Below, in pieces: positions 1 through 33,324 of a DNA stretch of 33,324 bases. How positions within the stretch are numbered: position 1 is the stretch's first letter; each line of letters opens with the position of its first letter. The notes beneath the pieces are model-generated. The model was not told where the DNA came from. It worked only from the letters and a program-made list of their open reading frames with translations, and did not search any database. This DNA comes from a virus (Duplodnaviria; Heunggongvirae; Uroviricota; Caudoviricetes). A program made the translations under genes and the position numbers. The stretch is taken from positions 1-33,324 of the IMG/VR virus record IMGVR_UViG_2778261568_000008. The stretch is one strand, 5' to 3'.

Positions 1-201
1 TCAGGCAGCCTTGTTATTCTGTTTACCAAGTTCTCTGGCAATCATTGCCGTCGTTCGTATTGCCCATTTATCGACATATTTCCCATCTTCCATTACAGGA
101 AACATTTCTTCAGGCTTAACCATGCATTCCGATTGCAGCTTGCATCCATTGCATCGTTTGAATTGTCCACACCATTGATTTGTATCAATAGTCGTAGTCA
201 T
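1..201 (-). CDS. ral: Ral-like restriction-alleviation protein (66 aa, Cys-rich CxxxxxCxxC)
   Basis: Complete ORF, stop at 1-3; lies downstream of N in the leftward operon; size and sequence match my recollection of lambda Ral (unverified). Confidence 0.5.
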   Translation of the reverse strand: MTTTIDTNQWCGQFKRCNGCKLQSECMVKPEEMFPVMEDGKYVDKWAIRTTAMIARELGKQNNKAA

Positions 202-471
202 ACGGATAGTCCTGGTATTGTTCCATCACATCCTGAGGATGCTCTTCGAACTCTTCAAATTCTTCTTCCATATCTCACCTCAAATAAGTGGTTTGCTGCG
301 AAAGTAAATACGCTTAAGTTACCTGTTATTTATCCCACCAAGTTCCGTATCTATCTATCCAGTTACACCAATCATCGACACTCCATTTTGTTGTGTCGCA
401 TTTTGGCAACTGGCATGAATATCTACCTTCTTTGTAAAGTCGGCGTTTGACTTTCTTGAGCATGGCTCACC

Positions 472-777
472 TCAATCGTAATAAGCTGGAATTGATTTTC
501 CGCGTTGCTTCTGGCGGCCTGAACAGGTCACACCCATTTCACTGCGTGGCTTGCGGTAGTAAATACGATTCTGTTTACGCTCGACTTCTTCTGCCTTCTT
601 GCAGCGAAGGCTTCCGAGTGATGCTGCTTTATCTGCTCTGACGCAACCAGAGAGCTTTAGCGCAATTTTTCGTGCCAGTCGCTGCTCTTGCATTGCCTGT
701 TCACGTTGAGCCTGTCTGCGTGCTCTGCGGCGATTTCTGGCGTTATCGTCAGCCAGATATGTAATGACTACTGTCAT
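472..777 (-). CDS. N: N-family transcription antiterminator
   Basis: Start taken at the ATG at 777 with GGAGG 6 nt upstream, not the track start at 870. N-terminal arginine-rich motif DNARNRRRARRQAQREQ; C-terminus NRIYYRKPRSEMGVTCSGRQKQRGKSIP resembles the lambda N C-terminus. Confidence 0.8.
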   Translation of the reverse strand: MTVVITYLADDNARNRRRARRQAQREQAMQEQRLARKIALKLSGCVRADKAASLGSLRCKKAEEVERKQNRIYYRKPRSEMGVTCSGRQKQRGKSIPAYYD

Positions 778-1089
778 GTTGACCTCCGATGAAACAACTT
801 TGGAATTGATAGTGATTGCAAAGTGGTTTCTGGCCCCTCGAACTGAGGGGCAGAAAGAGCATCTCGCCACCTAATAGGTCGATGCTCGGATCGAGAGATT
901 TAATTAACCTCGGTTTTGAAGTTATGCATTCACATAAATCCTCCTACCTCTTGTGCAGCTTTCTTGAATATGGTGGCGGCTGCATAACGCCTATGGAATT
1001 GACTTTGGCGGTGACGCGCCGGGTGCTTATCTTCCGGTTGCCGTCGTGCAGCTGCACTTCACGTCACCCCAAAGCCAACTACTCTTTGG

Positions 1090-1132
1090 TTCCCGCATTT
1101 CGGCGGGACAATCCCATCAATGTTAAAGAGCC
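1090..1132 (-). promoter_or_regulatory. nutL: boxA (1121-1132, GGCTCTTTAACA on the minus strand) plus boxB hairpin (1090-1108)
   Basis: The 19-nt boxB core is identical to the nutR boxB and boxA matches nutR at 11/12 positions, with 12-13 nt spacing in both; sits between PL and N. Confidence 0.65.
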
Positions 1133-1177
1133 TGCCAATCTGTTCCGTTTGGCTACCAGCGTCCTGCTGATGGCTAA

Positions 1178-1206
1178 AGAATACTGTAGGTATTTTATTG
1201 TGTAAA
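1178..1206 (-). promoter_or_regulatory. PL promoter (-35 TTTACA at 1201-1206, -10 TATTCT at 1178-1183, minus strand)
   Basis: 17-bp spacer; the -10 hexamer is the same as in PR and overlaps OL1. Confidence 0.5.
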
Positions 1207-1264
1207 TACCCAAGGTATTTATTTTTGGTGAAATAATGATAACCAAATGAATACAAAGGATATT
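1180..1264. promoter_or_regulatory. OL operators: AATAC-N5-GTATT sites at 1180-1194 and 1205-1219, degenerate third site at 1250-1264
   Basis: Same 15-bp inverted-repeat motif as the three OR sites; two sites are 25 bp centre to centre. Confidence 0.6.
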
Positions 1265-1350
1265 TATTTTTTCGGTGTCTGCTTGTTCAGTGTTTTTTAT
1301 GCGGGATATGTGAAGTGGATCCCGATAGCTATTGCTGTCGGGATTATGGG

Positions 1351-1719
1351 TTAGTCAGCGAAGGTTAAGACGAGAATTACCTTAATGATGTCTGCTACAA
1401 CAGACACGGCCATAGATAAACCAAAGACGATCCAAGCCATAGAGATGTCTTCACTACCATCGTATAGAGTTCCGTAATCACTGGTGTAAGGCGTAAATGT
1501 CGCGCCTTGATACAACAGGTATAAGCTTGAACCATAGAGGATAAATGCAGATATCCCTTGTATTGCTATGATCACTAGAATCATGAAACGAGCTGATCTA
1601 TGCGCCCAAGCCTGGCTTATTTTTTCTGATAGAGATTTCGCAATAAAAGCATGCGCTAAGCCGTAAATTGTCGAGATTGCCAACATCCCAAAAAAGCTTG
1701 CTATAGCGGTTCCAACCAT
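1351..1719 (-). CDS. Small multi-pass membrane protein (about 122 aa) co-transcribed with the repressor
   Basis: Hydrophobic throughout, roughly four predicted TM segments. ATG at 1719 with AAGGGG upstream lies 18 nt past the cI stop (track TTG start at 1740 overlaps the cI stop). Occupies the rexAB position. Confidence 0.6.
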   Translation of the reverse strand: MVGTAIASFFGMLAISTIYGLAHAFIAKSLSEKISQAWAHRSARFMILVIIAIQGISAFILYGSSLYLLYQGATFTPYTSDYGTLYDGSEDISMAWIVFGLSMAVSVVADIIKVILVLTFAD

Positions 1720-1736
1720 AATCGCCCCTTGCGTGA

Positions 1737-2453
1737 TCAAACCAGCCTTAGTTTTGTCTCAATTGCAACGCCTATAATCTTGCAGTTTCCATTGATTGGC
1801 ACGAGAGGCCATGCAGGATTAAGTCCCTTGAGGTATTTATTTCCGCCGTCGATTATCAGCTTCTTGAATGTTGCTTCGTTAGAGTCAGAAAGTTTTGCTA
1901 TGACCAAGCTGCCGTTGATCGCCTCCCTTCCGGTATCGAAAAGAACGAATGTTCCCTCTGGAATGCTTAACCCAACCGGTGCCGTCATTGAATCACCTTC
2001 CACTTTAAGCCAGAACGCATTACCTTGAATATGCGCGTCAGACTCAAGCCAAACATCTATGTCTTTAATGGTGTATGGTTCGCATGCTTCACACCACGAG
2101 CCAGCCTGGATACTGCTTAACACCGGATACCTCTTTCCTGCTCTGTATTCCCCTGCATACCTTACGTTGGCATCGCTCTTAAGGCTTTCTGCCTGTTCTG
2201 CAACCTTGGCAGCAATTGACTGGCTAAAATCAGCAATTGATACTTGCAACAATCGTGCAAAACCAGATGCAACCTCAACGTTTAGCGCGTTTCTGCCATT
2301 AAGATAATGCCCTACCGCTCCTTGGGTGATACCCAGTTCATCAGCGATTGAGTATTGGGTTATTCCCAATTCTTTCTTTTTTGACTCATACAAAGCCTTA
2401 AGCCGCTTAGCGTCTTCTAGCTGTTCTGTCGTCAGTGATTTTTTATTTTCCAT
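1737..2453 (-). CDS. cI: CI-type prophage repressor (N-terminal HTH, C-terminal S24 LexA-like peptidase domain)
   Basis: C-terminal domain with GDSM serine motif and conserved Lys, closely resembling P22 C2; the N-terminal HTH is different. No SD before the ATG at 2453, consistent with a leaderless PRM transcript. Confidence 0.95.
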   Translation of the reverse strand: MENKKSLTTEQLEDAKRLKALYESKKKELGITQYSIADELGITQGAVGHYLNGRNALNVEVASGFARLLQVSIADFSQSIAAKVAEQAESLKSDANVRYAGEYRAGKRYPVLSSIQAGSWCEACEPYTIKDIDVWLESDAHIQGNAFWLKVEGDSMTAPVGLSIPEGTFVLFDTGREAINGSLVIAKLSDSNEATFKKLIIDGGNKYLKGLNPAWPLVPINGNCKIIGVAIETKLRLV

Positions 2454-2459
2454 AGCTTA

Positions 2460-2530
2460 ATTCTAATAGCTAAGGTACTTAAACTAAAAATACCCTGAGT
2501 ATTGATTGCTTTGAATACCTGTAGTATTCT
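2460..2530. promoter_or_regulatory. OR region: OR3 2465-2479, OR2 2489-2503, OR1 2514-2528; PRM -10 TAGAAT (minus, 2460-2465); PR -35 TTGATT 2502-2507 and -10 TATTCT 2525-2530
   Basis: Three AATAC-N5-GTATT sites spaced 24-25 bp between divergent cI and cro; PRM -10 places the transcript start on the cI ATG. Confidence 0.65.
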
Positions 2531-2559
2531 TTGTTCATGGTTAATAACGGAGAGTGCAT

Positions 2560-2754
2560 ATGATTCGAATGACACTTGCCGATTACGCCAAAATCCATGG
2601 ACAGGCTAAAGCAGCCAGTGACTTTGGTGTAATCCAGTGCGCTATCAGCAAGGCCATTCTGGCAGGCCGTAACATCATGGTTACGGTAAAGCCTGATGGC
2701 AGTGTGATTGGAGAGGAAGTTCGTCCTTTCCCAAGCAACAAGAAAAACAAATAG
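2560..2754 (+). CDS. cro: Cro repressor
   Basis: 64 aa with lambda Cro-like sequence ([29 protein letters not shown] ... PFPSNKK); GGAGAG 5 nt before the ATG at 2560. Confidence 0.9.
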
Positions 2755-2760
2755 TAACAC

Positions 2761-2806
2761 CGCTCTTTAACAGTCATGGTCCTCATTCCCGCCGAAATGC
2801 GGGAAT
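2761..2806 (+). promoter_or_regulatory. nutR: boxA CGCTCTTTAACA (2761-2772) plus boxB hairpin (2785-2806, 8-bp stem, loop CGAAAT)
   Basis: Exact boxA consensus followed by a perfect hairpin, located just after cro as in lambda. Confidence 0.7.
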
Positions 2807-2862
2807 ACAACGCGCATAAGTTGATGCGCATAACTTCTTATTTGTTAAGGAAATACTTACAT

Positions 2863-3141
2863 ATGGAACTTACAAGTACTCGCAAGAAAGCGAATGCAAT
2901 TACAAGCAACATCCTGAATCGAATTGCTGTACGTGGTCAGCGAAAGGTTGCCGACGCGTTAGGGATTAATGAATCGCAAATTTCGCGATGGAAAGACAGC
3001 TTCATCCCCAAAATGGGAATGCTTCTTGCTGTTCTTGAATGGGGTGTTGAAGACGAGGAGTTGGCGGAACTGGCTAAGAAAGTAGCCAGAATGCTGACAA
3101 AAGAAAAAGCCCCGAAGAACGGCGAATTCTTCGAGGCCTGA
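2863..3141 (+). CDS. cII: CII transcriptional activator
   Basis: Start taken at the ATG at 2863; sequence [24 protein letters not shown] resembles lambda CII. Confidence 0.8.
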
Positions 3142-3175
3142 TGTAGAAAGACTGGATCAATCCACGGGAGTCATT

Positions 3176-3322
3176 ATGACAAAACAACTCAGTCCTTACC
3201 AGGACAAAATTCACAAACACATACTACGTGATCGCTTCCTGTCCAGCTTCAAGCAGCCTGGTCGATTCCGGGCTGAGTTGGAAAAAGTGAAGCTGATGCA
3301 GAAGGAGAAAGGTCATGAGTAA
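3176..3322 (+). CDS. Small hypothetical protein (48 aa)
   Basis: GGGAG 5 nt before the ATG; stop overlaps the O start. Not in the ORF track (under 60 aa). Confidence 0.3.
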
Positions 3323-4214
3323 CATATCTAATCTAGCCGAAGCCAGAGAGGCCAGAAGGCTACAACAACCGCATCAAAGCAGCGGTAAGGGGTATGCCTT
3401 GCTGCACCGTAAAATTATGGATGTGCCGTTTTACAAGGACGCAGAAGCAGCACATCTGTGGGTTCACTTAATCCTCAAAGCAAAGCATACGCCTGAGTAT
3501 GTAATGACTGACGCAGGAGAAATTCTGGTAGGCAGAGGTAAGCTACTTGGCGGTAGAAACTCTCTGGCGTTTGAAACAGGACTCAAACCAGATCGCGTTC
3601 AGTACCTGCTTAGAAAGTTCAAAAAACTCGGCATGATTGACTGGGTTTCACACGGTAAATTCTCAGTTTTCTCGGTAGAGAAATATGACGATTATCAGTC
3701 AAATTTTGTACCAGCAGATTACCAGCAAATTACCACCTCAAAGCCAGCAATACCAATGCCTGCAAGCAATACTGTACCAGCAGATTACCAGCAAATTACC
3801 ACAGATAAAGAATATAATAATATTATCTCTAATACTGACGTATTAGAGAGTGCCACAGCAGACAAAAAGTCTGACAAGAAAAAACCTTCCGTCAGCTGTC
3901 AGGATGTTGTCGATGCTTACCACGAAATCCTTCCTGAAGCGCCAAGAATCCGCGCACTGAATGACAAGCGTAAAAACCAGATCCGAACGTTCTGGCGCAA
4001 AGCCGGAGTGATAACCCGACAGCTTGACGGGCATGGTTTCACGATGCAGGACTGGAGAAATTATTTGAGCTACGTTGGCGAAAATTGCCGATGGATGTTC
4101 GAAGAGCGCCCAAACCATCAGCGCGGAACCGTCTGGCACAAAAAGGGATTTGATTTCCTGCTTAACGACAATACCTACCTGAAAGTTCGTGAGGGTGAAC
4201 ACGATGACCGATAA
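3315..4214 (+). CDS. O: Replication initiator O-like protein
   Basis: Position after cII, GGAGAAAGG RBS, internal iterons encoding the repeated peptide [10 protein letters not shown]; stop overlaps the helicase start. Confidence 0.85.
3708..3802. repeat. Replication-origin iterons inside the O gene: two 29-bp direct repeats (3708-3736, 3774-3802), each holding two ACCAGCA(G/A)ATTACC half-repeats
   Basis: Exact direct repeats read in the sequence, followed by an AT-rich stretch at 3803-3840, as in the lambda ori. Confidence 0.7.
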
Positions 4215-5640
4215 TTTTTATGCGCCGCCCCATAGCATCGAGGCAGAGCAGGCGGTGATTGGTGGATTGCTTCTGGATGATGACAGCAGTGAGCGCGTCC
4301 AGAAAGTTCTGGCGATGCTGAAGCCTGATTCATTTTACAGCCGACCACACAAAATCCTTTTCGAAGAAATAACCAGAATGCACCGGGAGCAAAAGCCAGT
4401 AGATGGCCTGACGCTTTTCGATGAACTGGAGCGTAAATCGTTAACGGTGTCTGTTGGCGGTTTTGCTTATATCGCTGAGATCGCAAAGAACACGCCAAGC
4501 GCAGCAAACATCGTTGCCTATGCAATGCAGGTACGTGAAACCGCAATGGAACGCTACGCCATCAACCGCATGACTGAAGCGACGGAATTGCTCTATTCCC
4601 GCAACGGAATGACTGCGACGCAGAAGTACGAAGCTATTCAGGCGATTTTCACGCAACTGACAGACCATGCAAAAACAGGATCGCGTCGCGGCCTTCGCTC
4701 ATTTGGTGAGGTCATGGAAGACTGGGTTAGCGACCTTGAGAAGCGATTTGACCCGTCAGGCGAACAACGAGGAATGAGCACAGGGATCCCATCGCTGGAC
4801 AGGATGCTGTCACCGAAAGGTCTGGTGAAAGGCTCTCTGTTTGTCATTGGCGCTCGCCCTAAGATGGGGAAAACGACGCTATACAGCCAGATGGCAATCA
4901 ACTGCGCAGTGCATGAGAAAAAGCCCGCTCTGATGTTCAGCCTTGAAATGCCCGGTGACCAGATACTGGAAAAACTGGTAGGGCAGAAGTCAGGTGTTAA
5001 CCCAAATATTTTTTACCTTCCGGCGACAAATGACGCTGATGACGGCTATCAGGGTGATTACGATGGTGACTTCAACAGGGCGATCGAAACAGCCAATCGC
5101 TTGAGTGAAATCGACCTGCTTTACATCGACGACACGCCGGGATTATCTCTGGCTCAAATCGTCAGCGAAAGCCGTCGAATCAAACGAGAAAAAGGATGCG
5201 TTGGCATGATTCTGGTCGATTACCTGACACTAATGACTGCTGAGAAGGCCGATCGCAACGACCTTGCTTACGGCATGATCACCAAAGGACTGAAGAACCT
5301 TGCCAAAGAGCTTGATTGCGTTGTTGTGCTTCTGACACAGCTTAACCGCGCATTGGAAAGCCGAACCAATAAACGCCCATTACCAAGTGACTCGCGCGAT
5401 ACAGGGCAGATTGAACAGGATTGCGATTATTGGGTCGGGATCCATCGTGAAGGCGCTTTTGATGACAGCGTTCCTCCTGGTGAAACCGAACTAATCCTTC
5501 GCCTCAATCGTCATGGCAATACCGGTACGGTGTATTGCATTCAGGCAAATGGCGCTATTTATGACACAGACCAACAGTCTGCTGAAATTCGCCGCCGTGA
5601 ACGCGAGGAACCGCAGTCCAAGAAGAAAGGAGGATTCTGA
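4204..5640 (+). CDS. Replicative DNA helicase (DnaB family, P22 gp12-like)
   Basis: Walker A GARPKMGKTT and DnaB-like N-terminal domain; ATG at 4204 overlaps the O stop. Confidence 0.95.
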   Translation: MTDNFYAPPHSIEAEQAVIGGLLLDDDSSERVQKVLAMLKPDSFYSRPHKILFEEITRMHREQKPVDGLTLFDELERKSLTVSVGGFAYIAEIAKNTPSAANIVAYAMQVRETAMERYAINRMTEATELLYSRNGMTATQKYEAIQAIFTQLTDHAKTGSRRGLRSFGEVMEDWVSDLEKRFDPSGEQRGMSTGIPSLDRMLSPKGLVKGSLFVIGARPKMGKTTLYSQMAINCAVHEKKPALMFSLEMPGDQILEKLVGQKSGVNPNIFYLPATNDADDGYQGDYDGDFNRAIETANRLSEIDLLYIDDTPGLSLAQIVSESRRIKREKGCVGMILVDYLTLMTAEKADRNDLAYGMITKGLKNLAKELDCVVVLLTQLNRALESRTNKRPLPSDSRDTGQIEQDCDYWVGIHREGAFDDSVPPGETELILRLNRHGNTGTVYCIQANGAIYDTDQQSAEIRRREREEPQSKKKGGF

Positions 5641-5668
5641 TGACCATCTACATCACTGAGCTGATAGC

Positions 5669-5700
5669 AGGCCTGCTGGTAATCGCAGGCCTTTTTATTT
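5669..5700 (+). terminator. Rho-independent terminator after the replication genes
   Basis: 7-bp GC-rich stem (GGCCTGC / GCAGGCC), 8-nt loop, then TTTTTATTT. Confidence 0.6.
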
Positions 5701-5715
5701 GGGGGAGGGTAAATC

Positions 5716-5922
5716 GTGGTTGAGTTGATTTTTTCTGTATTGAGGATTCTCGGTGCTATGTGGATGGTGGTGACGTTCATTGTGGTTGCCAGCAGTTTTA
5801 TCCGGTTGGTGGGTGAAGGTAAAGACATGGTGGGTGTGCTTTTCGGTAGCATTCTCATGTGGGTGATTATCGGTGTTGCGCCTGTCGCTGTAGCAAAAAT
5901 GGCGTGGCGTTTTGTGAGTTGA
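5716..5922 (+). CDS. Small hydrophobic membrane protein (68 aa, GTG start)
   Basis: GGGGGAGGG RBS 5 nt before the GTG; two predicted TM segments. Confidence 0.35.
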   Translation: MVELIFSVLRILGAMWMVVTFIVVASSFIRLVGEGKDMVGVLFGSILMWVIIGVAPVAVAKMAWRFVS

Positions 5923-5939
5923 ACTGAGGGTAAGTATCG

Positions 5940-6296
5940 ATGGACGAATCAAGAAAGCAGTTTGAGGAATACGTTGCCAAAAAATTGAGATTACCATTCG
6001 AGATGATAACCGAGGCAAGAAATGGTGATAGGTACTTCGCATTTTCAAGCATGGATATTCGTCACTCCTTAAATGAGTGGTGGACTTTATGGCAGGCATC
6101 GCGAGCAGCTATTGAACTGGATATCGACTGGCCAGAATCGAATGACGACTTTTGGAAAGATGGTGAAGAAGGTGCTTATGCGATGGGTTATGAGGATGGG
6201 CGTGACAAAACGGTAATTGCAGTAATGAAAGCTATCAGAGCCGCTGGAATTAAAGAGAAGAATTTCGATGAAGCAAACAATCTTCCTCCGAAGTAA
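5940..6296 (+). CDS. Hypothetical nin-region protein (118 aa)
   Basis: ORF with coding-like composition in the early rightward operon; no motif recognised. Confidence 0.55.
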   Translation: MDESRKQFEEYVAKKLRLPFEMITEARNGDRYFAFSSMDIRHSLNEWWTLWQASRAAIELDIDWPESNDDFWKDGEEGAYAMGYEDGRDKTVIAVMKAIRAAGIKEKNFDEANNLPPK

Positions 6297-6678
6297 GCAA
6301 CAACAGCAAGCCGCAATCAACGCCATCCTCGCAACACCACTCGATAAAGACAAGCCAGTCACCATCCGCATTACTGACTACAAGCGCAACCTTGACCAGA
6401 ACGCAAAATTTCACGCGATGCTGGCGGATATCGCTCGTCAGGTTCAATGGTGCGGCAAATGGTTAAAACCGGAACAATGGAAGGTTTTGTTGATCAGCGG
6501 TCATTCAGTGGCAACAAAGCAGGAAGCTGATGTTTTGCCCGGCCTTGAAGGCGAATACGTCAACATTAGGGAGAGCAGCGCACAGATGAGCGTGAAGCGT
6601 ATGGCAAGTCTGATCGAGTACACAACAGCATGGGCTATTGGTCAGGGTGTCAGATTTACCGACAGGAGGTACGAATGA
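6268..6678 (+). CDS. ninB: NinB-like recombination protein
   Basis: Resembles lambda NinB ([37 protein letters not shown]). Confidence 0.85.
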
Positions 6679-6851
6679 GACGACAGCGACGAAGTATCAC
6701 CGACATCATCTGCGAAAACTGCAAATACCTTCCAACGAAACGCTCCAGAAATAAACGCAAGCCAATCCCAAAAGAATCTGACGTAAAAACCTTCAACTAC
6801 ACGGCTCACCTGTGGGATATCCGGTGGCTAAGACATCGTGCGAGGAAATGA
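6675..6851 (+). CDS. ninE: NinE-like protein
   Basis: AGGAGG before the ATG at 6675; [20 protein letters not shown] matches my recollection of lambda NinE. Confidence 0.7.
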
Positions 6852-7237
6852 CAATGGATTATTCACAGTTAAGTGATTTTGAAATTAACGTGGCGGTATT
6901 CGAAGCCATTCATAACGGATCACCGGATTACAAAGAAGGTGAGAATGGCGCGATGGTGTTTATCTCATTTGAGGGAGACATTGTAAACGGAGACGCAGTT
7001 GAAGTAGAGGTTGAGCGCGAATCCTTTAACCCATGCGCAAACCCAGCAGACGCATGGCCGATTATCACTGAAAACAACATCAGCATAATTTTAGACAATC
7101 CCTCAATGCCGTGCGCTACAGACAACGCAAGGGACTTGTTTGATGATGCCGGACCGAATGTTGGTGTCGCATATGACAATCCACTCCGTGCCGCCATGAT
7201 TGTCTTTCTCATGATGCAGGACGCCAATAATGCTTAG
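6848..7237 (+). CDS. Hypothetical acidic nin-region protein (129 aa)
   Basis: ATG at 6848 overlaps the ninE stop; coding-like composition. Confidence 0.55.
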
Positions 7238-7406
7238 CCCATCCCAATCCCTTCAATACCAGAAAGAAAGCGTCGAGCGAGCTTTAACGTGCGCTAACTG
7301 CGGTCAGAATCTGCATGTGCTGGAAGTTCATGTGTGTGAGCACTGCTGCGCAGAACTGATGAGCGATCCGAATAGCTCAATGTACGAGGAAGAAGACGAT
7401 GAATGA
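7230..7406 (+). CDS. ninF: NinF-like protein (58 aa, Cys-rich)
   Basis: KESVERALTCANCGQNLHVLEVHVCEHCCAELMSDPNSS resembles lambda NinF. Not in the ORF track. Confidence 0.7.
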   Translation: MLSPSQSLQYQKESVERALTCANCGQNLHVLEVHVCEHCCAELMSDPNSSMYEEEDDE

Positions 7407-8121
7407 GTTAATAAATGGCAACGCCATCAAAATGACAAGCATTGAAATCGCTGAGTTGGTGGGAAGTCGTCATGACAAGGTGAAACAATCTATTGAACGA
7501 CTGGCGGCTCGAGGTGTGATCCGAAATCCCCCAATGGTGGTTTTCTAAAAAATCAATAACTTAGGATTACTTCGTGGCGTAGAGGCTTACGTTTTTGAGG
7601 GCGAACAAGGTAAGCGAGACAGTATTGTCGTTGTAGCCCAGTTGTCGCCGGAATTCACCGCTCGTCTTGTTGATCGTTGGCGAGAGCTTGAAGAAACTAC
7701 GGTTAATATCCCCAAAACGCTACCGGAAGCGTTGCGCCTTGCTGCTGATCTTGCTGAGAAGAAAATGCAACTGGAAAACCAGCTCGCAATTGCCGCACCT
7801 AAAGTTGAGTTTGCCGATCGCGTTGGCGAGGCCAGCGGAATTTTGATTGGAAACTTTGCAAAGGTTGTTGGAATTGGTCCAAACAAACTGTTTGCGTGGA
7901 TGCGCGATCACAAAATCCTTATTGCTTCAGGTTCCCGGCGCAATGTGCCAATGCAGGAATATATGGATCGCGGCTATTTCACAGTGAAAGAAACAGCGGT
8001 CAACACAAATCACGGAATACAGATATCGTTCACCACAAAAATCACCGGGCGTGGTCAACAGTGGCTGACCAGAAAGCTGCTCGATAACGGAATGCTGAAA
8101 GTAACAGGGGAGGCCGCTTAA
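7399..8121 (+). pseudogene. Phage antirepressor (Rha-like N-terminus plus KilAC C-terminus) interrupted by an in-frame TAA at 7546-7548
   Basis: One frame runs 7399-8121 with a single stop after codon 49; the sequence after the stop (KINNLGLLRGVEAYVFEGEQGK...) continues without a start codon into the track ORF at 7642. Confidence 0.6.
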
Positions 8122-8411
8122 TGGCTAATCTACGCAAAGAAGCACGCGGCAGAGAATGCCAGGTACGTATTTACGGCGTATGCAATGGTAATCCTGAAAC
8201 TACAGTTCTGGCACATTACCGGATGGCTGGAATTTGTGGAACGGGGATGAAGCCTGACGACCTGATCGGCGCATGGGCTTGTAGCGCGTGTCACGATGAA
8301 ATCGACCGACGCACCCATAACCTCGACAACAAAGACGCCAGACTTTACCACCTCGAAGGCGTGATCAGGACGCAGGCGATACTGCTGAAGGAGGGGAAGA
8401 TTAAGTCATGA
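8121..8411 (+). CDS. YbcO-like prophage protein (putative nuclease, 96 aa)
   Basis: Cys/His-rich sequence resembling DLP12 YbcO; GGGGAGG RBS. Confidence 0.7.
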   Translation: MANLRKEARGRECQVRIYGVCNGNPETTVLAHYRMAGICGTGMKPDDLIGAWACSACHDEIDRRTHNLDNKDARLYHLEGVIRTQAILLKEGKIKS

Positions 8412-8770
8412 ACGAATATCAGTTTGTGCTTCCATACCCGCCGTCGGTGAATACCTACTGGCGAAGACGGGGAAGCCAATACTACATCAGCGATAAAGGC
8501 CAGAAATACCGAAAAGACGTTCAGCAAATCATCCGCCAACTTAAGTTAGACATTTTCACCAAATCACGACTCCGCATCAAAGTCATCGCAGACGTTCCAG
8601 ACTCCCGCCGCCGCGACCTCGACAACATCCTGAAAGGTTTACTCGACTCTCTTATCCACGCCGGATTTGCGGAAGACGACGAGCAATTCGATGACATTCG
8701 CGTAATTCGTGGCGTGAAAGTACCAGGCGGAAGGCTTGGAATAAAAATCACCGAACTGGAGAACGTATGA
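8408..8770 (+). CDS. rusA: RusA-family Holliday junction resolvase
   Basis: Conserved DRRRRDLDN catalytic motif and RusA-like length; start overlaps the previous stop. Confidence 0.9.
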   Translation: MNEYQFVLPYPPSVNTYWRRRGSQYYISDKGQKYRKDVQQIIRQLKLDIFTKSRLRIKVIADVPDSRRRDLDNILKGLLDSLIHAGFAEDDEQFDDIRVIRGVKVPGGRLGIKITELENV

Positions 8771-8955
8771 ACGCCACAATTCAAACGATACCAGAGCTTC
8801 TTATCCAGACACGAGGCAATCAGACCGAAGTGGCGAGGATGCTTTCCTGCGCAAGAGGAACGGTGCTCAAGTACAACCGAGACAGCAAAGGCGAACGTCA
8901 CGTAATAGTTAACGGCGTCCTGATGGTCAAACAGGGCAAGAGGGGAAGACGATGA
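8767..8955 (+). CDS. ninH: NinH-like protein
   Basis: GNQTEVARMLSCARGTVLKY resembles lambda NinH. Confidence 0.75.
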   Translation: MNATIQTIPELLIQTRGNQTEVARMLSCARGTVLKYNRDSKGERHVIVNGVLMVKQGKRGRR

Positions 8956-9575
8956 GACTCGAAAGCGTAGCTAAATTTCATTCGCCAAAAAGCCCGATGA
9001 TGAGCGACTCACCACGGGCTACGGCTTCTGACTCTCTTTCCGGTACTGATGTGATGGCTGCTATGGGGATGGCGCAATCACAAGCCGGATTTGGAATGGC
9101 TGCGTTCTGTGGTAAGCACGAACTCAGCCAGAATGACAAACAAAAAGCCATCAACTATCTGATGCAATTTGCACACAAGGTATCGGGGAAATACCGTGGC
9201 GTTGCAAAGCTTGAAGGAAATACTAAGGCAAAGGTACTGCAAGTGCTCGCAACATTCGCTTATGCGGATTATTGCCGTAGTGCCGCGACGCCGGGCGCAA
9301 GATGCAGAGATTGCCACGGTACAGGTCGGGCGGTTGATATTGCCAAAACAGAGCAGTGGGGGAGAGTTGTTGAGAAAGAATGCGGAAGATGCAAAGGTGT
9401 CGGCTATTCAAGAATGCCAGCAAGCGCCGCATATCGCGCTGTGACGATGCTAATCCCAAACCTTACCCAACCCACCTGGTCACGCACTGTTAAGCCGCTG
9501 TATGACGCTCTGGTGGTGCAATGCCACAAGGAAGAGTCAATCGCAGACAACATTTTGAACGCGGTCACACGTTAG
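8952..9575 (+). CDS. Q: Late-gene antiterminator Q (lambda type)
   Basis: 207 aa with a Cys-rich zinc-binding segment (CRDCHGTG ... CGRCKG); matches my recollection of lambda Q nearly residue for residue. Confidence 0.9.
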   Translation: MRLESVAKFHSPKSPMMSDSPRATASDSLSGTDVMAAMGMAQSQAGFGMAAFCGKHELSQNDKQKAINYLMQFAHKVSGKYRGVAKLEGNTKAKVLQVLATFAYADYCRSAATPGARCRDCHGTGRAVDIAKTEQWGRVVEKECGRCKGVGYSRMPASAAYRAVTMLIPNLTQPTWSRTVKPLYDALVVQCHKEESIADNILNAVTR

Positions 9576-9617
9576 CAGCATGATTGCCACGGATGGCAAC
9601 ATATTAACGGCATAATA

Positions 9618-9646
9618 TTGACTTTTTGAATAAAGTTGGGTAAATT
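9618..9646 (+). promoter_or_regulatory. Late promoter PR' (-35 TTGACT 9618-9623, -10 TAAATT 9641-9646)
   Basis: 17-bp spacer, immediately downstream of Q; same hexamers as lambda PR' as I recall them. Confidence 0.6.
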
Positions 9647-9680
9647 TGACTCAACGATGGATAAATGCACTCGTTAAATA

Positions 9681-9710
9681 AAGCCCTGAGTTAATAGCTC
9701 GGGGCTTTTT
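9681..9710 (+). terminator. Intrinsic terminator about 30-55 nt downstream of the PR' start (candidate tR')
   Basis: 10-bp stem with one G-U pair (AAGCCCTGAG / CTCGGGGCTT), 7-nt loop, then TTTTT. Confidence 0.55.
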
Positions 9711-10131
9711 GCGTTACAATCACAAAAGGAAGAGCGTTAGGTGAATCGGCGATACTGCCCCACAAGCCCGTTAATCGATAGAGGTAGACTAGCGCTCTTC
9801 CTTTTGTGCTGAATTAAGCGAATGCCGGAAGCAGAACCGGATCACCAAATGCGTACAGGCGTCATCGCCGCCCAGCAACAGCATAACCCAAACTGAGCCG
9901 TAGCCACTGGTTATCCTGAACTCATCAGTGATAGTTATGCTGCGGCCTTCTACATATGACCTTCGTGAAAGCGGATGGCAAGAGGCTGCGCTAACAACCT
10001 CCTGCCGTTTTGCCCGTGCATATCGGTCACGAACAAATCTGATTACTAAACACAGTAGCCTGGATTTGTTCTATCAGTAATCGACCTTATTCCTAATTAA
10101 ATAGAGCAAATCCCCTTATTGGGGGTAAGAC

Positions 10132-10455
10132 ATGAAGATGCCAGAAAAACATGACCTGTTAGCCGCCATTCTCGCGGCAAAGGAACAAGGCATCGGGGCA
10201 ATCCTTGCGTTTGCAATGGCGTACCTTCGCGGCAGATATAATGGCGGTGCGTTTACAAAAACAGTAATCGACGCAACGATGTGCGCCATTATCGCCTGGT
10301 TCATTCGTGACCTTCTCGACTTCGCCGGACTAAGTAGCAATCTCGCTTATATAACGAGCGTGTTCATCGGCTACATCGGTACTGACTCGATTGGTTCGCT
10401 TATCAAACGCTTCGCTGCTAAAAAAGCCGGAGTAGAAGATGGTGGAAATCAATAA
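10132..10455 (+). CDS. S: Class I holin S (dual-start Met1-Lys2-Met3)
   Basis: Lambda S-like sequence with three TM segments and MKM dual-start motif. Confidence 0.95.
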
Positions 10456-10915
10456 TCAACGTAAGGCGTTCCTCGATATGCTGGCATGGTCAGAGGGAAC
10501 TGATAACGGACGTCAGAAAACCAGAAATCATGGTTATGACGTCATTGTAGGAGGAGAGCTATTCACTGATTACTCCGATCACCCTCGCAAACTTGTCACG
10601 CTAAACCCCAAACTCAAATCAACAGCCGCCGGACGCTACCAGCTTCTTTCCCGTTGGTGGGATGCCTACCGCAAGCAGCTTGGCCTGAAAGACTTCTCTC
10701 CCAAAAGCCAGGACGCTGTGGCACTGCAGCAGATTAAGGAGCGTGGCGCTTTACCGATGATTGATCGCGGTGATATCCGTCAGGCTATCGATCGTTGCAG
10801 CAATATCTGGGCTTCACTTCCGGGGGCTGGTTATGGTCAGTTCGAGCATAAGGCTGACAGCCTGATTGCAAAATTCAAAGAAGCGGGTGGAACGGTCAGA
10901 GAGATTGAGGTATGA
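10439..10915 (+). CDS. R: Endolysin R (lytic transglycosylase)
   Basis: Lambda R-like sequence over the full length; start overlaps the end of S. Confidence 0.95.
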
Positions 10916-11379
10916 GCAGAGTAACCGCGATTATCTCCGCTCTGGTTATCTGTATCATCGTCTGCCTGTCATGGGCTGTTAATCATTACCGTGATAACGC
11001 CATTACCTACAAAGCCCAGCGCGACAAAAATGCCAGAGAACTGAAGCTGGCGAACGCGGCAATTACTGACATGCAGATGCGTCAGCGTGATGTTGCTGCG
11101 CTCGATGCAAAATACACGAAGGAGTTAGCTGATGCGAAAGCTGAAAATGATGCTCTTCTGCGGAAGCTTGATAATGGTGGTCGGGTGCTCGTCAAAGGAA
11201 AATGCCCTGTGCCATCCTCAGCCGAAACCTCCAGCGCCTCCGGCATGGGCAATGATGCCACCGTCGAACTCTCTCCAGTTGCTGGACGAAACGTTCTCGG
11301 TATCCGGGACGGAATCATCAGCGACCAAACAGCACTGAGAACGCTTCAGGAATACATCAGGACGCAATGCCTTCGATGA
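10912..11379 (+). CDS. Rz: Spanin inner-membrane subunit Rz
   Basis: N-terminal TM segment and coiled coil; the N-terminal half matches lambda Rz, the C-terminal half diverges. Confidence 0.9.
11132..11338 (+). CDS. Rz1: Spanin outer-membrane lipoprotein Rz1, embedded in the +1 frame of Rz
   Basis: Lipobox VVGC after a signal sequence and a proline-rich mature region ([11 protein letters not shown]); entirely inside Rz. Confidence 0.75.
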
Positions 11380-11678
11380 TAGCGATAATTTTACTCATCA
11401 TCCTTCACATCTGGCTCTGTAGACAGGGTGGTGATCACTTCTGGAGTGAATCCAGATTAAACATCTCATTGCTGATGCTTGATATTGAGCATCTGGCGCG
11501 CGGTAAGGGGCTGCGTTGAGATAAGAGCCAGTCATTACAAAGCCTATCTACGGGTGGGCTTGATAATGAAACCGGGATTTATTCTGGGCAACCAGTTACG
11601 GCAGTACAGCGAAACAACCCAAGCCAGAAAGTGGGGAAATAACACTGGCAGCCACTGAAAGATGAACCTCCAGCCTTA

Positions 11679-12116
<438 letters not shown>

Positions 12117-12228
12117 AACGAGCTGATTGATGCGTTGAATATTTTGCGTGTGAATTGATGTATCTCATTAATTAAACTGGTGGATGAATCCATTATGAAT
12201 TTTCACTCACCGGTATCGGAGAAAATCG

Positions 12229-12969
12229 ATGCATCAAACTTTAGCCAACGCAACGTTTCAGGTCATTGCAGGTGATTCTCGTGGTAGTGGGTTCAGCTTC
12301 ATGCGAGAAGATCTGGTCGTAACCAATTTGCATGTTGTCGCCACCTGCTGTGACTTGCAGAACCTGCGTCAAATTAATCATGTCATCCTTCAAACTGAAG
12401 TTAATGAGCATATCGAAGCTCAAATATTGCACATTGATGGTGACAACGACTTTGCGATTATGCGGTTGCAATCACAGCTTCCTGCCGGGAGAACAGTCCT
12501 TCAACCATCTGCTGGGTTTGCTCCATCCAGGGGCAGAAAAGTAATTTTTGCAGGATACCCGCATGGGATACCTCTGTTACTAACAAGTGAGGCAATTATT
12601 TCAGCACCGATGGAGCATGGCCGATTTACGCTTGATGGAATGGTTAATGGGGGGAACTCAGGAGGACCTATTATTGATCGAGATTCGGGAGAGTTAGTAG
12701 GTATCGTCACCCAGCGTAGATATATAATGGGCGATCAGGCTGATGCTTTCAGCCAAGAAATAGCCCAACTGCGACAATATCTTTCTTCAGCAAGTCAGCA
12801 TGGAAGTGTTGAGATCATGGGTGTTAATTTCGGGCAAATGGCGGACATGTTTGGTAGATCGCTACAGATTGTTTCGGACATGATGTCGCAGAATGCTAAC
12901 TCCGGAATTGGTATTGGATTTTCAATCCAGCCCATCGTTGATGTGATCACATCTTTCCCTACGAAATAA
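12229..12969 (+). CDS. Trypsin-like (chymotrypsin-fold) serine protease, no signal peptide
   Basis: Catalytic triad context: His in TNLHVVATC, Asp in DFAIMRL, Ser in GGNSGGPIID; GGAG RBS; AT-rich surroundings. Confidence 0.85.
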   Translation: MHQTLANATFQVIAGDSRGSGFSFMREDLVVTNLHVVATCCDLQNLRQINHVILQTEVNEHIEAQILHIDGDNDFAIMRLQSQLPAGRTVLQPSAGFAPSRGRKVIFAGYPHGIPLLLTSEAIISAPMEHGRFTLDGMVNGGNSGGPIIDRDSGELVGIVTQRRYIMGDQADAFSQEIAQLRQYLSSASQHGSVEIMGVNFGQMADMFGRSLQIVSDMMSQNANSGIGIGFSIQPIVDVITSFPTK

Positions 12970-13002
12970 ACATTCGTTGTATAAGATTTTATACATGATA
13001 TG

Positions 13003-13028
13003 GCCACGCATATGTGTGGCTTTTTATT
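13003..13028 (+). terminator. Rho-independent terminator after the protease gene
   Basis: GCCAC / GTGGC stem, 8-nt loop, then TTTTTATT. Confidence 0.55.
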
Positions 13029-13132
13029 GCCATCACAAAAGCCATTCCCTACAGAGTGGCTTTGATAATGGCTTATACCCTACACGGGATAACTTAACTG
13101 ATATCCCTTTTAACGGATAAACGGAGCCAACA

Positions 13133-13375
13133 ATGGCAGAGATTATTCCCATGACTGAAGAACAGAAATTCCAGTTAGAGATTTACAAGCTGGTCATGAA
13201 CCAGAACGCAGCCGCAGAAGAAGCATTTCAATTCATCGGCACTGACGAGTTGAAGCTTGAGCTATTCAAAATTCACTTCCAGTCAGGTGGCGCTAATTCA
13301 GATATCACGACCCGAACTATCGAAGCGGTGCGTAAATCGAAGGAAGCGTTAGACCTGTTCACTACCGGAGCATGA
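13133..13375 (+). CDS. Hypothetical protein (80 aa)
   Basis: GGAG RBS; coding-like composition. Confidence 0.5.
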   Translation: MAEIIPMTEEQKFQLEIYKLVMNQNAAAEEAFQFIGTDELKLELFKIHFQSGGANSDITTRTIEAVRKSKEALDLFTTGA

Positions 13376-13376
13376 T

Positions 13377-13556
13377 GTGAGCCGCGTAATCAATTTGGGT
13401 AAGGAGAAGAAATTCCCAATTACTCAAGAGCTATACGAGCGGCTGGAAATCGTTATCCATGATTACGATGGTGAAATCAGTTTATGCGAGGCGATTGGCA
13501 CACTCGAATTGCTGAAGCAGTCACTGATTGAAGGCGCGAAAGAGTCCTCAACCTGA
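13377..13556 (+). CDS. Hypothetical protein (59 aa, GTG start coupled to the previous stop)
   Basis: GTG 2 nt after the preceding stop with GGAG upstream. Not in the ORF track. Confidence 0.35.
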   Translation: MSRVINLGKEKKFPITQELYERLEIVIHDYDGEISLCEAIGTLELLKQSLIEGAKESST

Positions 13557-13573
13557 AATAAAAATTAAGTGAG

Positions 13574-14002
13574 ATGAATATGGCGACTGAACCAAAAGCT
13601 GGTCGCCCCTCTGATTATATGCCGGAGGTGGCTGACGATATCTGCTCGTTGCTTTCTTCTGGCGAGAGTTTGCTGAAAGTATGTAAGCGTCCTGGTATGC
13701 CGGATAAGTCCACTGTTTTCCGCTGGTTGGCAAAGCATGAGGATTTTCGCGACAAGTACGCGAAGGCAACTGAGGCACGAGCTGATTCTATTTTCGAAGA
13801 GATATTCGAAATTGCTGACAATGCGATTCCAGATGCTGCTGAAGTGGCAAAGGCAAGACTTCGCGTTGATACACGCAAATGGGCGTTGGCCCGAATGAAT
13901 CCCCGTAAGTATGGCGACAAGGTAACTAACGAGCTTGTCGGTAAGGACGGCGGCGCAATCCAGATTGAAACATCACCGATGAGCACTCTATTCGGAAAAT
14001 GA
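13574..14002 (+). CDS. Terminase small subunit (Sf6 gp1-like)
   Basis: About 140 aa directly upstream of the large terminase; matches my recollection of Sf6 gp1. The start may be the ATG at 13580. Confidence 0.85.
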   Translation: MNMATEPKAGRPSDYMPEVADDICSLLSSGESLLKVCKRPGMPDKSTVFRWLAKHEDFRDKYAKATEARADSIFEEIFEIADNAIPDAAEVAKARLRVDTRKWALARMNPRKYGDKVTNELVGKDGGAIQIETSPMSTLFGK

Positions 14003-15414
14003 CCTCGATTAATCCTATCTTTGAACCGTTCATTGAGGCGCATCGCTACAAAGTCGCCAAAGGCGGTCGAGGTAGCGGTAAGTCATGGGCAATTGCGAGG
14101 CTGCTTGTTGAAGCGGCGCGTCGGCAGCCAGTGCGTATTCTCTGCGCTCGTGAACTGCAAAACAGTATCAGCGATTCGGTAATCCGGCTGCTTGAAGATA
14201 CCATCGAGCGTGAAGGGTATTCGGCTGAGTTTGAAATTCAGCGTTCCATGATTCGTCATCTCGGAACGAATGCTGAGTTCATGTTCTACGGCATCAAAAA
14301 CAACCCGACGAAGATTAAATCGCTAGAAGGTATTGATATCTGCTGGGTGGAGGAAGCGGAAGCGGTAACGAAGGAATCATGGGATATCCTGATACCAACC
14401 ATCCGCAAGCCGTTTTCCGAAATATGGGTGAGCTTTAACCCTAAGAACATCCTCGACGATACCTATCAGCGATTCGTCGTAAATCCTCCCGATGATATTT
14501 GCCTGCTGACGGTGAACTACACCGACAATCCGCATTTTCCTGAAGTTCTCCGTCTGGAGATGGAAGAGTGTAAACGCAGAAACCCGACACTGTATCGTCA
14601 CATCTGGCTTGGTGAGCCAGTGAGCGCAAGTGATATGGCAGTCATCAAACGTGAATGGCTTGAAGCCGCAACCGATGCGCACAAGAAACTCGGATGGAAA
14701 GCGAAAGGCGCTGTTGTCTCTGCGCATGACCCATCAGATACAGGGCCAGATGCTAAAGGTTATGCATCGCGTCACGGTTCGGTTGTTAAGCGCATTGCCG
14801 AAGGTCTGCTGATGGACATCAACGAGGGTGCTGACTGGGCTACTTCGCTGGCGATTGAAGACGGCGCTGACCATTACCTGTGGGATGGTGATGGTGTTGG
14901 TGCCGGGCTACGCAGACAGACAACGGAAGCGTTCTCCGGCAAGAAAATCACCGCCACGATGTTCAAAGGCAGCGAATCGCCATTCGATGAAGATGCGCCG
15001 TATCAGGCCGGAGCATGGGCTGATGAAGTCGTACAGGGTGACAACGTTCGCACTATTGGCGATGTGTTTCGCAATAAGCGAGCGCAATTCTATTACGCGC
15101 TGGCTGACAGGCTGTATCTGACATATCGGGCGGTTGTCCACGGTGAGTATGCAGACCCCGACGACATGCTGAGTTTCGACAAAGAAGCGATAGGCGAGAA
15201 GATGCTGGAGAAGCTGTTTGCAGAACTGACGCAGATTCAGCGCAAATTCAATAACAACGGGAAGCTGGAGCTTATGACTAAGGTCGAAATGAAGCAGAAG
15301 CTCGGTATTCCATCTCCTAACCTGGCTGATGCGCTGATGATGTGTATGCATTGCCCGGAGTCGGCTGCGCAACCCGACTATTCCAGTTACTCAATTCCTT
15401 GTGGTGTAGGTTGA
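13999..15414 (+). CDS. Terminase large subunit
   Basis: Walker A KGGRGSGKSW near the N-terminus; length and order typical of headful terminases. Confidence 0.95.
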   Translation: MTSINPIFEPFIEAHRYKVAKGGRGSGKSWAIARLLVEAARRQPVRILCARELQNSISDSVIRLLEDTIEREGYSAEFEIQRSMIRHLGTNAEFMFYGIKNNPTKIKSLEGIDICWVEEAEAVTKESWDILIPTIRKPFSEIWVSFNPKNILDDTYQRFVVNPPDDICLLTVNYTDNPHFPEVLRLEMEECKRRNPTLYRHIWLGEPVSASDMAVIKREWLEAATDAHKKLGWKAKGAVVSAHDPSDTGPDAKGYASRHGSVVKRIAEGLLMDINEGADWATSLAIEDGADHYLWDGDGVGAGLRRQTTEAFSGKKITATMFKGSESPFDEDAPYQAGAWADEVVQGDNVRTIGDVFRNKRAQFYYALADRLYLTYRAVVHGEYADPDDMLSFDKEAIGEKMLEKLFAELTQIQRKFNNNGKLELMTKVEMKQKLGIPSPNLADALMMCMHCPESAAQPDYSSYSIPCGVG

Positions 15415-15415
15415 T

Positions 15416-17614
15416 ATGGCAGAAAAAAAGATGGCTGACTGGCATCGCAAGGTGCTGTGCAACTTTGATAATGCCTGGTCAGCAACGCATGATATGCGTG
15501 AGCAGATTATTGAGGCTCAACGTTTCGTCAGGGTGTCCGGCGCACAGTGGGAAGGTAGCACAAACGCTGGTTACTCGTTTGATGAGGGCAGGTTTGAGCA
15601 TTACCCGCGCTTTGAACTGAATAAGATTGCCCGTGAATGTGATCGCATCATTGGCGAGTATCGACAGAATCGCATCAGCGTTAAATTCAGGCCGAAGGAC
15701 GATAAGGCATCGGAAGCGTTAGCCGAAAAGATGAACGGCAAATTCCGCGCTGACTATCAGGAAACATCCGGTGGCGAAGCGTGTGATAACGCATTTGATG
15801 ATGCTGTAACGGGCGGATTCGGTTGTTTCCGCATGTGTGCCGATTACGAAGATGAAATGGATCCGAGTAACGAGCAGCGACGCATCAGCCTTCTTCCTGT
15901 TTACGACCCAGCGACATGCGTCTTCTTCGATCAGGACAGCAAACAATATGACCGCTCTGATGCTATGTGGGCTATGGAAATGTTCTCCATGACGCCCAAA
16001 GCGTTCGAGGCTGAATACCCTGATTCCATCGCGGCAAGTCTTTCTCGTGATGACACTGGCACTCAATATGACTGGTCAACGCCCGATGCTATCTATGTTG
16101 GACGCTACTACGAAGTACGCATAGAGAAGGTGAAGCTCACGGCGTGGCGCAACCCTGTTAGCGGAGAAACGGCAATCTATGATGAAGAGCAAATCAAAGA
16201 TGTTGTCGACGAGCTAACCGATGGCGCATTCGAACTGATTGGTGAGCGAACGGTGAAGAAACGCCGCGTTTATTGCGGCCTTCTGTCTGGCGCTGAATGG
16301 CTGGAAGAACCGAAGCGTATTCCGGGCGAACATATTCCTCTCATCCCGGTATATGGGCGTCGATCATTTGTTGATAATCAGGAGCGAATCGAAGGCCACG
16401 CAGCAAAAGCGATGGATGCACAGCGTCTTGAGAACCTGATGGTTTCCATGATTGCAGATAACGCTACTCAGGCTGGCGGTGATGGCATTCCTATCGTGGA
16501 TGTTGATTTCATTCCCGGTCCATTAATGAATCACTGGGCAGAGAGGAATAAGAAAAGACCTGCAGTTCTCCCCATGACCAGCAAGAAGGACAAAAACGGA
16601 ACGGTCATTTCAGAGGCTCAGGTTGCTGGCTGGACACCTCCGACACAAATGCCTCCTGCTCTTGCCGGGCTATTGCAGTACACCGGAACGGCTATTCAGC
16701 AAATTACAGGCGCGTCGCAGCTTGAGAACATGCCGAGCAACGTCGCTACCGATACCGTTGATAGTATCTTTAACCGGATGGATACGCAGTCCTATATCTA
16801 CATGGACAACATGGCTAAATCCATGCGCCGCGCTGGCGTCGTGTGGCTTTCTATGGCTCGTGAAGTCTATGGCAGCGATACGCCAATGCGCATCGTTAAT
16901 GAGGACGGCAGCGATGACGTGGCGCTAATGACTGGTGAAGTGGTTGACCGTCAGACAGGGCAGGTTATCGCGCTTAACGACCTTTCGCAGGGTAACTATG
17001 AAGTGACTGTCGATGTCGGTCAGTCGTTCGCTACTCGCCGTGATGCAACGGTTAAGTCGTTACTTTCCATGCTGGCACTTATCCCGCCAGGGACGCCGAA
17101 GCACGACCTTGTATCGTCGATGATTCTCGACAATATGGACGGCGAAGGGATGGACGACCTTAAAGAATACAACCGCAATCAGTTGCTTCTGTCTGGCGTT
17201 ATCAAGCCGAGAACGCCTGAAGAACAGCAGATGGTTGAACAGGCAAAACAACAACAGGCCAGTCAGCCAGATCCGGCTATGGTTGCAGCGCAAGGTCAGC
17301 TTCTTGCTGGTCAGGCTGAATTGCAGAAAGCGCAGAACGAACAGGCAGCCATTCAGGTTAAAGCATTCCAGGCACAGACTGATGCTCAGGTTGCAGCGGC
17401 AAATGTTGTGAAAATCCTCGCATCTGCCGATAGTCAGCAGAAATCTGATATCCGCGAGGCTCTGAAACTGCTCGGACAGTTCCAGCAACAGCAAGGAGAC
17501 AATGCCCGTGCTGATGCAGAGCTTGTCCTGAAAAGTCAGGCACAGGGCCATGCGCAGCGCATGGACATCAGCAGCATCCTGCAAAAATCAACTCAGCAAC
17601 AACCACAGCAGTAA
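15416..17614 (+). CDS. Portal protein (P22 gp1 / Sf6 gp3-like)
   Basis: 732 aa immediately after the terminase, with a Q-rich C-terminal barrel extension as in P22 portal. Confidence 0.9.
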   Translation: MAEKKMADWHRKVLCNFDNAWSATHDMREQIIEAQRFVRVSGAQWEGSTNAGYSFDEGRFEHYPRFELNKIARECDRIIGEYRQNRISVKFRPKDDKASEALAEKMNGKFRADYQETSGGEACDNAFDDAVTGGFGCFRMCADYEDEMDPSNEQRRISLLPVYDPATCVFFDQDSKQYDRSDAMWAMEMFSMTPKAFEAEYPDSIAASLSRDDTGTQYDWSTPDAIYVGRYYEVRIEKVKLTAWRNPVSGETAIYDEEQIKDVVDELTDGAFELIGERTVKKRRVYCGLLSGAEWLEEPKRIPGEHIPLIPVYGRRSFVDNQERIEGHAAKAMDAQRLENLMVSMIADNATQAGGDGIPIVDVDFIPGPLMNHWAERNKKRPAVLPMTSKKDKNGTVISEAQVAGWTPPTQMPPALAGLLQYTGTAIQQITGASQLENMPSNVATDTVDSIFNRMDTQSYIYMDNMAKSMRRAGVVWLSMAREVYGSDTPMRIVNEDGSDDVALMTGEVVDRQTGQVIALNDLSQGNYEVTVDVGQSFATRRDATVKSLLSMLALIPPGTPKHDLVSSMILDNMDGEGMDDLKEYNRNQLLLSGVIKPRTPEEQQMVEQAKQQQASQPDPAMVAAQGQLLAGQAELQKAQNEQAAIQVKAFQAQTDAQVAAANVVKILASADSQQKSDIREALKLLGQFQQQQGDNARADAELVLKSQAQGHAQRMDISSILQKSTQQQPQQ

Positions 17615-17704
17615 TTAACCCATAACGTGCAATGGCTGTCTTTATGAGGCCTGGCACCCTATTGCCTTCCGATGGGCTGAACATCGAGTAAACAGGGGTA
17701 ACAC

Positions 17705-18598
17705 ATGGACCAGATGGCAGAAAACACACCAGAAGTTGAAATCGAACCCGACGCGTCAGAGCAGATTCCTGATGATGTCGAACTGGCTGAAGAAGTCGAA
17801 ACAGAAGATGGCAGCGAGTCCTCCGGCAATGATGCAGAGGAAGCTACTGAAACTGATGACGACGAATCAGAACAGGAATTCTACTTTGGTGACGAAAAGC
17901 TGGATTCGCCAACCAGCGAAGATGGCGCAGAGCATGGACTGGTAAAACACCTGCGCAAGACGATTAAAGAGAAAGACCGCGAGCTGAAAGAGCTGATGCG
18001 TCAGTCTCAGAAACCCGTCGAGCAGCAGCCGGTAATCACTCAACCACCGCGAATGCCAAAACTGGATGATGAGGACATCGGTTTCGATGAAGAAATCTAC
18101 CAGCAACGCATGGCTAAGTGGGCAGAGGATAACGGCAAGTACCAGCAACAGGAGATGGCTCGCAAGCAGAAGGAGCAGGAGCTTCAGGCTGCCTATCAAG
18201 AGCGATTATCCAAATATCAGCAACGTGTTAAGGCTCTCAAAGTTCCTGGCTATCAGGAAGCTGAGCAGGCCGTACTCGAGGAAATCCCCATCGAGACACA
18301 AAACGCGATCCTGTTTGAGTCAGAGAAGCCGGAAATCGTTGTTCTGGCACTCGGTCGCAACGCTGAACTGCGCAAGCAACTGGCAGAAGCTACCAACCCC
18401 GTAGCAATTGGTCGTCTGCTGGAACGTATCGAATCGAAGGCCAGAATCATGCCAAAAGCAAAAACCACGGCAGCCACAACCCCGACAGTTAAGGGGAGCA
18501 ACGGCGCAGTAATCAATAACCTCGACAAACTGAAAGCCAAGGTGCTGGAAACTGGTGACTGGACGCCGTATTTCGCCGCTAAAAAGGCAAAAAAATAA
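17705..18598 (+). CDS. Scaffolding protein (P22 gp8-like)
   Basis: Acidic N-terminus, coiled-coil-rich, positioned between portal and coat. Confidence 0.75.
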   Translation: MDQMAENTPEVEIEPDASEQIPDDVELAEEVETEDGSESSGNDAEEATETDDDESEQEFYFGDEKLDSPTSEDGAEHGLVKHLRKTIKEKDRELKELMRQSQKPVEQQPVITQPPRMPKLDDEDIGFDEEIYQQRMAKWAEDNGKYQQQEMARKQKEQELQAAYQERLSKYQQRVKALKVPGYQEAEQAVLEEIPIETQNAILFESEKPEIVVLALGRNAELRKQLAEATNPVAIGRLLERIESKARIMPKAKTTAATTPTVKGSNGAVINNLDKLKAKVLETGDWTPYFAAKKAKK

Positions 18599-18616
18599 CC
18601 TATCGGAGCATTAAGC

Positions 18617-19870
18617 ATGGCTAACCAATTAGCAAAAGACCTTGAAATCATGTTCGAAAACTACGTTGAAGGCTTTGAGGCCGCCTGCGTAGTTTCCCGT
18701 AACGCTAAAAAATTCCGTCCCGGCGATACAGCAATGCAGCGAGCAGGTGATGTTCTGTATCGTCCGCAGCATTACCACATGAACATTGAGGAAGGCCTAG
18801 ACCTCAGCGGCAAAACGCCAACAGCACTGGTTCAGCGCCTTGTTCCTTCTGTGTTCAAGGAGCCGAAAAACATTCTGTACACTCTGGATGCGCGTGAAAT
18901 GCGTGACCCGGAACATAAAACTGAAGCTGGTCGCGCCGCAGGTATGCGCCTTGCTGCACAGATTGACTCTGACCTGATTTCCATGGTTACGCAGCGTGCT
19001 ACTAACGTGATCACGATGGCTGACTCAACCACAGGTTCACAGGGCCGTGATTTGTGGAACTGTGCGGCAGGTATTGATGCCACCATGACGGCGATTGGTG
19101 TACCTCAGGGTATCAACCGTCGCTCTTTCTGGAATCCCTTCAACTACAAAGACCTTGCTGGCGAGCTTGGTCACCGTGCCTATGCTCAGGGCGCAACCCT
19201 GACAGCATACGAAAAAGCGCAGATCCCTCCGGTTGCTTCCTTTGATAGCTACAAGACCGATATTTCTGGTCGATTACCGAAAGGAAGCGCTGAATCCTTG
19301 ACAGTATCAGGCCAACCTGAACACAAGGTTGAAGCGAAAGATTCAAATGGTATGCCAGTTGATAACCGACAGGGGACTATTACGGTATCTGCATCTGGCT
19401 TGCAGGTTGGTGATGCGTTCACCATTGCCGGTGTGAATTCCGTACACCAGATCACAAAAGATACCACCGGGCAACCGCAGGTATTCCGTGTTCTGGCTGT
19501 TAGCGGAACTACCGTAACAATCTCTCCAAAGATTCTCCCTGTTGAAAATACCGATGTTGCGAGTCGTCCATATGCAAACGTCGATGCCAAACCGGCAGAA
19601 TCAGCAGCAATCACCATTCTCAACAAGAACGCAGCACCTGCTAACCTGTTCTGGGCTGATGGTTCTGTTGAGCTGATGTACGGCAAACTGGCGTTCCCGA
19701 CTGGTCAGGGTCCACAGGTAATGACAGCAACCACAGAGCAGGGCGCTACGCTGATCATGTCTTACGCCTTCGACCACATCAAAGGCGTAACCACTGCTCG
19801 TTTCACCACTCTGTACGGTTGCTCTGTACTTGTTCCTGAATATACGGGCATCGTTATTGCCGGGCAGTAA
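18617..19870 (+). CDS. Major capsid (coat) protein (P22 gp5-like)
   Basis: 417 aa following the scaffold gene; strong RBS and a terminator downstream. Confidence 0.85.
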   Translation: MANQLAKDLEIMFENYVEGFEAACVVSRNAKKFRPGDTAMQRAGDVLYRPQHYHMNIEEGLDLSGKTPTALVQRLVPSVFKEPKNILYTLDAREMRDPEHKTEAGRAAGMRLAAQIDSDLISMVTQRATNVITMADSTTGSQGRDLWNCAAGIDATMTAIGVPQGINRRSFWNPFNYKDLAGELGHRAYAQGATLTAYEKAQIPPVASFDSYKTDISGRLPKGSAESLTVSGQPEHKVEAKDSNGMPVDNRQGTITVSASGLQVGDAFTIAGVNSVHQITKDTTGQPQVFRVLAVSGTTVTISPKILPVENTDVASRPYANVDAKPAESAAITILNKNAAPANLFWADGSVELMYGKLAFPTGQGPQVMTATTEQGATLIMSYAFDHIKGVTTARFTTLYGCSVLVPEYTGIVIAGQ

Positions 19871-19877
19871 TTTTGGT

Positions 19878-19900
19878 GGGGCTTCGGCCCCATTTTTATT
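19878..19900 (+). terminator. Rho-independent terminator after the coat gene
   Basis: GGGGC-TTCG-GCCCC hairpin followed by ATTTTTATT. Confidence 0.6.
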
Positions 19901-19911
19901 GGGAGAAGACA

Positions 19912-20100
19912 ATGGCACGAACAATGCTCTATAAGCCTGGCAACATGATCACCTGTGGTCAGTTTGCTGTCGATTACATCATTGTTGATGACGAAGAAGT
20001 TAAATCTCACCTGAAAAAAGGTTGGGTGAAAACTCCTGAAGAAACCGCAACGAAGCAAAAAGTGGCTAAGGCGGAAGAAGATGGCGAAAACGAAGGGTGA
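19912..20100 (+). CDS. Small hypothetical head-region protein (62 aa)
   Basis: GGGAGAAG RBS before the ATG at 19912. Confidence 0.45.
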   Translation: MARTMLYKPGNMITCGQFAVDYIIVDDEEVKSHLKKGWVKTPEETATKQKVAKAEEDGENEG

Positions 20101-20542
20101 TCTCGTTCTAAAGGCTTTACGAAAAGCTGGGCTGTATTCCAATGCCACGTTGACAGATGCTGATCCTCAGGCAATTGAAGATGCCATTAATGACCTCGAA
20201 GACATGATGGCAGCATGGCAGGCTAAAGGTATCGAGCTTGGGTATCAGTTTGCTGATACAGAAAACGGCATCATGCCGTTACCTGACGATGATTCAGGTA
20301 TCCCTGCATGGGCAAATGATGGCGTCGCTTTGAAACTCGCTGTGCAAGTGTGCATGGATAACGTCATTCAGCCGTCAGACGCTCTCCTTACCGCTGCTGA
20401 CAGTGCATATCAGACAATCTGCATCGCTTTAACCAAAATACCACCACTTGAGCGGCGAAATGACATGCCTCGCGGTAGTGGTAACAAAAGCGCGTTTACG
20501 TGGAATCGGTTTTACATCGAGAAAGATGATCCGAGTACGTGA
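20081..20542 (+). CDS. Head completion / tail adaptor protein (P22 gp4-like)
   Basis: MAKTKGDLVLKALRKAG ... GSGN resembles P22 gp4. Confidence 0.8.
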   Translation: MAKTKGDLVLKALRKAGLYSNATLTDADPQAIEDAINDLEDMMAAWQAKGIELGYQFADTENGIMPLPDDDSGIPAWANDGVALKLAVQVCMDNVIQPSDALLTAADSAYQTICIALTKIPPLERRNDMPRGSGNKSAFTWNRFYIEKDDPST

Positions 20543-20551
20543 GGTGAATAA

Positions 20552-20656
20552 ATGCCGATTCAGCAACTTCCGCTTATGAAAGGTGTCGGCAAAGACTTTC
20601 GAAACGCCGACTATATCGACTATCTGCCAGTGAATATGCTGGCAATTTTGATATAA
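20552..20656 (+). pseudogene. Orphan 5' fragment of a gp10-like gene (31 conserved codons, then 3 junk codons and a stop)
   Basis: [31 protein letters not shown] matches the P22 gp10 N-terminus; GAGGTGA RBS retained; reading frame broken at about 20645. Confidence 0.6.
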
Positions 20657-20692
20657 TAAGTACATGAAAAATCGAAACTTTAAGGAGTAGAT

Positions 20693-21277
20693 ATGCTTTC
20701 TGAGAATGCTAAAGATATACCTGGATTTGAAGGTGTTTATGCCGTAACAGAAGATGGCAGGGTGTATTCTCACTCACGTGTTGTTAAGGCTGCGCATGGC
20801 AGCACGCAACTCAGAAAGGGGCGCTGGTTAAAGCCTAAAATAAATCAGGGAAGGGTGCTTTATAATATCGGAGCAAAATGGACTTTTGCCCATCGAATCG
20901 TTGCAATGACATTCCTGCCAAATCCTGAAAACAAGCCTCAGGTAAATCATATTGATGGCAATCCACTCAATAATAACGTCAATAATCTTGAGTGGTGCAC
21001 TCAAAGCGAAAACATCAAACATGCATACGCCACAGGATTAAAGAAACCAATCAAGTTTTTCGGAACCAAGCACCCAAAACACAAGTTGAGTGATGACGAT
21101 GTTCTTGCAATCAAGTCATCAAAAGAAAGCTTGTCAGTAATTGCGGCTAAGTACGGGATATCTAAGACCTGGGCAAGTAGGCTAAAGCGTGATGCTAACT
21201 GGGTTCATATAAAGGTTGATTCCAATGGCAATACAACAACTACCACTAATGAAGGGATTAGGGAAAAGTGCGGTTAA
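20693..21277 (+). CDS. HNH homing endonuclease (NUMOD4-like N-terminus plus HNH motif)
   Basis: IPGFEGVYAVTEDGRVYS and NHIDGNPLNNNVNNLEWCTQSENIKH motifs; AAGGAG RBS; AT-rich. Confidence 0.85.
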   Translation: MLSENAKDIPGFEGVYAVTEDGRVYSHSRVVKAAHGSTQLRKGRWLKPKINQGRVLYNIGAKWTFAHRIVAMTFLPNPENKPQVNHIDGNPLNNNVNNLEWCTQSENIKHAYATGLKKPIKFFGTKHPKHKLSDDDVLAIKSSKESLSVIAAKYGISKTWASRLKRDANWVHIKVDSNGNTTTTTNEGIREKCG

Positions 21278-22643
21278 TGCTGATTATATAGACCAACTTC
21301 CAGTCAATCTTTTAGCTACGCCCAAGGAGGTGTTGAATTCATCGGGATATCTTCGCTCATTCCCGGGCATTGCCAAACGCTCTGATGTGAACGGTGTATC
21401 GCGCGGCGTCGAGTACAACATGGCGCAGAGTGCTGTTTATCGCGTGTGTGGTGGCAAACTGTACAAAGGAGAAAGCGAGGTTGGTGATATCGCCGGAAGT
21501 GGTCGTGTATCAATGGCGCATGGTCGGACATCACAGGCGGTAGGCGTTAATGGTCAACTGGTCGAGTATCGCTATGATGGTACGGTTAAAACCGTCTCAA
21601 ACTGGCCTACAGACAGTGGATTCACTCAGTATGAGTTAGGTTCAGTTCGCGACATTACGCGCTTACGTGGGCGTTATGCGTGGTCAAAAGACGGAACTGA
21701 TTCATGGTTTATCACTGACCTTGAAGACGAATCGCATCCTGACCGTTACAGTGCACAATATCGCGCAGAATCGCAGCCGGACGGCATCATCGGCATCGGA
21801 ACATGGCGAGATTTCATCGTCTGCTTTGGTTCATCGACGATTGAATACTTTTCCCTGACTGGGGCAACCACCGTTGGTGCCGCGTTGTATGTCGCACAGC
21901 CATCGCTGATGGTGCAGAAAGGTATTGCCGGGACTTACTGCAAAACACCATTCGCTGATTCGTATGCGTTCATCAGCAATCCGGCAACGGGTGCGCCGTC
22001 TGTGTACATCATCGGCTCCGGTCAGGTATCACCAATCGCCAGCGCGAGCATTGAGAAAATCCTCCGCTCCTACACTGCTGATGAACTGGCTGATGGTGTG
22101 ATGGAGTCTCTGCGATTTGATGCGCATGAGTTGCTGATTATCCATCTTCCGCGTCACGTCCTTGTGTACGATGCATCTTCAAGCGCCAATGGTCCGCAAT
22201 GGTGTGTGCTGAAAACAGGCCTGTATGACGATGTGTACCGCGCTATCGACTTCATTTACGAAGGCAATCAGATAACGTGCGGAGATAAGCTGGAGTCCGT
22301 GACCGGGAAATTGCAGTTCGATATCAGCAGCCAGTACGACAAGCAGCAGGAACACCTGCTGTTTACTCCGTTGTTCAAAGCGGATAACGCCAGAGTGTTT
22401 GACTTTGAGGTTGAATCGTCAACTGGCGTTGCGCAGTATGCTGACCGCCTTTTTCTCTCTGCAACCACTGACGGCATCAATTACGGGCGTGAGCAGATGA
22501 TTGAGCAGAATGAACCGTTCGTTTACGACAAACGCGTTTTGTGGAAGCGAGTAGGGCGCATCAGGAAAAATGTTGGCTTCAAATTGCGCGTTATCACGAA
22601 GTCACCTGTCACTCTGTCTGGCTGCCAGATAAGGATTGAGTAA
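21225..22643 (+). CDS. Tail accessory / hub protein (P22 gp10-like), intact copy
   Basis: ATG at 21225 inside the 3' end of the HNH ORF; N-terminus [11 protein letters not shown] recoded relative to the upstream fragment. Confidence 0.85.
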
Positions 22644-23344
22644 TGGCGGATTCATCACTGAATAATCCTGTCGCGGTTCAGGCTACGCGCCTTGATGCTT
22701 CAATTTTGCCACGCAATATATTCAGCCAGTCTTACCTGCTGTATGTCATAAATCAGGGTGCTGATGTTGGCGCAATTGCCGGGAAGGCAAATCAGGCTGG
22801 TCAGGGCGCTTACGATGCTCAGGTAAAAAACGATGAACAGGACGTCGAACTGGCAGATCACGACGCAAGAATCACCGCAAACACAAAAGCGATAAATCTC
22901 CTTGAGGTCAGGTTAACAACCGCCGAAGGTAAGATAGTCGTACTGCGTAGCGATGTTGATTACTTGCTGGATGAGGTTATCGATATTCAGGCGCATCTGG
23001 TCACTGTTGACCAAAGACTGGATGGCGTAGAAAGCGATGTATCTGACATTAAGAGTGATTACGTATCAAAAACCGTAACCGAATTGCAGTCTCTTGAGTC
23101 ACCGCTGGATGTAAAAACATCATATTCAGTTGATGGAATTCAGGTTGTTGGAGCAAGAAATACCGGATGGACTGCAGCCACAGGTACACCTCTTCTTGGC
23201 TCATTCAACGCTAACCAGTCATACACGGTCGGCACTACGTACACACAATCCGAAGTCGCGGCTCTCGCTACAGGTTTGCAGCAGGCGCGGCAGCGTATTC
23301 TGGCGCTTGAAACGGCACTTAGATTACATGGGCTGATTGACTGA
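22643..23344 (+). CDS. Tail needle protein (P22 gp26-like)
   Basis: [26 protein letters not shown]-terminus and coiled-coil repeats. Confidence 0.85.
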
Positions 23345-23799
23345 TGATTACATTCAAACCAACGCGAAACATTGACCTGATCGAAGCAGTCGGAAATCAC
23401 CCTGACATTATTGCCGGGAGCAACAACGGCGATGGATACGACTACAAACCTGAATGCCGTTACTTTGAGGTGAACGTGCACGGGCAGTTCGGCGGAATTG
23501 TTTACTATCAGGAGATTCAGCCGCTGACCTTTGATTGCCACGCCATGTACCTGCCAGAGATTCGCGGCTTCAGCAAGGAAATCGGGCTGTCGTTCTGGAG
23601 ATACATTCTGACTAACACCACCGTTCAGTGCGTCACATCGTTCGCTGCGCGCAAATTCCGCCACGGGCAGATGTACTGCGCAATGATTGGCCTTAAGCGT
23701 GTAGGGACCATCAAGAAATACTTCAAAGGCGTGGATGACGTGACTTTTTACAGCGCCACACGCGAAGAACTAATCGACTTCCTGAATCACGGGAGATAG
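23344..23799 (+). CDS. P22 gp14-like head/ejection-associated protein
   Basis: Position and size in the conserved order 4-10-26-14-7-20-16. Confidence 0.65.
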   Translation: MITFKPTRNIDLIEAVGNHPDIIAGSNNGDGYDYKPECRYFEVNVHGQFGGIVYYQEIQPLTFDCHAMYLPEIRGFSKEIGLSFWRYILTNTTVQCVTSFAARKFRHGQMYCAMIGLKRVGTIKKYFKGVDDVTFYSATREELIDFLNHGR

Positions 23800-23801
23800 C
23801 C

Positions 23802-24503
23802 ATGTTATATGCATTTAAGCTGGGCAGAAAACTGCGCGGCGAGGAACCTTGGTGCCCTGAAAAAGGCGGGAAAGGCGGGAAAAGTGGCAGCTCTGATAAA
23901 AGCGCAAAGTATGCCGCAGAAGCTCAGAAGTATGCCGCAGACCTGCAGAATAAGCAGTTCAACACCATCATGAATAACCTAAAGCCGTTTACTCCTCTGG
24001 CTGATAAGTATGTCGGCAGCCTCGAGAACTTATCGTCTCTGGAAGGGCAAGGTCAGGCGCTTAACCAGTATTACAACTCTCAGCAGTACAAAGATCTTGC
24101 TGGTCAGGCTCGCTATCAGAGTCTGGCGGCAGCGGAAGCAACAGGTGGATTGGGTTCCACCGCAACCAGTAATCAGTTAGCAACAATCGCACCAACGCTT
24201 GGTCAGCAATGGCTATCTGGTCAGATGAACAACTACCAGAATCTGGCAAATATTGGTCTTGGCGCACTGCAAGGTCAGGCAAACGCCGGGCAGACATATG
24301 CCAACAACATGAGTCAGATTTCGCAGCAAAGTGCGGCTCTTGCAGCGGCAAATGCCAACAGACCATCAGCAATGCAATCTGCTATTGGCGGAGGTGCGTC
24401 TGGTGCTATTGCTGGGGCTGGACTTGCGAAATTAATTGGTTCATCAACTCCGTGGGGGGCTGCGATCGGCGGCGGTCTTGGTCTGCTTGGCTCGTTGTTT
24501 TAA
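23802..24503 (+). CDS. Ejection protein (P22 gp7-like)
   Basis: Position and size; Gly/Ala/Gln-rich low-complexity sequence. Confidence 0.7.
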   Translation: MLYAFKLGRKLRGEEPWCPEKGGKGGKSGSSDKSAKYAAEAQKYAADLQNKQFNTIMNNLKPFTPLADKYVGSLENLSSLEGQGQALNQYYNSQQYKDLAGQARYQSLAAAEATGGLGSTATSNQLATIAPTLGQQWLSGQMNNYQNLANIGLGALQGQANAGQTYANNMSQISQQSAALAAANANRPSAMQSAIGGGASGAIAGAGLAKLIGSSTPWGAAIGGGLGLLGSLF

Positions 24504-24512
24504 GGGGTAATC

Positions 24513-25928
24513 ATGGCTACGTGGCAACAGGGTATTAATTCTGGTGGTTTTCTGGCTGGCATCGGTACGCAAAATGAGAATGCGCCAAAGGCAAGCGACA
24601 TTAACGCAACGCTTGGTCTGATCCGCGAAAACAATGAACTGGCTCGCTCAGGTGCAAATAACGTTGGTCTGACCGCGTTACGTGGTCTGGCTGGAGTTGC
24701 TGATATTTACAATCAGGAACAGCAACAGAAAGCTATTAGTGCGTTCAATAAGGTTCACGCTGATGCATGGGCTTCTGGTGATCCATCGGGACTATTTAAG
24801 TTTGCCCAGGAAAATCCAGCGTTTGTTGCACAGGCACAACAGGCGTTTTCCGGTCTTAATGAGCAGCAACGCAACGATATGGGTGATTTAGCCATGAGGG
24901 CTAACGTCGCTCTTTCTCAGGGACCGGAAGCCTACAGTAAATTCATTACTGACAACAAGGACAGGTTAAATCGCGTGGGGGCGAATGCTGACTGGATGAT
25001 TCAGACAGGTATCCAGAATCCAGAGCAGCTATCACACATGCTGACTACTATGTCTCTCGGTGCGCTTGGACCAGAAAAGGCGTTTGCTGTTCAGGACAAG
25101 ATGGCTGGTCGTGAAATTGACCGAGGCAAACTGGCAGAGACAATCCGCAGCAATCAGGCTGGAGAAGCACTTCAGGCGAGAGGGCAAAACCTTTCCTATC
25201 AGTCAGCAATGACTGGACACAATATCGCAGCACAACGCTTGGCTCTGGATCAGCAAGAGTTCGGGTTTAAGATGCAGCAAGCGCAGGAAAAGGCTCAGCA
25301 GTTGATTAGCGAAGCACCTAAGCTGTCAGTAAACATGGAAAAAGGCATCGAGACGGCTGTAAACAATGCCACAGCATCATCAAACTCAGCCAATTCCATG
25401 AGTGCGCTTGCTCAACAGTTCAGAGCAGAAAAACCAACGACAGGTTTGTTCGGTAACGCACAGAACATGTTCGCAAAACTTACCGGAAGCGATACGACAT
25501 TGCGTGATTTGCGCATTCGCCAAAATGCCCTTGTTAACAGTCAGGTTCTTAAATTCCTACCTCCCGGCCCAGCAACGGATAAAGACGTTGAGATCGTTCG
25601 ACAGGGTGCGCCAACTGACATGGATAACCCTGAGACGGTCGCAAGATGGCTTGATGCAATGGCAAACCTTGAGCGACGAAACGCGCAGTTTAATGAGTTT
25701 AAAGCCGAGTGGATGAGCGCGAATGGCAACCCTGGACAATCGCGTAATGGCGGTCAGATATTGGGGTTGGATGTTAAAAAAGGTGAATCATTGGGGAGTG
25801 CCGTTAAGCGGTATATGTCAATGAATACTGACGCAGCGCCAGCACAAGATTCGACACCTTCAGGTGAACCACGGAATCAGGTTGGATCATATACCTCAAA
25901 ATCAGGCATTCAATTTACGGTGGAATGA
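24513..25928 (+). CDS. Ejection protein (P22 gp20-like)
   Basis: 471 aa in the expected position. Confidence 0.7.
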
Positions 25929-27766
25929 TGAAAGTAACTGCAAACGGTAAGACATTTACCTTTCCTGATGGTACGAGCACCGAAGATATTGGCACCGCCA
26001 TTGATGAGTATTTTGCTGGTCAGGCTGTTCAGCAACAAACAGTTAATCAGGCCAATAATGCACCAACACGGGAAGAACCATCATTGATGCAACAAGCTGG
26101 CGATTGGCTCACTGGTGGTCAAAGTGCAGGGCAAATTGCAGAACAGGCTGGTCGTGGTCTGGTAAACATACCATTTGACGTATTGCAGGGCGGCGCAAGT
26201 CTGATTAATGCAATCAGCCAGGGGCTTGGTGGACCCAAGGTTTTGGATGATGTTTATCGTCCAGTAGACAGACCGACAGACCCCTACGCGCAAGCCGGTG
26301 AAACAATTGGTGGGTATTTAGTTCCAGGAGTTGGAACGGCAGGAAGCATGGCTATGGGATCACTGGCAGAGGCCGCAAATCAGAAAGGCGATTTCGCACA
26401 AAATGCAGCTAAAAATGCCGGAGTTAACCTTGCCGCTCAGGGTGTTCTTTCCGCAGCAGCAAAGGGAATAGGGCGTGGAATAACGGCTATAAAAGGTGAT
26501 ATTGCGCCAGAAGTAGCGAAGAAAATTGCCACATCAGAATCGATGGGCGTGACACCAATGACATCTGATGTTATCCCGCCGAAAAATGCTTTCACTCGCG
26601 GCCTTACTCAGGATGCCGAGGGGGCTTTGCTCGGGACAGGCTCAAAGCGAGCGGAGCAATATGCAACGCGTAGTAAGCTGGTAAGCAATTATTTTGACCG
26701 TTTTGGTGAGTACAACCCTGATGATGTGGTGAAATCTCTGACCACCACGTTAAGGGGGCGGAAGGATGCTGCTGGCGCTGTTATCAATGACGTCACCAAT
26801 AAAATGGGTAATGCCGCAGTTGATACTACAAATACCATGAATGCTCTGAATACAGCGATCGCAAGACAGGAACGGCTTGGGACGTCTGCCAATCAAAGCC
26901 TGCTTACATCCTTGCGTAACCTACGTGAAGAATTAGCAAACCCTGCAACTGATTTGGATGTTACGTTTGATCTCTTGCGTCAGCACAGAACAGCATTTAG
27001 ATCTAATGTTCAGGGAGATGCTATGGTCTTCCCCAACCAGGCAAAAGCAGCTACCAATATGGTAGAGAATGCAATGTCAAAAGACCTTCGTAACGCAGTT
27101 GCAAAAAACCTCGGTGCGTCAGACGCAGCAAAATACCTTAAAGCAAATTCCGATTATGCAAACGTTTATAATAAGGTGCTTAATAAAAACATTGCCAACA
27201 AGCTCAACAAGGCAAGCAGTGAAGCCAGTCCTGAACTTATAAATACCGTTGTATTAAGCAGAAAACCATCTGACGTGAAACGAATCTGGAGCGCACTGGA
27301 TGATAAGGGGAAAGATGCTATGCGTGCAGCTTACGTCAGCAAAATAGCGGAAAAGGCCGGTGACTCTCCAGCCAAGTTCATCACTGAAGTTAATAAGCTG
27401 AAATCTCAGTCAGGTGGTGAAATTTACAACACTATTTTTTCTGGAAAGCACATGAAAGAGCTTGATGCTCTTCATGAAGTTCTACAGCAAACAGCAAGGT
27501 CAGACACCGCAAATGTAGTAACTCAGACGGGGCAATCGCAAGCCAACAGGATAAGGACGATTGGCGCAACTGCGACCCTTGGCGTATCAATGGGGCTTGA
27601 GGCTGGTTTTGGTGCAATGATGCGCTTGTATGAGTCCAAAGCAGCAAGAAACATGCTTCTCCGCCTTGCAAACGTCAAGCCTGGAACTCCGGCATATGAG
27701 CGAGCGTTAAATCAGGCTGCTAACGCCGTTCGCCCTCTCCTAACTAACGAAGCTACCAGGCAGTAG
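25925..27766 (+). CDS. Ejection protein (P22 gp16-like)
   Basis: 613 aa in the expected position, overlapping the previous stop. Confidence 0.7.
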
Positions 27767-27785
27767 AAATGAACGCCAAGGAAGG

Positions 27786-28115
27786 CTATTTAATTCTCTT
27801 TTCAATGGCTGCAATTATTGCTTTTCCTGATGTTTCAGGAGATTTTGTAGCCATATAAGACGAAAAAATCATGTCGGTCATTCTTTCATAACTTACTATT
27901 TCCCACTTAGCCAATGCATGGGACAGTTTGTAGTTGTCATCAGTTAGTGCCCTTATGGAATTTTTTAAGTGTTTATTCTCTTCTGTTAATCGCGCAATTT
28001 TTGTATCAATTTCATGTGAGCGATCTAATTCCTTAACCTGTTTCTTGAGGGCAGCTAACCCTGCATATAGTACGCAACAGGATATCCCAAGAGCGAGTAC
28101 TACTATTTCTAACAC
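27786..28115 (-). CDS. Membrane-anchored coiled-coil protein (109 aa)
   Basis: N-terminal TM segment, then heptad-rich sequence; AAGGAGG RBS; AT-rich; at the P22 sieA position. Confidence 0.6.
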   Translation of the reverse strand: MLEIVVLALGISCCVLYAGLAALKKQVKELDRSHEIDTKIARLTEENKHLKNSIRALTDDNYKLSHALAKWEIVSYERMTDMIFSSYMATKSPETSGKAIIAAIEKRIK

Positions 28116-28233
28116 ACCAACCTCCTTAGTTTTTCGCAGGATACCATGAAAAAAGTAAACATCTTTTGCCTACTTCACATTTGAATGGTTTGTCATTAGG
28201 ATGTTTCCGGTTTTTTCAAATATGGAAATTGAT

Positions 28234-28653
28234 ATGAAGAGGATTATCGGCGTTGTTGCTGGCGCTATATTGTTATCTGGGTGCGCAACTATTGTTGGTG
28301 ACGAAACACAGCTCGTGCAAGTGAACAGCAATCCTTCCGGTGCGAGCTTTAAAGTAAAAGACGAATCAGGCGTGATTGTTGCGCAAGGCAAGACCCCGCA
28401 AGGAGTAAGTCTTGCCAAGTCAGATGGTAGTTATTTTGGCAAAAAGAGCTACCAGATCACTATGGAAAAGGATGGGTACGAACCAGTTACCCTGCCAATC
28501 AAAGCCAATGCTAATGGTTGGTATATTGGTGGAAACCTTGTGTTTGGTGGGTTAATTGGTTGGCTTGCTGTAGATCCTTTTAATGGTGGGATGTATACCT
28601 TGAAGCCAAAAGAGGCAAACGCATCTCTTATACCATCAACAAAGCAAGACTAA
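28234..28653 (+). CDS. Lipoprotein (about 139 aa, lipobox LSGC)
   Basis: Signal peptide MKRIIGVVAGAILLSGC; start may instead be the ATG at 28222 or 28201. Confidence 0.75.
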   Translation: MKRIIGVVAGAILLSGCATIVGDETQLVQVNSNPSGASFKVKDESGVIVAQGKTPQGVSLAKSDGSYFGKKSYQITMEKDGYEPVTLPIKANANGWYIGGNLVFGGLIGWLAVDPFNGGMYTLKPKEANASLIPSTKQD

Positions 28654-28661
28654 TAAATAGG

Positions 28662-28685
28662 ACCCACCTTCAGGTGGGTTTTTTG
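28662..28685. terminator. Terminator hairpin between the convergent lipoprotein and mnt genes
   Basis: ACCCACC / GGTGGGT stem with 4-nt loop, TTTTTT on the plus strand. Confidence 0.6.
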
Positions 28686-28921
28686 TACAAATCCTTCAGC
28701 GTATCAAACACCATCTTCTTAACAAGCTCTGACTGCTCATCAGCGAGTCGTTCTGCATCGTCGCGATATCCAGTCACAGGCGATGGTTTTGATAGAGCAT
28801 CTTGGACGATTTGTAACAACTCGGAGTTCATTGATCTCCCATTCGCCTCCGCCCTGAATTTTAATTTCTCCCTTACTTCCATAGGCATACGGAAGTTAAA
28901 GTGCGGATCATCTCTAGCCAT
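28670..28921 (-). CDS. mnt: Mnt repressor (ribbon-helix-helix)
   Basis: 83 aa matching my recollection of P22 Mnt; its cognate 17-bp operator lies upstream. Confidence 0.9.
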   Translation of the reverse strand: MARDDPHFNFRMPMEVREKLKFRAEANGRSMNSELLQIVQDALSKPSPVTGYRDDAERLADEQSELVKKMVFDTLKDLYKKPT

Positions 28922-28943
28922 GCCATCACTCCAAGTTAGTGTA

Positions 28944-28995
28944 TTGACATGATAGAAGCACTCTACTATATTCTCAATAGGTCCACGGTGGACCT
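28944..28995. promoter_or_regulatory. immI control region: Pant (-35 TTGACA 28944-28949, -10 TATATT 28967-28972), Arc operator (28949-28969), Mnt operator (28979-28995, AGGTCCACGGTGGACCT)
   Basis: Perfect 17-bp palindrome and a 21-bp near-palindrome between divergent mnt and arc. Confidence 0.7.
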
Positions 28996-29011
28996 ATATT
29001 GTGAGGTAAAT

Positions 29012-29173
29012 ATGAAAGGAATGAGCAAGATGCCGCAGTTCAATTTGCGGTGGCCTAAAGAAGTATTAGATTTGGTACGCAAGGTGGCGGAAGAGAATGG
29101 TCGGTCTGTTAACTCTGAGATTTATCAGAGAGTAATGGAAAGCTTTAAGAAGGAAGGGCGCATTGGCGCGTAA
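29012..29173 (+). CDS. arc: Arc repressor (ribbon-helix-helix, 53 aa)
   Basis: [15 protein letters not shown] ... matches P22 Arc; GAGGT RBS. Confidence 0.9.
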
Positions 29174-29176
29174 AGT

Positions 29177-29246
29177 TGAAGCCCCAACTGCGGGAACAGT
29201 CAGGGCTTCGGTTGTCAGTAAATCCGTGGAGAAAAACCAACATGAA
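29177..29246 (-). ncRNA. Possible sar-type antisense RNA across the arc-ant junction
   Basis: In P22 a short antisense RNA covers the ant RBS; the same intercistronic arrangement and a GAAGCCC / GGGCTTC inverted repeat (29178-29209) are present. Boundaries are approximate. Confidence 0.3.
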
Positions 29247-30144
29247 TAGTATAGCAATTTTAGAAGCAGTGAACACCTCTTACGTACCATTCAACGGTCA
29301 GCAAATTATCACCGCCATGGCTGCCGGAGTTGCATACGTTGCGATGAAGCCAATCGTTGAAAACCTTGGAATGAGTTGGGGTACTCAGCAACAAAAACTT
29401 ATGAAACAACTAGATAAGTTCAACTGTATTCATATGAATATGGTTGCCGCTGATGGGAAGCTTCGTAAGCTACTCTGCCTTCCTTTGAAGAAGTTAAATG
29501 GATGGCTGTTCAGCATCAACCCTGAGAAAGTTCGAGCTGACATCCGCGATAAACTGATTCAGTACCAGGAAGAATGCTTTACTGTACTGCATGACTACTG
29601 GACAAAGGGAAAGGCAGAAAATGCACGTAAGAAAACATCTGTTGATGACAGGACTCCGCTTCGTGATGCTGTAAATATGCTAGTCAGCAAAAAGCATCTA
29701 ATGTACCCAGAAGCTTATGCAATGATTCATCAGCGTTTCAATGTGGAAAGTATTGAAGAGCTTGATGCATCTCAGATACCGCAAGCCGTAGAGTACATCC
29801 ACAGGGTAGTGCTTGAAGGTGAGTTCATCGGCAAACAAGAGAAGAAAACCAACGAGCTTTCTGCAAAAGAAGCAAACAGCCTTGTATGGCTATGGGATTA
29901 TGCCAACCGCTCACAGGCATTATTCCGCGAACTGTATCCGGCGCTGAAACAAATTCAATCGAACTATTCCGGCAGATGTCATGACTGCGGTTATGAGTTC
30001 TCCCGTATTATCGATATAGCGAGAGACGTTTTAATCAATCACTCACGAGATGTTGATATCAATGAGCCAGACGGACCAACGAATCTTTCCGCATGGATGA
30101 GACTTAAGAATAAAGAATTACCTCCTTCAGTACATAACTACTGA
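29242..30144 (+). CDS. ant: Antirepressor Ant (P22 type)
   Basis: 300 aa matching my recollection of P22 Ant; GGAG RBS before the ATG at 29242. Confidence 0.9.
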
Positions 30145-30162
30145 CAGATAACCAACGCAACG

Positions 30163-30187
30163 ACCCAGCTTCGGCTGGGTTTTTTTA
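30163..30187 (+). terminator. Rho-independent terminator after ant
   Basis: ACCCAGC-TTCG-GCTGGGT hairpin followed by TTTTTTT. Confidence 0.65.
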
Positions 30188-30243
30188 TGCCCAAAATTCA
30201 CCGTAGCTACGCTGCGGCGATTCCTTGTATCTGGAGCAATGAA

Positions 30244-31680
30244 ATGTCAGATATCACCGCAAATGTTGTGGTAAGCATGCCTTCGCAACTCTTCACTATG
30301 GCTCGTTCTTTTAAAGCCGTAGCCAATGGCAAAATTTATATCGGTAAAATTGACACTGACCCAGTAAATCCTGAAAACCAGATTCAGGTTTATGTGGAGA
30401 ATGAAGACGGTTCTCACATTCCTGTTTCTCAACCAATCATCATTAACGCCGCTGGTTACCCTGTATATAACGGACAGATTGCCAAGTTCGTAACTGTGCA
30501 AGGCCATTCTATGGCTGTTTATGATGCGTATGGTACACAGCAGTTCTATTTTCCGAATGTGCTGAAGTATGACCCGGATCAGTTAAGAGTAGTTTTGACT
30601 GGACAGTCTGGTGATGGACTTAATAATTTTTATGCTGGCTCAGGATGGACTGGTTCAGATGCAGCTGGTGACAATATTTATAACAATGAAACTATCATAT
30701 ATAAAAATGCTACACGACAGAGATTCTCCATACCAGAAACACCAATTCCAGATCCCATTATTTGGCTGGAAAAAATTAGTTCTGCAACTAGGGATGACGG
30801 CATCAAACGATGGGATCAGGGGGTAATTTATAACTCTTTGCGCAAGGTGTCAGGAAGTGCATATACATGCACAACTACAAGTGTTGCTAAGCATGAGGGA
30901 GGGAATGGGCATTCAATTGGTCACCACATGCGTGGAGAATCAAGAAATCCGCAAGCCGAAACATGGGGGGGGTGGTCATATGGTGCAGTATTAGGAGATG
31001 CAGTGCAGAATGGAGCGATTAGCACTATTGCACATGAATTTAATCTGAATAATCGAGGTCCCGATAAAGGATGGATGGAGAATGCACAGCAAGGATCTGT
31101 AAGAGGGTTGGTATGTGTAACTCAGGATAAAAGCAATCCAGTAACACAGATGATTACCATCGGAAGAGGGAGTGAAGCTCCAAATGGTTATATCTGGACA
31201 GGAATGTTGTTTAGAGGTAATTCTATTTCCACTCCAACAGAGGAACTAACCGAGGTAGGTAATGGCGAATACATCAGACTTGAGGGATCTCTATCATCTA
31301 GAGCTGCAAACGGCATTAGATTTAGAACAAATTATTTTAGGAGTGGAATTTCATTTTCTGAAGCTGGATTTTCAAACAACTGCGCAATTTTGATGGGCGA
31401 CAATCAACGAATTACGGTAGGAACGGGCCCGGCAAATACAACACATTTGAGTTTCAACAGGGCTGAGAACTGGGCTAACTTCAACAACTTAAGAATACGA
31501 CTTAATGGCAATCAAGTTATTTCAGAGAGGAGGACGGGATGGGGATCGCCAACCGGCACCGTATCCCGAGCAGCATTTAACTCTGGAACAATAACTCACG
31601 AAGATTTAGCAAAGGTAGTTGCAGCATTAATTCAGGACTTACATGCTTCGACCGGGCATGGATTAATTGGTTTAACTTAA
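30244..31680 (+). CDS. Tailspike protein: P22 gp9-type N-terminal head-binding domain plus a different C-terminal receptor-binding domain
   Basis: N-terminal 110 aa ([11 protein letters not shown] ... VLKYDPDQ) resemble the P22 tailspike head-binding domain; the remaining 370 aa do not resemble the P22 beta-helix. Confidence 0.85.
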
Positions 31681-31692
31681 CAGGACAATAAA

Positions 31693-31854
31693 ATGGATAA
31701 GCAAACTATTCAGAATATCATGCAGTTTATGCTTCGCGTAAATCTTAGCGGTCATGAAGTTCCTGCTTTTAATGCTTCAATGAATGCATTGCAGGCAGAA
31801 TTAGATAGCCCTATCGAATCTCTTCACGAGGTAAAGAATGGCACTGACGAATGA
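31693..31854 (+). CDS. Small hypothetical protein (53 aa)
   Basis: ATG ORF after the tailspike; overlaps the next ORF by 17 nt. Not in the ORF track. Confidence 0.35.
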   Translation: MDKQTIQNIMQFMLRVNLSGHEVPAFNASMNALQAELDSPIESLHEVKNGTDE

Positions 31855-32080
31855 TAATGAAGGATCTGTTTATATTCGCGTTGAACTGCCAAGAGTGCAC
31901 GGAAAGTACCGTGCACAATACGATCTCATTCAGTATATTGACCATCCAATAACCGGCGAAAAAGCACAGATAGACCGTCAAACAATGGAATGCGATTATG
32001 ACCTCGCTGGTCCTAATATCTTCGAGCAGTGCTATAAACATGCGAAGACAGAACTTCCTTATGCGACAATTGATTGCTAG
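31838..32080 (+). CDS. Small hypothetical protein (80 aa)
   Basis: ORF from the track; AT-rich region. Confidence 0.4.
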   Translation: MALTNDNEGSVYIRVELPRVHGKYRAQYDLIQYIDHPITGEKAQIDRQTMECDYDLAGPNIFEQCYKHAKTELPYATIDC

Positions 32081-32115
32081 CTGAAAATAATGGCAATTCT
32101 AAGGCATGGGAAGGT

Positions 32116-32147
32116 AAAAAAGGCGGGATTTCCCGCCTTATTTTATT
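32116..32147. terminator. Bidirectional terminator between the small ORFs and the convergent glycosyltransferase gene
   Basis: GGCGGGA-TT-TCCCGCC hairpin flanked by A-rich and T-rich runs on both sides. Confidence 0.6.
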
Positions 32148-33324
32148 GGAAGTATGACTCTGTTTTCTTTCTGTTGAGTTTTGAACCAGTGCCTTTATAT
32201 CCGGCAGTAACATGAAATTCCCACTCGTTACGCTGCAATGCATCTTTGGTTAATCCGTAGAATCTCACTAAATATCCGCAGTCCAGATTGTAATCTGGGA
32301 ACTTCGCTACAACATCTGAGCGCTGAATTTTTTCCTCCAGAAAACCGGGCAGGATCTCCTGTCCTATGCGTAAGTTAAAGAACTGCTGCTCAACGCCCTC
32401 AGTGGGCACGCACCATCCTGTGAAAATGCATGACCCGTCATCTTCTCTCACCCTGTCTACGTAACCATGCCACGTTATTCTACTTTCATCGCGCTCAACC
32501 GTTAATGCTTGCTCCAGATTCAGCCCCATACCCTTCAGGTATTCATAAACTCCATCCATAATAAAGAACTTAGACGGGTTGATAGATTTCGAAGCTGCAT
32601 GCATATCGTAATATTCAGTCTGAGTCATCAGGAACTTTTTGACTAAATGATGTCTCGCCCCTTTGAATGCCTTCAGAGCCTCAATATCATTGACGTCAAC
32701 AAGACCCTCCAGTTTATTCCTGGCGCTGGCGATATAGTCATCATAGTTCTTATGGTGGAAGTGAAGATAAATGATATCCGTATCAACTTGCTGGCCTGAC
32801 TCAACCTCACCGCGATGGAAGCCATTACCCAGCGCAGTGATTCTTGATTTAGGGAAGAACACTTTCTCAGGCTTAGGGCTTAACGCAAATTCTTTTGGGT
32901 TAAGTGGATGGTTGCCATATGTATATTTAATTTTAAATGTGGCGTCGGTATCTATATATTTTGATAATTCATTCAACACATCATTTTTAGACAGCGACAC
33001 CTTACCCTTTGAAAATTCAACGCCGACAAACTCATCACAATCAAGTGGCATCATAAAATCATAGCCATGAGAATTCTTTAATTCTTCGTATTTGTCTACG
33101 AAGTAGATATGTCTGGTATTGAAATCATCAAAGGTGCTTCTGTCATAAACGACATTCATCCCTTTTCCCGAATATTCCTTCAGAATGTTAAGGCATCGCT
33201 CATCTGCTGACCCGTTATCGTAGACGTATAAATTTTCAAGGCCAAAAAGCTCAGCATGATGCAGTATCCATGGCTCAAGAAGCCGGTACTCATCCTTTTG
33301 CATCATCAAAACAGCAACTTTCAT
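32143..33324 (-). CDS. Family-2 (GT-A fold) glycosyltransferase, 393 aa
   Basis: VYDNGSAD and DCDEF (DxD) motifs; no obvious TM segments; the start codon is the last three bases of the window, so the promoter lies outside. Confidence 0.85.
   Translation of the reverse strand: MKVAVLMMQKDEYRLLEPWILHHAELFGLENLYVYDNGSADERCLNILKEYSGKGMNVVYDRSTFDDFNTRHIYFVDKYEELKNSHGYDFMMPLDCDEFVGVEFSKGKVSLSKNDVLNELSKYIDTDATFKIKYTYGNHPLNPKEFALSPKPEKVFFPKSRITALGNGFHRGEVESGQQVDTDIIYLHFHHKNYDDYIASARNKLEGLVDVNDIEALKAFKGARHHLVKKFLMTQTEYYDMHAASKSINPSKFFIMDGVYEYLKGMGLNLEQALTVERDESRITWHGYVDRVREDDGSCIFTGWCVPTEGVEQQFFNLRIGQEILPGFLEEKIQRSDVVAKFPDYNLDCGYLVRFYGLTKDALQRNEWEFHVTAGYKGTGSKLNRKKTESYFQ

Follow-up and report, generated by a model that had tools for sequence, protein, structure and literature searches.

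The window, which is the whole 33,324-bp stretch of viral DNA that we analyzed, contains divergent cI and cro genes. The cI gene (1737 to 2453, minus strand) encodes a 238-amino-acid repressor that joins a helix-turn-helix (HTH) N-terminal domain to an S24 peptidase C-terminal domain, whereas cro (2560 to 2754, plus strand), which is annotated in HK620, encodes a 64-amino-acid protein of the lambda Cro family. Three palindromic operators lie over PR and PRM between these genes, and a second cluster of like operators lies over PL, upstream of nutL and N, which is the lambdoid arrangement. Downstream from cI, where lambda has rexAB, there is instead one small hkaS-like gene (1351 to 1719, minus strand). 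Its hydrophobic product, also annotated in HK620, matched phrog_6534 (function unknown) at an E value of 4e-79 and had no Pfam match. An N-like ORF (472-870) matched phrog_271 (E 1e-37). The HK620 annotation and the sequence itself identified nutL (1090 to 1131, minus strand; boxA GCTCTTTAA, boxB GTCCCGCCGAAATGCGGGAA) and nutR (2761 to 2806, plus strand; boxA CGCTCTTTA, boxB TTCCCGCCGAAATGCGGGAA).

Positions 1100-2800 of the window are 99.1% identical to coliphage HK620 (GenBank AF335538 / NC_002730), whose record annotates OL1-3, OR1-3, pL and pR in this region. The two share cI, hkaS, cro, cII and the nut sites, and OL1, OL2, OR1-3, pL and pR occupy the same positions. None of the 16 substitutions relative to HK620 falls in OL1, OL2, OR1-3 or a candidate OL3 (1249-1265) described below, and the CI N-terminal domain matches those of HK620, HK140 and HF4s at 99-100% identity. 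Sharing its cI, cro and operator sequences with HK620, the region is of the HK620 immunity type; judged by its sequence, the switch is one already known, the HK620-type immC of a P22-like E. coli prophage. Because it combines 99% identity to an annotated region with a lambda-like build, it is an ordinary switch. The original prediction described this DNA well and did not recognize it as the annotated HK620 immunity region. The window differs from HK620 in its N and late regions, which diverge, and in carrying a complete P22-type immI region; the rest of its virion and replication genome is P22-like. The HK620 genome was reportedly published by Clark and colleagues (J Mol Biol 311:657) in 2001, the year in which the region was annotated. 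The literature that we searched contained no experimental footprint, EMSA, 5′-end mapping or immunity test for HK620-type operators.

The operator motif

A search of the whole window for AATACNNNNNGTATT with at most one mismatch found five matches, where 0.69 was expected by chance, and five or more matches occurred in 0 of 100 shuffles. The copies lie at 1180-1194, 1205-1219, 1250-1264 (one mismatch), 2489-2503 and 2514-2528, and thus form two clusters (1180-1264 and 2489-2528) on either side of the cI-like gene; the window contains no other copy at this threshold. These counts bear out the proposal that OL and OR share an AATAC-N5-GTATT operator. Of the "five or six" copies originally proposed, five hold. 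The sixth, AATAGCTAAGGTACT at 2465-2479, overlaps the PRM −10 and has two mismatches, which places it in a class that was not enriched in the window (18 found, 12.6 expected).

The operator was first described as 15 bp long. The motif itself stands, but the sequence is better read as a 17-bp operator with AATACY half-sites, in lambda's register. When 17-mers were scored against AATACY half-sites, eight sites in the window reached at least 10/12, and six of these are the OL and OR operator sites. Position 7 of the half-site, which was outside the search pattern, was C or T in 128 of the 134 half-sites compared. The 18-bp P22-type operators (ANTNAAG-N4-CTTNANT) were not enriched in the window and did not occur as sets at OL or OR, and lambda-type 17-bp operators of the TATCACCG type had no match in the window at up to three mismatches.

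The right operators, PR and PRM

OR1 (2513 to 2529; GAATACCTGTAGTATTC), OR2 (2488 to 2504; AAATACCCTGAGTATTG) and the weak OR3 (2464 to 2480; TAATAGCTAAGGTACTT), which like the left operators are given without strand, lie between cI and cro. PR (2502 to 2530, plus strand) consists of TTGATT (2502-2507), a 17-nt spacer and TATTCT (2525-2530), and HK620 pR is annotated at window positions 2502-2537. We read PR from the sequence; it was missing from the promoter scan list because its 8/12 match fell below the 9/12 threshold. Its −10 has 5 bp in common with OR1 and is conserved in relatives as TATTNT, and its −35 has 3 bp in common with OR2.

The PRM −10, TAGAAT (2460 to 2465, minus strand), has 2 bp in common with OR3 and is separated by six nucleotides, TAAGCT, from the cI ATG, whose A is at 2453. 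At a 17-nt spacing the −35 is TTTAGT (2488 to 2483), a 3/6 match that touches OR2. Inspection of the sequence upstream of the cI ATG revealed no GGAG-like or other Shine-Dalgarno sequence, and in 14 related loci a −10-like hexamer is likewise found at a distance of 5-7 nt from the cI ATG. With a −10 that places the start at the A of the ATG and no Shine-Dalgarno sequence, the gene has the leaderless type of layout, and PRM transcription probably starts at that A to yield a leaderless cI-hkaS mRNA. The comparison also suggests that PRM should be added to the HK620 record, in which none is annotated. The original prediction fared well here: it had PL and PR sharing a TATTCT −10 over the nearest operator, TAGAAT just before the cI ATG, and a poor PRM −35 abutting OR2.

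This layout closely follows that of lambda, in which TAGATT-TAACGT-ATG provides the −10, six nucleotides and a leaderless start. In both switches the PRM −10 shares 2 bp with OR3, the PR −35 shares 3 bp with OR2, and OR3 is centered at −19 from the cI ATG; the center of OR2 is at −43 here rather than at −42 as in lambda.

The left operators and PL

PL (1178 to 1206, minus strand; TTTACA-17-TATTCT) was found by the promoter scan, and HK620 pL is annotated at window positions 1171-1206. OL1 (1179 to 1195; GAATACTGTAGGTATTT) is a perfect copy of the motif that matches the AATACY half-sites at 12/12 and has the coordinates of HK620 OL1. It has 5 bp in common with the PL −10, and its center is at about −16 from the inferred PL start. 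OL2 (1204 to 1220; AAATACCCAAGGTATTT) overlaps the PL −35 and lies 25 bp from OL1, a spacing that is kept in relatives.

The third left copy, candidate OL3 (1249 to 1265; GAATACAAAGGATATTT), had been placed exactly where such a site is expected. That claim failed: the site is 45 bp center-to-center from OL2, compared with 24 bp between OR2 and OR3, and at about −86 from the PL start. A distance of 45 bp is too great for lambda-style adjacent cooperativity. Candidate OL3 scores 10/12, which equals the score of OR3, whereas the OL3 of the HK620 GenBank record (window 1226-1242) scores only 4/12. The sequence at 1249-1265 fits the operator consensus far better, which suggests a correction to that record. 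The candidate had a P value of about 0.03 in local shuffles, and four related loci (L003, L005, L006 and L010) contain a weak operator-like site at the same −70 offset. Its status is uncertain because its right half lies partly within an A/T element that is conserved also in lambda. In the five loci that share this arrangement, the 30 bp separating OL2 from the third site were inspected by eye and showed no consistent match to the IHF consensus WATCAANNNNTTR. A terminator scan of the minus strand between hkaS and OL found no canonical intrinsic terminator. The tIMM of the HK620 annotation is a weak A/T hairpin, and it overlaps the third OL site.

Conservation in diverged relatives

We compared the region with Erwinia phage vB_EhrS_49 and 17 prophage loci (n = 18) whose CI N-terminal domains are 57-68% identical; the prophages are from Serratia, Pectobacterium, Pantoea, Tatumella, Yersinia, Morganella and Providencia, together with one record titled Chryseobacterium. 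The helix (T/S)Q(G/S)(A/G)VGHY(L/M/I)NGR was kept in 18 of 18. In most of these relatives the motif copies lie at constant distances from the cI ATG, and a second cluster lies beyond cI. Where Cro is of the lambda type the offsets are about −75, −50 and −26, and they are slightly shifted in the four Morganella loci; the Morganella loci differ from the other relatives in having no adjacent lambda-type cro. Copies with at most one mismatch were confined to OR and to this second cluster. The motif has drifted in L014, L016/L017 and L019, L012 has no OL copy within the stretch examined, and lambda has no copy.

The Erwinia phage and the prophages thus share the operator motif and OR geometry of the window, but their spacers and flanks have diverged, and in some of them OL3 is 21 bp from OL2. 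When the OR regions were aligned, the half-sites, the PRM −10 and the PR −10 were invariant, whereas the N5 cores and spacers varied, so that the alignment looks like a footprint. Most relatives have a perfect OR1; where an OR3 is present, it is never perfect. Position, statistics, the 18 diverged relatives and direct comparison with lambda together back the original prediction of a lambdoid set of OL and OR operators.

CI, Cro and operator specificity

CI matched PF01381 and PF00717, and its recognition helix is ITQGAVGHYLNGRN (residues 42-55). Its Ala117-Gly118, Ser155 and Lys197 align with A111-G112, S149 and K192 of lambda CI, and the protein thus has the HTH and LexA-like self-cleaving S24 domain of a lambdoid repressor. 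The N-terminal domain is 50% identical to that of lambda CI, and full-length CI matches PDB 3BDN with an E value of 3e-52. By contrast, the C-terminal (oligomerization) domain is 72% identical to that of 434 cI, 55% to that of P22 C2 and only 40% to that of lambda. The C-terminal domain had been called P22 C2-like, which is approximately right although 434 cI is nearer; the HTH had been called different, which is correct in that it is not that of P22, and missed its identity as a lambda-CI-type domain. Structures of the P22 c2 N-terminal domain were not among the PDB matches to CI, P22 was not found in a tblastn search with the CI N-terminal domain, and at the thresholds used neither the P22 nor the 434 N-terminal domain was detected as a relative. 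Operators of the 434 type are 14 bp long and of the ACAA type. As its likeness to P22 immC is limited to the 55% identity of the C-terminal domain and P22 operators are not enriched, the expectation that the specificity would not be that of P22 is supported.

We also considered a recent lambda/434 chimeric repressor and rejected it. CI of Erwinia phage vB_EhrS_49 has the same recognition helix as the CI of the window, and the 65% identity between the two full-length proteins is spread evenly over both domains, which implies that the two domains have long traveled together.

The operators resemble those of lambda in being 17 bp long with a central base pair and in their overlaps with the promoters. 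Half-sites of both types have A, A, C and C at positions 2, 5, 6 and 7, whereas bp 3 and 4 differ (NAATACY here, TATCACCG in lambda), and the operators are spaced 24 and 25 bp apart, against 23 and 24 bp in lambda. CI retains Gln33, Asp38, Gln44, Asn52, Asn55 and the Lys4/Lys5 arm of the lambda repressor and differs at Ser45→Gly, Gly46→Ala, Ala49→His and Glu34→Tyr. Gln44 and Ser45 of lambda CI contact bp 2 and 4 (PMC5222340); here Gln44 is retained along with the conserved A at bp 2, and Ser45 is replaced by Gly where bp 4 goes from C to T. Since the recognition residues differ and no lambda-type operator was found at up to three mismatches, the region is not of the lambda immunity type.

Cro matched PF09048 at an E value of 4e-26 (91.3 bits, against a curated cutoff of 32.7) and lambda Cro PDB chains at 5e-19, and it belongs to the same fold family as lambda Cro. 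Its recognition helix, QCAISKA, has Gln, Ala and Lys at positions H1, H3 and H6, and differs from that of lambda by Ser28→Cys and Asn31→Ser. The published Cro code predicts A2, A5 and C6 from these residues (PMC6649833), and the half-site has A2, A5 and C6, in agreement with the prediction.

A model for the switch

We put at roughly 90% the probability that this HK620-type lambdoid immC region works like the lambda genetic switch. CI, a lambda-CI-type HTH domain with an N-terminal arm attached to a 434/P22-type self-cleaving domain, and the lambda-type Cro would bind the same 17-bp operators through the half-site N-A-A-T-A-C-Y; in lambdoid phages operators are common to CI and Cro (PMC6649833). 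In a lysogen, CI on OR1/OR2 and OL1/OL2 would cover the −10 and −35 elements of PR and PL and turn off early transcription, and the same occupancy would make the lysogen immune to phages that carry these operators. Bound at OR2, which abuts the weak PRM −35, CI probably activates PRM through the conserved Asp38 patch, although activation is not assured because lambda has OR2 1 bp closer to PRM and, in its activation patch, a Glu34 that is Tyr here. Since the weak OR3 overlaps the PRM −10, high levels of CI or Cro would turn PRM down. The sequence shows the sites, with their enrichment, geometry and conservation alongside the recognition helices, and the protein homologies; from these we infer binding, PRM activation, the transcript start, the order of affinity and what the third left site does. 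SOS induction should cleave CI at Ala117-Gly118.

One part of the model that we hold with less assurance concerns OL. Only OL1 and OL2 might work, with 1249-1265 being a by-product of the conserved A/T-rich element ATTTATTTTTT upstream of PL, which could have another purpose, for example as a terminator tail, in DNA bending or as a mosaic boundary. Lambda has the same element upstream of OL, as do relatives that have OL3 elsewhere, and part of the right half-site comes from it; 1249-1265 also has a mismatch in each half and a spacing unlike that of OR. However, its score equals that of OR3, its local P value is low, and its left half is operator-like (AATAC, AATAT, AGTAT or AATCT) in all five loci with this layout. 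Loci with OL3 at 21 bp carry TTTTT-like sequence there instead, so that every layout totals three OL sites. We therefore doubt the two-operator arrangement while taking it seriously. A second point concerns the cI transcript, which could start further upstream or elsewhere, with cI translated from a short leader. Three or four related loci have a gap of 5 or 7 nt, not 6, between hexamer and ATG, those of Morganella depart further from it, and the HK620 record has no PRM. This alternative is unlikely, given that TAGAAT, six nucleotides and ATG reproduce the lambda arrangement with no Shine-Dalgarno sequence and that the hexamer and its distances to the ATG and OR3 are conserved in 14 loci while the intervening six nucleotides vary.

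It is highly improbable that the palindromes are bound by Cro or another factor only and that CI recognizes some other sequence within these intergenic regions: OL and OR have no further repeated element in common, the CI recognition helix is kept with the motif in every locus, even the Morganella loci that lack an adjacent lambda-type cro, and operator sharing by CI and Cro is the lambdoid pattern. We give even less credence to the copies being chance A/T-rich palindromes or promoter elements, or to P22 or lambda specificity. Promoter conservation could mimic some operator conservation, as the GTATT half-site overlaps the −10 TATTCT, but the motif is found well above chance expectation and conservation covers both half-sites, also where they lie outside any promoter hexamer. 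Neither P22-type enrichment nor lambda-type operators were seen, and P22 and 434 N-terminal domains were not detected as relatives of CI.

Beyond the lambda-like switch itself, the CI, Cro and operators of this family may represent a naturally occurring variant of the lambda pair that differs in specificity, with OL3 displaced in one sub-lineage, a reading of the sequences that we offer tentatively, at slightly less than even odds. Half-site bp 3-4 would have gone from TC to AT with contacts to bp 2, 5 and 6 kept, and the substitutions noted above at CI residues 45, 46 and 49 and Cro residues 28 and 31 would have changed along with the operator. In the sub-lineage of the window, the third left operator would lie two helical turns further out than in the others, and with 45 bp between it and OL2 the geometry of OL-OR looping would be unlike that of lambda, where the third site is not so displaced. 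If true, this would be a small extension of known recognition and looping rules and not a new kind of system. The family provides a clean test, supplied by nature, of the rules of lambda-type protein-DNA recognition and opens no new question.

For annotation, the immunity type can be recognized from the motif and the recognition helix, which helps to predict which prophages exclude which phages, and two corrections to the HK620 record are suggested, the better OL3 candidate and PRM. The same module is present in 16 phage records and in 146 of 5426 complete E. coli genomes (about 2.7%). This immunity type is also found in some Stx2c-converting phages.

An HK620-type immunity region on the lambda plan

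Positions 1100-2800 of the window are 99.1% identical to coliphage HK620, and 15 further phage records, including HF4s, HK630, HK140, mEpX2 and two Stx2c phages, match the same interval at 98.7-99.3%. When the HK620 GenBank annotation was mapped onto the window, OL1, OL2, OR3, OR2 and OR1 fell at 1179-1195, 1204-1220, 2464-2480, 2488-2504 and 2513-2529, respectively; pL, pR, nutL, nutR, cI, hkaS, cro and cII are likewise annotated in that record at matching positions. The record carries no annotation for PRM, and no binding or transcript experiments on the HK620 immunity region were found in the literature that we searched. The region is the already annotated HK620 immunity region, arranged on the lambda plan. 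The 16 substitutions that distinguish the window from HK620 here all lie outside the operators. Among 5426 complete E. coli genomes, 146 carry the N-terminal half of cI together with OR at ≥90% identity, in every case on the chromosome. Taken as a whole, the window represents a mosaic phage of P22-like type, with phiv205-1, HK620, Kapi1 and CUS-3 as relatives.

The original prediction, in which AATAC-N5-GTATT serves as the operator shared by OL and OR, was essentially right, and its support now includes conservation across genera. What remains is confirmation work and two small improvements to the HK620 record, the annotation of PRM and of OL3.

In the interval 1178-2530, copies of the motif lie on both sides of the repressor gene cI (238 aa; minus strand, 1737-2453). 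With at most one mismatch allowed, five copies were found in the 33,324-bp window (1180-1194, 1205-1219, 1250-1264, 2489-2503 and 2514-2528) versus 0.69 expected by chance, and five copies were reached in none of 100 shuffles. A sixth copy, at 2465-2479, has two mismatches, a class that is not enriched by itself over the whole window. Of the five or six copies claimed at the expected positions of OL1-3 and OR1-3, five were confirmed and the sixth is weak; the third OL site is not exactly where expected. When 17-mers were scored against AATACY, the extended half-site, the window yielded only eight sites with 10/12 or more; six of these are the OL and OR copies, and the other two (204-220 and 24536-24552) are probably chance matches.

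The motif in diverged relatives

The proposed search of related prophages for the same motif had a clear outcome. Erwinia phage vB_EhrS_49, a phage of another genus, encodes a CI that is 65% identical to the window CI with an identical recognition helix, ITQGAVGHYLNGRN, and carries three motif copies in the cI-cro interval and another three upstream of N. To sample relatives, we searched a single genome of each bacterial species with the CI N-terminal domain and obtained 17 prophage loci (57-68% identity) from Serratia, Pectobacterium, Pantoea, Tatumella, Yersinia, Morganella, Providencia and one record titled Chryseobacterium. The helix (T/S)Q(G/S)(A/G)VGHY(L/M/I)NGR was kept in all relative loci. 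Within the 5-kb loci, the motif with at most one mismatch was confined to the region between cI and cro and to a second cluster on the far side of cI; this second cluster was absent from one locus (L012) within the stretch examined, and the lambda region contained no copy. In loci with a lambda-type Cro, the OR-side copies were positioned about −75, −50 and −26 relative to the cI ATG. Offsets were slightly shifted in four Morganella loci, and four other loci (L014, L016/L017 and L019) had drifted versions with more mismatches.

A 14-locus OR alignment was invariant at the half-sites, at the −10 hexamers of both PRM and PR, and at the start of cI; the N5 cores and spacers were variable. Half-site position 7 was C or T in 128/134 half-sites, even though it lies outside the search pattern. 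Because OR1 is perfect in most loci and OR3 never is, the sequences fit a strong OR1 and a weak OR3.

The Morganella prophages (L011, L013, L015 and L018) keep the CI recognition helix and the motif, and none has a lambda-type cro adjoining OR. On the OL side they have two sites separated by 45-47 bp, and their −10-like hexamer is also at a different distance from the cI ATG.

Promoters and the third left operator

PL (TTTACA-17-TATTCT, minus strand) was found by a promoter scan; PR (TTGATT-17-TATTCT, 2502-2530), slightly below the threshold of that scan, was read from the sequence. As originally described, both −10 hexamers are TATTCT and overlap the nearest operator, with five bases common to each pair, and six bases separate the PRM hexamer TAGAAT (2465 to 2460) from the cI ATG at 2453. 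No Shine-Dalgarno sequence was seen upstream of this ATG. Relatives keep the hexamer-to-ATG distance at 5-7 nt, with varying bases in the gap, which supports a predicted leaderless start for cI.

The third OL site of the original prediction, the 15-mer 1250-1264, corresponds to the 17-mer 1249-1265. The HK620 record places OL3 elsewhere, at 1226-1242 (1627-1643 on L001), 23 bp nearer PL. The GenBank site matches the consensus at 4/12 versus 10/12 for the predicted site, which equals OR3, and no site between them exceeds 6/12. A 10/12 site arises in 3% of local 130-bp shuffles. The relatives show two layouts. Four loci (L002, L004, L007 and L008) have OL3 at 21 bp from OL2; the other layout, shared by the window with L003, L005, L006 and L010, has a weak operator-like site at a distance of 45 bp from OL2. 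Part of the third-site match has another explanation, since the right half of that site runs into an A/T element, ATTTATTTTTT, that is also conserved upstream of OL in the 21-bp layout and in lambda. On balance, we lean towards 1249-1265 as the likelier OL3.

The A/T element, at window positions 1260-1272 and lambda (L020) positions 675-685, recurs ahead of OL in nearly all of the relatives (L002-L019). Its plus-strand sequence is ATTTATTTTTT, or AAAAAATAAAT when followed in the direction of PL, and it precedes the PL start by about 85-100 bp. It could be a region for bending or IHF, the tail of a terminator, or sequence at a mosaic boundary.

Comparison with lambda

Direct comparison with the lambda sequence revealed the same layout, almost base for base. 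PRM is joined to cI by TAGAAT, 6 nt (TAAGCT) and ATG, compared with TAGATT, 6 nt (TAACGT) and ATG in lambda. The PRM −10 overlaps OR3 by 2 bp and the PR −35 overlaps OR2 by 3 bp in both phages; the OR3 centre is at −19 from the cI start in both, whereas the OR2 centre is at −43 here and −42 in lambda. In the 17-bp register of the HK620 annotation, the half-site N-A-A-T-A-C-Y shares positions 2, 5, 6 and 7 with lambda's T-A-T-C-A-C-C but differs at 3 and 4. The window CI keeps Gln33, Gln44, Asn52, Asn55 and the Lys4-Lys5 arm of lambda CI, but has Gly for Ser45, Ala for Gly46 and His for Ala49. In lambda, base pairs 2 and 4 are contacted by Gln44/Ser45 of CI and Gln27/Ser28 of Cro (PMC5222340). 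Gln, Ala and Lys occupy helix positions H1, H3 and H6 of the window Cro and of its counterparts in all 14 related loci encoding a Cro of lambda type; according to the published Cro code, these residues go with A2, A5 and C6 (PMC6649833), exactly the observed half-site bases. The kept and changed half-site positions agree with these CI and Cro residues.

By analogy with lambda, CI at OR1/OR2 and OL1/OL2 would occlude PR and PL, CI at OR2 would activate PRM, and OR3 would mediate negative autoregulation. Among the features for PRM activation, Asp38 is conserved, whereas Tyr replaces Glu34 and OR2 lies 1 bp more distant than in lambda.

Among solved structures, the repressor is closest to full-length lambda CI (3BDN, E 3e-52), with which it shares 43% identity overall. 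The first 108 residues of the repressor have 50% identity to lambda CI and do not detectably match the N-terminal domains of P22 or 434, and its C-terminal 130 residues are 72% identical to 434 cI, 55% to P22 C2 and 40% to lambda. The earlier description of a P22 C2-like C-terminal domain paired with a different HTH was therefore roughly right, although 434 is nearer and the HTH is of lambda type. A recent chimeric origin was rejected because the Erwinia CI is equally similar to the window CI in both domains; the repressor family is an old and coherent one. Ala117-Gly118, Ser155 and Lys197 align with the lambda self-cleavage residues, so SOS induction would be expected. Cro (2560-2754) is a lambda Cro family member, matching PF09048 at E 4e-26 and lambda Cro in the PDB at E 5e-19.

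A second immunity region and other features

A complete P22-type second immunity region (immI) occupies 28670-30144 and comprises Mnt (28670-28921, minus strand), Arc (29012-29173), the sar antisense RNA (29174-29241; Rfam RF00262, 95.6 bits) and the antirepressor Ant (29242-30144). Immunity is thus predicted to be bipartite, with an HK620-type immC and a P22-type immI. In HK620 itself, ant was reported to be degraded (PMC2629481).

An hkaS-like gene (1351-1719, minus strand) takes the place of lambda rexAB between cI and OL; its product of about 122 aa has several hydrophobic stretches, no Pfam match, and a PHROG family without known function. It is a candidate for a prophage-expressed exclusion or conversion function.

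The N region (472-1100) is not colinear with HK620, with about 206 extra bases between matching blocks; the N-like ORF is at 472-870 (phrog_271), compared with a 90-aa N in HK620. The boxB hairpins of nutL and nutR have CCCGCCGAAATGCGGGAA in common. Direct repeats of about 35 nt at 3702-3802, inside the O-like replication gene, encode a repeated 10-residue unit of the O-like protein and coincide with the rep_origin annotated in HK620; these are the expected ori iterons.

Follow-up and report, generated by a model that had tools for sequence, protein, structure and literature searches.

The question raised by this locus is what role can be assigned to a small open reading frame (ORF) that directly follows the cI repressor gene in a 33,324-nucleotide stretch of viral DNA (Caudoviricetes; IMG/VR record IMGVR_UViG_2778261568_000008), hereafter referred to as the window. 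The products of genes that are co-transcribed with a prophage repressor are present in every lysogen. The position of the ORF, between cI and OL, had been likened to that of rexAB in an earlier reading of the window based on its letters and ORFs alone (the sequence-only reading), and this agrees with the lambda map. The characterised occupants of the slot, namely RexAB of lambda, Hex of 434, Stk of 933W, and BstA of BTP1, all exclude other phages (PMC3564112, PMC8585504); this positional prior comprises four characterised cases, one of which (Hex) also modulates prophage induction. Additionally, Owen et al. described the cI-N interval as a hotspot of mosaic diversity and noted that the repressor promoter is among the most active prophage promoters during lysogeny (PMC8585504). 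What points to an exclusion or abortive-infection role for the present ORF is analogy of position with these genes, by which such a role may be inferred.

Identity and start of the hkaS gene

The ORF occupies positions 1351-1719 on the minus strand and encodes 122 amino acids (aa), with an ATG start and a TAA stop at 1351-1353, as read from the ORF list and the sequence. The same ORF is annotated in phage HK620 as hkaS, likewise between cI and OL and with the product given as "unknown"; the two proteins are 97.5% identical over 120 of 122 residues (HK620 HkaS, AAK28867), without substantive difference, and are treated here as one gene. That the gene already had a name was missed in the sequence-only reading. 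The product matches PHROG 6534, a family of unknown function, over residues 1-122 of the 122-position profile (E = 2.9e-79), and the public names of HkaS proteins are all "hypothetical" or "uncharacterized". A literature search found no functional study of hkaS, of the HK620 immunity region, or of mEpX2, HK630, or HK140. The ORF has thus been annotated since 2001, and an anti-phage role for cargo of the PRM operon is already an established idea; what is new is the evolutionary evidence for hkaS function together with the strict coupling of the gene to a single cI clade, a corrected topology, and the orphan status of the protein in both sequence and fold.

A TTG codon at 1740, previously considered as a possible start, would extend the ORF to 1351-1740 on the minus strand (129 aa) and overlaps the cI stop codon (TTGA). 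This start was rejected: the TTG is not conserved, and the Salmonella lineage carries an in-frame TAA directly before the ATG, so that the extension is impossible in that lineage. The ATG (1719) lies 17 nt past the TGA stop of cI and is preceded, with a 5-nt spacer, by the Shine-Dalgarno sequence AAGGGG (1725-1730, minus strand, read from the sequence), a purine-rich equivalent of which is present at the same site in all divergent hkaS loci. The true start of hkaS is the ATG, which is kept together with its Shine-Dalgarno sequence in all lineages. Of the translational coupling to cI that had been proposed, the close spacing (17 nt) holds, with a Shine-Dalgarno sequence independent of cI, but the two ORFs do not overlap. 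A 35-aa antisense ORF at 1247-1354 was also considered and set aside as not conserved.

Organization of the immunity module

The first cistron of the operon is the cI repressor gene (1737-2453, minus strand; 238 aa), assigned from the HK620 annotation and from its HTH_3 and Peptidase_S24 domains in Pfam, and its product matches the mEpX2 repressor at 100% identity. The cI-hkaS unit is bounded on the left by PL (1171-1220, minus strand) with OL1 (1179-1195) and OL2 (1204-1220), which were located by transfer of HK620 coordinates, a promoter scan, and reading of the palindromes. Its right boundary is the OR3-OR2-OR1 region with PRM and PR (2464-2529, strand unassigned), located from the HK620 annotation and the operator sequences, and PRM is assigned as the driver of the pair. 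Operator palindromes with the consensus AATAC-N5-GTATT thus flank cI and hkaS on both sides, and hkaS lies inside this bracket, with PL and PR both transcribing away from it. The sole promoters upstream of hkaS are those of cI, and a promoter and terminator scan revealed no promoter-like or terminator-like site between the two genes, whose junction measures 17-20 nt and retains a Shine-Dalgarno sequence in every lineage.

Seven nt past the hkaS stop, a stem-loop (ATCCCGA...TCGGGAT; 1319-1344, minus strand; RNA fold z = -2.9), which lacks a U-run in the window allele, may mark the 3′ end of the cI-hkaS transcript or terminate it. A hairpin or terminator is found at the same place after hkaS in every divergent lineage, each time with a different sequence, and the Buttiauxella locus carries a canonical intrinsic terminator with a T-run (AACCCGGA...TCCGGGTTTTTT). 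The authors of the HK620 genome likewise annotated a terminator past hkaS, tIMM, with the description "termination of cI transcript". The conserved junction, the absence of an intervening promoter or terminator, and the hairpin after hkaS show, at the level of architecture, that hkaS closes a repressor operon of two cistrons, in the order PRM/PRE, cI, hkaS, hairpin. The earlier expectation that the ORF is expressed with cI from PRM is therefore well supported by the same features.

Across positions 1000-2800, the window shares 99% identity with the immunity regions of HK620, mEpX2, HK630, HK140, and HF4s, as well as with those of two vB_EcoP Stx-type phages and two Stx2c phages, and it represents a P22-like (Lederbergvirus) prophage or phage of the HK620 immunity type. 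Homology to the window breaks at ~950-1100, in the nutL/N interval, and at ~3150-3300, past cII, which places hkaS in the interior of an exchangeable immunity module. A lambdoid cI, in the NC-SV prophage, has the svsR sRNA at its 3′ end (PMC12803456), which was considered as possibly relevant to this module; an Rfam scan of positions 800-2900 of the window returned nothing.

In phages whose cI is most closely related to the HkaS-associated clade without belonging to it, the slot is filled by unrelated genes or left empty. In Sf101, whose cI is 51% identical to that of the window, a homologue of 434 hex overlaps the cI stop, and in Enterobacter phage BHUENT3 (cI 65%) the slot holds a CxxC...CxxC ORF and a second one for a C-terminally anchored coiled-coil protein. 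It is empty in ST64T (cI 48%) and in P22, and is occupied by rexAB in lambda (cI 43%), by stk in 933W (PMC3564112), and by bstA in BTP1 (PMC8585504).

Distribution and evolution of HkaS

When 5.8 billion proteins were searched by word index, the HkaS family came to 12 clusters at 90% identity; when 1.84 billion representatives were searched exhaustively with a profile, it came to a single cluster at 50% identity, and no remote relatives were detected in either search. Its hosts all belong to the Enterobacterales (Escherichia, Salmonella, Enterobacter, Hafnia, and Buttiauxella). Six divergent lineages, with 50-83% identity, all encode exactly 122 codons without insertions or deletions. Wherever its context was inspected, in E. 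coli, Salmonella, Hafnia-like, and Buttiauxella loci as well as in metagenomes, hkaS stands directly after an HK620-type cI and upstream of OL/PL. Among these homologous loci and the database copies examined, the protein was never found outside a prophage repressor operon, and the cI genes next to it all belong to one clade (at least 84% identical), no other repressor having been encountered among the loci.

Between the window and the Hafnia-like lineage, synonymous divergence (dS) is 0.72 for hkaS and 0.71 for cI, and these equal values indicate one shared evolutionary history for the two genes. The corresponding dN/dS ratios are ~0.13 for hkaS and 0.03 for cI; hkaS is thus under purifying selection, while at the protein level HkaS evolves ~4 times faster than cI. 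Deeper comparisons of hkaS and cI are saturated at synonymous sites, and the joint inheritance of hkaS with this cI clade reaches back beyond synonymous saturation. The IMG/VR copies, 80 in number, are all intact (80/80): they include 19 protein alleles of HkaS versus 6 of cI, and the numbers of polymorphic codons with synonymous-only and non-synonymous changes are 16 and 16 in hkaS versus 29 and 5 in cI.

This cI occurs in 146 of 5426 complete E. coli genomes, and the hkaS region is present in every one of these (146/146), as hkaS is in all 16 phage records with this cI (16/16). The single exception is HF4s, in which a 1-nt deletion in an A6 run truncates HkaS after residue 33. Overall, hkaS is found in ~2.7% of complete E. 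coli genomes, including those of STEC and APEC strains, and in some Stx-converting phages. That the ORF after cI is real, as the sequence-only reading had it, is borne out by the 50-83% identical homologues of exactly 122 codons and the dN/dS of ~0.13: hkaS is a genuine protein-coding gene, far beyond chance.

Predicted structure and conserved residues

A Kyte-Doolittle scan of HkaS delineates three hydrophobic helices at approximately residues 2-27, 45-72, and 93-121, and the AlphaFold2 model (pLDDT 89.6, pTM 0.76) contains helix 1 (residues 2-29), a short helix (31-38), helix 2 (41-73), a beta-hairpin within loop 2 (residues ~78-86), and helix 3 (89-121), with no soluble domain. The topology check by these two methods hence corrects the roughly four hydrophobic segments described previously to three. 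Loop 1 (residues 28-44, 17 residues) is basic and conserved, with a net charge of +3 to +5 in all six lineages, whereas loop 2 (residues 73-92, 20 residues) is acidic, with a net charge of -1 to -4, again in six of six. Given these loop charges and the positive-inside rule, HkaS is predicted to be a three-helix inner-membrane protein of N-out/C-in topology, with its N-terminus in the periplasm and its C-terminus in the cytoplasm.

Thirty-eight residues are invariant among the six lineages. They include a motif in loop 1, predicted to face the cytoplasm (K33..Q36.W38.H40..A43-R44-F45; KISQAWxHRxARF), Q54 in the second transmembrane helix (TM2) and YLLY at its outer end, S106, D110, and K113 in TM3, and the C-terminus I115-x-VLTFAD122 (ILVLTFAD), the last eight residues being 96% identical. 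Also listed among them is a ladder of small residues in TM1 (G3, (A/G)7, G11). The most variable region is the loop assigned to the periplasm, with a mean identity of 47%. Averaged over the two halves of the protein, mean identity is 0.53 on the periplasm-facing side and 0.60 on the cytoplasm-facing side, a trend with a permutation p of 0.13.

Searches for characterised relatives

The earlier statement that the ORF contains no recognisable motif was confirmed, as scans of HkaS against Pfam and NCBIfam gave no significant match and PADLOC-DB v2 returned 0 families at E <= 10. A Pfam match to Cation_ATPase_C (E = 0.0011) fell below the gathering score and was rejected as compositional, between transmembrane helices; a sub-threshold match to TssN was discarded as the same kind of compositional similarity. 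Foldseek searches of the PDB and viral structures yielded no match at E <= 0.001.

Direct comparisons with candidate relatives were equally negative. In hhalign, HkaS aligned with lambda RexB at a probability of 0.6% (blastp E >10; no RexB family in Pfam at E <= 1), with P22 SieA type A at 0.3%, with P22 SieB at 0.1%, and with the holin of the window itself at 0.2%, and no holin family appeared in the Pfam scan. SieA types A to C have a common transmembrane-helix architecture, and the comparison covered type A. Against the Hex homologue of Sf101, blastp gave only chance matches of 8-10 residues (E >= 2.5), and no homologue of SieA, SieB, RexB, or Hex was found in the window by blastp. The remote-homology check that the sequence-only reading had proposed thus brought up no characterised relative in profile searches, hhalign, or Foldseek, and HkaS is an orphan in both sequence and fold.

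A possible block to genome entry

In the reading that we favour, HkaS would be made continuously in lysogens and inserted into the inner membrane, and would act there, at the cytoplasmic membrane, to shield the lysogen from heteroimmune or unrelated phages. The most probable mechanism would be to stop an infecting genome from crossing the inner membrane, in the manner of P22 SieA, T4 Imm, and HK97 gp15, either through interference with phage ejection or tape-measure proteins or through occupation of a host inner-membrane protein used by the phage. We regard such protection at the inner membrane, with a block to genome entry as its most likely form, as possible rather than probable.

As predicted here, HkaS resembles P22 SieA, a prophage-expressed small multi-pass inner-membrane protein, which is sufficient alone and acts on ejection proteins, whose function it disturbs so that the genome is not delivered (PMC10883804). 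Unlike HkaS, SieA has 164 aa and is encoded in the immI/ant moron under its own promoter, outside the repressor operon. Escape from SieA is marked by mutations in the ejection proteins. An entry block is preferred to abortive infection because HkaS, one small polytopic protein, has neither a cytoplasmic sensor domain nor a partner gene, because its periplasmic loop is its most variable part, and because SieA, Imm, and gp15 provide precedents (PMC10883804). However, the module is carried by prophages whose virions differ widely (those of P22-like, lambda-like, and Stx phages), which suggests a function that is not tied to one injection machinery and counts against an entry block. Exclusion in general is disfavoured by the lack of similarity between HkaS and SieA, SieB, RexB, Hex, or any PADLOC model. 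Furthermore, the strongest conservation falls on the side predicted to be cytoplasmic (loop 1 and the C-terminus) and would also fit a cytoplasmic partner. Should HkaS exclude phages, it would constitute a new single-gene membrane exclusion factor of 122 residues, relevant to the prediction of host range in phage therapy and to the study of how genomes cross the inner membrane.

Alternative functions

Abortive infection by HkaS acting alone, which we consider unlikely, is the alternative that survives best. HkaS oligomers, triggered by a phage product, would depolarise or permeabilise the membrane in the manner of RexB or of a holin fired early, and the infected cell would die before progeny are released. 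Lambda RexB is like HkaS in occupying the same cI-to-OL slot, in being encoded on the PRM transcript, and in being a small polytopic inner-membrane protein (PMC8585504), but it is longer, at 144 aa, contains four hydrophobic segments, and requires the cytoplasmic sensor RexA. In the window and at all homologous loci, a single ORF lies between cI and OL, so that HkaS has no RexA-like partner gene, and it also lacks a soluble domain with which infection could be sensed. A pore would be consistent with the three helices and N-out/C-in orientation, which HkaS is predicted to share with class I holins, and with the invariant polar or charged residues inside the helices (Q54, S106, D110, and K113); the TM1 ladder G3-x3-(A/G)7-x3-G11 could mediate helix packing or pore formation. 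Class I holins are nevertheless distinguished by a charged hydrophilic C-terminal tail, a dual-start motif, and a location in the lysis cassette, whereas HkaS ends in the hydrophobic ILVLTFAD, has a single conserved ATG, and is encoded in the immunity region. The hhalign probabilities below 1% against RexB and the holin of the window, together with the empty PADLOC search, also speak against this alternative. BstA of BTP1 and Stk of 933W, which both confer abortive infection (PMC8585504, PMC3564112), are comparable to HkaS as single genes downstream of cI that are presumed to be expressed from the cI promoter, but they are large cytoplasmic proteins (DNA-associated and a tyrosine kinase, respectively), unlike a small membrane protein.

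Ranking below abortive infection is a role in host fitness or lysogenic conversion unrelated to phages, in which HkaS would be a moron product from a highly expressed locus that serves stress resistance, ion or small-molecule handling, or envelope homeostasis. Constitutive expression is indeed expected in lysogens, the gene reaches ~2.7% of complete E. coli genomes and several genera of Enterobacterales, and the protein bears no defence-family signature. The weak resemblance to helices at the C-terminal end of cation P-type ATPases (E = 0.0011) might be added in its favour, but as a Pfam match below the gathering score it is typical of transmembrane composition. In addition, the family never occurs outside a prophage repressor operon, and the characterised cargo of this slot is anti-phage; a host-fitness role is unlikely.

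Next in order, and improbable in our view, is a modulator of the lysis-lysogeny switch, whereby HkaS would stabilise the prophage in a Hex-like manner, for example by altering how cI or CII is turned over (through FtsH or RecA pathways) or by making induction depend on membrane state. By architecture, 434 Hex is similar to HkaS in being encoded second on the PRM transcript, immediately behind a related cI, yet it overlaps cI and has no membrane-spanning helices except an N-terminal signal peptide. Hex, an accessory gene of 434 that is also present in Sf101, excludes P22 (PMC3564112); it is also a reported inhibitor of RecA-mediated repressor cleavage, and deletion of hex raises spontaneous induction ~30-fold (PMC3564112), which supplies the precedent. 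Strict co-divergence with one cI clade (at least 84% identical) and no other repressor is consistent with such a modulator, as is the concentration of conservation in the loop KISQAWxHRxARF, predicted to be cytoplasmic, and in the C-terminal ILVLTFAD. Against this, tight linkage, with a 17-nt spacer inside the immunity module, accounts for co-inheritance by itself, HkaS evolves ~4 times faster than cI, a phage isolate (HF4s) carries a frameshifted copy, and nothing suggests contact between HkaS and cI. More doubtful still is the proposal that HkaS is no defence protein at all and would instead be a membrane-embedded component of the switch, reporting the state of the membrane or envelope to cI/CII or tuning repressor turnover through its invariant loop and C-terminal peptide, although this would account for its retention with one cI clade through synonymous saturation and across host genera. 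If HkaS modulates induction rather than excluding phages, it would matter for the biology of Stx phages.

Finally, the idea that hkaS is not a functional gene, being either a reading frame open by chance or the remains of a decaying gene after cI, to which the 1-nt deletion in the A6 run of HF4s lends some colour, is scarcely credible and is effectively refuted by the evolutionary data, namely the absence of insertions and deletions at 50% identity, a dN/dS of 0.13, the retained start codon and Shine-Dalgarno sequence, and the 80 intact copies among 80 in IMG/VR, to which the high-confidence structure prediction can be added.

Allelic diversity and integrity of hkaS

The 90%-identity cluster that includes the window's 122-aa HkaS protein comprises 525 distinct sequences, and the exact window allele is found on at least 1000 contigs. 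Across 80 loci, 19 protein alleles of HkaS were counted as against 6 of the adjacent cI, a much higher diversity, and the substitutions that distinguish the HkaS alleles are for the most part conservative (I/V/L/M, S/T). The sole disrupted hkaS copy seen is that of phage HF4s, in which one nucleotide is deleted within an A6 homopolymer (window 1620-1625, hkaS codons 32-34); this deletion may stem from faulty sequencing, or it may mark a real off-switch that is prone to slippage.

Other occupants of the slot downstream of cI

Enterobacter phage BHUENT3 carries the closest cI outgroup (65% identity), and its post-cI slot (2170-2886 of its locus) is filled with unrelated cargo, namely two ORFs: one of 127 aa with CxxC...CxxC motifs, and one of 109 aa that is glycine-rich, with a coiled coil, a C-terminal transmembrane helix, and a weak XhlA-like match. 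In Sf101 (NC_027398), cI is followed by a 158-aa ORF (2037-2513) homologous to hex of phage 434, for which a Sec-type signal peptide (MIRIAALLSILLTTSANS, followed by ECWIV...) is predicted. Because the predicted signal-peptidase cleavage falls exactly at E43, the residue matching the start of the published active fragment "sHex" (PMC3564112), Hex may be an exported periplasmic protein, a location that would fit poorly with direct action on RecA-mediated repressor cleavage.

Left operators and the end of the cI-hkaS transcript

The OL3 annotated in HK620, corresponding to window 1226-1242 (TGGTGAAATAATGATAA), is a poor match to the operator consensus; a good match lies at 1249-1265 (GAATACAAAGGATATTT), where it overlaps tIMM, the terminator annotated at 1239-1269. 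The folding of this annotated terminator is weak, and the hairpin at 1319-1344 is a better candidate for the transcript end. A 35-aa hydrophobic ORF on the plus strand (1247-1354), convergent with hkaS, is listed as a protein in the HF4s annotation, and its start ATG falls inside the operator region. It is probably spurious, since conservation within the module is lowest here (27-52% identity to the divergent cI-hkaS loci of other lineages) and no counterpart of the ORF was found in those loci.

Additional envelope and conversion candidates

The interval from the gene-16 ejection-protein homologue to mnt/arc/ant contains two more candidates for envelope genes expressed in lysogeny. The first encodes a 150-aa lipoprotein (28201-28653, plus strand) with the lipobox LSGC and a weak PEGA-domain match. 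The second is a 109-aa ORF (27786-28115, minus strand) whose product has a coiled coil and is anchored by a transmembrane segment at its N-terminus; this ORF shares its position and strand with sieA of P22 but is unrelated to it. After the tailspike gene, a minus-strand ORF (32143-33324) that continues past the right end of the window contains a family-2 glycosyltransferase domain (E = 1e-8) and may represent a lysogenic-conversion gene modifying the O-antigen.

Follow-up and report, generated by a model that had tools for sequence, protein, structure and literature searches.

A premature stop codon in the nin-region gene roi of a P22-like prophage

Introduction

The window analysed here, a single stretch of DNA of 33,324 nucleotides, carries a P22-like prophage of the HK620/CUS-3/phiv205-1 type in which the nin-region gene roi is broken at codon 50 by a TAA. 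The lesion is very probably a recent, lineage-specific nonsense mutation in an accessory gene, and an instance of the ordinary neutral decay of a P22-like prophage gene. The sections below examine the identity of the gene, the nature of the mutation, its occurrence beside many other broken copies of roi in related prophages, and its likely consequences. The features concerned are collected in Table 1.

The genes of the prophage are arranged as cI-cro-cII-O-P, ninB-ninE-ninX-ninF-roi-ybcO-rusA-ninH-Q, and then the late genes, among them those for lysis, terminase and portal. Gene lengths and domains elsewhere on the contig are ordinary. In HK620 and in PGAP-annotated relatives, roi takes the same position in the PR operon, between ninF and ybcO/ninG-rusA-ninH-Q. 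The host is presumably Escherichia coli, since all close relatives come from this species. The source contig begins 152 nt before the window, within the early-left region (in a ral-like gene), and the int/xis side lies off the contig.

Table 1. Features of the window that are discussed in the text.
Feature	Position	Strand	Remarks
ninF	7230..7406	+	PF05810 NinF gene call; stop overlaps roi start (ATGAATGA)
roi pseudogene, full 241-codon frame	7399..8121	+	Rha-like HTH N-terminal and KilAC/ANT C-terminal domain; interrupted at codon 50
Residual 49-aa ORF	7399..7548	+	ATG start; keeps first part of HTH domain only
Premature TAA (codon 50)	7546..7548	+	G>T at 7546; ancestral GAA (Glu), E50*
A6 homopolymer	7547..7552	+	directly 3' of mutated base; longest run in roi; +1/+2 (A7, A8) hotspot in relatives
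Downstream in-frame remnant with KilAC	7642..8121	+	called from TTG 7642 (159 aa) or ATG 7765 (118 aa)
YbcO/DUF1364 gene	8121..8411	+	PF07102 call; ATG overlaps roi stop (TAATG)
Intact immI-type Ant	29176..30144	+	P22_AR_N 152 bits and P22_AR_C 96 bits; phrog_245 'anti-repressor Ant' 318 bits
Tailspike	30187-31680		P22-type head-binding domain

A 246-aa ORF on the plus strand (12229-12969), with the lysis cassette on one side and the terminase genes on the other, contains a Trypsin_2 serine protease domain (PF13365) and may be a moron. Downstream of the tailspike gene, a 393-aa family-2 glycosyltransferase is encoded on the minus strand (32143-33324), the window ending exactly at its start codon; this may be an O-antigen-modifying cargo gene.

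Identity of the interrupted gene

An earlier note on this DNA had described a continuous frame with a Rha-like N-terminus and a KilAC-type C-terminus, inactivated by one in-frame stop. Translation of 7399-8121 bears this out: the frame extends over 241 codons, with the TAA at codon 50 as its one internal stop. The context of the stop, TTCTAAAAAATC, is A-rich as the note had claimed, and the ORF listing agrees with it that no in-frame ATG, GTG or TTG intervenes between the TAA and the TTG at 7642. Further in-frame starts are found at 7732 (TTG), at 7765 (ATG) and beyond.

When the stop is masked, the C-terminal domain is recognised clearly (Pfam ANT/KilAC, PF03374, residues 126-228, 113.3 bits against a gathering cutoff of 25.3). 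The N-terminal domain matches Phage_pRha (PF09669) over residues 12-99 and profile positions 1-91, with 26.8 bits against a cutoff of 29.9 and E=8e-6; the NCBI label on N-terminal fragments of close relatives is 'Rha family transcriptional regulator'. The repaired protein falls into PHROG phrog_63, 'anti-repressor Ant', with 318 bits, and has 0 matches among the NCBIfam models. A sequence search of the PDB with the repaired protein returned chance-level matches only (ribosomal protein L5, E=0.14), and no solved relative was found by sequence.

The frame aligns with annotated intact genes of 240 aa without a gap over all 723 nt, at 92-99.6% identity, so it is not a chance reading frame. Full-length matches to the 723 nt occur in 219 phage records and in 988 complete-genome E. 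coli records, where they are annotated as 'Roi', 'DNA-binding protein Roi', 'anti-repressor Ant' or 'phage antirepressor KilAC domain-containing protein', and always lie directly 3' of ninF. Complete E. coli genomes hold roughly 1,270 copies of roi in all, spread over 985 genomes. Identity is 92.4% at the nucleotide level to roi of HK620 (100% coverage), 93.5% to HK629 Roi, and 99.6% to the intact gene for WP_063102870.1 in strain KCJ3K291. By position and full-length similarity, 7399-8121 is thus assigned to the lambdoid nin-region gene roi. A roi gene is expected to have an uninterrupted frame of about 240 codons, which the window copy lacks owing to the TAA at codon 50; it is therefore a pseudogene of the roi family rather than a functional member.

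Function of Roi

The earlier note had called this gene a dead antirepressor. The first half of that description holds, in that the gene is inactivated by a single TAA and is otherwise undecayed, but 'antirepressor' is an annotation label only. It stems from PGAP and PHROG annotation transfer through the KilAC domain alone; in Pfam searches of the roi frame, P22_AR_N and P22_AR_C were both absent. We know of no documented antirepressor or repressor-binding activity for Roi. The protein reportedly binds a site inside its own gene, adjoining an IHF site, and roi missense mutants are said to grow on IHF-deficient hosts. Roi is known as a DNA-binding protein (Clerget & Boccard 1996, in the reference lists of PMC3430580 and PMC4587872), and a title cited in the same two papers has HK022 Roi inhibiting lytic growth in IHF mutants.

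The prophage does carry a P22-type antirepressor gene, in immI, and this one is intact as the note had stated: its ORF is uninterrupted and retains both P22_AR domains. The ORF is given in Table 1 from the first possible start, a TTG, and the true start probably lies about 20 codons downstream.

Nature of the mutation

Comparison with intact homologues, which the earlier note had proposed as a check, identifies the original codon as GAA (Glu) in all intact relatives examined. In the alignment these are the genes of KCJ3K291, CUPS SST 5/1, LR-64-1 and HK620, the first two of which both encode WP_063102870.1. Besides the G>T substitution, the window differs from the KCJ3K291 gene at two nucleotides only (gene nt 375 and 717), and both differences are synonymous. 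Because the closest intact allele is otherwise only two synonymous bases away, the nonsense event must be recent and without later decay.

The ancestral base is highly conserved. All 126 fetched loci with the pattern GGTTTYCNAAARAATCAATAACTTAGG, in which N marks the variable base, have G at the first base of codon 50; the control pattern with this base left free found 2 loci in genome_contigs and at least 120 in IMG/VR, every one with G. A 61-mer centred on the stop retrieved 171 complete-genome records, each exactly one mismatch away, and the exact TAA form was found in none of 5,426 complete E. coli genomes. Counted by allele type, for the two types tested, G occupies this base in 171/171 and in 492/492 complete-genome records. 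A TAA-specific pattern that allowed both allele types had no match in GTDB representative genomes or JGI metagenomes. In the HK620-type allele the A-run is itself interrupted (AAAGAA), and TAA occurs in 0/492 complete-genome and 0/38 phage records.

As to how the substitution arose, dislocation (misalignment) mutagenesis at the edge of the run was considered and rejected by sequence reasoning, as it would give G>A or an indel and not G>T. An oxidative G>T is, at a guess, the simpler origin.

Interrupted roi genes in related prophages

Broken copies of roi are found in many other E. coli prophages. The earlier note had singled out routine splitting of homologues at the same position, into two separately translated genes, as the finding that would refute its reading. 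Relatives come near to this without being routinely split: across three allele types, 45 of 772 complete-genome records (about 6%) are interrupted near codons 50-53. These splits show no sign of a designed two-gene arrangement: they are +1 frameshifts, are labelled 'frameshifted' by PGAP, and have internal starts without a Shine-Dalgarno sequence.

These copies have gained one A in the A6 run. Such A7 alleles are present in loci L129-L132, L142 and L147, in strain TB354 and in O157:H7 strain 4276; a product of the A8 (+2) type also exists (P0086), and an A5 (-1) form was absent from IMG/VR. The frequency of A7 depends on the allele. For the window type it is 1 of about 170 complete-genome records (TB354, 'frameshifted' according to PGAP), and for the '...LPALQVFEK' allele it is 44/109, mostly STEC and including the PGAP-'frameshifted' copy of O157:H7 strain 4276. 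Deposited phage genomes are almost never split; within the phage collection A7 occurs in the record of CP-1639 only. We take CP-1639 to be a cryptic prophage. In the deposited Stx2-converting phage Stx2a_WGPS6 (20422-20485), a 62-nt A7 probe aligns over 64 nt at 95.3% identity, a hint of another length variant or of an indel close to the A-run.

A wider range of lesions was found through the 118-aa product, whose start is equivalent to ATG 7765 and which is called on 103 contigs, including one of E. coli W. Ten loci with this product were aligned to intact roi, and lesions are given in gene coordinates; the look-up detects lesions upstream of codon 123 only, and the resulting set is biased accordingly. 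An additional A in the A6 run (149-154) has arisen in at least three N-terminal alleles, with 53-aa products on 204, 38, 34, 12 and fewer contigs. Other lesions are one more A in a run of five near nt 108, CGA>TGA at codon 73, a 5' deletion or replacement, and three indels near nt 311-315, in the CCCCAAAA run of ATCCCCAAAACG: +C, +A and, in E. coli W, -C. The IMG/VR loci add L057, whose frame shifts near codon 105, and L116, with CAG>TAG at codon 221. Three mosaic copies (L051, L107 and L115) consist of an 84-aa remnant with a stop, followed by a different, out-of-frame N-terminal module and the conserved KilAC domain; these look like products of domain exchange by recombination rather than of a point lesion. 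Insertional disruption is known as well, PMC4587872 describing IS629 insertions in roi of Stx2a phages.

The very substitution seen in the window, G148T (E50*), recurs at L143:1135-1857 (GCA_976943055.1, CDRICE010000001.1). This copy has an HK620-type N-terminal allele with 62 differences and lies in a different backbone; its 49-aa product is present on 10 contigs. Gene conversion was examined as the source of this second E50* and rejected, as bases specific to the allele lie 2 nt away on the 5' side of the changed nucleotide and 4 nt away on its 3' side. As these bases flank the mutated position so closely, the G148T of L143 is an independent event.

Drift or selection

The number of broken copies raises the question of whether loss of roi is favoured. 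One explanation is positive selection for inactivation of roi in lysogens, for instance if Roi holds back lytic growth or induction under limiting IHF, or if leaky expression carries a cost. Support for it comes from the many independent lesions in roi in loci whose neighbouring genes are intact, from the identical G148T in two unrelated alleles and backbones, and from the high share of A7 (44/109) in the complete-genome records of one allele. It also finds some support in the literature: PMC4587872 carries the hypothesis that disruption of roi by IS629 could raise Stx production, and the title cited above has HK022 Roi inhibiting lytic growth in IHF mutants.

Several observations weigh against selection. 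Outside the A-run, the lesion density in roi resembles that in ninE, ninF, ninH and Q: beyond the region covered by the pattern, the 120 IMG/VR loci examined have 2 point lesions in roi in about 95 loci × 723 nt, against one apiece in ninE, ninF and NinH, one or two in Q, and zero in ybcO, rusA and ninB. The per-nucleotide lesion density is thus alike in roi and its neighbours, though very few events enter this comparison. It is the longest homopolymers that hold the commonest lesions, which is what slippage would produce. The 44/109 figure comes largely from STEC genomes that are related to one another, and a single inherited event may account for it; the 118-aa look-up is biased to lesions upstream of codon 123. 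Within codons 2-122 there are 46 single substitutions that create a stop, of which 16 are G>T; given three or four independent nonsense events, it is therefore unusual, though not compelling, that two of them share a site.

Lesions in roi do cluster near codons 46-53, and the same nucleotide has been struck in a second allele; together these could be signs of a mutational hotspot, or of selection, rather than of drift alone. On balance, positive selection for loss of roi is unlikely, and the data fit the ordinary decay of a dispensable prophage gene. A more specific idea is that the stretch at codon 50 (G148 and the A6 run) serves as a recurrent point of switching-off, adaptive and, where slippage is involved, partly reversible, so as to form a crude phase switch of inducibility. 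This is somewhat less likely again. If it were true, the repeated knock-outs (G>T twice, A7 and A8) would reflect a limitation by Roi of induction or lytic growth at low IHF. Selected loss of roi would have a bearing on the control of prophage induction, including that of Stx phages; the present data fit neutral decay.

Predicted consequences for Roi and its neighbours

The likely effects of the mutation can be read from the arrangement of the genes. Judging by the overlap of stop and start codons, ninF and roi appear to be translationally coupled. Translation from the coupled ATG at 7399 would end after 49 residues, giving a product that lacks the KilAC domain altogether and more than half of the Rha-like winged-HTH domain; the fragment matches only positions 1-25 of the 91 in the Phage_pRha profile. 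The other 191 codons would not be usefully translated, as TTG 7642 and ATG 7765 have no ribosome-binding site. The calculated duplex energies with the anti-Shine-Dalgarno sequence are +0.7 kcal/mol for TTG 7642, -2.7 for ATG 7765 and -11.2 for ATG 8121, and a value of -2.7 kcal/mol is background, 44-61% of random window positions being at least as good. Since the internal starts lack a usable Shine-Dalgarno sequence, re-initiation is unlikely, and the KilAC remnant is probably untranslated. Low-level translation of this remnant, or activity of the 49-aa peptide, may still occur.

Downstream genes should be little affected. The ATG at 8121 belongs to the ybcO-like gene, which has a strong Shine-Dalgarno sequence of its own (GGGGAGG at 8108-8114, the basis of the -11.2 kcal/mol) and should therefore stay expressed without coupling to roi; rusA and Q have good sites too. 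Early transcription in lambdoid phages is antiterminated. With this and with the next gene's own Shine-Dalgarno sequence, strong polarity on Q is not expected. The window contains no tRNA gene, and hence no phage-borne suppressor. Roi function would thus be lost, ybcO, rusA, ninH and Q would be little affected, and the net outcome is likely the loss of Roi alone, through what would be the neutral decay of a gene dispensable to the resident prophage.

A very different outcome would be a functional split into two useful products, an HTH peptide of 49 aa and, made from TTG 7642 or ATG 7765, a KilAC protein standing by itself. Gene callers annotate both pieces, the 118-aa product has its 103 annotated contigs, and there are PHROGs for the N-terminal ~51 residues only (phrog_15709) and for the C-terminal ~120 only (phrog_9438). 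Against this stand the background-level energies of the internal starts and the position of the stop, which falls midway along the Pfam HTH domain. The N-terminal remnants end variously (46, 49, 53, 55, 72, 84, 116 and 148 aa), with no length favoured; PGAP calls such copies frameshifted pseudogenes, and roi is whole in deposited phage genomes. A functional split is accordingly very unlikely.

Reproducibility of the stop codon

The changed base adjoins a homopolymer, a context that is error-prone on some platforms, and the true codon might conceivably be GAA in an intact gene. The lesion is a substitution and not an error of run length, though, and assemblies made independently agree on this base, which disposes of the sequencing error that the earlier note had wished to see excluded. 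The window is identical to NKDT01000005.1 (GCA_002456805.1), starting at contig position 153, over the 17,548 bases compared. The separately assembled Logan contig SRR4261770_136, of 4,087 bp and from 16 samples, is identical over its whole length to window positions 6860-10946, and the exact 49-aa product is called on both NKDT01000005.1 and the Logan contig. An artefact of sequencing or assembly is thus highly improbable.

The features of a pseudogene produced by a nonsense mutation are all present: a sense codon in the orthologues, conservation of the rest of the frame, and a reproducible base call. Taken together, the sequences indicate that E50* is a single recent mutational event in a small clonal group. 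Programmed recoding, in which ribosomes would pass the TAA by readthrough or bypassing and so make full-length Roi, has nothing specific in its favour beyond an A-rich tract 3' of the stop and can be practically dismissed, given that all relatives have an ordinary sense codon here, that no suppressor tRNA is encoded in the window, that the TAA allele is confined to one lineage, and that UAA is the most efficient stop codon in E. coli.

Implications for annotation

The appropriate annotation for this locus is a roi pseudogene with an internal stop (E50*), in place of the two hypothetical genes of 49 and 118 or 159 aa that gene callers now make of it. The functional label should also be corrected, Roi being a DNA-binding regulator whose antirepressor role is unproven. 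The same applies more widely: small ORFs annotated as 'roi domain protein' or 'DNA-binding protein', of 46-55 aa and 118-159 aa, are remnants of broken roi genes, as are phrog_15709, phrog_9438 and the 53-aa 'roi domain protein'. Some of the 49-55-aa remnants share protein clusters at 90% identity with unrelated long proteins (vWA/MoxR ATPases, threonine synthase); such clusters look like an artefact of very short sequences, and their sizes are unusable as counts.

Beyond annotation, the finding of E50* matters little, as it concerns a pseudogene allele of a known gene. The allele itself is undescribed and unremarkable; PGAP already marks closely similar roi copies as pseudogenes, and disruption by insertion is in the literature.

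Comparison with known systems

The antirepressors proper resemble Roi in part only. The C-terminal KilAC/ANT family (PF03374) is common to Roi and to Ant1/KilA of P1, and this is the origin of the 'antirepressor' label. P22 Ant has P22_AR_N and P22_AR_C, whereas Roi is without both; the P22-type Ant of this prophage is the separate gene at 29176-30144.

The closest counterparts are the roi genes of HK022, HK620 and Stx phages, which have the same position, the same length of 240 aa and the same two-domain layout as the window gene. In HK620 the N-terminal third represents a different allele from that of the window, with most substitutions at nt 60-200; the window copy, with its TAA, cannot make Roi.

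Among interrupted genes, the nearest are the frameshifted roi copies of strain 4276 (A4C51_RS09865), strain TB354 (AC6I38_RS04520) and CP-1639, all interrupted within six bases of the window site. What is left of them is an N-terminal piece of 53 aa and the KilAC remnant that the window also has, and PGAP classes them as pseudogenes. They differ in the type of lesion, having an extra A in the A6 run, while in the window a substitution lies just 5' of an unchanged A6. The Stx2a phages PST1-3 and PST1-6 (PMC4587872) provide a parallel by another route: roi is lost from a lambdoid prophage that is otherwise apparently complete, as in the window, through an IS629 insertion in a Stx phage in their case and through a nonsense mutation in a P22-like prophage here.

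Follow-up and report, generated by a model that had tools for sequence, protein, structure and literature searches.

The window, by which we mean the whole stretch of 33,324 nucleotides analysed here, is an E. coli prophage that resembles P22 (Lederbergvirus-type), with the gene order 20, 16, orfA (minus strand), spacer, lipoprotein gene (plus strand), hairpin, mnt (minus strand), arc, sar RNA, ant and tailspike gene (Table 1). The 1,051 bp around orfA and the lipoprotein gene are present in ten complete E. coli chromosomes with 99.5–99.8% identity, and in strain CFSAN004176 the prophage adjoins intS and tRNA-Arg. The two genes are divergent, with 118 bp between them, and the stop codon of orfA is located 19 bp from that of gene 16. 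PGAP annotates both coding sequences in identical E. coli prophages, and both proteins are already in the databases as hypothetical proteins. An earlier note on this DNA had described the pair as AT-rich, which holds for orfA (36.7% GC) and for the spacer (33.9%) and not for the lipoprotein gene, with 44.8% GC against 47.3% in the window; gene 16 has 47.6%.

Table 1. Features of the orfA/lipoprotein region and other features of the window mentioned in the text.
Feature	Position	Strand	Remarks
Rz-like spanin	10912-11379		resident in the window; E 1.6e-74
Gene 20	24513-25928		upstream neighbour of gene 16
Gene 16, ejection protein	25925..27766	+	PHROG 770, DNA transfer protein; convergent with orfA
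orfA	27786..28115	-	109 aa; PHROG 8100; same CDS called by PGAP in identical E. coli prophages
42-bp expression element TTTTTTCATGGTATCCTGCGAAAAACTAAGGAGGTTGGTGTG	28113..28154	-	common to P22 sieA and epsilon34 gp14
Start codon GTG of orfA	28115-28113	-	within the 42-bp element
RBS AAGGAGG of orfA	28127-28121	-	within the 42-bp element; 5 nt upstream of the start codon
Extended -10 of orfA	TG 28146-28145, TATCCT 28143-28138	-	within the 42-bp element
hkcC (ST160 Orf64) remnant	28147..28185	+	same remnant in epsilon34
Putative sigma-70-like promoter of the lipoprotein moron, TTCACA-17-TAGGAT	28174..28202	+	9/12 match
Lipoprotein gene	28234..28653	+	139 aa; PHROG 6823; 97% identical to epsilon34 gp15 over all 139 residues
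Intrinsic terminator GGACCCACC-TTCA-GGTGGGTTT with T-run	28661..28685		overlaps mnt stop codon 28670-28672
mnt	28670..28921	-	right edge of the cassette region
sar RNA	29174-29241		Rfam 95.6 bits; after arc

The open reading frame, the hydropathy and the zipper pattern of orfA bear out the earlier description of a minus-strand gene with an AAGGAGG ribosome-binding site that encodes a 109-aa coiled-coil protein with a single transmembrane (TM) segment. The protein matches the profile of PHROG 8100, an unannotated family, over its full length (residues 2–109 of 109, E 1.4e-69). Its hydropathy plot has one hydrophobic segment at residues 4–22, and the AF2 model (pLDDT 84.7) consists of one helix from residue 2 to 90, a loop and a second helix from residue 97 to 108. 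A leucine zipper extends over approximately residues 36–71, with L43, L50, L57 and L64 at the d positions and I40, N47, I54 and N61 at the a positions, all of them invariant or nearly so in the family; an Asn in the a position is a feature that, in zippers of the GCN4 type, promotes parallel dimerisation. Residues 70–109 form an invariant C-terminal domain (KWEIVSYERMTDMIFSSYMATKSPETSG..IIAAIEKR), and the last 40 residues or so are the most conserved part of the protein (KWEI.SYE.MTDMIF.SYMAT.SPETSG..IIAAIE.R), being invariant even in homologues of approximately 50% identity. Comparison with ST160 and SI8 gave dN/dS values of 0.12–0.24 for residues 70–109 and 0.9–1.07 for residues 1–69, the former pointing to purifying selection on the C-terminal domain. 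The dN/dS values and the full-length PHROG match confirm that orfA is a real gene. There is no K or R before the TM segment and there are four within the 15 residues after it, so that the positive-inside rule predicts an N-out/C-in topology, with the zipper and the conserved C-terminal domain probably in the cytoplasm; the periplasmic coiled coil implied in the earlier note runs against this prediction.

The divergent gene had been described as encoding a 139-aa lipoprotein with the lipobox LSGC, and our analysis agrees. Its open reading frame was listed as 28201–28653; the 139-aa form begins at the ATG at 28234 with MKRIIGVVAGAILLSGC, in agreement with the PGAP call in identical E. coli prophages and with the start of all homologues. 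The protein matches PHROG 6823, also unannotated, over its full length (E 2.1e-85), and is found in phages Gally and vB_EcoP-720R6 as well. By its level of identity it is epsilon34 gp15, listed as of unknown function by Villafane et al. 2008 (PMC2629481). The comparison of the window with epsilon34 gave a dN/dS of 0.047 (23.5 synonymous and 4.5 non-synonymous changes), which together with the full-length profile match indicates that this too is a real gene. The signal peptide comprises residues 1–16 (MKR-IIGVVAGAILL-SGC) with n, h and c regions, the lipobox agrees with the pattern [LVI][ASTVI][GAS]C, and Cys17 (28282–28284) is invariant in 55 homologues, in which the following A-T-I-V-G is invariant or nearly so; these are the features of a bacterial lipoprotein. 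Since residue +2 is Ala, that is, there is no Asp retention signal, sorting to the outer membrane is predicted. The mature part is predicted to be a beta-sandwich (residues 25–93 and 121–131), possibly of the transthyretin-like (PEGA/carboxypeptidase-regulatory-like) type, into which a Gly-rich, glycine-zipper-like hydrophobic helix (residues 95–112) is inserted.

Sequence searches of Pfam, NCBIfam, PADLOC and PDB gave no match above threshold for orfA or the lipoprotein. Homology to virion proteins had been named beforehand as evidence against an envelope role of the two proteins in blocking phage; we looked for it by profile searches, including PHROG, and by BLAST within the window, and found none for either protein. 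Mimicry of the ejection proteins was discarded as well, as BLAST of both proteins against all open reading frames of the window gave nothing below E 0.1.

The 42 bp TTTTTTCATGGTATCCTGC..AAAACTAAGGAGGTTGGTGTG that end in the orfA start codon are the element that precedes P22 sieA and epsilon34 gp14, a gene of the HkcB type. The locus had been placed at the position of P22 sieA, and the agreement goes further than position, since the start codon, the ribosome-binding site and the extended -10 are identical to those of P22 sieA. On the identity of this element, orfA is a positional allele of sieA that uses the same signals for its expression. The extended -10 TCATGnTAnnnT and an ACTAAGGrGG ribosome-binding site are retained in the Klebsiella and L095 homologues of orfA, in which the flanks are unrelated. 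One copy of sieA in the chromosome, preceded by 85 bp of upstream DNA that contains the putative PsieA, is sufficient to exclude P22 (Leavitt et al. 2024, PMC10883804), and from this precedent an expression of orfA in the prophage that is independent of the late operon can reasonably be inferred, as the earlier note had suggested for both genes.

For the lipoprotein gene, the same suggestion is consistent with its promoter-like site and its own terminator. The terminator hairpin (28661–28679, approximately -14 kcal/mol) is GC-rich, follows the lipoprotein stop codon and contains the stop codon of mnt, so the shared terminator noticed before is indeed there, and the epsilon34 record annotates a terminator at the same site. 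An intrinsic terminator directly follows every phage-borne copy of the lipoprotein gene, and the block TAGGATGTTTCCGrTTTTTT, which includes the predicted -10, recurs ahead of the copies, 77% identical, that siphovirus-type prophages carry (L004, L005 and L007). These data suggest that the lipoprotein moron carries a putative promoter and a terminator of its own. Upstream of it, the hkcC remnant retains the first six codons (MKKVNI, 28147–28164), continues in non-homologous sequence and ends after 12 codons; this is the point at which, in the window as in epsilon34, the lipoprotein moron took the place of hkcC.

The orfA family is very small: a set of 5.8 billion proteins yielded 14 clusters, and a profile search against 1.84 billion representatives retrieved five clusters at E<1e-10 and no remote homologue outside P22-like prophages. 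The contexts examined comprised Salmonella phages, a Klebsiella chromosome and two metagenomic contigs, and all of them are P22-like prophages in which the gene is convergent with gene 16 and sometimes overlaps its 3' end; this includes P0137, the remotest homologue, which was matched by profile only. Among records of Salmonella phages related to P22, 13 encode the gene, which in ST160 and SE1 is unannotated. Its absence from the annotation of several GenBank phage records is one part of an annotation gap at this locus, the other being that the lipoprotein family has neither a name nor a Pfam family. Among 5426 complete E. coli genomes, orfA is rare (17 genomes), a rarity that we counted against an exclusion reading, and the lipoprotein allele is found in 124 (approximately 2%).

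The position of orfA at the end of gene 16 raises the possibility that the locus acts as RNA, with an antisense transcript into the 3' end of gene 16 silencing the late mRNA of incoming relatives. Beside the short distance between the two stop codons, there is no good minus-strand terminator within approximately 300 bp downstream of orfA, so that its transcript must enter the 3' end of gene 16, and in the Klebsiella and L095 homologues, approximately 50% divergent, the open reading frame itself overlaps gene 16 by 29–38 nt. At the same locus, STnc6030 of BTP1 excludes BTP1 when expressed, and an antisense model was proposed for it (PMC7067206). We nevertheless regard an RNA function as very improbable. 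The strong ribosome-binding site is conserved, and the C-terminal domain is invariant although synonymous sites are saturated (dS 1.8–2.4, omega approximately 0.2), which shows selection on the orfA protein, and SieA is functional from a construct that ends 22 bp past the stop codon (PMC10883804). The idea that STnc6030 is an unannotated orfA was rejected, as only 155 bp separate gene 16 from the tailspike gene in BTP1.

An exact-match scan of IMG/VR with the 26 specified bases of the element retrieved more than 119 contigs among the matches listed. The open reading frames behind the element, in P22-like contigs, fall into at least 11 unrelated clusters: orfA and sp129 (a 129-aa protein with a signal peptide) at no fewer than 30 loci each, the HkcB type at 21 or more, SieA type A at 13 or more, and seven rarer cassettes of 62–149 aa at a minimum of 2–7 loci each. 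Ten of these cassettes are of envelope type, nine with an N-terminal hydrophobic segment in the hydropathy plot and one in which inspection of the sequence showed a signal peptide, and four of them (orfA, SieA, the HkcB type and the single-TM cassette tm106) share the K/R-free N-flank and the K/R-rich C-flank. The 62-aa membrane-protein cassette (m62) was considered as phage L orf62 and rejected on comparison. The variability of this "ant moron" region has been known since 2008, when ten types were described in sixteen genomes (PMC2629481). In the literature examined we did not find that sieA, the HkcB type, orfA and many other cassettes share one promoter/RBS/start element, nor that the occupants of the slot are almost all envelope-targeted, and both points appear to be new. 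With their common upstream region, the slot cassettes are a ready comparative panel. To our knowledge, sieA is the only occupant of the slot that has been studied.

The composition of these loci bears on whether orfA and the lipoprotein work together. Among the matches listed, the element-bearing loci have hkcC, the lipoprotein or nothing at the divergent position. The lipoprotein gene accompanies at least six slot cassettes (sp129 18 times, the HkcB type 11, orfA nine, the 62-aa membrane cassette four, a 75-aa cassette once and sieA once), and orfA is accompanied by hkcC ten times, by the lipoprotein nine times and by neither eight times. Both genes occur together in ten of the E. coli genomes. 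The earlier note had treated the two genes as a pair, a view that this free reassortment contradicts: they are separate morons and not a coupled system. The presence or absence among relatives, the putative promoter, the terminator and the deviating GC content (of orfA, and slightly of the lipoprotein gene) are those of morons as defined by Hendrix and Juhala. Two independent envelope-protein morons, probably expressed in the lysogen, are thus very probably what lies at this locus.

The same data bear on an envelope-spanning two-component complex like the Rz/Rz1 spanins, which the architecture of an inner-membrane coiled-coil protein plus an outer-membrane lipoprotein superficially resembles and to which weak PHROG matches of orfA to Rz-like spanins (E 0.015–0.2) would lend some colour. 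Besides the reassortment, the lipoprotein gene also occurs alone in siphovirus prophages and in chromosomes, and its product has a folded domain of 123 residues, as opposed to the short Pro-rich o-spanin. An i-spanin is N-in with a periplasmic coiled coil, whereas the topology predicted for orfA places the coiled coil in the cytoplasm, and the window already has an Rz-like spanin. On the reassortment, the topology and the resident Rz we rejected a spanin-like pair, which would be a most implausible reading of the two genes.

Comparison with P22 SieA revealed several likenesses to orfA. Both occupy the slot that separates genes 16 and 9, are convergent with gene 16, follow PsieA and have the GTG at the same position, and both adjoin the same type of gp16 C-terminus, as sp129 also does. 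Both are small membrane proteins in which an N-tail free of K/R precedes the first TM segment and a K/R-rich helical segment follows it, and the coiled coil of orfA is predicted to be cytoplasmic, like most of the non-membrane mass of SieA. There is no sequence similarity between orfA and P22 SieA of type A (E 0.31), and inspection of orfA did not find the SieA motif FxRYPxEAxxFNK. Unlike orfA, with its single TM segment, SieA has three (type A) or four TM helices, and orfA has a leucine zipper and a conserved C-terminal domain of its own. What the slot holds here is thus an unrelated and much simpler protein than SieA behind the same signals and next to the same gp16 type, and at least ten further cassettes likewise use these signals. 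The HkcB proteins of HK620 and epsilon34 (gp14) have the slot and the expression element in common with orfA, and also the build, approximately 107 aa with a long coiled coil behind an N-terminal TM segment. They are 33% identical to orfA over 67 residues that cover the TM segment and the coiled coil only (E 6e-6, pairwise only); they differ in having no orfA-type C-terminal domain, in forming a separate BLAST cluster and in adjoining a different gp16 C-terminal type.

From the slot, the expression signals, the strict linkage to gene 16 and the membrane anchoring, we tentatively propose that orfA blocks DNA delivery at the inner membrane in the manner of SieA. As one allele of a hypervariable slot in the "ant moron"/immI region, using the sieA promoter element, ribosome-binding site and GTG, orfA would be anchored in the inner membrane, leaving an N-tail of 3 residues outside, dimerise via its five-heptad leucine zipper and expose its C-terminal domain of approximately 40 residues to the cytoplasm. 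From there it may stop the delivery of DNA by superinfecting P22-like phages, interfering with the gp16/gp20 conduit or with a host factor needed by the conduit. Coupled with an outer-membrane lipoprotein moron that benefits the lysogen, this is the joint explanation that we prefer, at a probability of roughly 0.42. The gp16 C-terminus, of one type next to orfA, sieA and sp129, is where SieA-escape mutations map (PMC10883804), and this association may be plain linkage. A common promoter and slot imply co-regulation and not shared function, and the morons of this region have non-identical functions according to Villafane et al. 2008 (PMC2629481). By analogy, superinfection exclusion is our best guess for orfA and a weaker one for the lipoprotein; if neither gene excludes phage, the locus would hold an ordinary moron pair in a region whose variability is established.

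Another membrane role for orfA, such as abortive infection or other defence, control of resident-phage induction or handling of ejection proteins, would involve no block of entry. SieA is built differently from the predicted orfA dimer, which would be anchored in the membrane and carry a small conserved head in the cytoplasm, the slot cassettes are structurally mixed and include secreted proteins and one soluble protein, and the N-terminal two-thirds of orfA evolve at omega of approximately 0.9–1.07, all of which would suit such a role. We consider it improbable, given that every homologue is strictly linked to the 3' end of gene 16 and that the sieA expression signals are used; furthermore, the PADLOC 2.0 defence profiles gave only a coiled-coil-type LmuB match for orfA (E 0.0014) and none for the lipoprotein.

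The SieA-like block proposed for orfA could also be extended to the slot as a whole, which would then be a dedicated, hypervariable exclusion-cassette locus: orfA, the HkcB type, sp129 and the others would all block the gp7/gp20/gp16 conduit and would be exchanged through recombination at the constant 42-bp element and at the gene 16 end, as part of an arms race against the hypervariable ejection proteins. We consider the extension rather unlikely. If it were true, orfA would found a class of single-pass leucine-zipper exclusion proteins acting at the cytoplasmic face, and as a corollary STnc6030 of BTP1 could act via a 23-aa TM micropeptide, its escape mutations all being missense changes in the gp16 C-terminus.

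The lipoprotein family is of a different kind, with more than 700 clusters in Gamma- and Betaproteobacteria. Its distant members are chromosomal and have no phage neighbours (in Erwinia/Pantoea, Photorhabdus, Lonsdalea, Halomonadaceae, Pasteurellaceae and others). A conserved operon partner was sought and rejected, as the neighbours vary from nrdHIE/mmuPM in Erwiniaceae to murJ in Photorhabdus and mutS in Arsenophonus. Nearest to the lipoprotein are prophage morons, which occupy at least five positions within lambdoid tail clusters: between gpT (the tail chaperone) and the tape measure gene in E. coli P0061, upstream of the tape measure gene in Proteus P0072, after gpI in L004 and L007, between K and I in L008, and between the tape measure gene and M in L013. 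On these positions, the lipoprotein gene has been captured independently at least five times in lambdoid tail clusters.

We propose that the lipoprotein gene is a self-contained moron (promoter, gene and terminator) that would have been captured from a chromosomal gammaproteobacterial family, and that its product may be lipidated at Cys17, sorted to the outer membrane and alter this membrane to the benefit of the lysogen. The leading guess is that it masks a step of phage entry, as Cor (phi80/N15), Llp (T5) and TraT (F) do. Together with Bor (lambda), these are outer-membrane lipoproteins borne by morons or plasmids, to which the protein, with its predicted location, is similar in being encoded by a prophage moron with a putative promoter and a terminator of its own among tail and ejection genes. 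It differs from all of them in fold and size, shows no homology to them and has no known receptor partner; the search for Cor and Llp homology gave matches of Cor to the signal peptide only (residues 1–20/30, E 0.0035 and 0.19). The primary receptor of P22-like phages is the O-antigen, which leaves no evident outer-membrane protein for the lipoprotein to mask. We consider an exclusion role at the outer membrane possible but on the unlikely side.

The chromosomal members of the family suggest a housekeeping envelope role, which could equally be the selected trait. The lipoprotein would then be a host-fitness moron of the Bor, TraT or SlyB type with no part in exclusion, conferring outer-membrane stabilisation, stress tolerance or serum resistance. 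Such a role agrees with the wide chromosomal distribution away from phage genes, with the retention of all invariant residues in phage copies of 55–80% identity, with the very strong purifying selection and with the porin moron that E. coli prophages carrying the lipoprotein paralogue often have as well. It is less easily reconciled with the closest copies in Enterobacteriaceae, nearly all of which are prophage-borne and located beside tail or ejection genes, like known exclusion morons, and we consider it about as probable as an exclusion role at the outer membrane.

Two known systems close to the lipoprotein moron are epsilon34 gp15 and HK97 gp15. Around epsilon34 gp15 the promoter region, the hkcC remnant, the terminator and the neighbouring mnt are the same as in the window, and the difference lies in the slot partner, which is of the HkcB type and not orfA. 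HK97 gp15, the first-named moron, acts in exclusion from the inner membrane and goes back to the host gene yebO (PMC3594210). Like the lipoprotein, it is a small protein of the envelope whose gene came from a chromosomal family and is independently transcribed inside a virion gene cluster; it is unrelated in sequence and an inner-membrane protein, in contrast to a predicted outer-membrane lipoprotein. The slot of HK97 gene 15, between the tail chaperone and tape measure genes, is the one occupied by the lipoprotein paralogue of E. coli P0061, and a promiscuous lipoprotein moron that is also present in this slot appears to be new with respect to the literature examined.

Analysis of the P22-like contigs (IMG/VR loci L097-L215) revealed small ORFs of 11 or more mutually unrelated families behind the 42-bp element, the PsieA extended -10, RBS and GTG start that orfA shares with P22 sieA and epsilon34 gp14. 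An N-terminal TM segment or a signal peptide was found in 10 of these families, and the type of cassette correlates, across the same loci, with the type of C-terminus in the neighboring ejection protein gp16. Among the IMG/VR matches listed, orfA is equalled in frequency by a cassette whose product is a 129-aa protein with a signal peptide (MKKVLAAMFLFISFGATAECWVVGD...); a Pfam search with this protein gave no match.

The gp16 C-terminus also appears in the published work on BTP1, in which exclusion of BTP1 by STnc6030 was described as due to an 'antisense RNA', the escape SNPs are without exception missense and all lie in the gp16 C-terminus, and the ORF screen was limited to ORFs of more than 60 aa (PMC7067206). 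We detected within STnc6030 a 23-codon ORF with TATAAT and GGAGGG signals, coding for the hydrophobic peptide MERDLLNFVFLIFGLVVGKLLFA. The peptide is conserved at 83-100% in 25 of the 29 matching phage records and at 60-80% in the other four, but since its ORF overlaps the 3' end of gene 16 this conservation is not independent evidence.

Intact orfA, the gene of the 109-aa leucine-zipper protein (window 27786-28115), is present without annotation and with 82.6% identity in the records of phages ST160 and SE1 (GenBank GU573886, NC_014900, NC_011802, DQ003260). Translation begins at a GTG and no internal Met comes before residue 79, so that only about 31 codons would be detected by an ORF search restricted to ATG starts. 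Comparison with ST160/SI8 gave a dN/dS of about 0.9-1.07 for residues 1-69, which hold the TM segment and the zipper (window 27909-28115), on small counts of 18 non-synonymous and 5-6 synonymous substitutions, and of 0.12-0.24 for the C-terminal 40 residues. The high value is compatible alike with relaxed constraint and with diversifying selection.

A remnant of hkcC, the gene divergent from the cassette in related phages, marks the junction at which the lipoprotein moron recombined; only MKKVNI of hkcC is kept, and epsilon34 carries the same scar. The hkcC product of ST160, Orf64, is 121 aa long, contains an HExxH motif and gave no match in a Pfam search.

Positions of the features identified in the window and in phage BTP1
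Feature	Location	Strand	Remarks
PsieA/RBS/GTG element, 42 bp	window 28113-28154
hkcC remnant, 12 codons	window 28147-28185	+
sar antisense RNA, immI region	window 29174-29241	-	Rfam RF00262, 95.6 bits
Tailspike ORF	window 30187-31680	+
Family-2 glycosyltransferase ORF	window 32143-33324	-	downstream of tailspike, runs off window end
STnc6030 region with 23-codon ORF	L217 (BTP1, LT714109.2) 14012-14110	minus

Other envelope morons were observed in further prophages. The E. coli HK97-like prophages L085, L087 and L088 (e.g. ED1a, CU928162) carry, between the genes for gpT and the tape measure, a paralogue of the lipoprotein and, in addition, a porin gene (Porin_1/Porin_4; ~10261-11424) between tail genes M and L, and thus two outer-membrane morons per tail cluster. 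In the Klebsiella quasipneumoniae prophage L092 (AP021950), a 103-aa signal-peptide protein with no match in a Pfam search is encoded at 5593-5904, on the strand that carries the orfA homologue and upstream of it, with a hairpin between the two; this protein is a further envelope-targeted moron of the same region.

The window tailspike is short overall (497 aa), with the P22 head-binding domain at residues 20-132 and a receptor-binding part of about 350 residues that matched no PHROG or Pfam family. The glycosyltransferase ORF is possibly a serotype-conversion gene. With the sar RNA found, the mnt-arc-sar-ant module looks complete.

Follow-up and report, generated by a model that had tools for sequence, protein, structure and literature searches.

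The tailspike gene of an Escherichia coli prophage of the P22-like (Lederbergvirus) type begins like the tailspike genes of its relatives and continues into a region that had been left unassigned. The question raised by this locus is what the second part of the protein is, how it folds and which structure of the host surface it recognizes. Receptor-binding domains of tailspikes set the host range of phages, and they are sought after for use as depolymerases, as typing reagents and in the engineering of phages. The analysis covered the whole stretch of 33,324 nucleotides that holds the prophage (hereafter the window). The protein is almost certainly a receptor-binding tailspike, and the explanation that best accounts for the locus as a whole, and which is considered probable, is that of a P22-like prophage tailspike built of three pieces and accompanied by a partner protein, the product of the adjacent orf53 (table 1).

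The packaging, head and ejection genes of the prophage are 94–96% identical to those of phiv205-1, CUS-3, Kapi1 and Sf101. In E. coli PK12, a nearly identical prophage carries the ejection proteins, the tailspike, a family-2 glycosyltransferase (GT2), intS and tRNA-Arg beside yfdC. The tailspike gene of the window lies after the arc/ant immI region and before the conversion/integrase region, i.e., at the location known for the tailspike genes of P22-like phages, with the antirepressor gene ant (29239–30144, Pfam P22_AR_N/C) placed just 5′ of it. A longer in-frame ORF beginning at ATG 30187 was also listed for the tailspike, but this codon sits in the T-run of the ant terminator and is therefore a spurious start. 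The ATG at 30244 is the correct one and yields an N-terminus typical of P22-type spikes. The deduced protein is identical to NCBI entry EJE0742468.1 (“phage head-binding domain-containing protein”), whose cluster at 90% identity has 166 members, mostly of 478 aa. The database names of the tailspike and its homologues are all generic, and none is accompanied by a described structure, receptor or activity.

Table 1. Features of the tailspike region of the window, with coordinates given in the numbering of the window.
Feature	Coordinates	Strand	Basis and remarks
Intrinsic terminator of ant	30162..30181	+	Terminator scan; T-run contains the spurious ATG 30187
Ribosome-binding site GGAG	30233..30236	+	Sequence read; 7 nt 5′ of the tailspike ATG 30244
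Tailspike gene	30244..31680	+	Uninterrupted ORF, 478 aa plus stop codon
P22-type head-binding (tail-attachment) domain, residues 1–113	30244..30582	+	Pfam PF09008, PDB matches
Recombination junction KYDPDQL, codons ~111–117	30575..30594	+	Point at which DNA homology to other tailspike genes of P22-like phages stops
Variable neck/linker, residues 114–165	30583..30738	+	Lower occupancy and conservation in the alignment; holds the non-conserved GQSGDG
Conserved receptor-binding core, residues 166–400	30739..31443	+	Conservation over 124 homologues
C-terminal module resembling the gp26 tip, residues 401–478	31444..31677	+	Beta-hairpins, then helix 452–466
orf53, 53 aa	31693..31854	+	12 nt after the tailspike stop, no terminator between; matches phrog_18977, function unknown
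orf80, 80 aa	31838..32080	+	Overlaps the end of orf53; kept in temperate carriers only
Bidirectional terminator	32120..32139		Scan of both strands; shared end of the tailspike-orf53-orf80 unit and of GT2, which is convergent to it
Family-2 glycosyltransferase GT2, 393 aa	32143..33324	-	Pfam Glyco_tranf_2_4, residues 11–106 only

A protein which is approximately 190 aa shorter than P22 gp9 might be the truncated or decaying remnant of a tailspike in a defective prophage, and the gene of PK12 is indeed annotated by PGAP as an “incomplete” pseudogene, with only the head-binding codons covered. The actual ORF of PK12 is, however, full and intact, with 478 aa. The pseudogene call is thus an annotation artefact, and it indicates that PGAP lacks a model for the part beyond the head-binding codons. 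Decay is also contradicted by the size and uniform length of the 90% cluster, by at least nine variants of 474–484 aa, and by the occurrence of a domain of ~364 aa with the same C-terminal end in plaque-forming lytic phages of Kagunavirus and Phapecoctavirus. A remnant is consequently very unlikely.

The N-terminal part is matched end to end by Pfam Head_binding (PF09008, positions 1–113 of 113, E 3.9e-67), and the N-termini of the solved Sf6 and P22 tailspikes align to the same residues with E values of 8e-65 and 2e-50 (PDB 7sg7, 2xc1 and 1lkt). About 25–30 PHROG tailspike families match the protein, all of them through residues 1–137 only. At the nucleotide level, homology to hundreds of P22-like prophages of E. 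coli spans arc, ant and the head-binding codons and ends at 30575–30594; many E. coli prophages are 95–98% identical in DNA up to this point, and none of that homology extends past it. The KYDPDQL junction is the classical domain-swap point of tailspikes. The first-pass annotation, made from the DNA sequence, had proposed a chimera of a P22-type head-binding N-terminus and a different C-terminal part, and this is confirmed by the extent of the PF09008 match and by the lack of any match to a solved tailspike past residue ~119. [quoted passage not shown] Kinship with the tailspikes of epsilon34 and Sf101, at which tblastn had hinted up to residues 251 and 172, respectively, was rejected. In pairwise BLASTP the true similarity to epsilon34 stops at residue ~129, so that the endorhamnosidase domain of epsilon34 is unrelated.

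No Pfam, NCBIfam or PHROG family and no solved tailspike covers residues 115–478 by sequence. Beyond residue ~119 there is one exception, a short match to a PHROG “tail needle” family (PHROG 1219), which is located at the gp26-like end. The description of the C-terminus as unassigned holds for the core, which has no model in Pfam, NCBIfam or PHROG, but not for the domain as a whole, which belongs to a large family and has a recognizable gp26-like end. In detail, when the representatives of 1.84 billion clusters (at 50% identity) were searched exhaustively with HMMER, 131 of them reached E ≤ 1e-10 and 1,249 reached E ≤ 1e-3, with many of the weaker ones matching the last ~60 residues only.

Many family members align from about residue 165 onward only, and the regions which precede the domain are diverse. 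For instance, a 94%-identical domain is found behind a Tail_spike_N (PF18668) adaptor in one relative (P0003), spikes of the Kagunavirus type (lytic siphovirus) carry the domain at 64–73% identity, and other members have it behind collagen repeats, long Ala-rich regions or no adaptor. Myoviruses of the genus Phapecoctavirus also carry it, and the gp226 “tail spike protein” of nieznany is 26% identical. One member is located in a prophage of Georgenia (Actinobacteria). On the P22 head-binding scaffold itself, at least eight diverged variants (33–75% identity, 474–532 aa) were found in P22-like prophages of E. coli. The presence of the domain on varied adaptors, together with these variants on a single scaffold, shows that it is a mobile and diversifying receptor-binding module. 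Phage nieznany was dropped as a basis for inference because it belongs to another subfamily (Stephanstirmvirinae, genus Phapecoctavirus) and its domain is so distant.

Conservation within the domain was determined from an alignment of the C-terminal part of 124 homologues, whose members share 25–45% identity. In the core, residues P171, K177, R230, W244 and E265 are conserved in 94–99% of the homologues, D191, Y196, K201, H228, Y246 and D295 in 83–90%, and E342 in 76%, while the position of N267 is occupied by Asn or Asp in 96%. Residues E265, D295, D191, K177, R230 and H228 are candidates for an active site or for the axis of the structure; the conserved polar residues of the core could instead be structural, as axis salt bridges or ion sites. 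There is about an even chance that the spike has enzymatic activity.

The composition reported for the C-terminal part, i.e., its richness in Gly, Asn, Ser and Thr, is correct (38.7%). Two hydrolase-like elements pointed out in the same region, GQSGDG and DLH, are both present in the sequence, but neither is conserved in the alignment. GQSGDG occupies variable positions (120–125) inside the linker. DLH sits in the terminal helix of the gp26-like module, and its His467 falls in an insertion possessed by 11 of the 124 members, just four of which have His there. An SGNH-type esterase or deacetylase, or a comparable hydrolase in which GQSGDG and DLH would be catalytic, had been suggested on this ground, and some E. 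coli prophages do encode a P22-type head-binding domain fused to an SGNH/lipase-GDSL domain (P0042 and P0044, with PF13472 and PF00657). In the tailspike of the window, on the contrary, HMM searches gave no match to SGNH, GDSL or any other hydrolase family at E ≤ 1, PF13472 and PF00657 included. Given this and the placement of the two elements, a hydrolase of this type is most improbable.

Profile comparison and the predicted structure both show that the last ~75 residues are homologous to the distal end of the gp26 tail needle. The family profile matches the needle structures of HK620 and P22 (5bu8, 5bu5, 2poh, 4zkp, 4lin and 3c9i) with E values of 6e-10 to 8e-9, in an alignment that spans needle residues ~139–232. 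In pairwise comparison, the prophage’s own needle (22643–23344) shows 43% identity over the stretch xGxQVxxxRxTGWxxxTGT. The hallmark of the gp26 tip, a beta-helix segment followed by a terminal helix ending in HGLI, was found by sequence, and the predicted module also resembles the gp26 tip domain in three dimensions. In P22 the tip of the needle corresponds to codons 141–233, and the stability of the trimer drops on its removal (PMC3741392). No earlier mention of a gp26-like end on a tailspike was found in the literature. A needle-tip module used as the terminus of a spike shows concretely that two different tail proteins of the same virion can share a domain.

The fold of the C-terminal part was examined in an AlphaFold monomer model based on the 124-sequence alignment (pLDDT 83.3, pTM 0.70); a full-length model based on a 22-sequence alignment was unusable (pLDDT 46.6). 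According to DSSP, the needle-like end consists of hairpins and a helix, and model residues 48–274 have no intrachain beta-bridge despite pLDDT values of 75–90. Foldseek gave no match against the PDB at E ≤ 1e-3, and the search of BFVD gave a single match at E 4e-6 with a TM-score of 0.22. The weak structural matches were all to triple-stranded beta-helix proteins, e.g., HylP, the endosialidase stalk and Solidus gp83. The absence of intrachain bridges and the scarcity of structural neighbors point to an extended chain that would pair its sheets with two other subunits, as a single-chain beta-helix would consist largely of intrachain sheets and would have many neighbors in the PDB. On the strength of the model, the fold is rather likely to be non-canonical and intertwined. 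Homology to HylP itself was rejected (hhalign probability 0.1, E 0.47, with the HylP query checked against 6wv2), and no paper on the structure of Solidus gp83 (PDB 24qj) was found in the literature.

A short and divergent depolymerase with a conventional right-handed beta-helix, formed by a single chain and misrepresented by the AlphaFold monomer, is a rival explanation. All characterized P22-like tailspikes are, to our knowledge, beta-helices or propellers. The short strand-turn rhythm and the richness in Gly and Asn are typical of beta-helices as well, the second-best match in BFVD is a “Pectate lyase superfamily protein” (E 0.03), and in some other family members a segment similar to Pectate_lyase_3/GH55 (DFGAxGDGxTDD, profile positions 23–113) is placed directly 5′ of the core, where it could serve as a cap. 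In the tailspike itself, no match to Pectate_lyase_3 or to the right-handed beta-helix family (PF12708/PF13229) and no N-terminal cap motif was detected, and its C-terminal part has neither a beta-helix Pfam match nor a beta-helix structural neighbor. The structure prediction and structural search that the first-pass annotation had called for have thus been run, and no canonical P22-like beta-helix, the outcome named there as contrary evidence, was seen in either. The unlikeness of the C-terminal part to the beta-helix of the P22 endorhamnosidase is upheld both by the lack of a sequence match and by the predicted structure, and a single-chain beta-helix is regarded as improbable.

The domain might also be a fibre-like module that binds the receptor without cleaving it. 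In Klebsiella phages, the triple-stranded beta-helix modules of receptor-binding proteins are described as reused scaffolds and non-enzymatic fibres (bioRxiv 10.64898/2026.05.12.724579). No catalytic family was matched here, the conserved residues could be structural, and the spread of the spike over hosts of different O-types (see below) fits a conserved ligand other than the O-antigen. A non-enzymatic spike is a possible but somewhat doubtful interpretation.

The terminator scan found no terminator between the tailspike gene, orf53 and orf80. A homologue of orf53 lies directly 3′ of the family gene in all six phage records that have an orf53 match (6/6). In Kagunavirus LM02P1, a lytic siphovirus, it is 54–55% identical and follows the family gene immediately; in a prophage of siphovirus type in E. 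coli E3 it is 89% identical and adjoins the family gene; in another P22-like prophage it is 60% identical, with a domain of only 46% identity. The myoviruses nieznany, tuntematon and ECML-183-2 have an orf53 product which is 84–87% identical over 38 residues, despite which the domain of nieznany and ECML-183-2 is just 26–27% identical where listed. The small ORFs that follow the metagenomic and Georgenia homologues have no detectable similarity to orf53. The strict synteny across three tail morphologies, lytic phages included, argues for a role of orf53 in assembly or as a chaperone rather than in lysogenic conversion. Whether it is the assembly partner of the domain is, on sequence and gene order, evenly balanced. 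Triple-helix folds are reported to be chaperone-dependent (PMC11326577), which would fit a partner of this kind.

On the other side of orf53, orf80 is 80–85% identical in L015 and L012, is absent after the Kagunavirus tailspike, and has no Pfam or PHROG match. From position 31132 (codon ~297) through orf53, orf80 and GT2, the window is 87.9% identical to the siphovirus-type prophage of E3, in which the cassette follows the tape-measure and TipJ genes and has yciB and ompW as neighbors. GT2 and the 3′ half of the receptor-binding domain have been inherited together. The GT2 cassette is also present in PK12 (99.3%) and in 19KM1803, and the sequences of CFSAN061770 and EP91A diverge at 31806. GT2 is a probable lysogenic-conversion gene, and when a spike domain and a glycosyltransferase travel together, this usually signals that recognition of the receptor is coupled to its modification.

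Among finished genomes the receptor-binding DNA is uncommon, with six of 5,426 containing it. Four hosts of near-identical copies (at least 99.6% DNA identity to the receptor-binding DNA) were located, and they do not belong to a single O-serogroup. PK12 has an O-antigen cluster of the O11 family, and EP91A has one of the O15 family, with an ISAs1 element upstream. CFSAN061770 and EF5-18-41 have wzx/wzy genes of the O17/O44/O73/O77/O106 family, which are present in 94 of the 5,426 genomes. The capsule regions of the last two hosts are 100% identical as well, and since this region occurs in only four genomes, the two are probably clonal. EF5-18-41 is of ST69 (PMC8350485).

For tailspikes of this kind, the rule is a single O-type for each type of spike (PMC10408124). 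The presence of near-identical copies in O11, O15 and O17-family hosts does not support a simple O-serogroup receptor, and the mismatch between spike and host O-type offers a case, open to testing, in which the O-antigen is not predicted by a P22-like spike. Either another glycan serves as the receptor, or the hosts have switched their O-antigen after lysogeny. A polysaccharide specificity different from that of P22, as had been proposed at the outset, is plausible. O11, O15, O17 and O77 are O-types of K52-capsulated lineages, and the capsule locus of CFSAN061770, placed at pheV, contains kpsC/S-like genes along with rhamnose and uronic-acid genes. The K52 capsule is nevertheless not supported as the receptor, because this locus is found at 99% or more in only four genomes, and EP91A and PK12 are not among them.

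The three-piece tailspike with its partner would work as follows. Residues 1–113 dock the spike trimer onto the tail hub, as is standard for this domain. The core (residues ~166–400) would fold only as an intertwined beta-structure of three chains, and residues ~401–478 would act as a C-terminal trimerization clamp, possibly nucleating the trimer, as suggested by the stabilizing effect of the tip in the needle. The product of orf53 would be a dedicated partner, most likely an assembly chaperone or folding helper, to judge from its strict synteny. The finished spike would bind a glycan of the host surface and would probably cleave it by means of the conserved acidic and basic residues, a step that would let the short-tailed virion reach the outer membrane. 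In lysogens, GT2 would probably modify the glycan that serves as the spike’s receptor.

A more far-reaching form of this explanation is offered tentatively, as a possibility with less than even odds. Residues ~166–478 and orf53 may form an undescribed two-gene receptor-binding cassette, which would combine an intertwined-trimer domain with a fold of its own that binds or cleaves glycans, a needle-type tip and a chaperone of 53 aa. It would be swapped among podo-, sipho- and myoviruses and reach Actinobacteria, and in the present case it would recognize, instead of the O-antigen that defines the serogroup, another glycan, which GT2 would modify in lysogens. If the intertwined fold and the dedicated small chaperone are true, the cassette would represent a new building block among the architectures of phage spikes, and the route for its expression would be together with orf53. 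In the absence of a Pfam, NCBIfam or PHROG model for the core, the domain family will be missed by host-range predictors and depolymerase finders.

In comparison with the known systems, the tailspike shares with P22 gp9, Sf6 gp14 and HK620 gp9 the same head-binding domain (83–96% identity to E. coli relatives), the same genome position and KYDPDQ recombination junction, and the expected role as the trimeric receptor-binding spike of a short-tailed phage. On the contrary, its receptor-binding part is unrelated, in sequence or predicted fold, to the right-handed parallel beta-helix endoglycosidases of these phages, and it is shorter, as had been noticed from the DNA, with 478 aa in total against the 666–667 residues of the solved P22 chains. 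It ends in a needle-like module, whereas the tailspikes of P22, Sf6 and HK620 end in a beta-prism or “caudal fin”.

The closest counterparts of the C-terminal part are the spikes of Kagunavirus, the PF18668-type spikes of siphovirus prophages and gp226 of nieznany, in which the same domain family is followed by the same orf53 gene; their N-terminal adaptors differ and are suited to a different tail. Similarly to the triple-stranded beta-helix proteins, such as HylP (PDB 2c3f and 6wv2), the endosialidase stalk and Solidus gp83 (PDB 24qj), the domain is predicted to be an extended chain without intrachain sheets. HylP, the hyaluronate lyase of streptococcal prophages, has collagen repeats upstream, and so does one homologue of the domain. 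Compared with the gp26 tip (PDB 2poh, 3c9i, 5bu5, 5bu8 and 4zkp), the terminal module has ~20 residues fewer from the TGT motif to the helix, and it is joined to a receptor-binding domain, whereas the tip of gp26 is joined to a coiled-coil shaft of 140 residues that plugs the portal channel.

The tailspike of the E. coli PK12 prophage carries the RefSeq/PGAP label of an incomplete pseudogene of 123 codons. In detail, its ORF is unbroken over 478 codons and the product differs from that of the window by one amino acid; the label is an annotation artefact, because no model exists for the C-terminal domain. The tail needles of the two prophages are of different types despite the near-identical tailspike region, and therefore the window and PK12 prophages are mosaics with a common spike cassette.

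In the window, the 3′ half of the tailspike gene forms a cassette with an 80-aa ORF and a family-2 glycosyltransferase, in which the Pfam match covers only residues 11–106 and the other ~290 residues are without a match. This cassette is found with 88% identity in a siphovirus-type prophage of E. coli E3, located at another chromosomal site.

Coordinates of the features in the window and in related loci
Feature	Location	Strand	Remarks
Tail needle, 233 aa	window 22643-23344	+	P22/HK620 type
150-aa ORF	window 28201-28653	+	between ejection genes and mnt/arc region
53-aa ORF (orf53)	window 31693-31854	+	directly 3′ of tailspike gene
80-aa ORF	window 31838-32080	+	
Family-2 glycosyltransferase, 393 aa	window 32143-33324	-	
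PK12 prophage tail needle, 317 aa	L001:350-1303		"knob" type
PK12 tailspike	L001:6016-7455		NZ_CP074031.1 1600031-1601470
orf53 counterpart	L002:5098-5256		
orf53 counterpart	L017:4001-4159		
orf53 counterpart, temperate carrier of the domain	L012:9562-9723		
orf53 counterpart, temperate carrier of the domain	L015:5451-5612		

Among the phages examined, that is, podo-, sipho- and myoviruses, every enterobacterial-phage gene with the receptor-binding domain is immediately followed at its 3′ side by the 53-aa ORF. The conservation of this ORF is 84–89%, as against 26–70% for the domain, and its product may be a dedicated chaperone. Elsewhere in the window, the 150-aa ORF includes a signal resembling that of lipoproteins (…LLSGC) and weakly matches the PEGA domain (E 0.003); judged from these sequence features, it may encode a prophage-borne surface or exclusion lipoprotein.

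The surface-glycan loci were considered in hosts of the near-identical tailspike. In E. coli EP91A, the stretch between galF and the O15 wzx contains two transposase genes of the ISAs1 family (L006:7176-9420). One of the two is a partial pseudogene with a frameshift, and these genes might affect O-antigen expression in this prophage host. The capsule locus in the pheV island of CFSAN061770 (L011:1-16692) includes kpsC/S-like genes, rfbBDAC, a sugar dehydrogenase and GT2/GT92 transferases, and its region 2 is matched with at least 99% identity in only 4 out of 5,426 complete genomes. The PK12 chromosome contains a large inversion (loci L004 and L007/L008). The gnd position predicted from argW is occupied there by the ompA-hya-tor region, and the O-antigen locus lies at 3.08 Mb, about 1.1 Mb from this predicted position.

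The receptor-binding domain also has a homologue, 43% identical, in a prophage of the actinobacterium Georgenia sp. AZ-5 (L014:6001-10182). Together with a 49-aa ORF, this homologue is positioned directly upstream of the tape-measure gene, which is an unusual place for a receptor-binding protein.

Follow-up and report, generated by a model that had tools for sequence, protein, structure and literature searches.

A solitary glycosyltransferase gene at the right end of a P22-like Escherichia coli prophage: a candidate one-enzyme modifier of surface glycans

The right end of the 33,324-nt viral sequence analysed here (the window) carries a 393-aa open reading frame whose product is a real glycosyltransferase, soluble and cytoplasmic, with a GT-A fold that resembles GT92 and a place in the PF13704 family. 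The gene is cargo of a P22-like prophage integrated at argW, and is not part of a host operon. We put it at slightly better than even that, by analogy with NeuO or TarP, this gene is a self-contained prophage moron whose product acts as a one-enzyme cytoplasmic modifier of a surface glycan. A role of the glycosyltransferase in lysogenic conversion or receptor modification, suggested by the original prediction from the sequence alone, is plausible. The two small open reading frames between this gene and the tailspike gene are members of the tailspike operon and not partners of the glycosyltransferase.

HMM classification places the enzyme in Pfam family PF13704 (Glyco_tranf_2_4), which matches residues 11–106 with 36 bits (E 1e-8), above the gathering threshold of 27.5 bits. 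In an alignment of 35 sequences (A1), D95, C96, D97, E98 and F99 are invariant, as are D36, H170, K204 and H226. A confident AlphaFold2 model computed with the alignment as input has the single Rossmann-like GT-A fold; its top structural matches are GT-A proteins, and the closest whole-protein structural analogues are the polymer-decorating enzymes RmlT, TarS and TarP. The maximum 19-residue Kyte-Doolittle average is 0.41, and hence no membrane segment is predicted. Together, the family match, the model and the hydropathy profile bear out the initial description of a soluble-looking family-2 glycosyltransferase of 393 aa. Values of dN/dS against relatives (0.06–0.11) indicate that the gene is under purifying selection. 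The C-terminal beta-sandwich domain may serve in acceptor binding or oligomerisation. Membership of GT92 itself is not supported, with a score of 14.8 for Pfam PF01697 against a threshold of 23, and the GT92 galactosyltransferases (plant GalS1, PDB 8d3t; 15% identity) are eukaryotic Golgi enzymes from which donor and linkage cannot be inferred.

Database searches add little to this assignment. A PDB sequence search returned nothing, and PHROGs, NCBIfam and PADLOC gave the glycosyltransferase no family and lent no support to a function in defence. Among BFVD viral structures, only distant GT-A proteins of giant viruses and uncultured phages were found, with at most 21% identity. Megablast and tblastn searches of 50,697 phage records gave no match to the region or to the glycosyltransferase, which is thus absent from sequenced reference phages, and a peptide-pattern scan of GTDB species representatives detected no relative. 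The exact protein is recorded as WP_096842059.1, with “glycosyltransferase family 2 protein” as its sole annotation. Variants of the protein on record number at least 148; most come from E. coli, and all are annotated solely in that way or as hypothetical. Some members of the cluster are labelled Enterobacter hormaechei.

Table 1. Features at the right end of the window
Feature	Position	Strand	Remarks
Tailspike	30244-31680	plus	478 aa from likely true start; Pfam Head_binding E 4e-67
Tailspike P22-type head-binding domain	to about 30591	plus	
Tailspike receptor-binding domain	30592-31680	plus	362 aa
53-aa ORF	31693-31854	plus	soluble, acidic; Shine-Dalgarno-like sequence 12 nt after tailspike stop
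80-aa ORF	31838-32080	plus	soluble, acidic, 3 Cys; 17-nt overlap with 53-aa ORF; Shine-Dalgarno-like sequence
Bidirectional intrinsic terminator	32120-32139	both	closes late (tailspike) operon and glycosyltransferase gene
Glycosyltransferase gene	32143-33324	minus	393 aa, soluble; ATG is the window's last three bases
C-terminal beta-sandwich domain	32200-32478	minus	about residues 283-375; helical linker to catalytic domain
GT-A catalytic domain	32575-33324	minus	about residues 1-250
DXD motif, Asp95-Cys96-Asp97	33034-33042	minus	metal and nucleotide-sugar binding; GAT TGT GAT codons in sequence

The layout of the region agrees with the original prediction in that the glycosyltransferase gene is convergent with the tailspike gene and ends at a bidirectional terminator (Table 1). 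The terminator, AAGGCGGGA-TTT-CCCGCCTT, has an 8-bp stem in which six of the eight pairs are G-C, a 4-nt loop and a T-run on each side, and was scored on both strands. The glycosyltransferase stop codon is 3 nt from it, and that of the 80-aa ORF 39 nt. The right edge was also correctly described as AT-rich: the GC content of positions 31693–33324 is 41.7%, whereas the window as a whole has 47.3% and its structural genes have 49.6%, and only 0.3% of equal-sized windows have a GC content this low. This value is low but not unique to the region, because the entire right arm from ~27.7 kb has a GC content of 42–43%. With a terminator of its own and a deviant GC content inside a prophage (41.8% for the glycosyltransferase gene), the gene has two of the features by which a moron is recognised.

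The window ends exactly at the glycosyltransferase ATG, and the upstream region is therefore invisible in it; this is the one point in favour of the gene being part of a host polysaccharide operon that continues past the window edge, the scenario that the original prediction had named as its refutation. The gene does not run on into such an operon. In two complete chromosomes, those of E. coli PK12 and 19KM1803, the tailspike, 53-aa ORF, 80-aa ORF and reverse-oriented glycosyltransferase genes are followed by a 175-bp intergenic region with a LexA box, a 79-aa ORF, a 104-aa ORF, reverse-oriented intS, tRNA-Arg (argW) and yfdC. In a third chromosome, that of strain E3, the same glycosyltransferase block closes a siphovirus-type prophage (tape measure, TipJ) and adjoins yciB. 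Furthermore, six IMG/VR viral contigs carry the glycosyltransferase with 84–98% identity, and no paralog of it was found in the O-antigen and kps loci of the hosts. Membership of a host operon is thus exceedingly improbable.

Which genes belong with the glycosyltransferase? The two overlapping small ORFs are present between it and the tailspike gene as described, but their proposed status as cargo or partners of a glycosyltransferase module does not hold. The 53-aa ORF is part of the tailspike module and is co-transcribed with the tailspike gene. In two lytic phages, a Kagunavirus and a myovirus, it comes next after a related tail-spike gene; over its first 38 aa there is almost no variation, and this stretch is found 3ʹ of the tail-spike genes of Kagunavirus LM02P1 and Phapecoctavirus nieznany. 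It is also retained in prophages that lack the glycosyltransferase through IS1 deletion. Of the two genes behind the tailspike, the 80-aa ORF is the second and the variable one. It is 80–100% identical in six related loci (L001, L002, L003, L007, L008 and L016), and is replaced by a different small ORF in L004, L005 and L014, with only a C-terminal remnant retained in L004 and L005. At L006, both small ORFs are missing, and the glycosyltransferase gene stands beside a different receptor-binding protein. A C-terminal PYAxxIDC motif is common to the 80-aa ORF and the second ORF of phage nieznany. Substitution patterns indicate that the 53-aa, 80-aa and glycosyltransferase ORFs are all real genes: dN/dS is 0.15–0.19 for the 53-aa ORF, and dN is 0.08–0.11 for the 80-aa ORF, for which synonymous sites are saturated. 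The 53-aa ORF has a marginal match (E 4e-4) to phrog_18977, a family with no assigned function. The 80-aa ORF has no family in PHROGs, NCBIfam, PADLOC or Pfam, and a marginal match to PADLOC REase_II (E 0.0099).

For the tailspike gene, the most probable start codon is the internal ATG at 30244 (MSDITANVV...) and not the listed position 30187. In the receptor-binding domain of the tailspike, sequence matches in Pfam or the PDB are confined to the final ~56 aa, a segment similar to the C-terminus of the P22 gp26 needle. A PDB profile search aimed at the receptor matched only the head-binding domain and this gp26-like segment.

The unit that truly travels with the glycosyltransferase is the LexA-box intergenic region with two SOS-type genes, all outside the window. 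The glycosyltransferase is always linked to this gene pair, in podovirus-type and siphovirus-type prophages alike. Hence, what had been described as one module is two units: the tailspike with the 53-aa ORF, and the glycosyltransferase with the LexA-box gene pair. The prophage end shows three independently exchangeable pieces, namely the tailspike domain with the small ORFs, the glycosyltransferase, and the LexA-controlled pair, and these pieces are shuffled among podovirus-type, siphovirus-type and even lytic phages.

The 175-bp region 5ʹ of the glycosyltransferase gene is conserved in eight loci, even where the dS of the gene exceeds 1. In these loci, an extended -10 element (TGaTATATT) lies ~30 nt before the ATG, together with an AAGGA Shine-Dalgarno sequence. 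Past position 33324, no partner of the GtrA, GtrB or GtrC type was found, and the conserved extended -10 element is a candidate promoter, although a scan for consensus promoters detected no sigma-70 promoter upstream of the gene. The window itself contains no LexA box; a perfect one, TACTGTATATAAAAACAGTA, is located just outside, within the intergenic region that the divergent genes share, and does not vary among the eight loci. The glycosyltransferase gene is divergent from the LexA-controlled operon, and in phage mEp390 the slot equivalent to that of the glycosyltransferase is held by the canonical SOS gene dinI, also divergent; the spacer there is 87 bp long and has a single LexA box at its centre. 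For these reasons, SOS-linked rather than constitutive expression is possible, and the glycosyltransferase might be co-controlled with the 79-aa/104-aa operon and act at induction, for example by altering the envelope of induced cells and so sparing progeny phage from adsorbing to debris or sibling cells. The invariable linkage to the pair fits this idea. However, ~140 bp separate the box from the ATG of the glycosyltransferase gene, and the promoter that it overlaps is that of the 79-aa ORF; the conserved extended -10 element beside the glycosyltransferase gene is clear of it. Moreover, the GC content of 42% for the glycosyltransferase gene and 55% for the SOS-type pair indicates that they have different origins, and glycan remodelling requires growth, which is a poor fit to a short induction window. 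We therefore regard a function coupled to SOS induction as improbable.

We propose instead that the glycosyltransferase gene would be read from a promoter of its own, immediately beyond the window edge, as far as the bidirectional terminator, and would hence be expressed in the lysogen. With a nucleotide sugar as donor, the enzyme would add a sugar to a lipid-linked glycan of the cell surface before this glycan leaves the cytoplasmic face of the inner membrane. The altered surface would be one recognised by the phage family, such that receptor modification, protection from superinfection or antigenic change could result. A single enzyme would then stand in for the three proteins of the periplasmic GtrABC route.

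The comparison with gtrABC is instructive. The interval between tailspike and integrase is the classical slot for serotype conversion in P22-like and Shigella phages, and in related phages the seroconversion genes lie near int/att, with attP between int and xis (10.1101/2021.04.09.439263). The glycosyltransferase gene sits in this same interval, where a temperate phage has its tailspike-int/att junction. It resembles the gtrABC clusters of P22, SfV, SfX and CPS-53/KpLE1 in being low-GC cargo and in its slot at the prophage end, which is bounded by int/att on one side and by the tailspike or tail fibre gene on the other. The presumed purpose, altering the surface glycan used by the phage family, is also the same. 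In contrast, GtrABC comprises three membrane proteins that act in the periplasm via Und-P-glucose. As had been noted, the locus described here is not a gtrABC cluster: neither the window nor the 2 kb that follow contain a GtrA-, GtrB- or GtrC-like gene. Neither an adjacent GtrA (a small flippase with four transmembrane segments) nor a polytopic GtrC was found in the tailspike-intS interval of the window, L001, L002 and L016, and the glycosyltransferase lacks the C-terminal membrane helices of a GtrB-type Und-P glucosyltransferase. A single soluble enzyme that lacks membrane segments and has neither GtrA, GtrB nor GtrC nearby must act at the cytoplasmic face with a nucleotide sugar.

One parallel is CUS-3, a P22-like prophage integrated at argW with neuO between tailspike and integrase. 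NeuO has a left-handed beta-helix fold, and heptanucleotide repeats cause its phase variation. The prophage described here has the same layout, with an IntS-type integrase at argW and a gene for a lone soluble enzyme between tailspike and int, and its hosts also carry kps loci. The glycosyltransferase has a GT-A fold in place of the acetyltransferase fold, and its gene contains no tandem repeats that would point to phase variation. NeuO of E. coli K1 is a single soluble cytoplasmic O-acetyltransferase that modifies an ABC-exported capsule (PMC3046976, PMC9659370), and its activity is phase-variable (PMC3046976, PMC13001214). By analogy, the glycosyltransferase may work in a NeuO-like manner while standing outside the NeuO family. 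CUS-3 is tied to one capsule (K1), whereas the hosts here have three kps region 2 types. A second parallel is TarP of S. aureus prophages which, like its chromosomal relatives TarS and L. monocytogenes RmlT, acts on Gram-positive wall teichoic acid. These enzymes belong to Pfam PF00535 rather than PF13704, and are only 10–17% identical in sequence to the glycosyltransferase. Furthermore, the C-terminal domain of TarP drives trimerisation, whereas for the beta-sandwich of the present enzyme oligomerisation is one of two candidate roles.

Relatives of the glycosyltransferase point to polysaccharide as its substrate. Distant homologs of ~400 aa, with 29–39% identity, the same GT-A plus beta-sandwich build and the same invariant residues, are found in polysaccharide clusters (L009–L011, L012, L013, L026 and L027). 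They lie directly 3ʹ of a gene for a GT2 protein of ~730–810 aa, which has two GT2 Pfam hits where domain hits are listed (L009–L011, L026 and L027). Two capsule-like clusters on E. coli plasmids (NZ_AP027623.1 and NZ_ON934553.1) also encode an ABC transporter and a large methyltransferase. No Wzx or Wzy genes occur in the cluster stretches shown around the homologs. Unlike the solitary prophage gene, these homologs are embedded in operons with the GT2 protein and sugar-nucleotide genes. The two plasmid loci, which hold the closest E. coli paralog, have no DNA similarity to the capsule locus of 19KM1803.

An enzyme of this kind could instead glycosylate a protein or peptide in the cytoplasm, as does SunS, a prophage-derived S-glycosyltransferase; the substrate could be a phage protein, the Cys-containing product of the 80-aa ORF or a host surface protein. 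The match covers the generic GT-A core, with 9–13% identity, and every informative homolog context is a polysaccharide cluster. The small ORFs are convergent with the glycosyltransferase gene and not co-transcribed with it; L006 keeps the glycosyltransferase without them, and lytic phages and IS1-deleted prophages keep them without the glycosyltransferase. Protein glycosylation is therefore a poor candidate.

What is the acceptor of the glycosyltransferase? In classical O-serotype conversion, the enzyme would add a side-branch sugar to the Und-PP-linked O-unit before it is flipped by Wzx, and the tailspike would be O-antigen-specific. Such a role would fit the slot, which is held by gtrABC or oac in P22, Sf6 and Sf101 (10.1101/2021.04.09.439263); side-branch transferases encoded outside the O-antigen cluster have been reviewed, for example that for GlcNAc in O151 (PMC7685785), and all three of the O11, O102 and O18-family hosts have Wzx/Wzy O-antigens. 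However, glycosyltransferases of 98–99.5% identity are found in these three hosts, and their O-antigen clusters differ in content (fucose, rhamnose etc.); because of these near-identical copies, simple O-serotype conversion is unlikely. A tailspike domain 99–100% identical to that of an O11 host with a group 2 capsule is found in a host of the O17/O44/O73/O77/O106 (O77) group with a group 3 capsule, which carries the tailspike without the glycosyltransferase. The homologs described above, which are clustered with large GT2 proteins and in two cases with ABC transporters, and not with Wzx or Wzy in the stretches shown, also argue against an O-unit acceptor.

ABC-transporter capsule loci are present at pheV in all five hosts inspected, but many E. 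coli strains have a kps locus, and these hosts do not count as five independent samples. Region 2 of the kps locus differs between hosts, and is different in all three of the O11, O102 and O18 hosts. A group 3 region 2 is in part common to strains 19KM1803, EF5-18-41 and CFSAN061770, and PK12 and E3 have different group 2 loci. Two simple common denominators were considered and rejected: one O-serogroup (the hosts are O102, O11 and O18, and the tailspike-only host belongs to the O77 group) and one capsule type (group 3 is partly shared in three hosts, and PK12 and E3 carry different group 2 loci). A serotype-specific glycan as the single common acceptor is excluded, since both O-antigen clusters and kps region 2 differ among hosts. 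Our best guess at the acceptor is a kps capsule or a conserved part of it, a glycan of the kind that is polymerised in the cytoplasm and leaves through an ABC transporter. The LPS core or ECA would be the next candidates, and a serogroup-specific O-unit the least likely.

In eight of nine related loci with the glycosyltransferase, the tailspike domain is of the same family, with receptor-binding domains that are 31–100% identical. The logic that the glycosyltransferase modifies the receptor of the tailspike is weakened because the same tailspike domain occurs in hosts with differing O-antigens and capsules. A further variant is that the single glycosyltransferase modifies a structure common to hosts with unrelated O and K antigens, and that the short, 362-aa tailspike domain recognises the same conserved structure and not a serotype-specific polymer. 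Candidates for this structure could be the poly-Kdo/lyso-phosphatidylglycerol anchor of ABC-exported capsules, the LPS inner core or ECA. We view this variant as rather unlikely. If true, it would mean serotype-independent lysogenic conversion and superinfection protection.

Prophage remodelling of surface glycans shapes serotype, the targets of vaccines and antibodies, and the host range of phages used in therapy. Enterobacterial prophages are known to do so through the three-protein Gtr system, membrane acyltransferases, replacement of Wzy, or NeuO, which acetylates capsule. If the proposed function is true, a single cytoplasmic GT-A enzyme in the conversion slot would add a further route, comparable to that of TarP in S. 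aureus. Serotype prediction from O-antigen and kps loci alone would miss modification by such a glycosyltransferase, and a functional assignment would cover a recurrent accessory gene with all of its recorded variants.

The layout of the right end of the window (see table) agrees in every particular with the original prediction, from the coordinates, the overlapping small ORFs and the bidirectional terminator to the soluble 393-aa product and the low GC content. We detected no hydrophobic segment in the 53-aa, 80-aa or 393-aa products. Positions 31693-33324 have a GC content of 41.7% versus 47.3% for the window. Just 0.3% of windows of this size have so low a value, though the entire arm beyond 27.7 kb is at 42-43%. 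For the tailspike, the most likely start is MSDITANVV... rather than the upstream ATG of the ORF list. A 150-aa ORF flanked by the DNA-ejection genes and the mnt/arc/ant region, roughly in the position of sieA in P22, may encode a superinfection-exclusion lipoprotein; PADLOC returned no match for it.

Features of the right end of the window and of related loci
Feature	Sequence	Position	Strand	Remark
150-aa ORF	window	28201-28653		lipoprotein-type signal (...AILLSGC)
Antirepressor gene	window	29176-30144		followed by terminator, then tailspike gene
Tailspike gene	window	likely start 30244		P22 head-binding domain (Pfam E 4e-67)
Tailspike, last ~56 residues	window	31510-31680		
53-aa ORF	window	31693-31854		after tailspike gene
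53-aa ORF counterpart	Kagunavirus LM02P1 (L015)	5095-5247		
53-aa ORF counterpart	Phapecoctavirus nieznany (L032)	3495-3653		
80-aa ORF	window	31838-32080		17-nt overlap with 53-aa ORF
Terminator hairpin	window	32120-32139	both	G+C-rich; A- and T-runs either side; scored on both strands
Glycosyltransferase ORF	window	32143-33324	minus	393 aa; ATG is last codon of window
Intergenic region, 79-aa and 104-aa ORFs	PK12 (L001)	13726-14454		immediately past window 33324
79-aa and 104-aa ORFs, dinI	mEp390 (L033)	3624-4536		
Tailspike ORF	PK12 (L001)	10645-12081		uninterrupted
Tailspike ORF	19KM1803 (L016)	4645-6081		uninterrupted
Tailspike ORF	EF5-18-41 (L014)	5645-7081		uninterrupted
IS1 remnant	EF5-18-41 (L014)	7280-7770		in place of glycosyltransferase and 79-aa ORF; also truncates 104-aa ORF; tailspike and variant 53-aa ORF still present
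IS1 remnant	CFSAN061770 (L034)	3780-4280		in place of glycosyltransferase and 79-aa ORF; tailspike and variant 53-aa ORF still present
Glycosyltransferase copy	IMG/VR contig 3300045988_043465 (L007)	6395-7575		1-nt frameshift near codon 23
Group 2 capsule locus	PK12 kps locus (L031)	32406-49999		holds second kpsC/kpsS-like pair beside IS630 element; also truncated kpsC

By megablast, the whole 1.7-kb block is present in three complete E. coli chromosomes. In two of these, PK12 and 19KM1803, it sits within a P22-like prophage, and beyond the glycosyltransferase ATG are a 175-bp intergenic region, the 79-aa and 104-aa ORFs (plus strand), intS (minus strand), tRNA-Arg (argW) and yfdC. Neither the window nor this flank contains a GtrA-, GtrB- or GtrC-like gene. 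The small phage ORFs, intS and argW of the flank exclude a host polysaccharide operon continuing past the window; the glycosyltransferase is prophage cargo and not part of a gtrABC cluster, as originally predicted. The third chromosome, that of strain E3, has this block at 92% DNA identity as the end of a siphovirus-type prophage (tape measure, TipJ) beside yciB.

The original prediction also treated the glycosyltransferase and the small ORFs as a single cargo module, and here its boundaries were wrong. The glycosyltransferase occurs on six IMG/VR viral contigs (84-98% identity), and the 79-aa and 104-aa ORFs adjoin it at every locus whose contig includes that flank (the L004 contig stops ~280 bp upstream of the gene). 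One locus, L006, has an unrelated 832-aa receptor-binding protein as neighbour and lacks both small ORFs. In L007, the 53-aa and 80-aa ORFs retain 75-80% identity although the tailspike domain is only 31% identical. L004, L005 and EF5-18-41 have a 53-aa ORF with a different tail and another ORF in place of the second small one. The tailspike and 53-aa ORF are kept in three further E. coli prophages; in the two inspected, EF5-18-41 and CFSAN061770, an IS1 scar has replaced the whole stretch that reaches to midway through the 104-aa ORF, and EP91A probably likewise has an IS1 remnant for the glycosyltransferase and 79-aa ORF. This part-by-part distribution therefore divides the proposed module into two or three separate units, in agreement with GC contents of 42% in the glycosyltransferase versus 55% in the adjacent ORF pair. 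The small ORFs belong with the tailspike, and the glycosyltransferase is an independent insertion beside that pair.

Two lytic phages likewise have the 53-aa ORF downstream of related tail-spike genes: the siphovirus Kagunavirus LM02P1, whose receptor-binding domain is 65% identical to that of the tailspike, and the myovirus Phapecoctavirus nieznany. The nieznany receptor-binding domain is just 27% identical, yet residues 1-38 of the small ORF are almost invariant across the prophage and both lytic phages, and the second small ORF of nieznany has a C-terminal PYAxxIDC motif in common with the 80-aa ORF. The small ORFs are possibly tailspike assembly or accessory factors; the 53-aa ORF might encode a chaperone or partner of the tailspike, or else mark a conserved recombination anchor. 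A profile search of the PDB matched the end of the tailspike to the C-terminal part of the P22 needle protein gp26 (E about 5e-9), and the central 300 tailspike residues to nothing known. Four strains, PK12, 19KM1803, EF5-18-41 and CFSAN061770, have the intact 478-aa tailspike annotated by RefSeq/PGAP as a pseudogene ("phage head-binding domain-containing protein, incomplete"); the three copies that we read have an uninterrupted ORF.

How is the glycosyltransferase expressed? A consensus LexA box, TACTGTATATAAAAACAGTA, identical in 8/8 loci in an alignment of the intergenic region, lies immediately upstream of the 79-aa ORF (phrog_3893). The 104-aa product is UmuD'-like (phrog_3469) and begins at GFPSPAGDYVEQR, the UmuD' N-terminus; no SGDSM catalytic motif was seen in it. 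The two ORFs look like an SOS-controlled pair. The same pair occurs in lambdoid phages such as HK140 and HK225 and in some Klebsiella and Enterobacter phages. In lambdoid mEp390 (NC_019721.1), dinI holds the slot occupied here by the glycosyltransferase and is divergent from the pair, with a single LexA box central in the 87-bp spacer. The LexA box is ~140 bp upstream of the glycosyltransferase gene and overlaps the 79-aa ORF promoter. The 175 bp upstream of the gene are more conserved than its synonymous sites. On the coding strand an extended -10, TGaTATATT, lies ~30 nt ahead of the ATG, with AAGGA 8 nt from the start codon; a consensus scan, which needs a -35 element, reported no promoter. 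With moderate confidence, we favour an autonomous, probably constitutive promoter; coupling of glycosyltransferase expression to SOS is a live alternative.

The 393-aa protein matches PF13704 (Glyco_tranf_2_4) at 36 bits versus a Pfam threshold of 27.5; a GT92 match is sub-threshold. Among 1.8 billion cluster representatives it has 1,048 relatives at E <= 0.001, and identity is <=45% for all 150 matches listed. An alignment of 34 relatives from a word-indexed search has D36, D95-C96-D97-E98-F99, H170, K204 and H226 invariant, and D95-C-D97 is the DXD motif of metal-dependent GT-A enzymes. AlphaFold2 with that alignment gave a confident model (pLDDT 90) with a GT-A domain (~1-250), a helical linker and a C-terminal beta-sandwich (~283-375). 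The top Foldseek matches were RmlT and TarS, which decorate wall teichoic acid; ThuS/SunS, TarP and SpsA came next. The gene has a dN/dS of 0.06-0.11 against relatives with synonymous divergence up to 1.25, so it is functional. The frameshift in the L007 copy marks either a pseudogene or an error in sequencing. The exact protein (WP_096842059.1) is in a 90%-identity cluster of 148 sequences, nearly all from E. coli, whose names go no further than "glycosyltransferase family 2 protein" or "hypothetical"; the enzyme family is uncharacterised.

Each of the more distant homologs with the same two-domain build (29-39% identity) is encoded immediately downstream of a GT2 protein of roughly 730-810 aa, with two GT2 Pfam hits wherever domain hits were listed, in polysaccharide clusters. 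On three metagenome contigs the homolog clusters with Ugd, nucleotidyltransferase and sulfotransferase genes; on two more it follows the GT2 protein in a polysaccharide cluster; and on two E. coli plasmids it clusters also with an ABC-transporter permease and ATPase, a KpsE-like transporter and a large methyltransferase. These plasmids, NZ_AP027623.1 and NZ_ON934553.1 (IncY and IncHI1B), hold the closest E. coli paralogs (29-36% identity), in capsule-like loci with the ABC transporter, the KpsE-like protein, the ~910-aa methyltransferase, several glycosyltransferases, Ugd and rfbB. Together with the structural likeness to RmlT, TarS and TarP, the homolog contexts point to an enzyme that would decorate a glycan under construction on the cytoplasmic face. 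Related phages keep seroconversion genes between tailspike and integrase (10.1101/2021.04.09.439263). Given this slot, the most economical reading is that a single cytoplasmic enzyme would modify a surface glycan. It would work in the manner of NeuO of CUS-3 (PMC3046976, PMC9659370) or of TarP, although it belongs to neither family.

What is the acceptor? Host O types, read from PGAP wzx/wzy names, are O102 for 19KM1803, O11 for PK12 and O18-family for E3; EF5-18-41, whose tailspike domain is 99% identical but which lacks the glycosyltransferase, belongs to the O17/O44/O73/O77/O106 group. The pheV region, examined in five hosts, has an ABC-transporter capsule locus in each, but these loci differ: group 3 in 19KM1803, half of whose region 2 is common to EF5-18-41 and CFSAN061770 (about 94% identity); group 2 with duplicated kpsC/S in PK12; and group 2 of the glycerol-phosphate type in E3. 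The hosts' own O-antigen and capsule loci hold no paralog of the glycosyltransferase. Since O and K types differ, neither explains the distribution of the glycosyltransferase or tailspike. The gene is plausibly one of lysogenic conversion, as originally suggested, but an O-antigen target is doubtful, and branching of a serogroup-specific O-unit is unlikely. The candidates left are a conserved acceptor structure (capsule anchor, LPS core or ECA), an enzyme of broad specificity, or an acceptor other than a glycan. The glycosyltransferase would join the prophage surface-glycan modifiers, a known kind, with an acceptor that does not follow host serotype.
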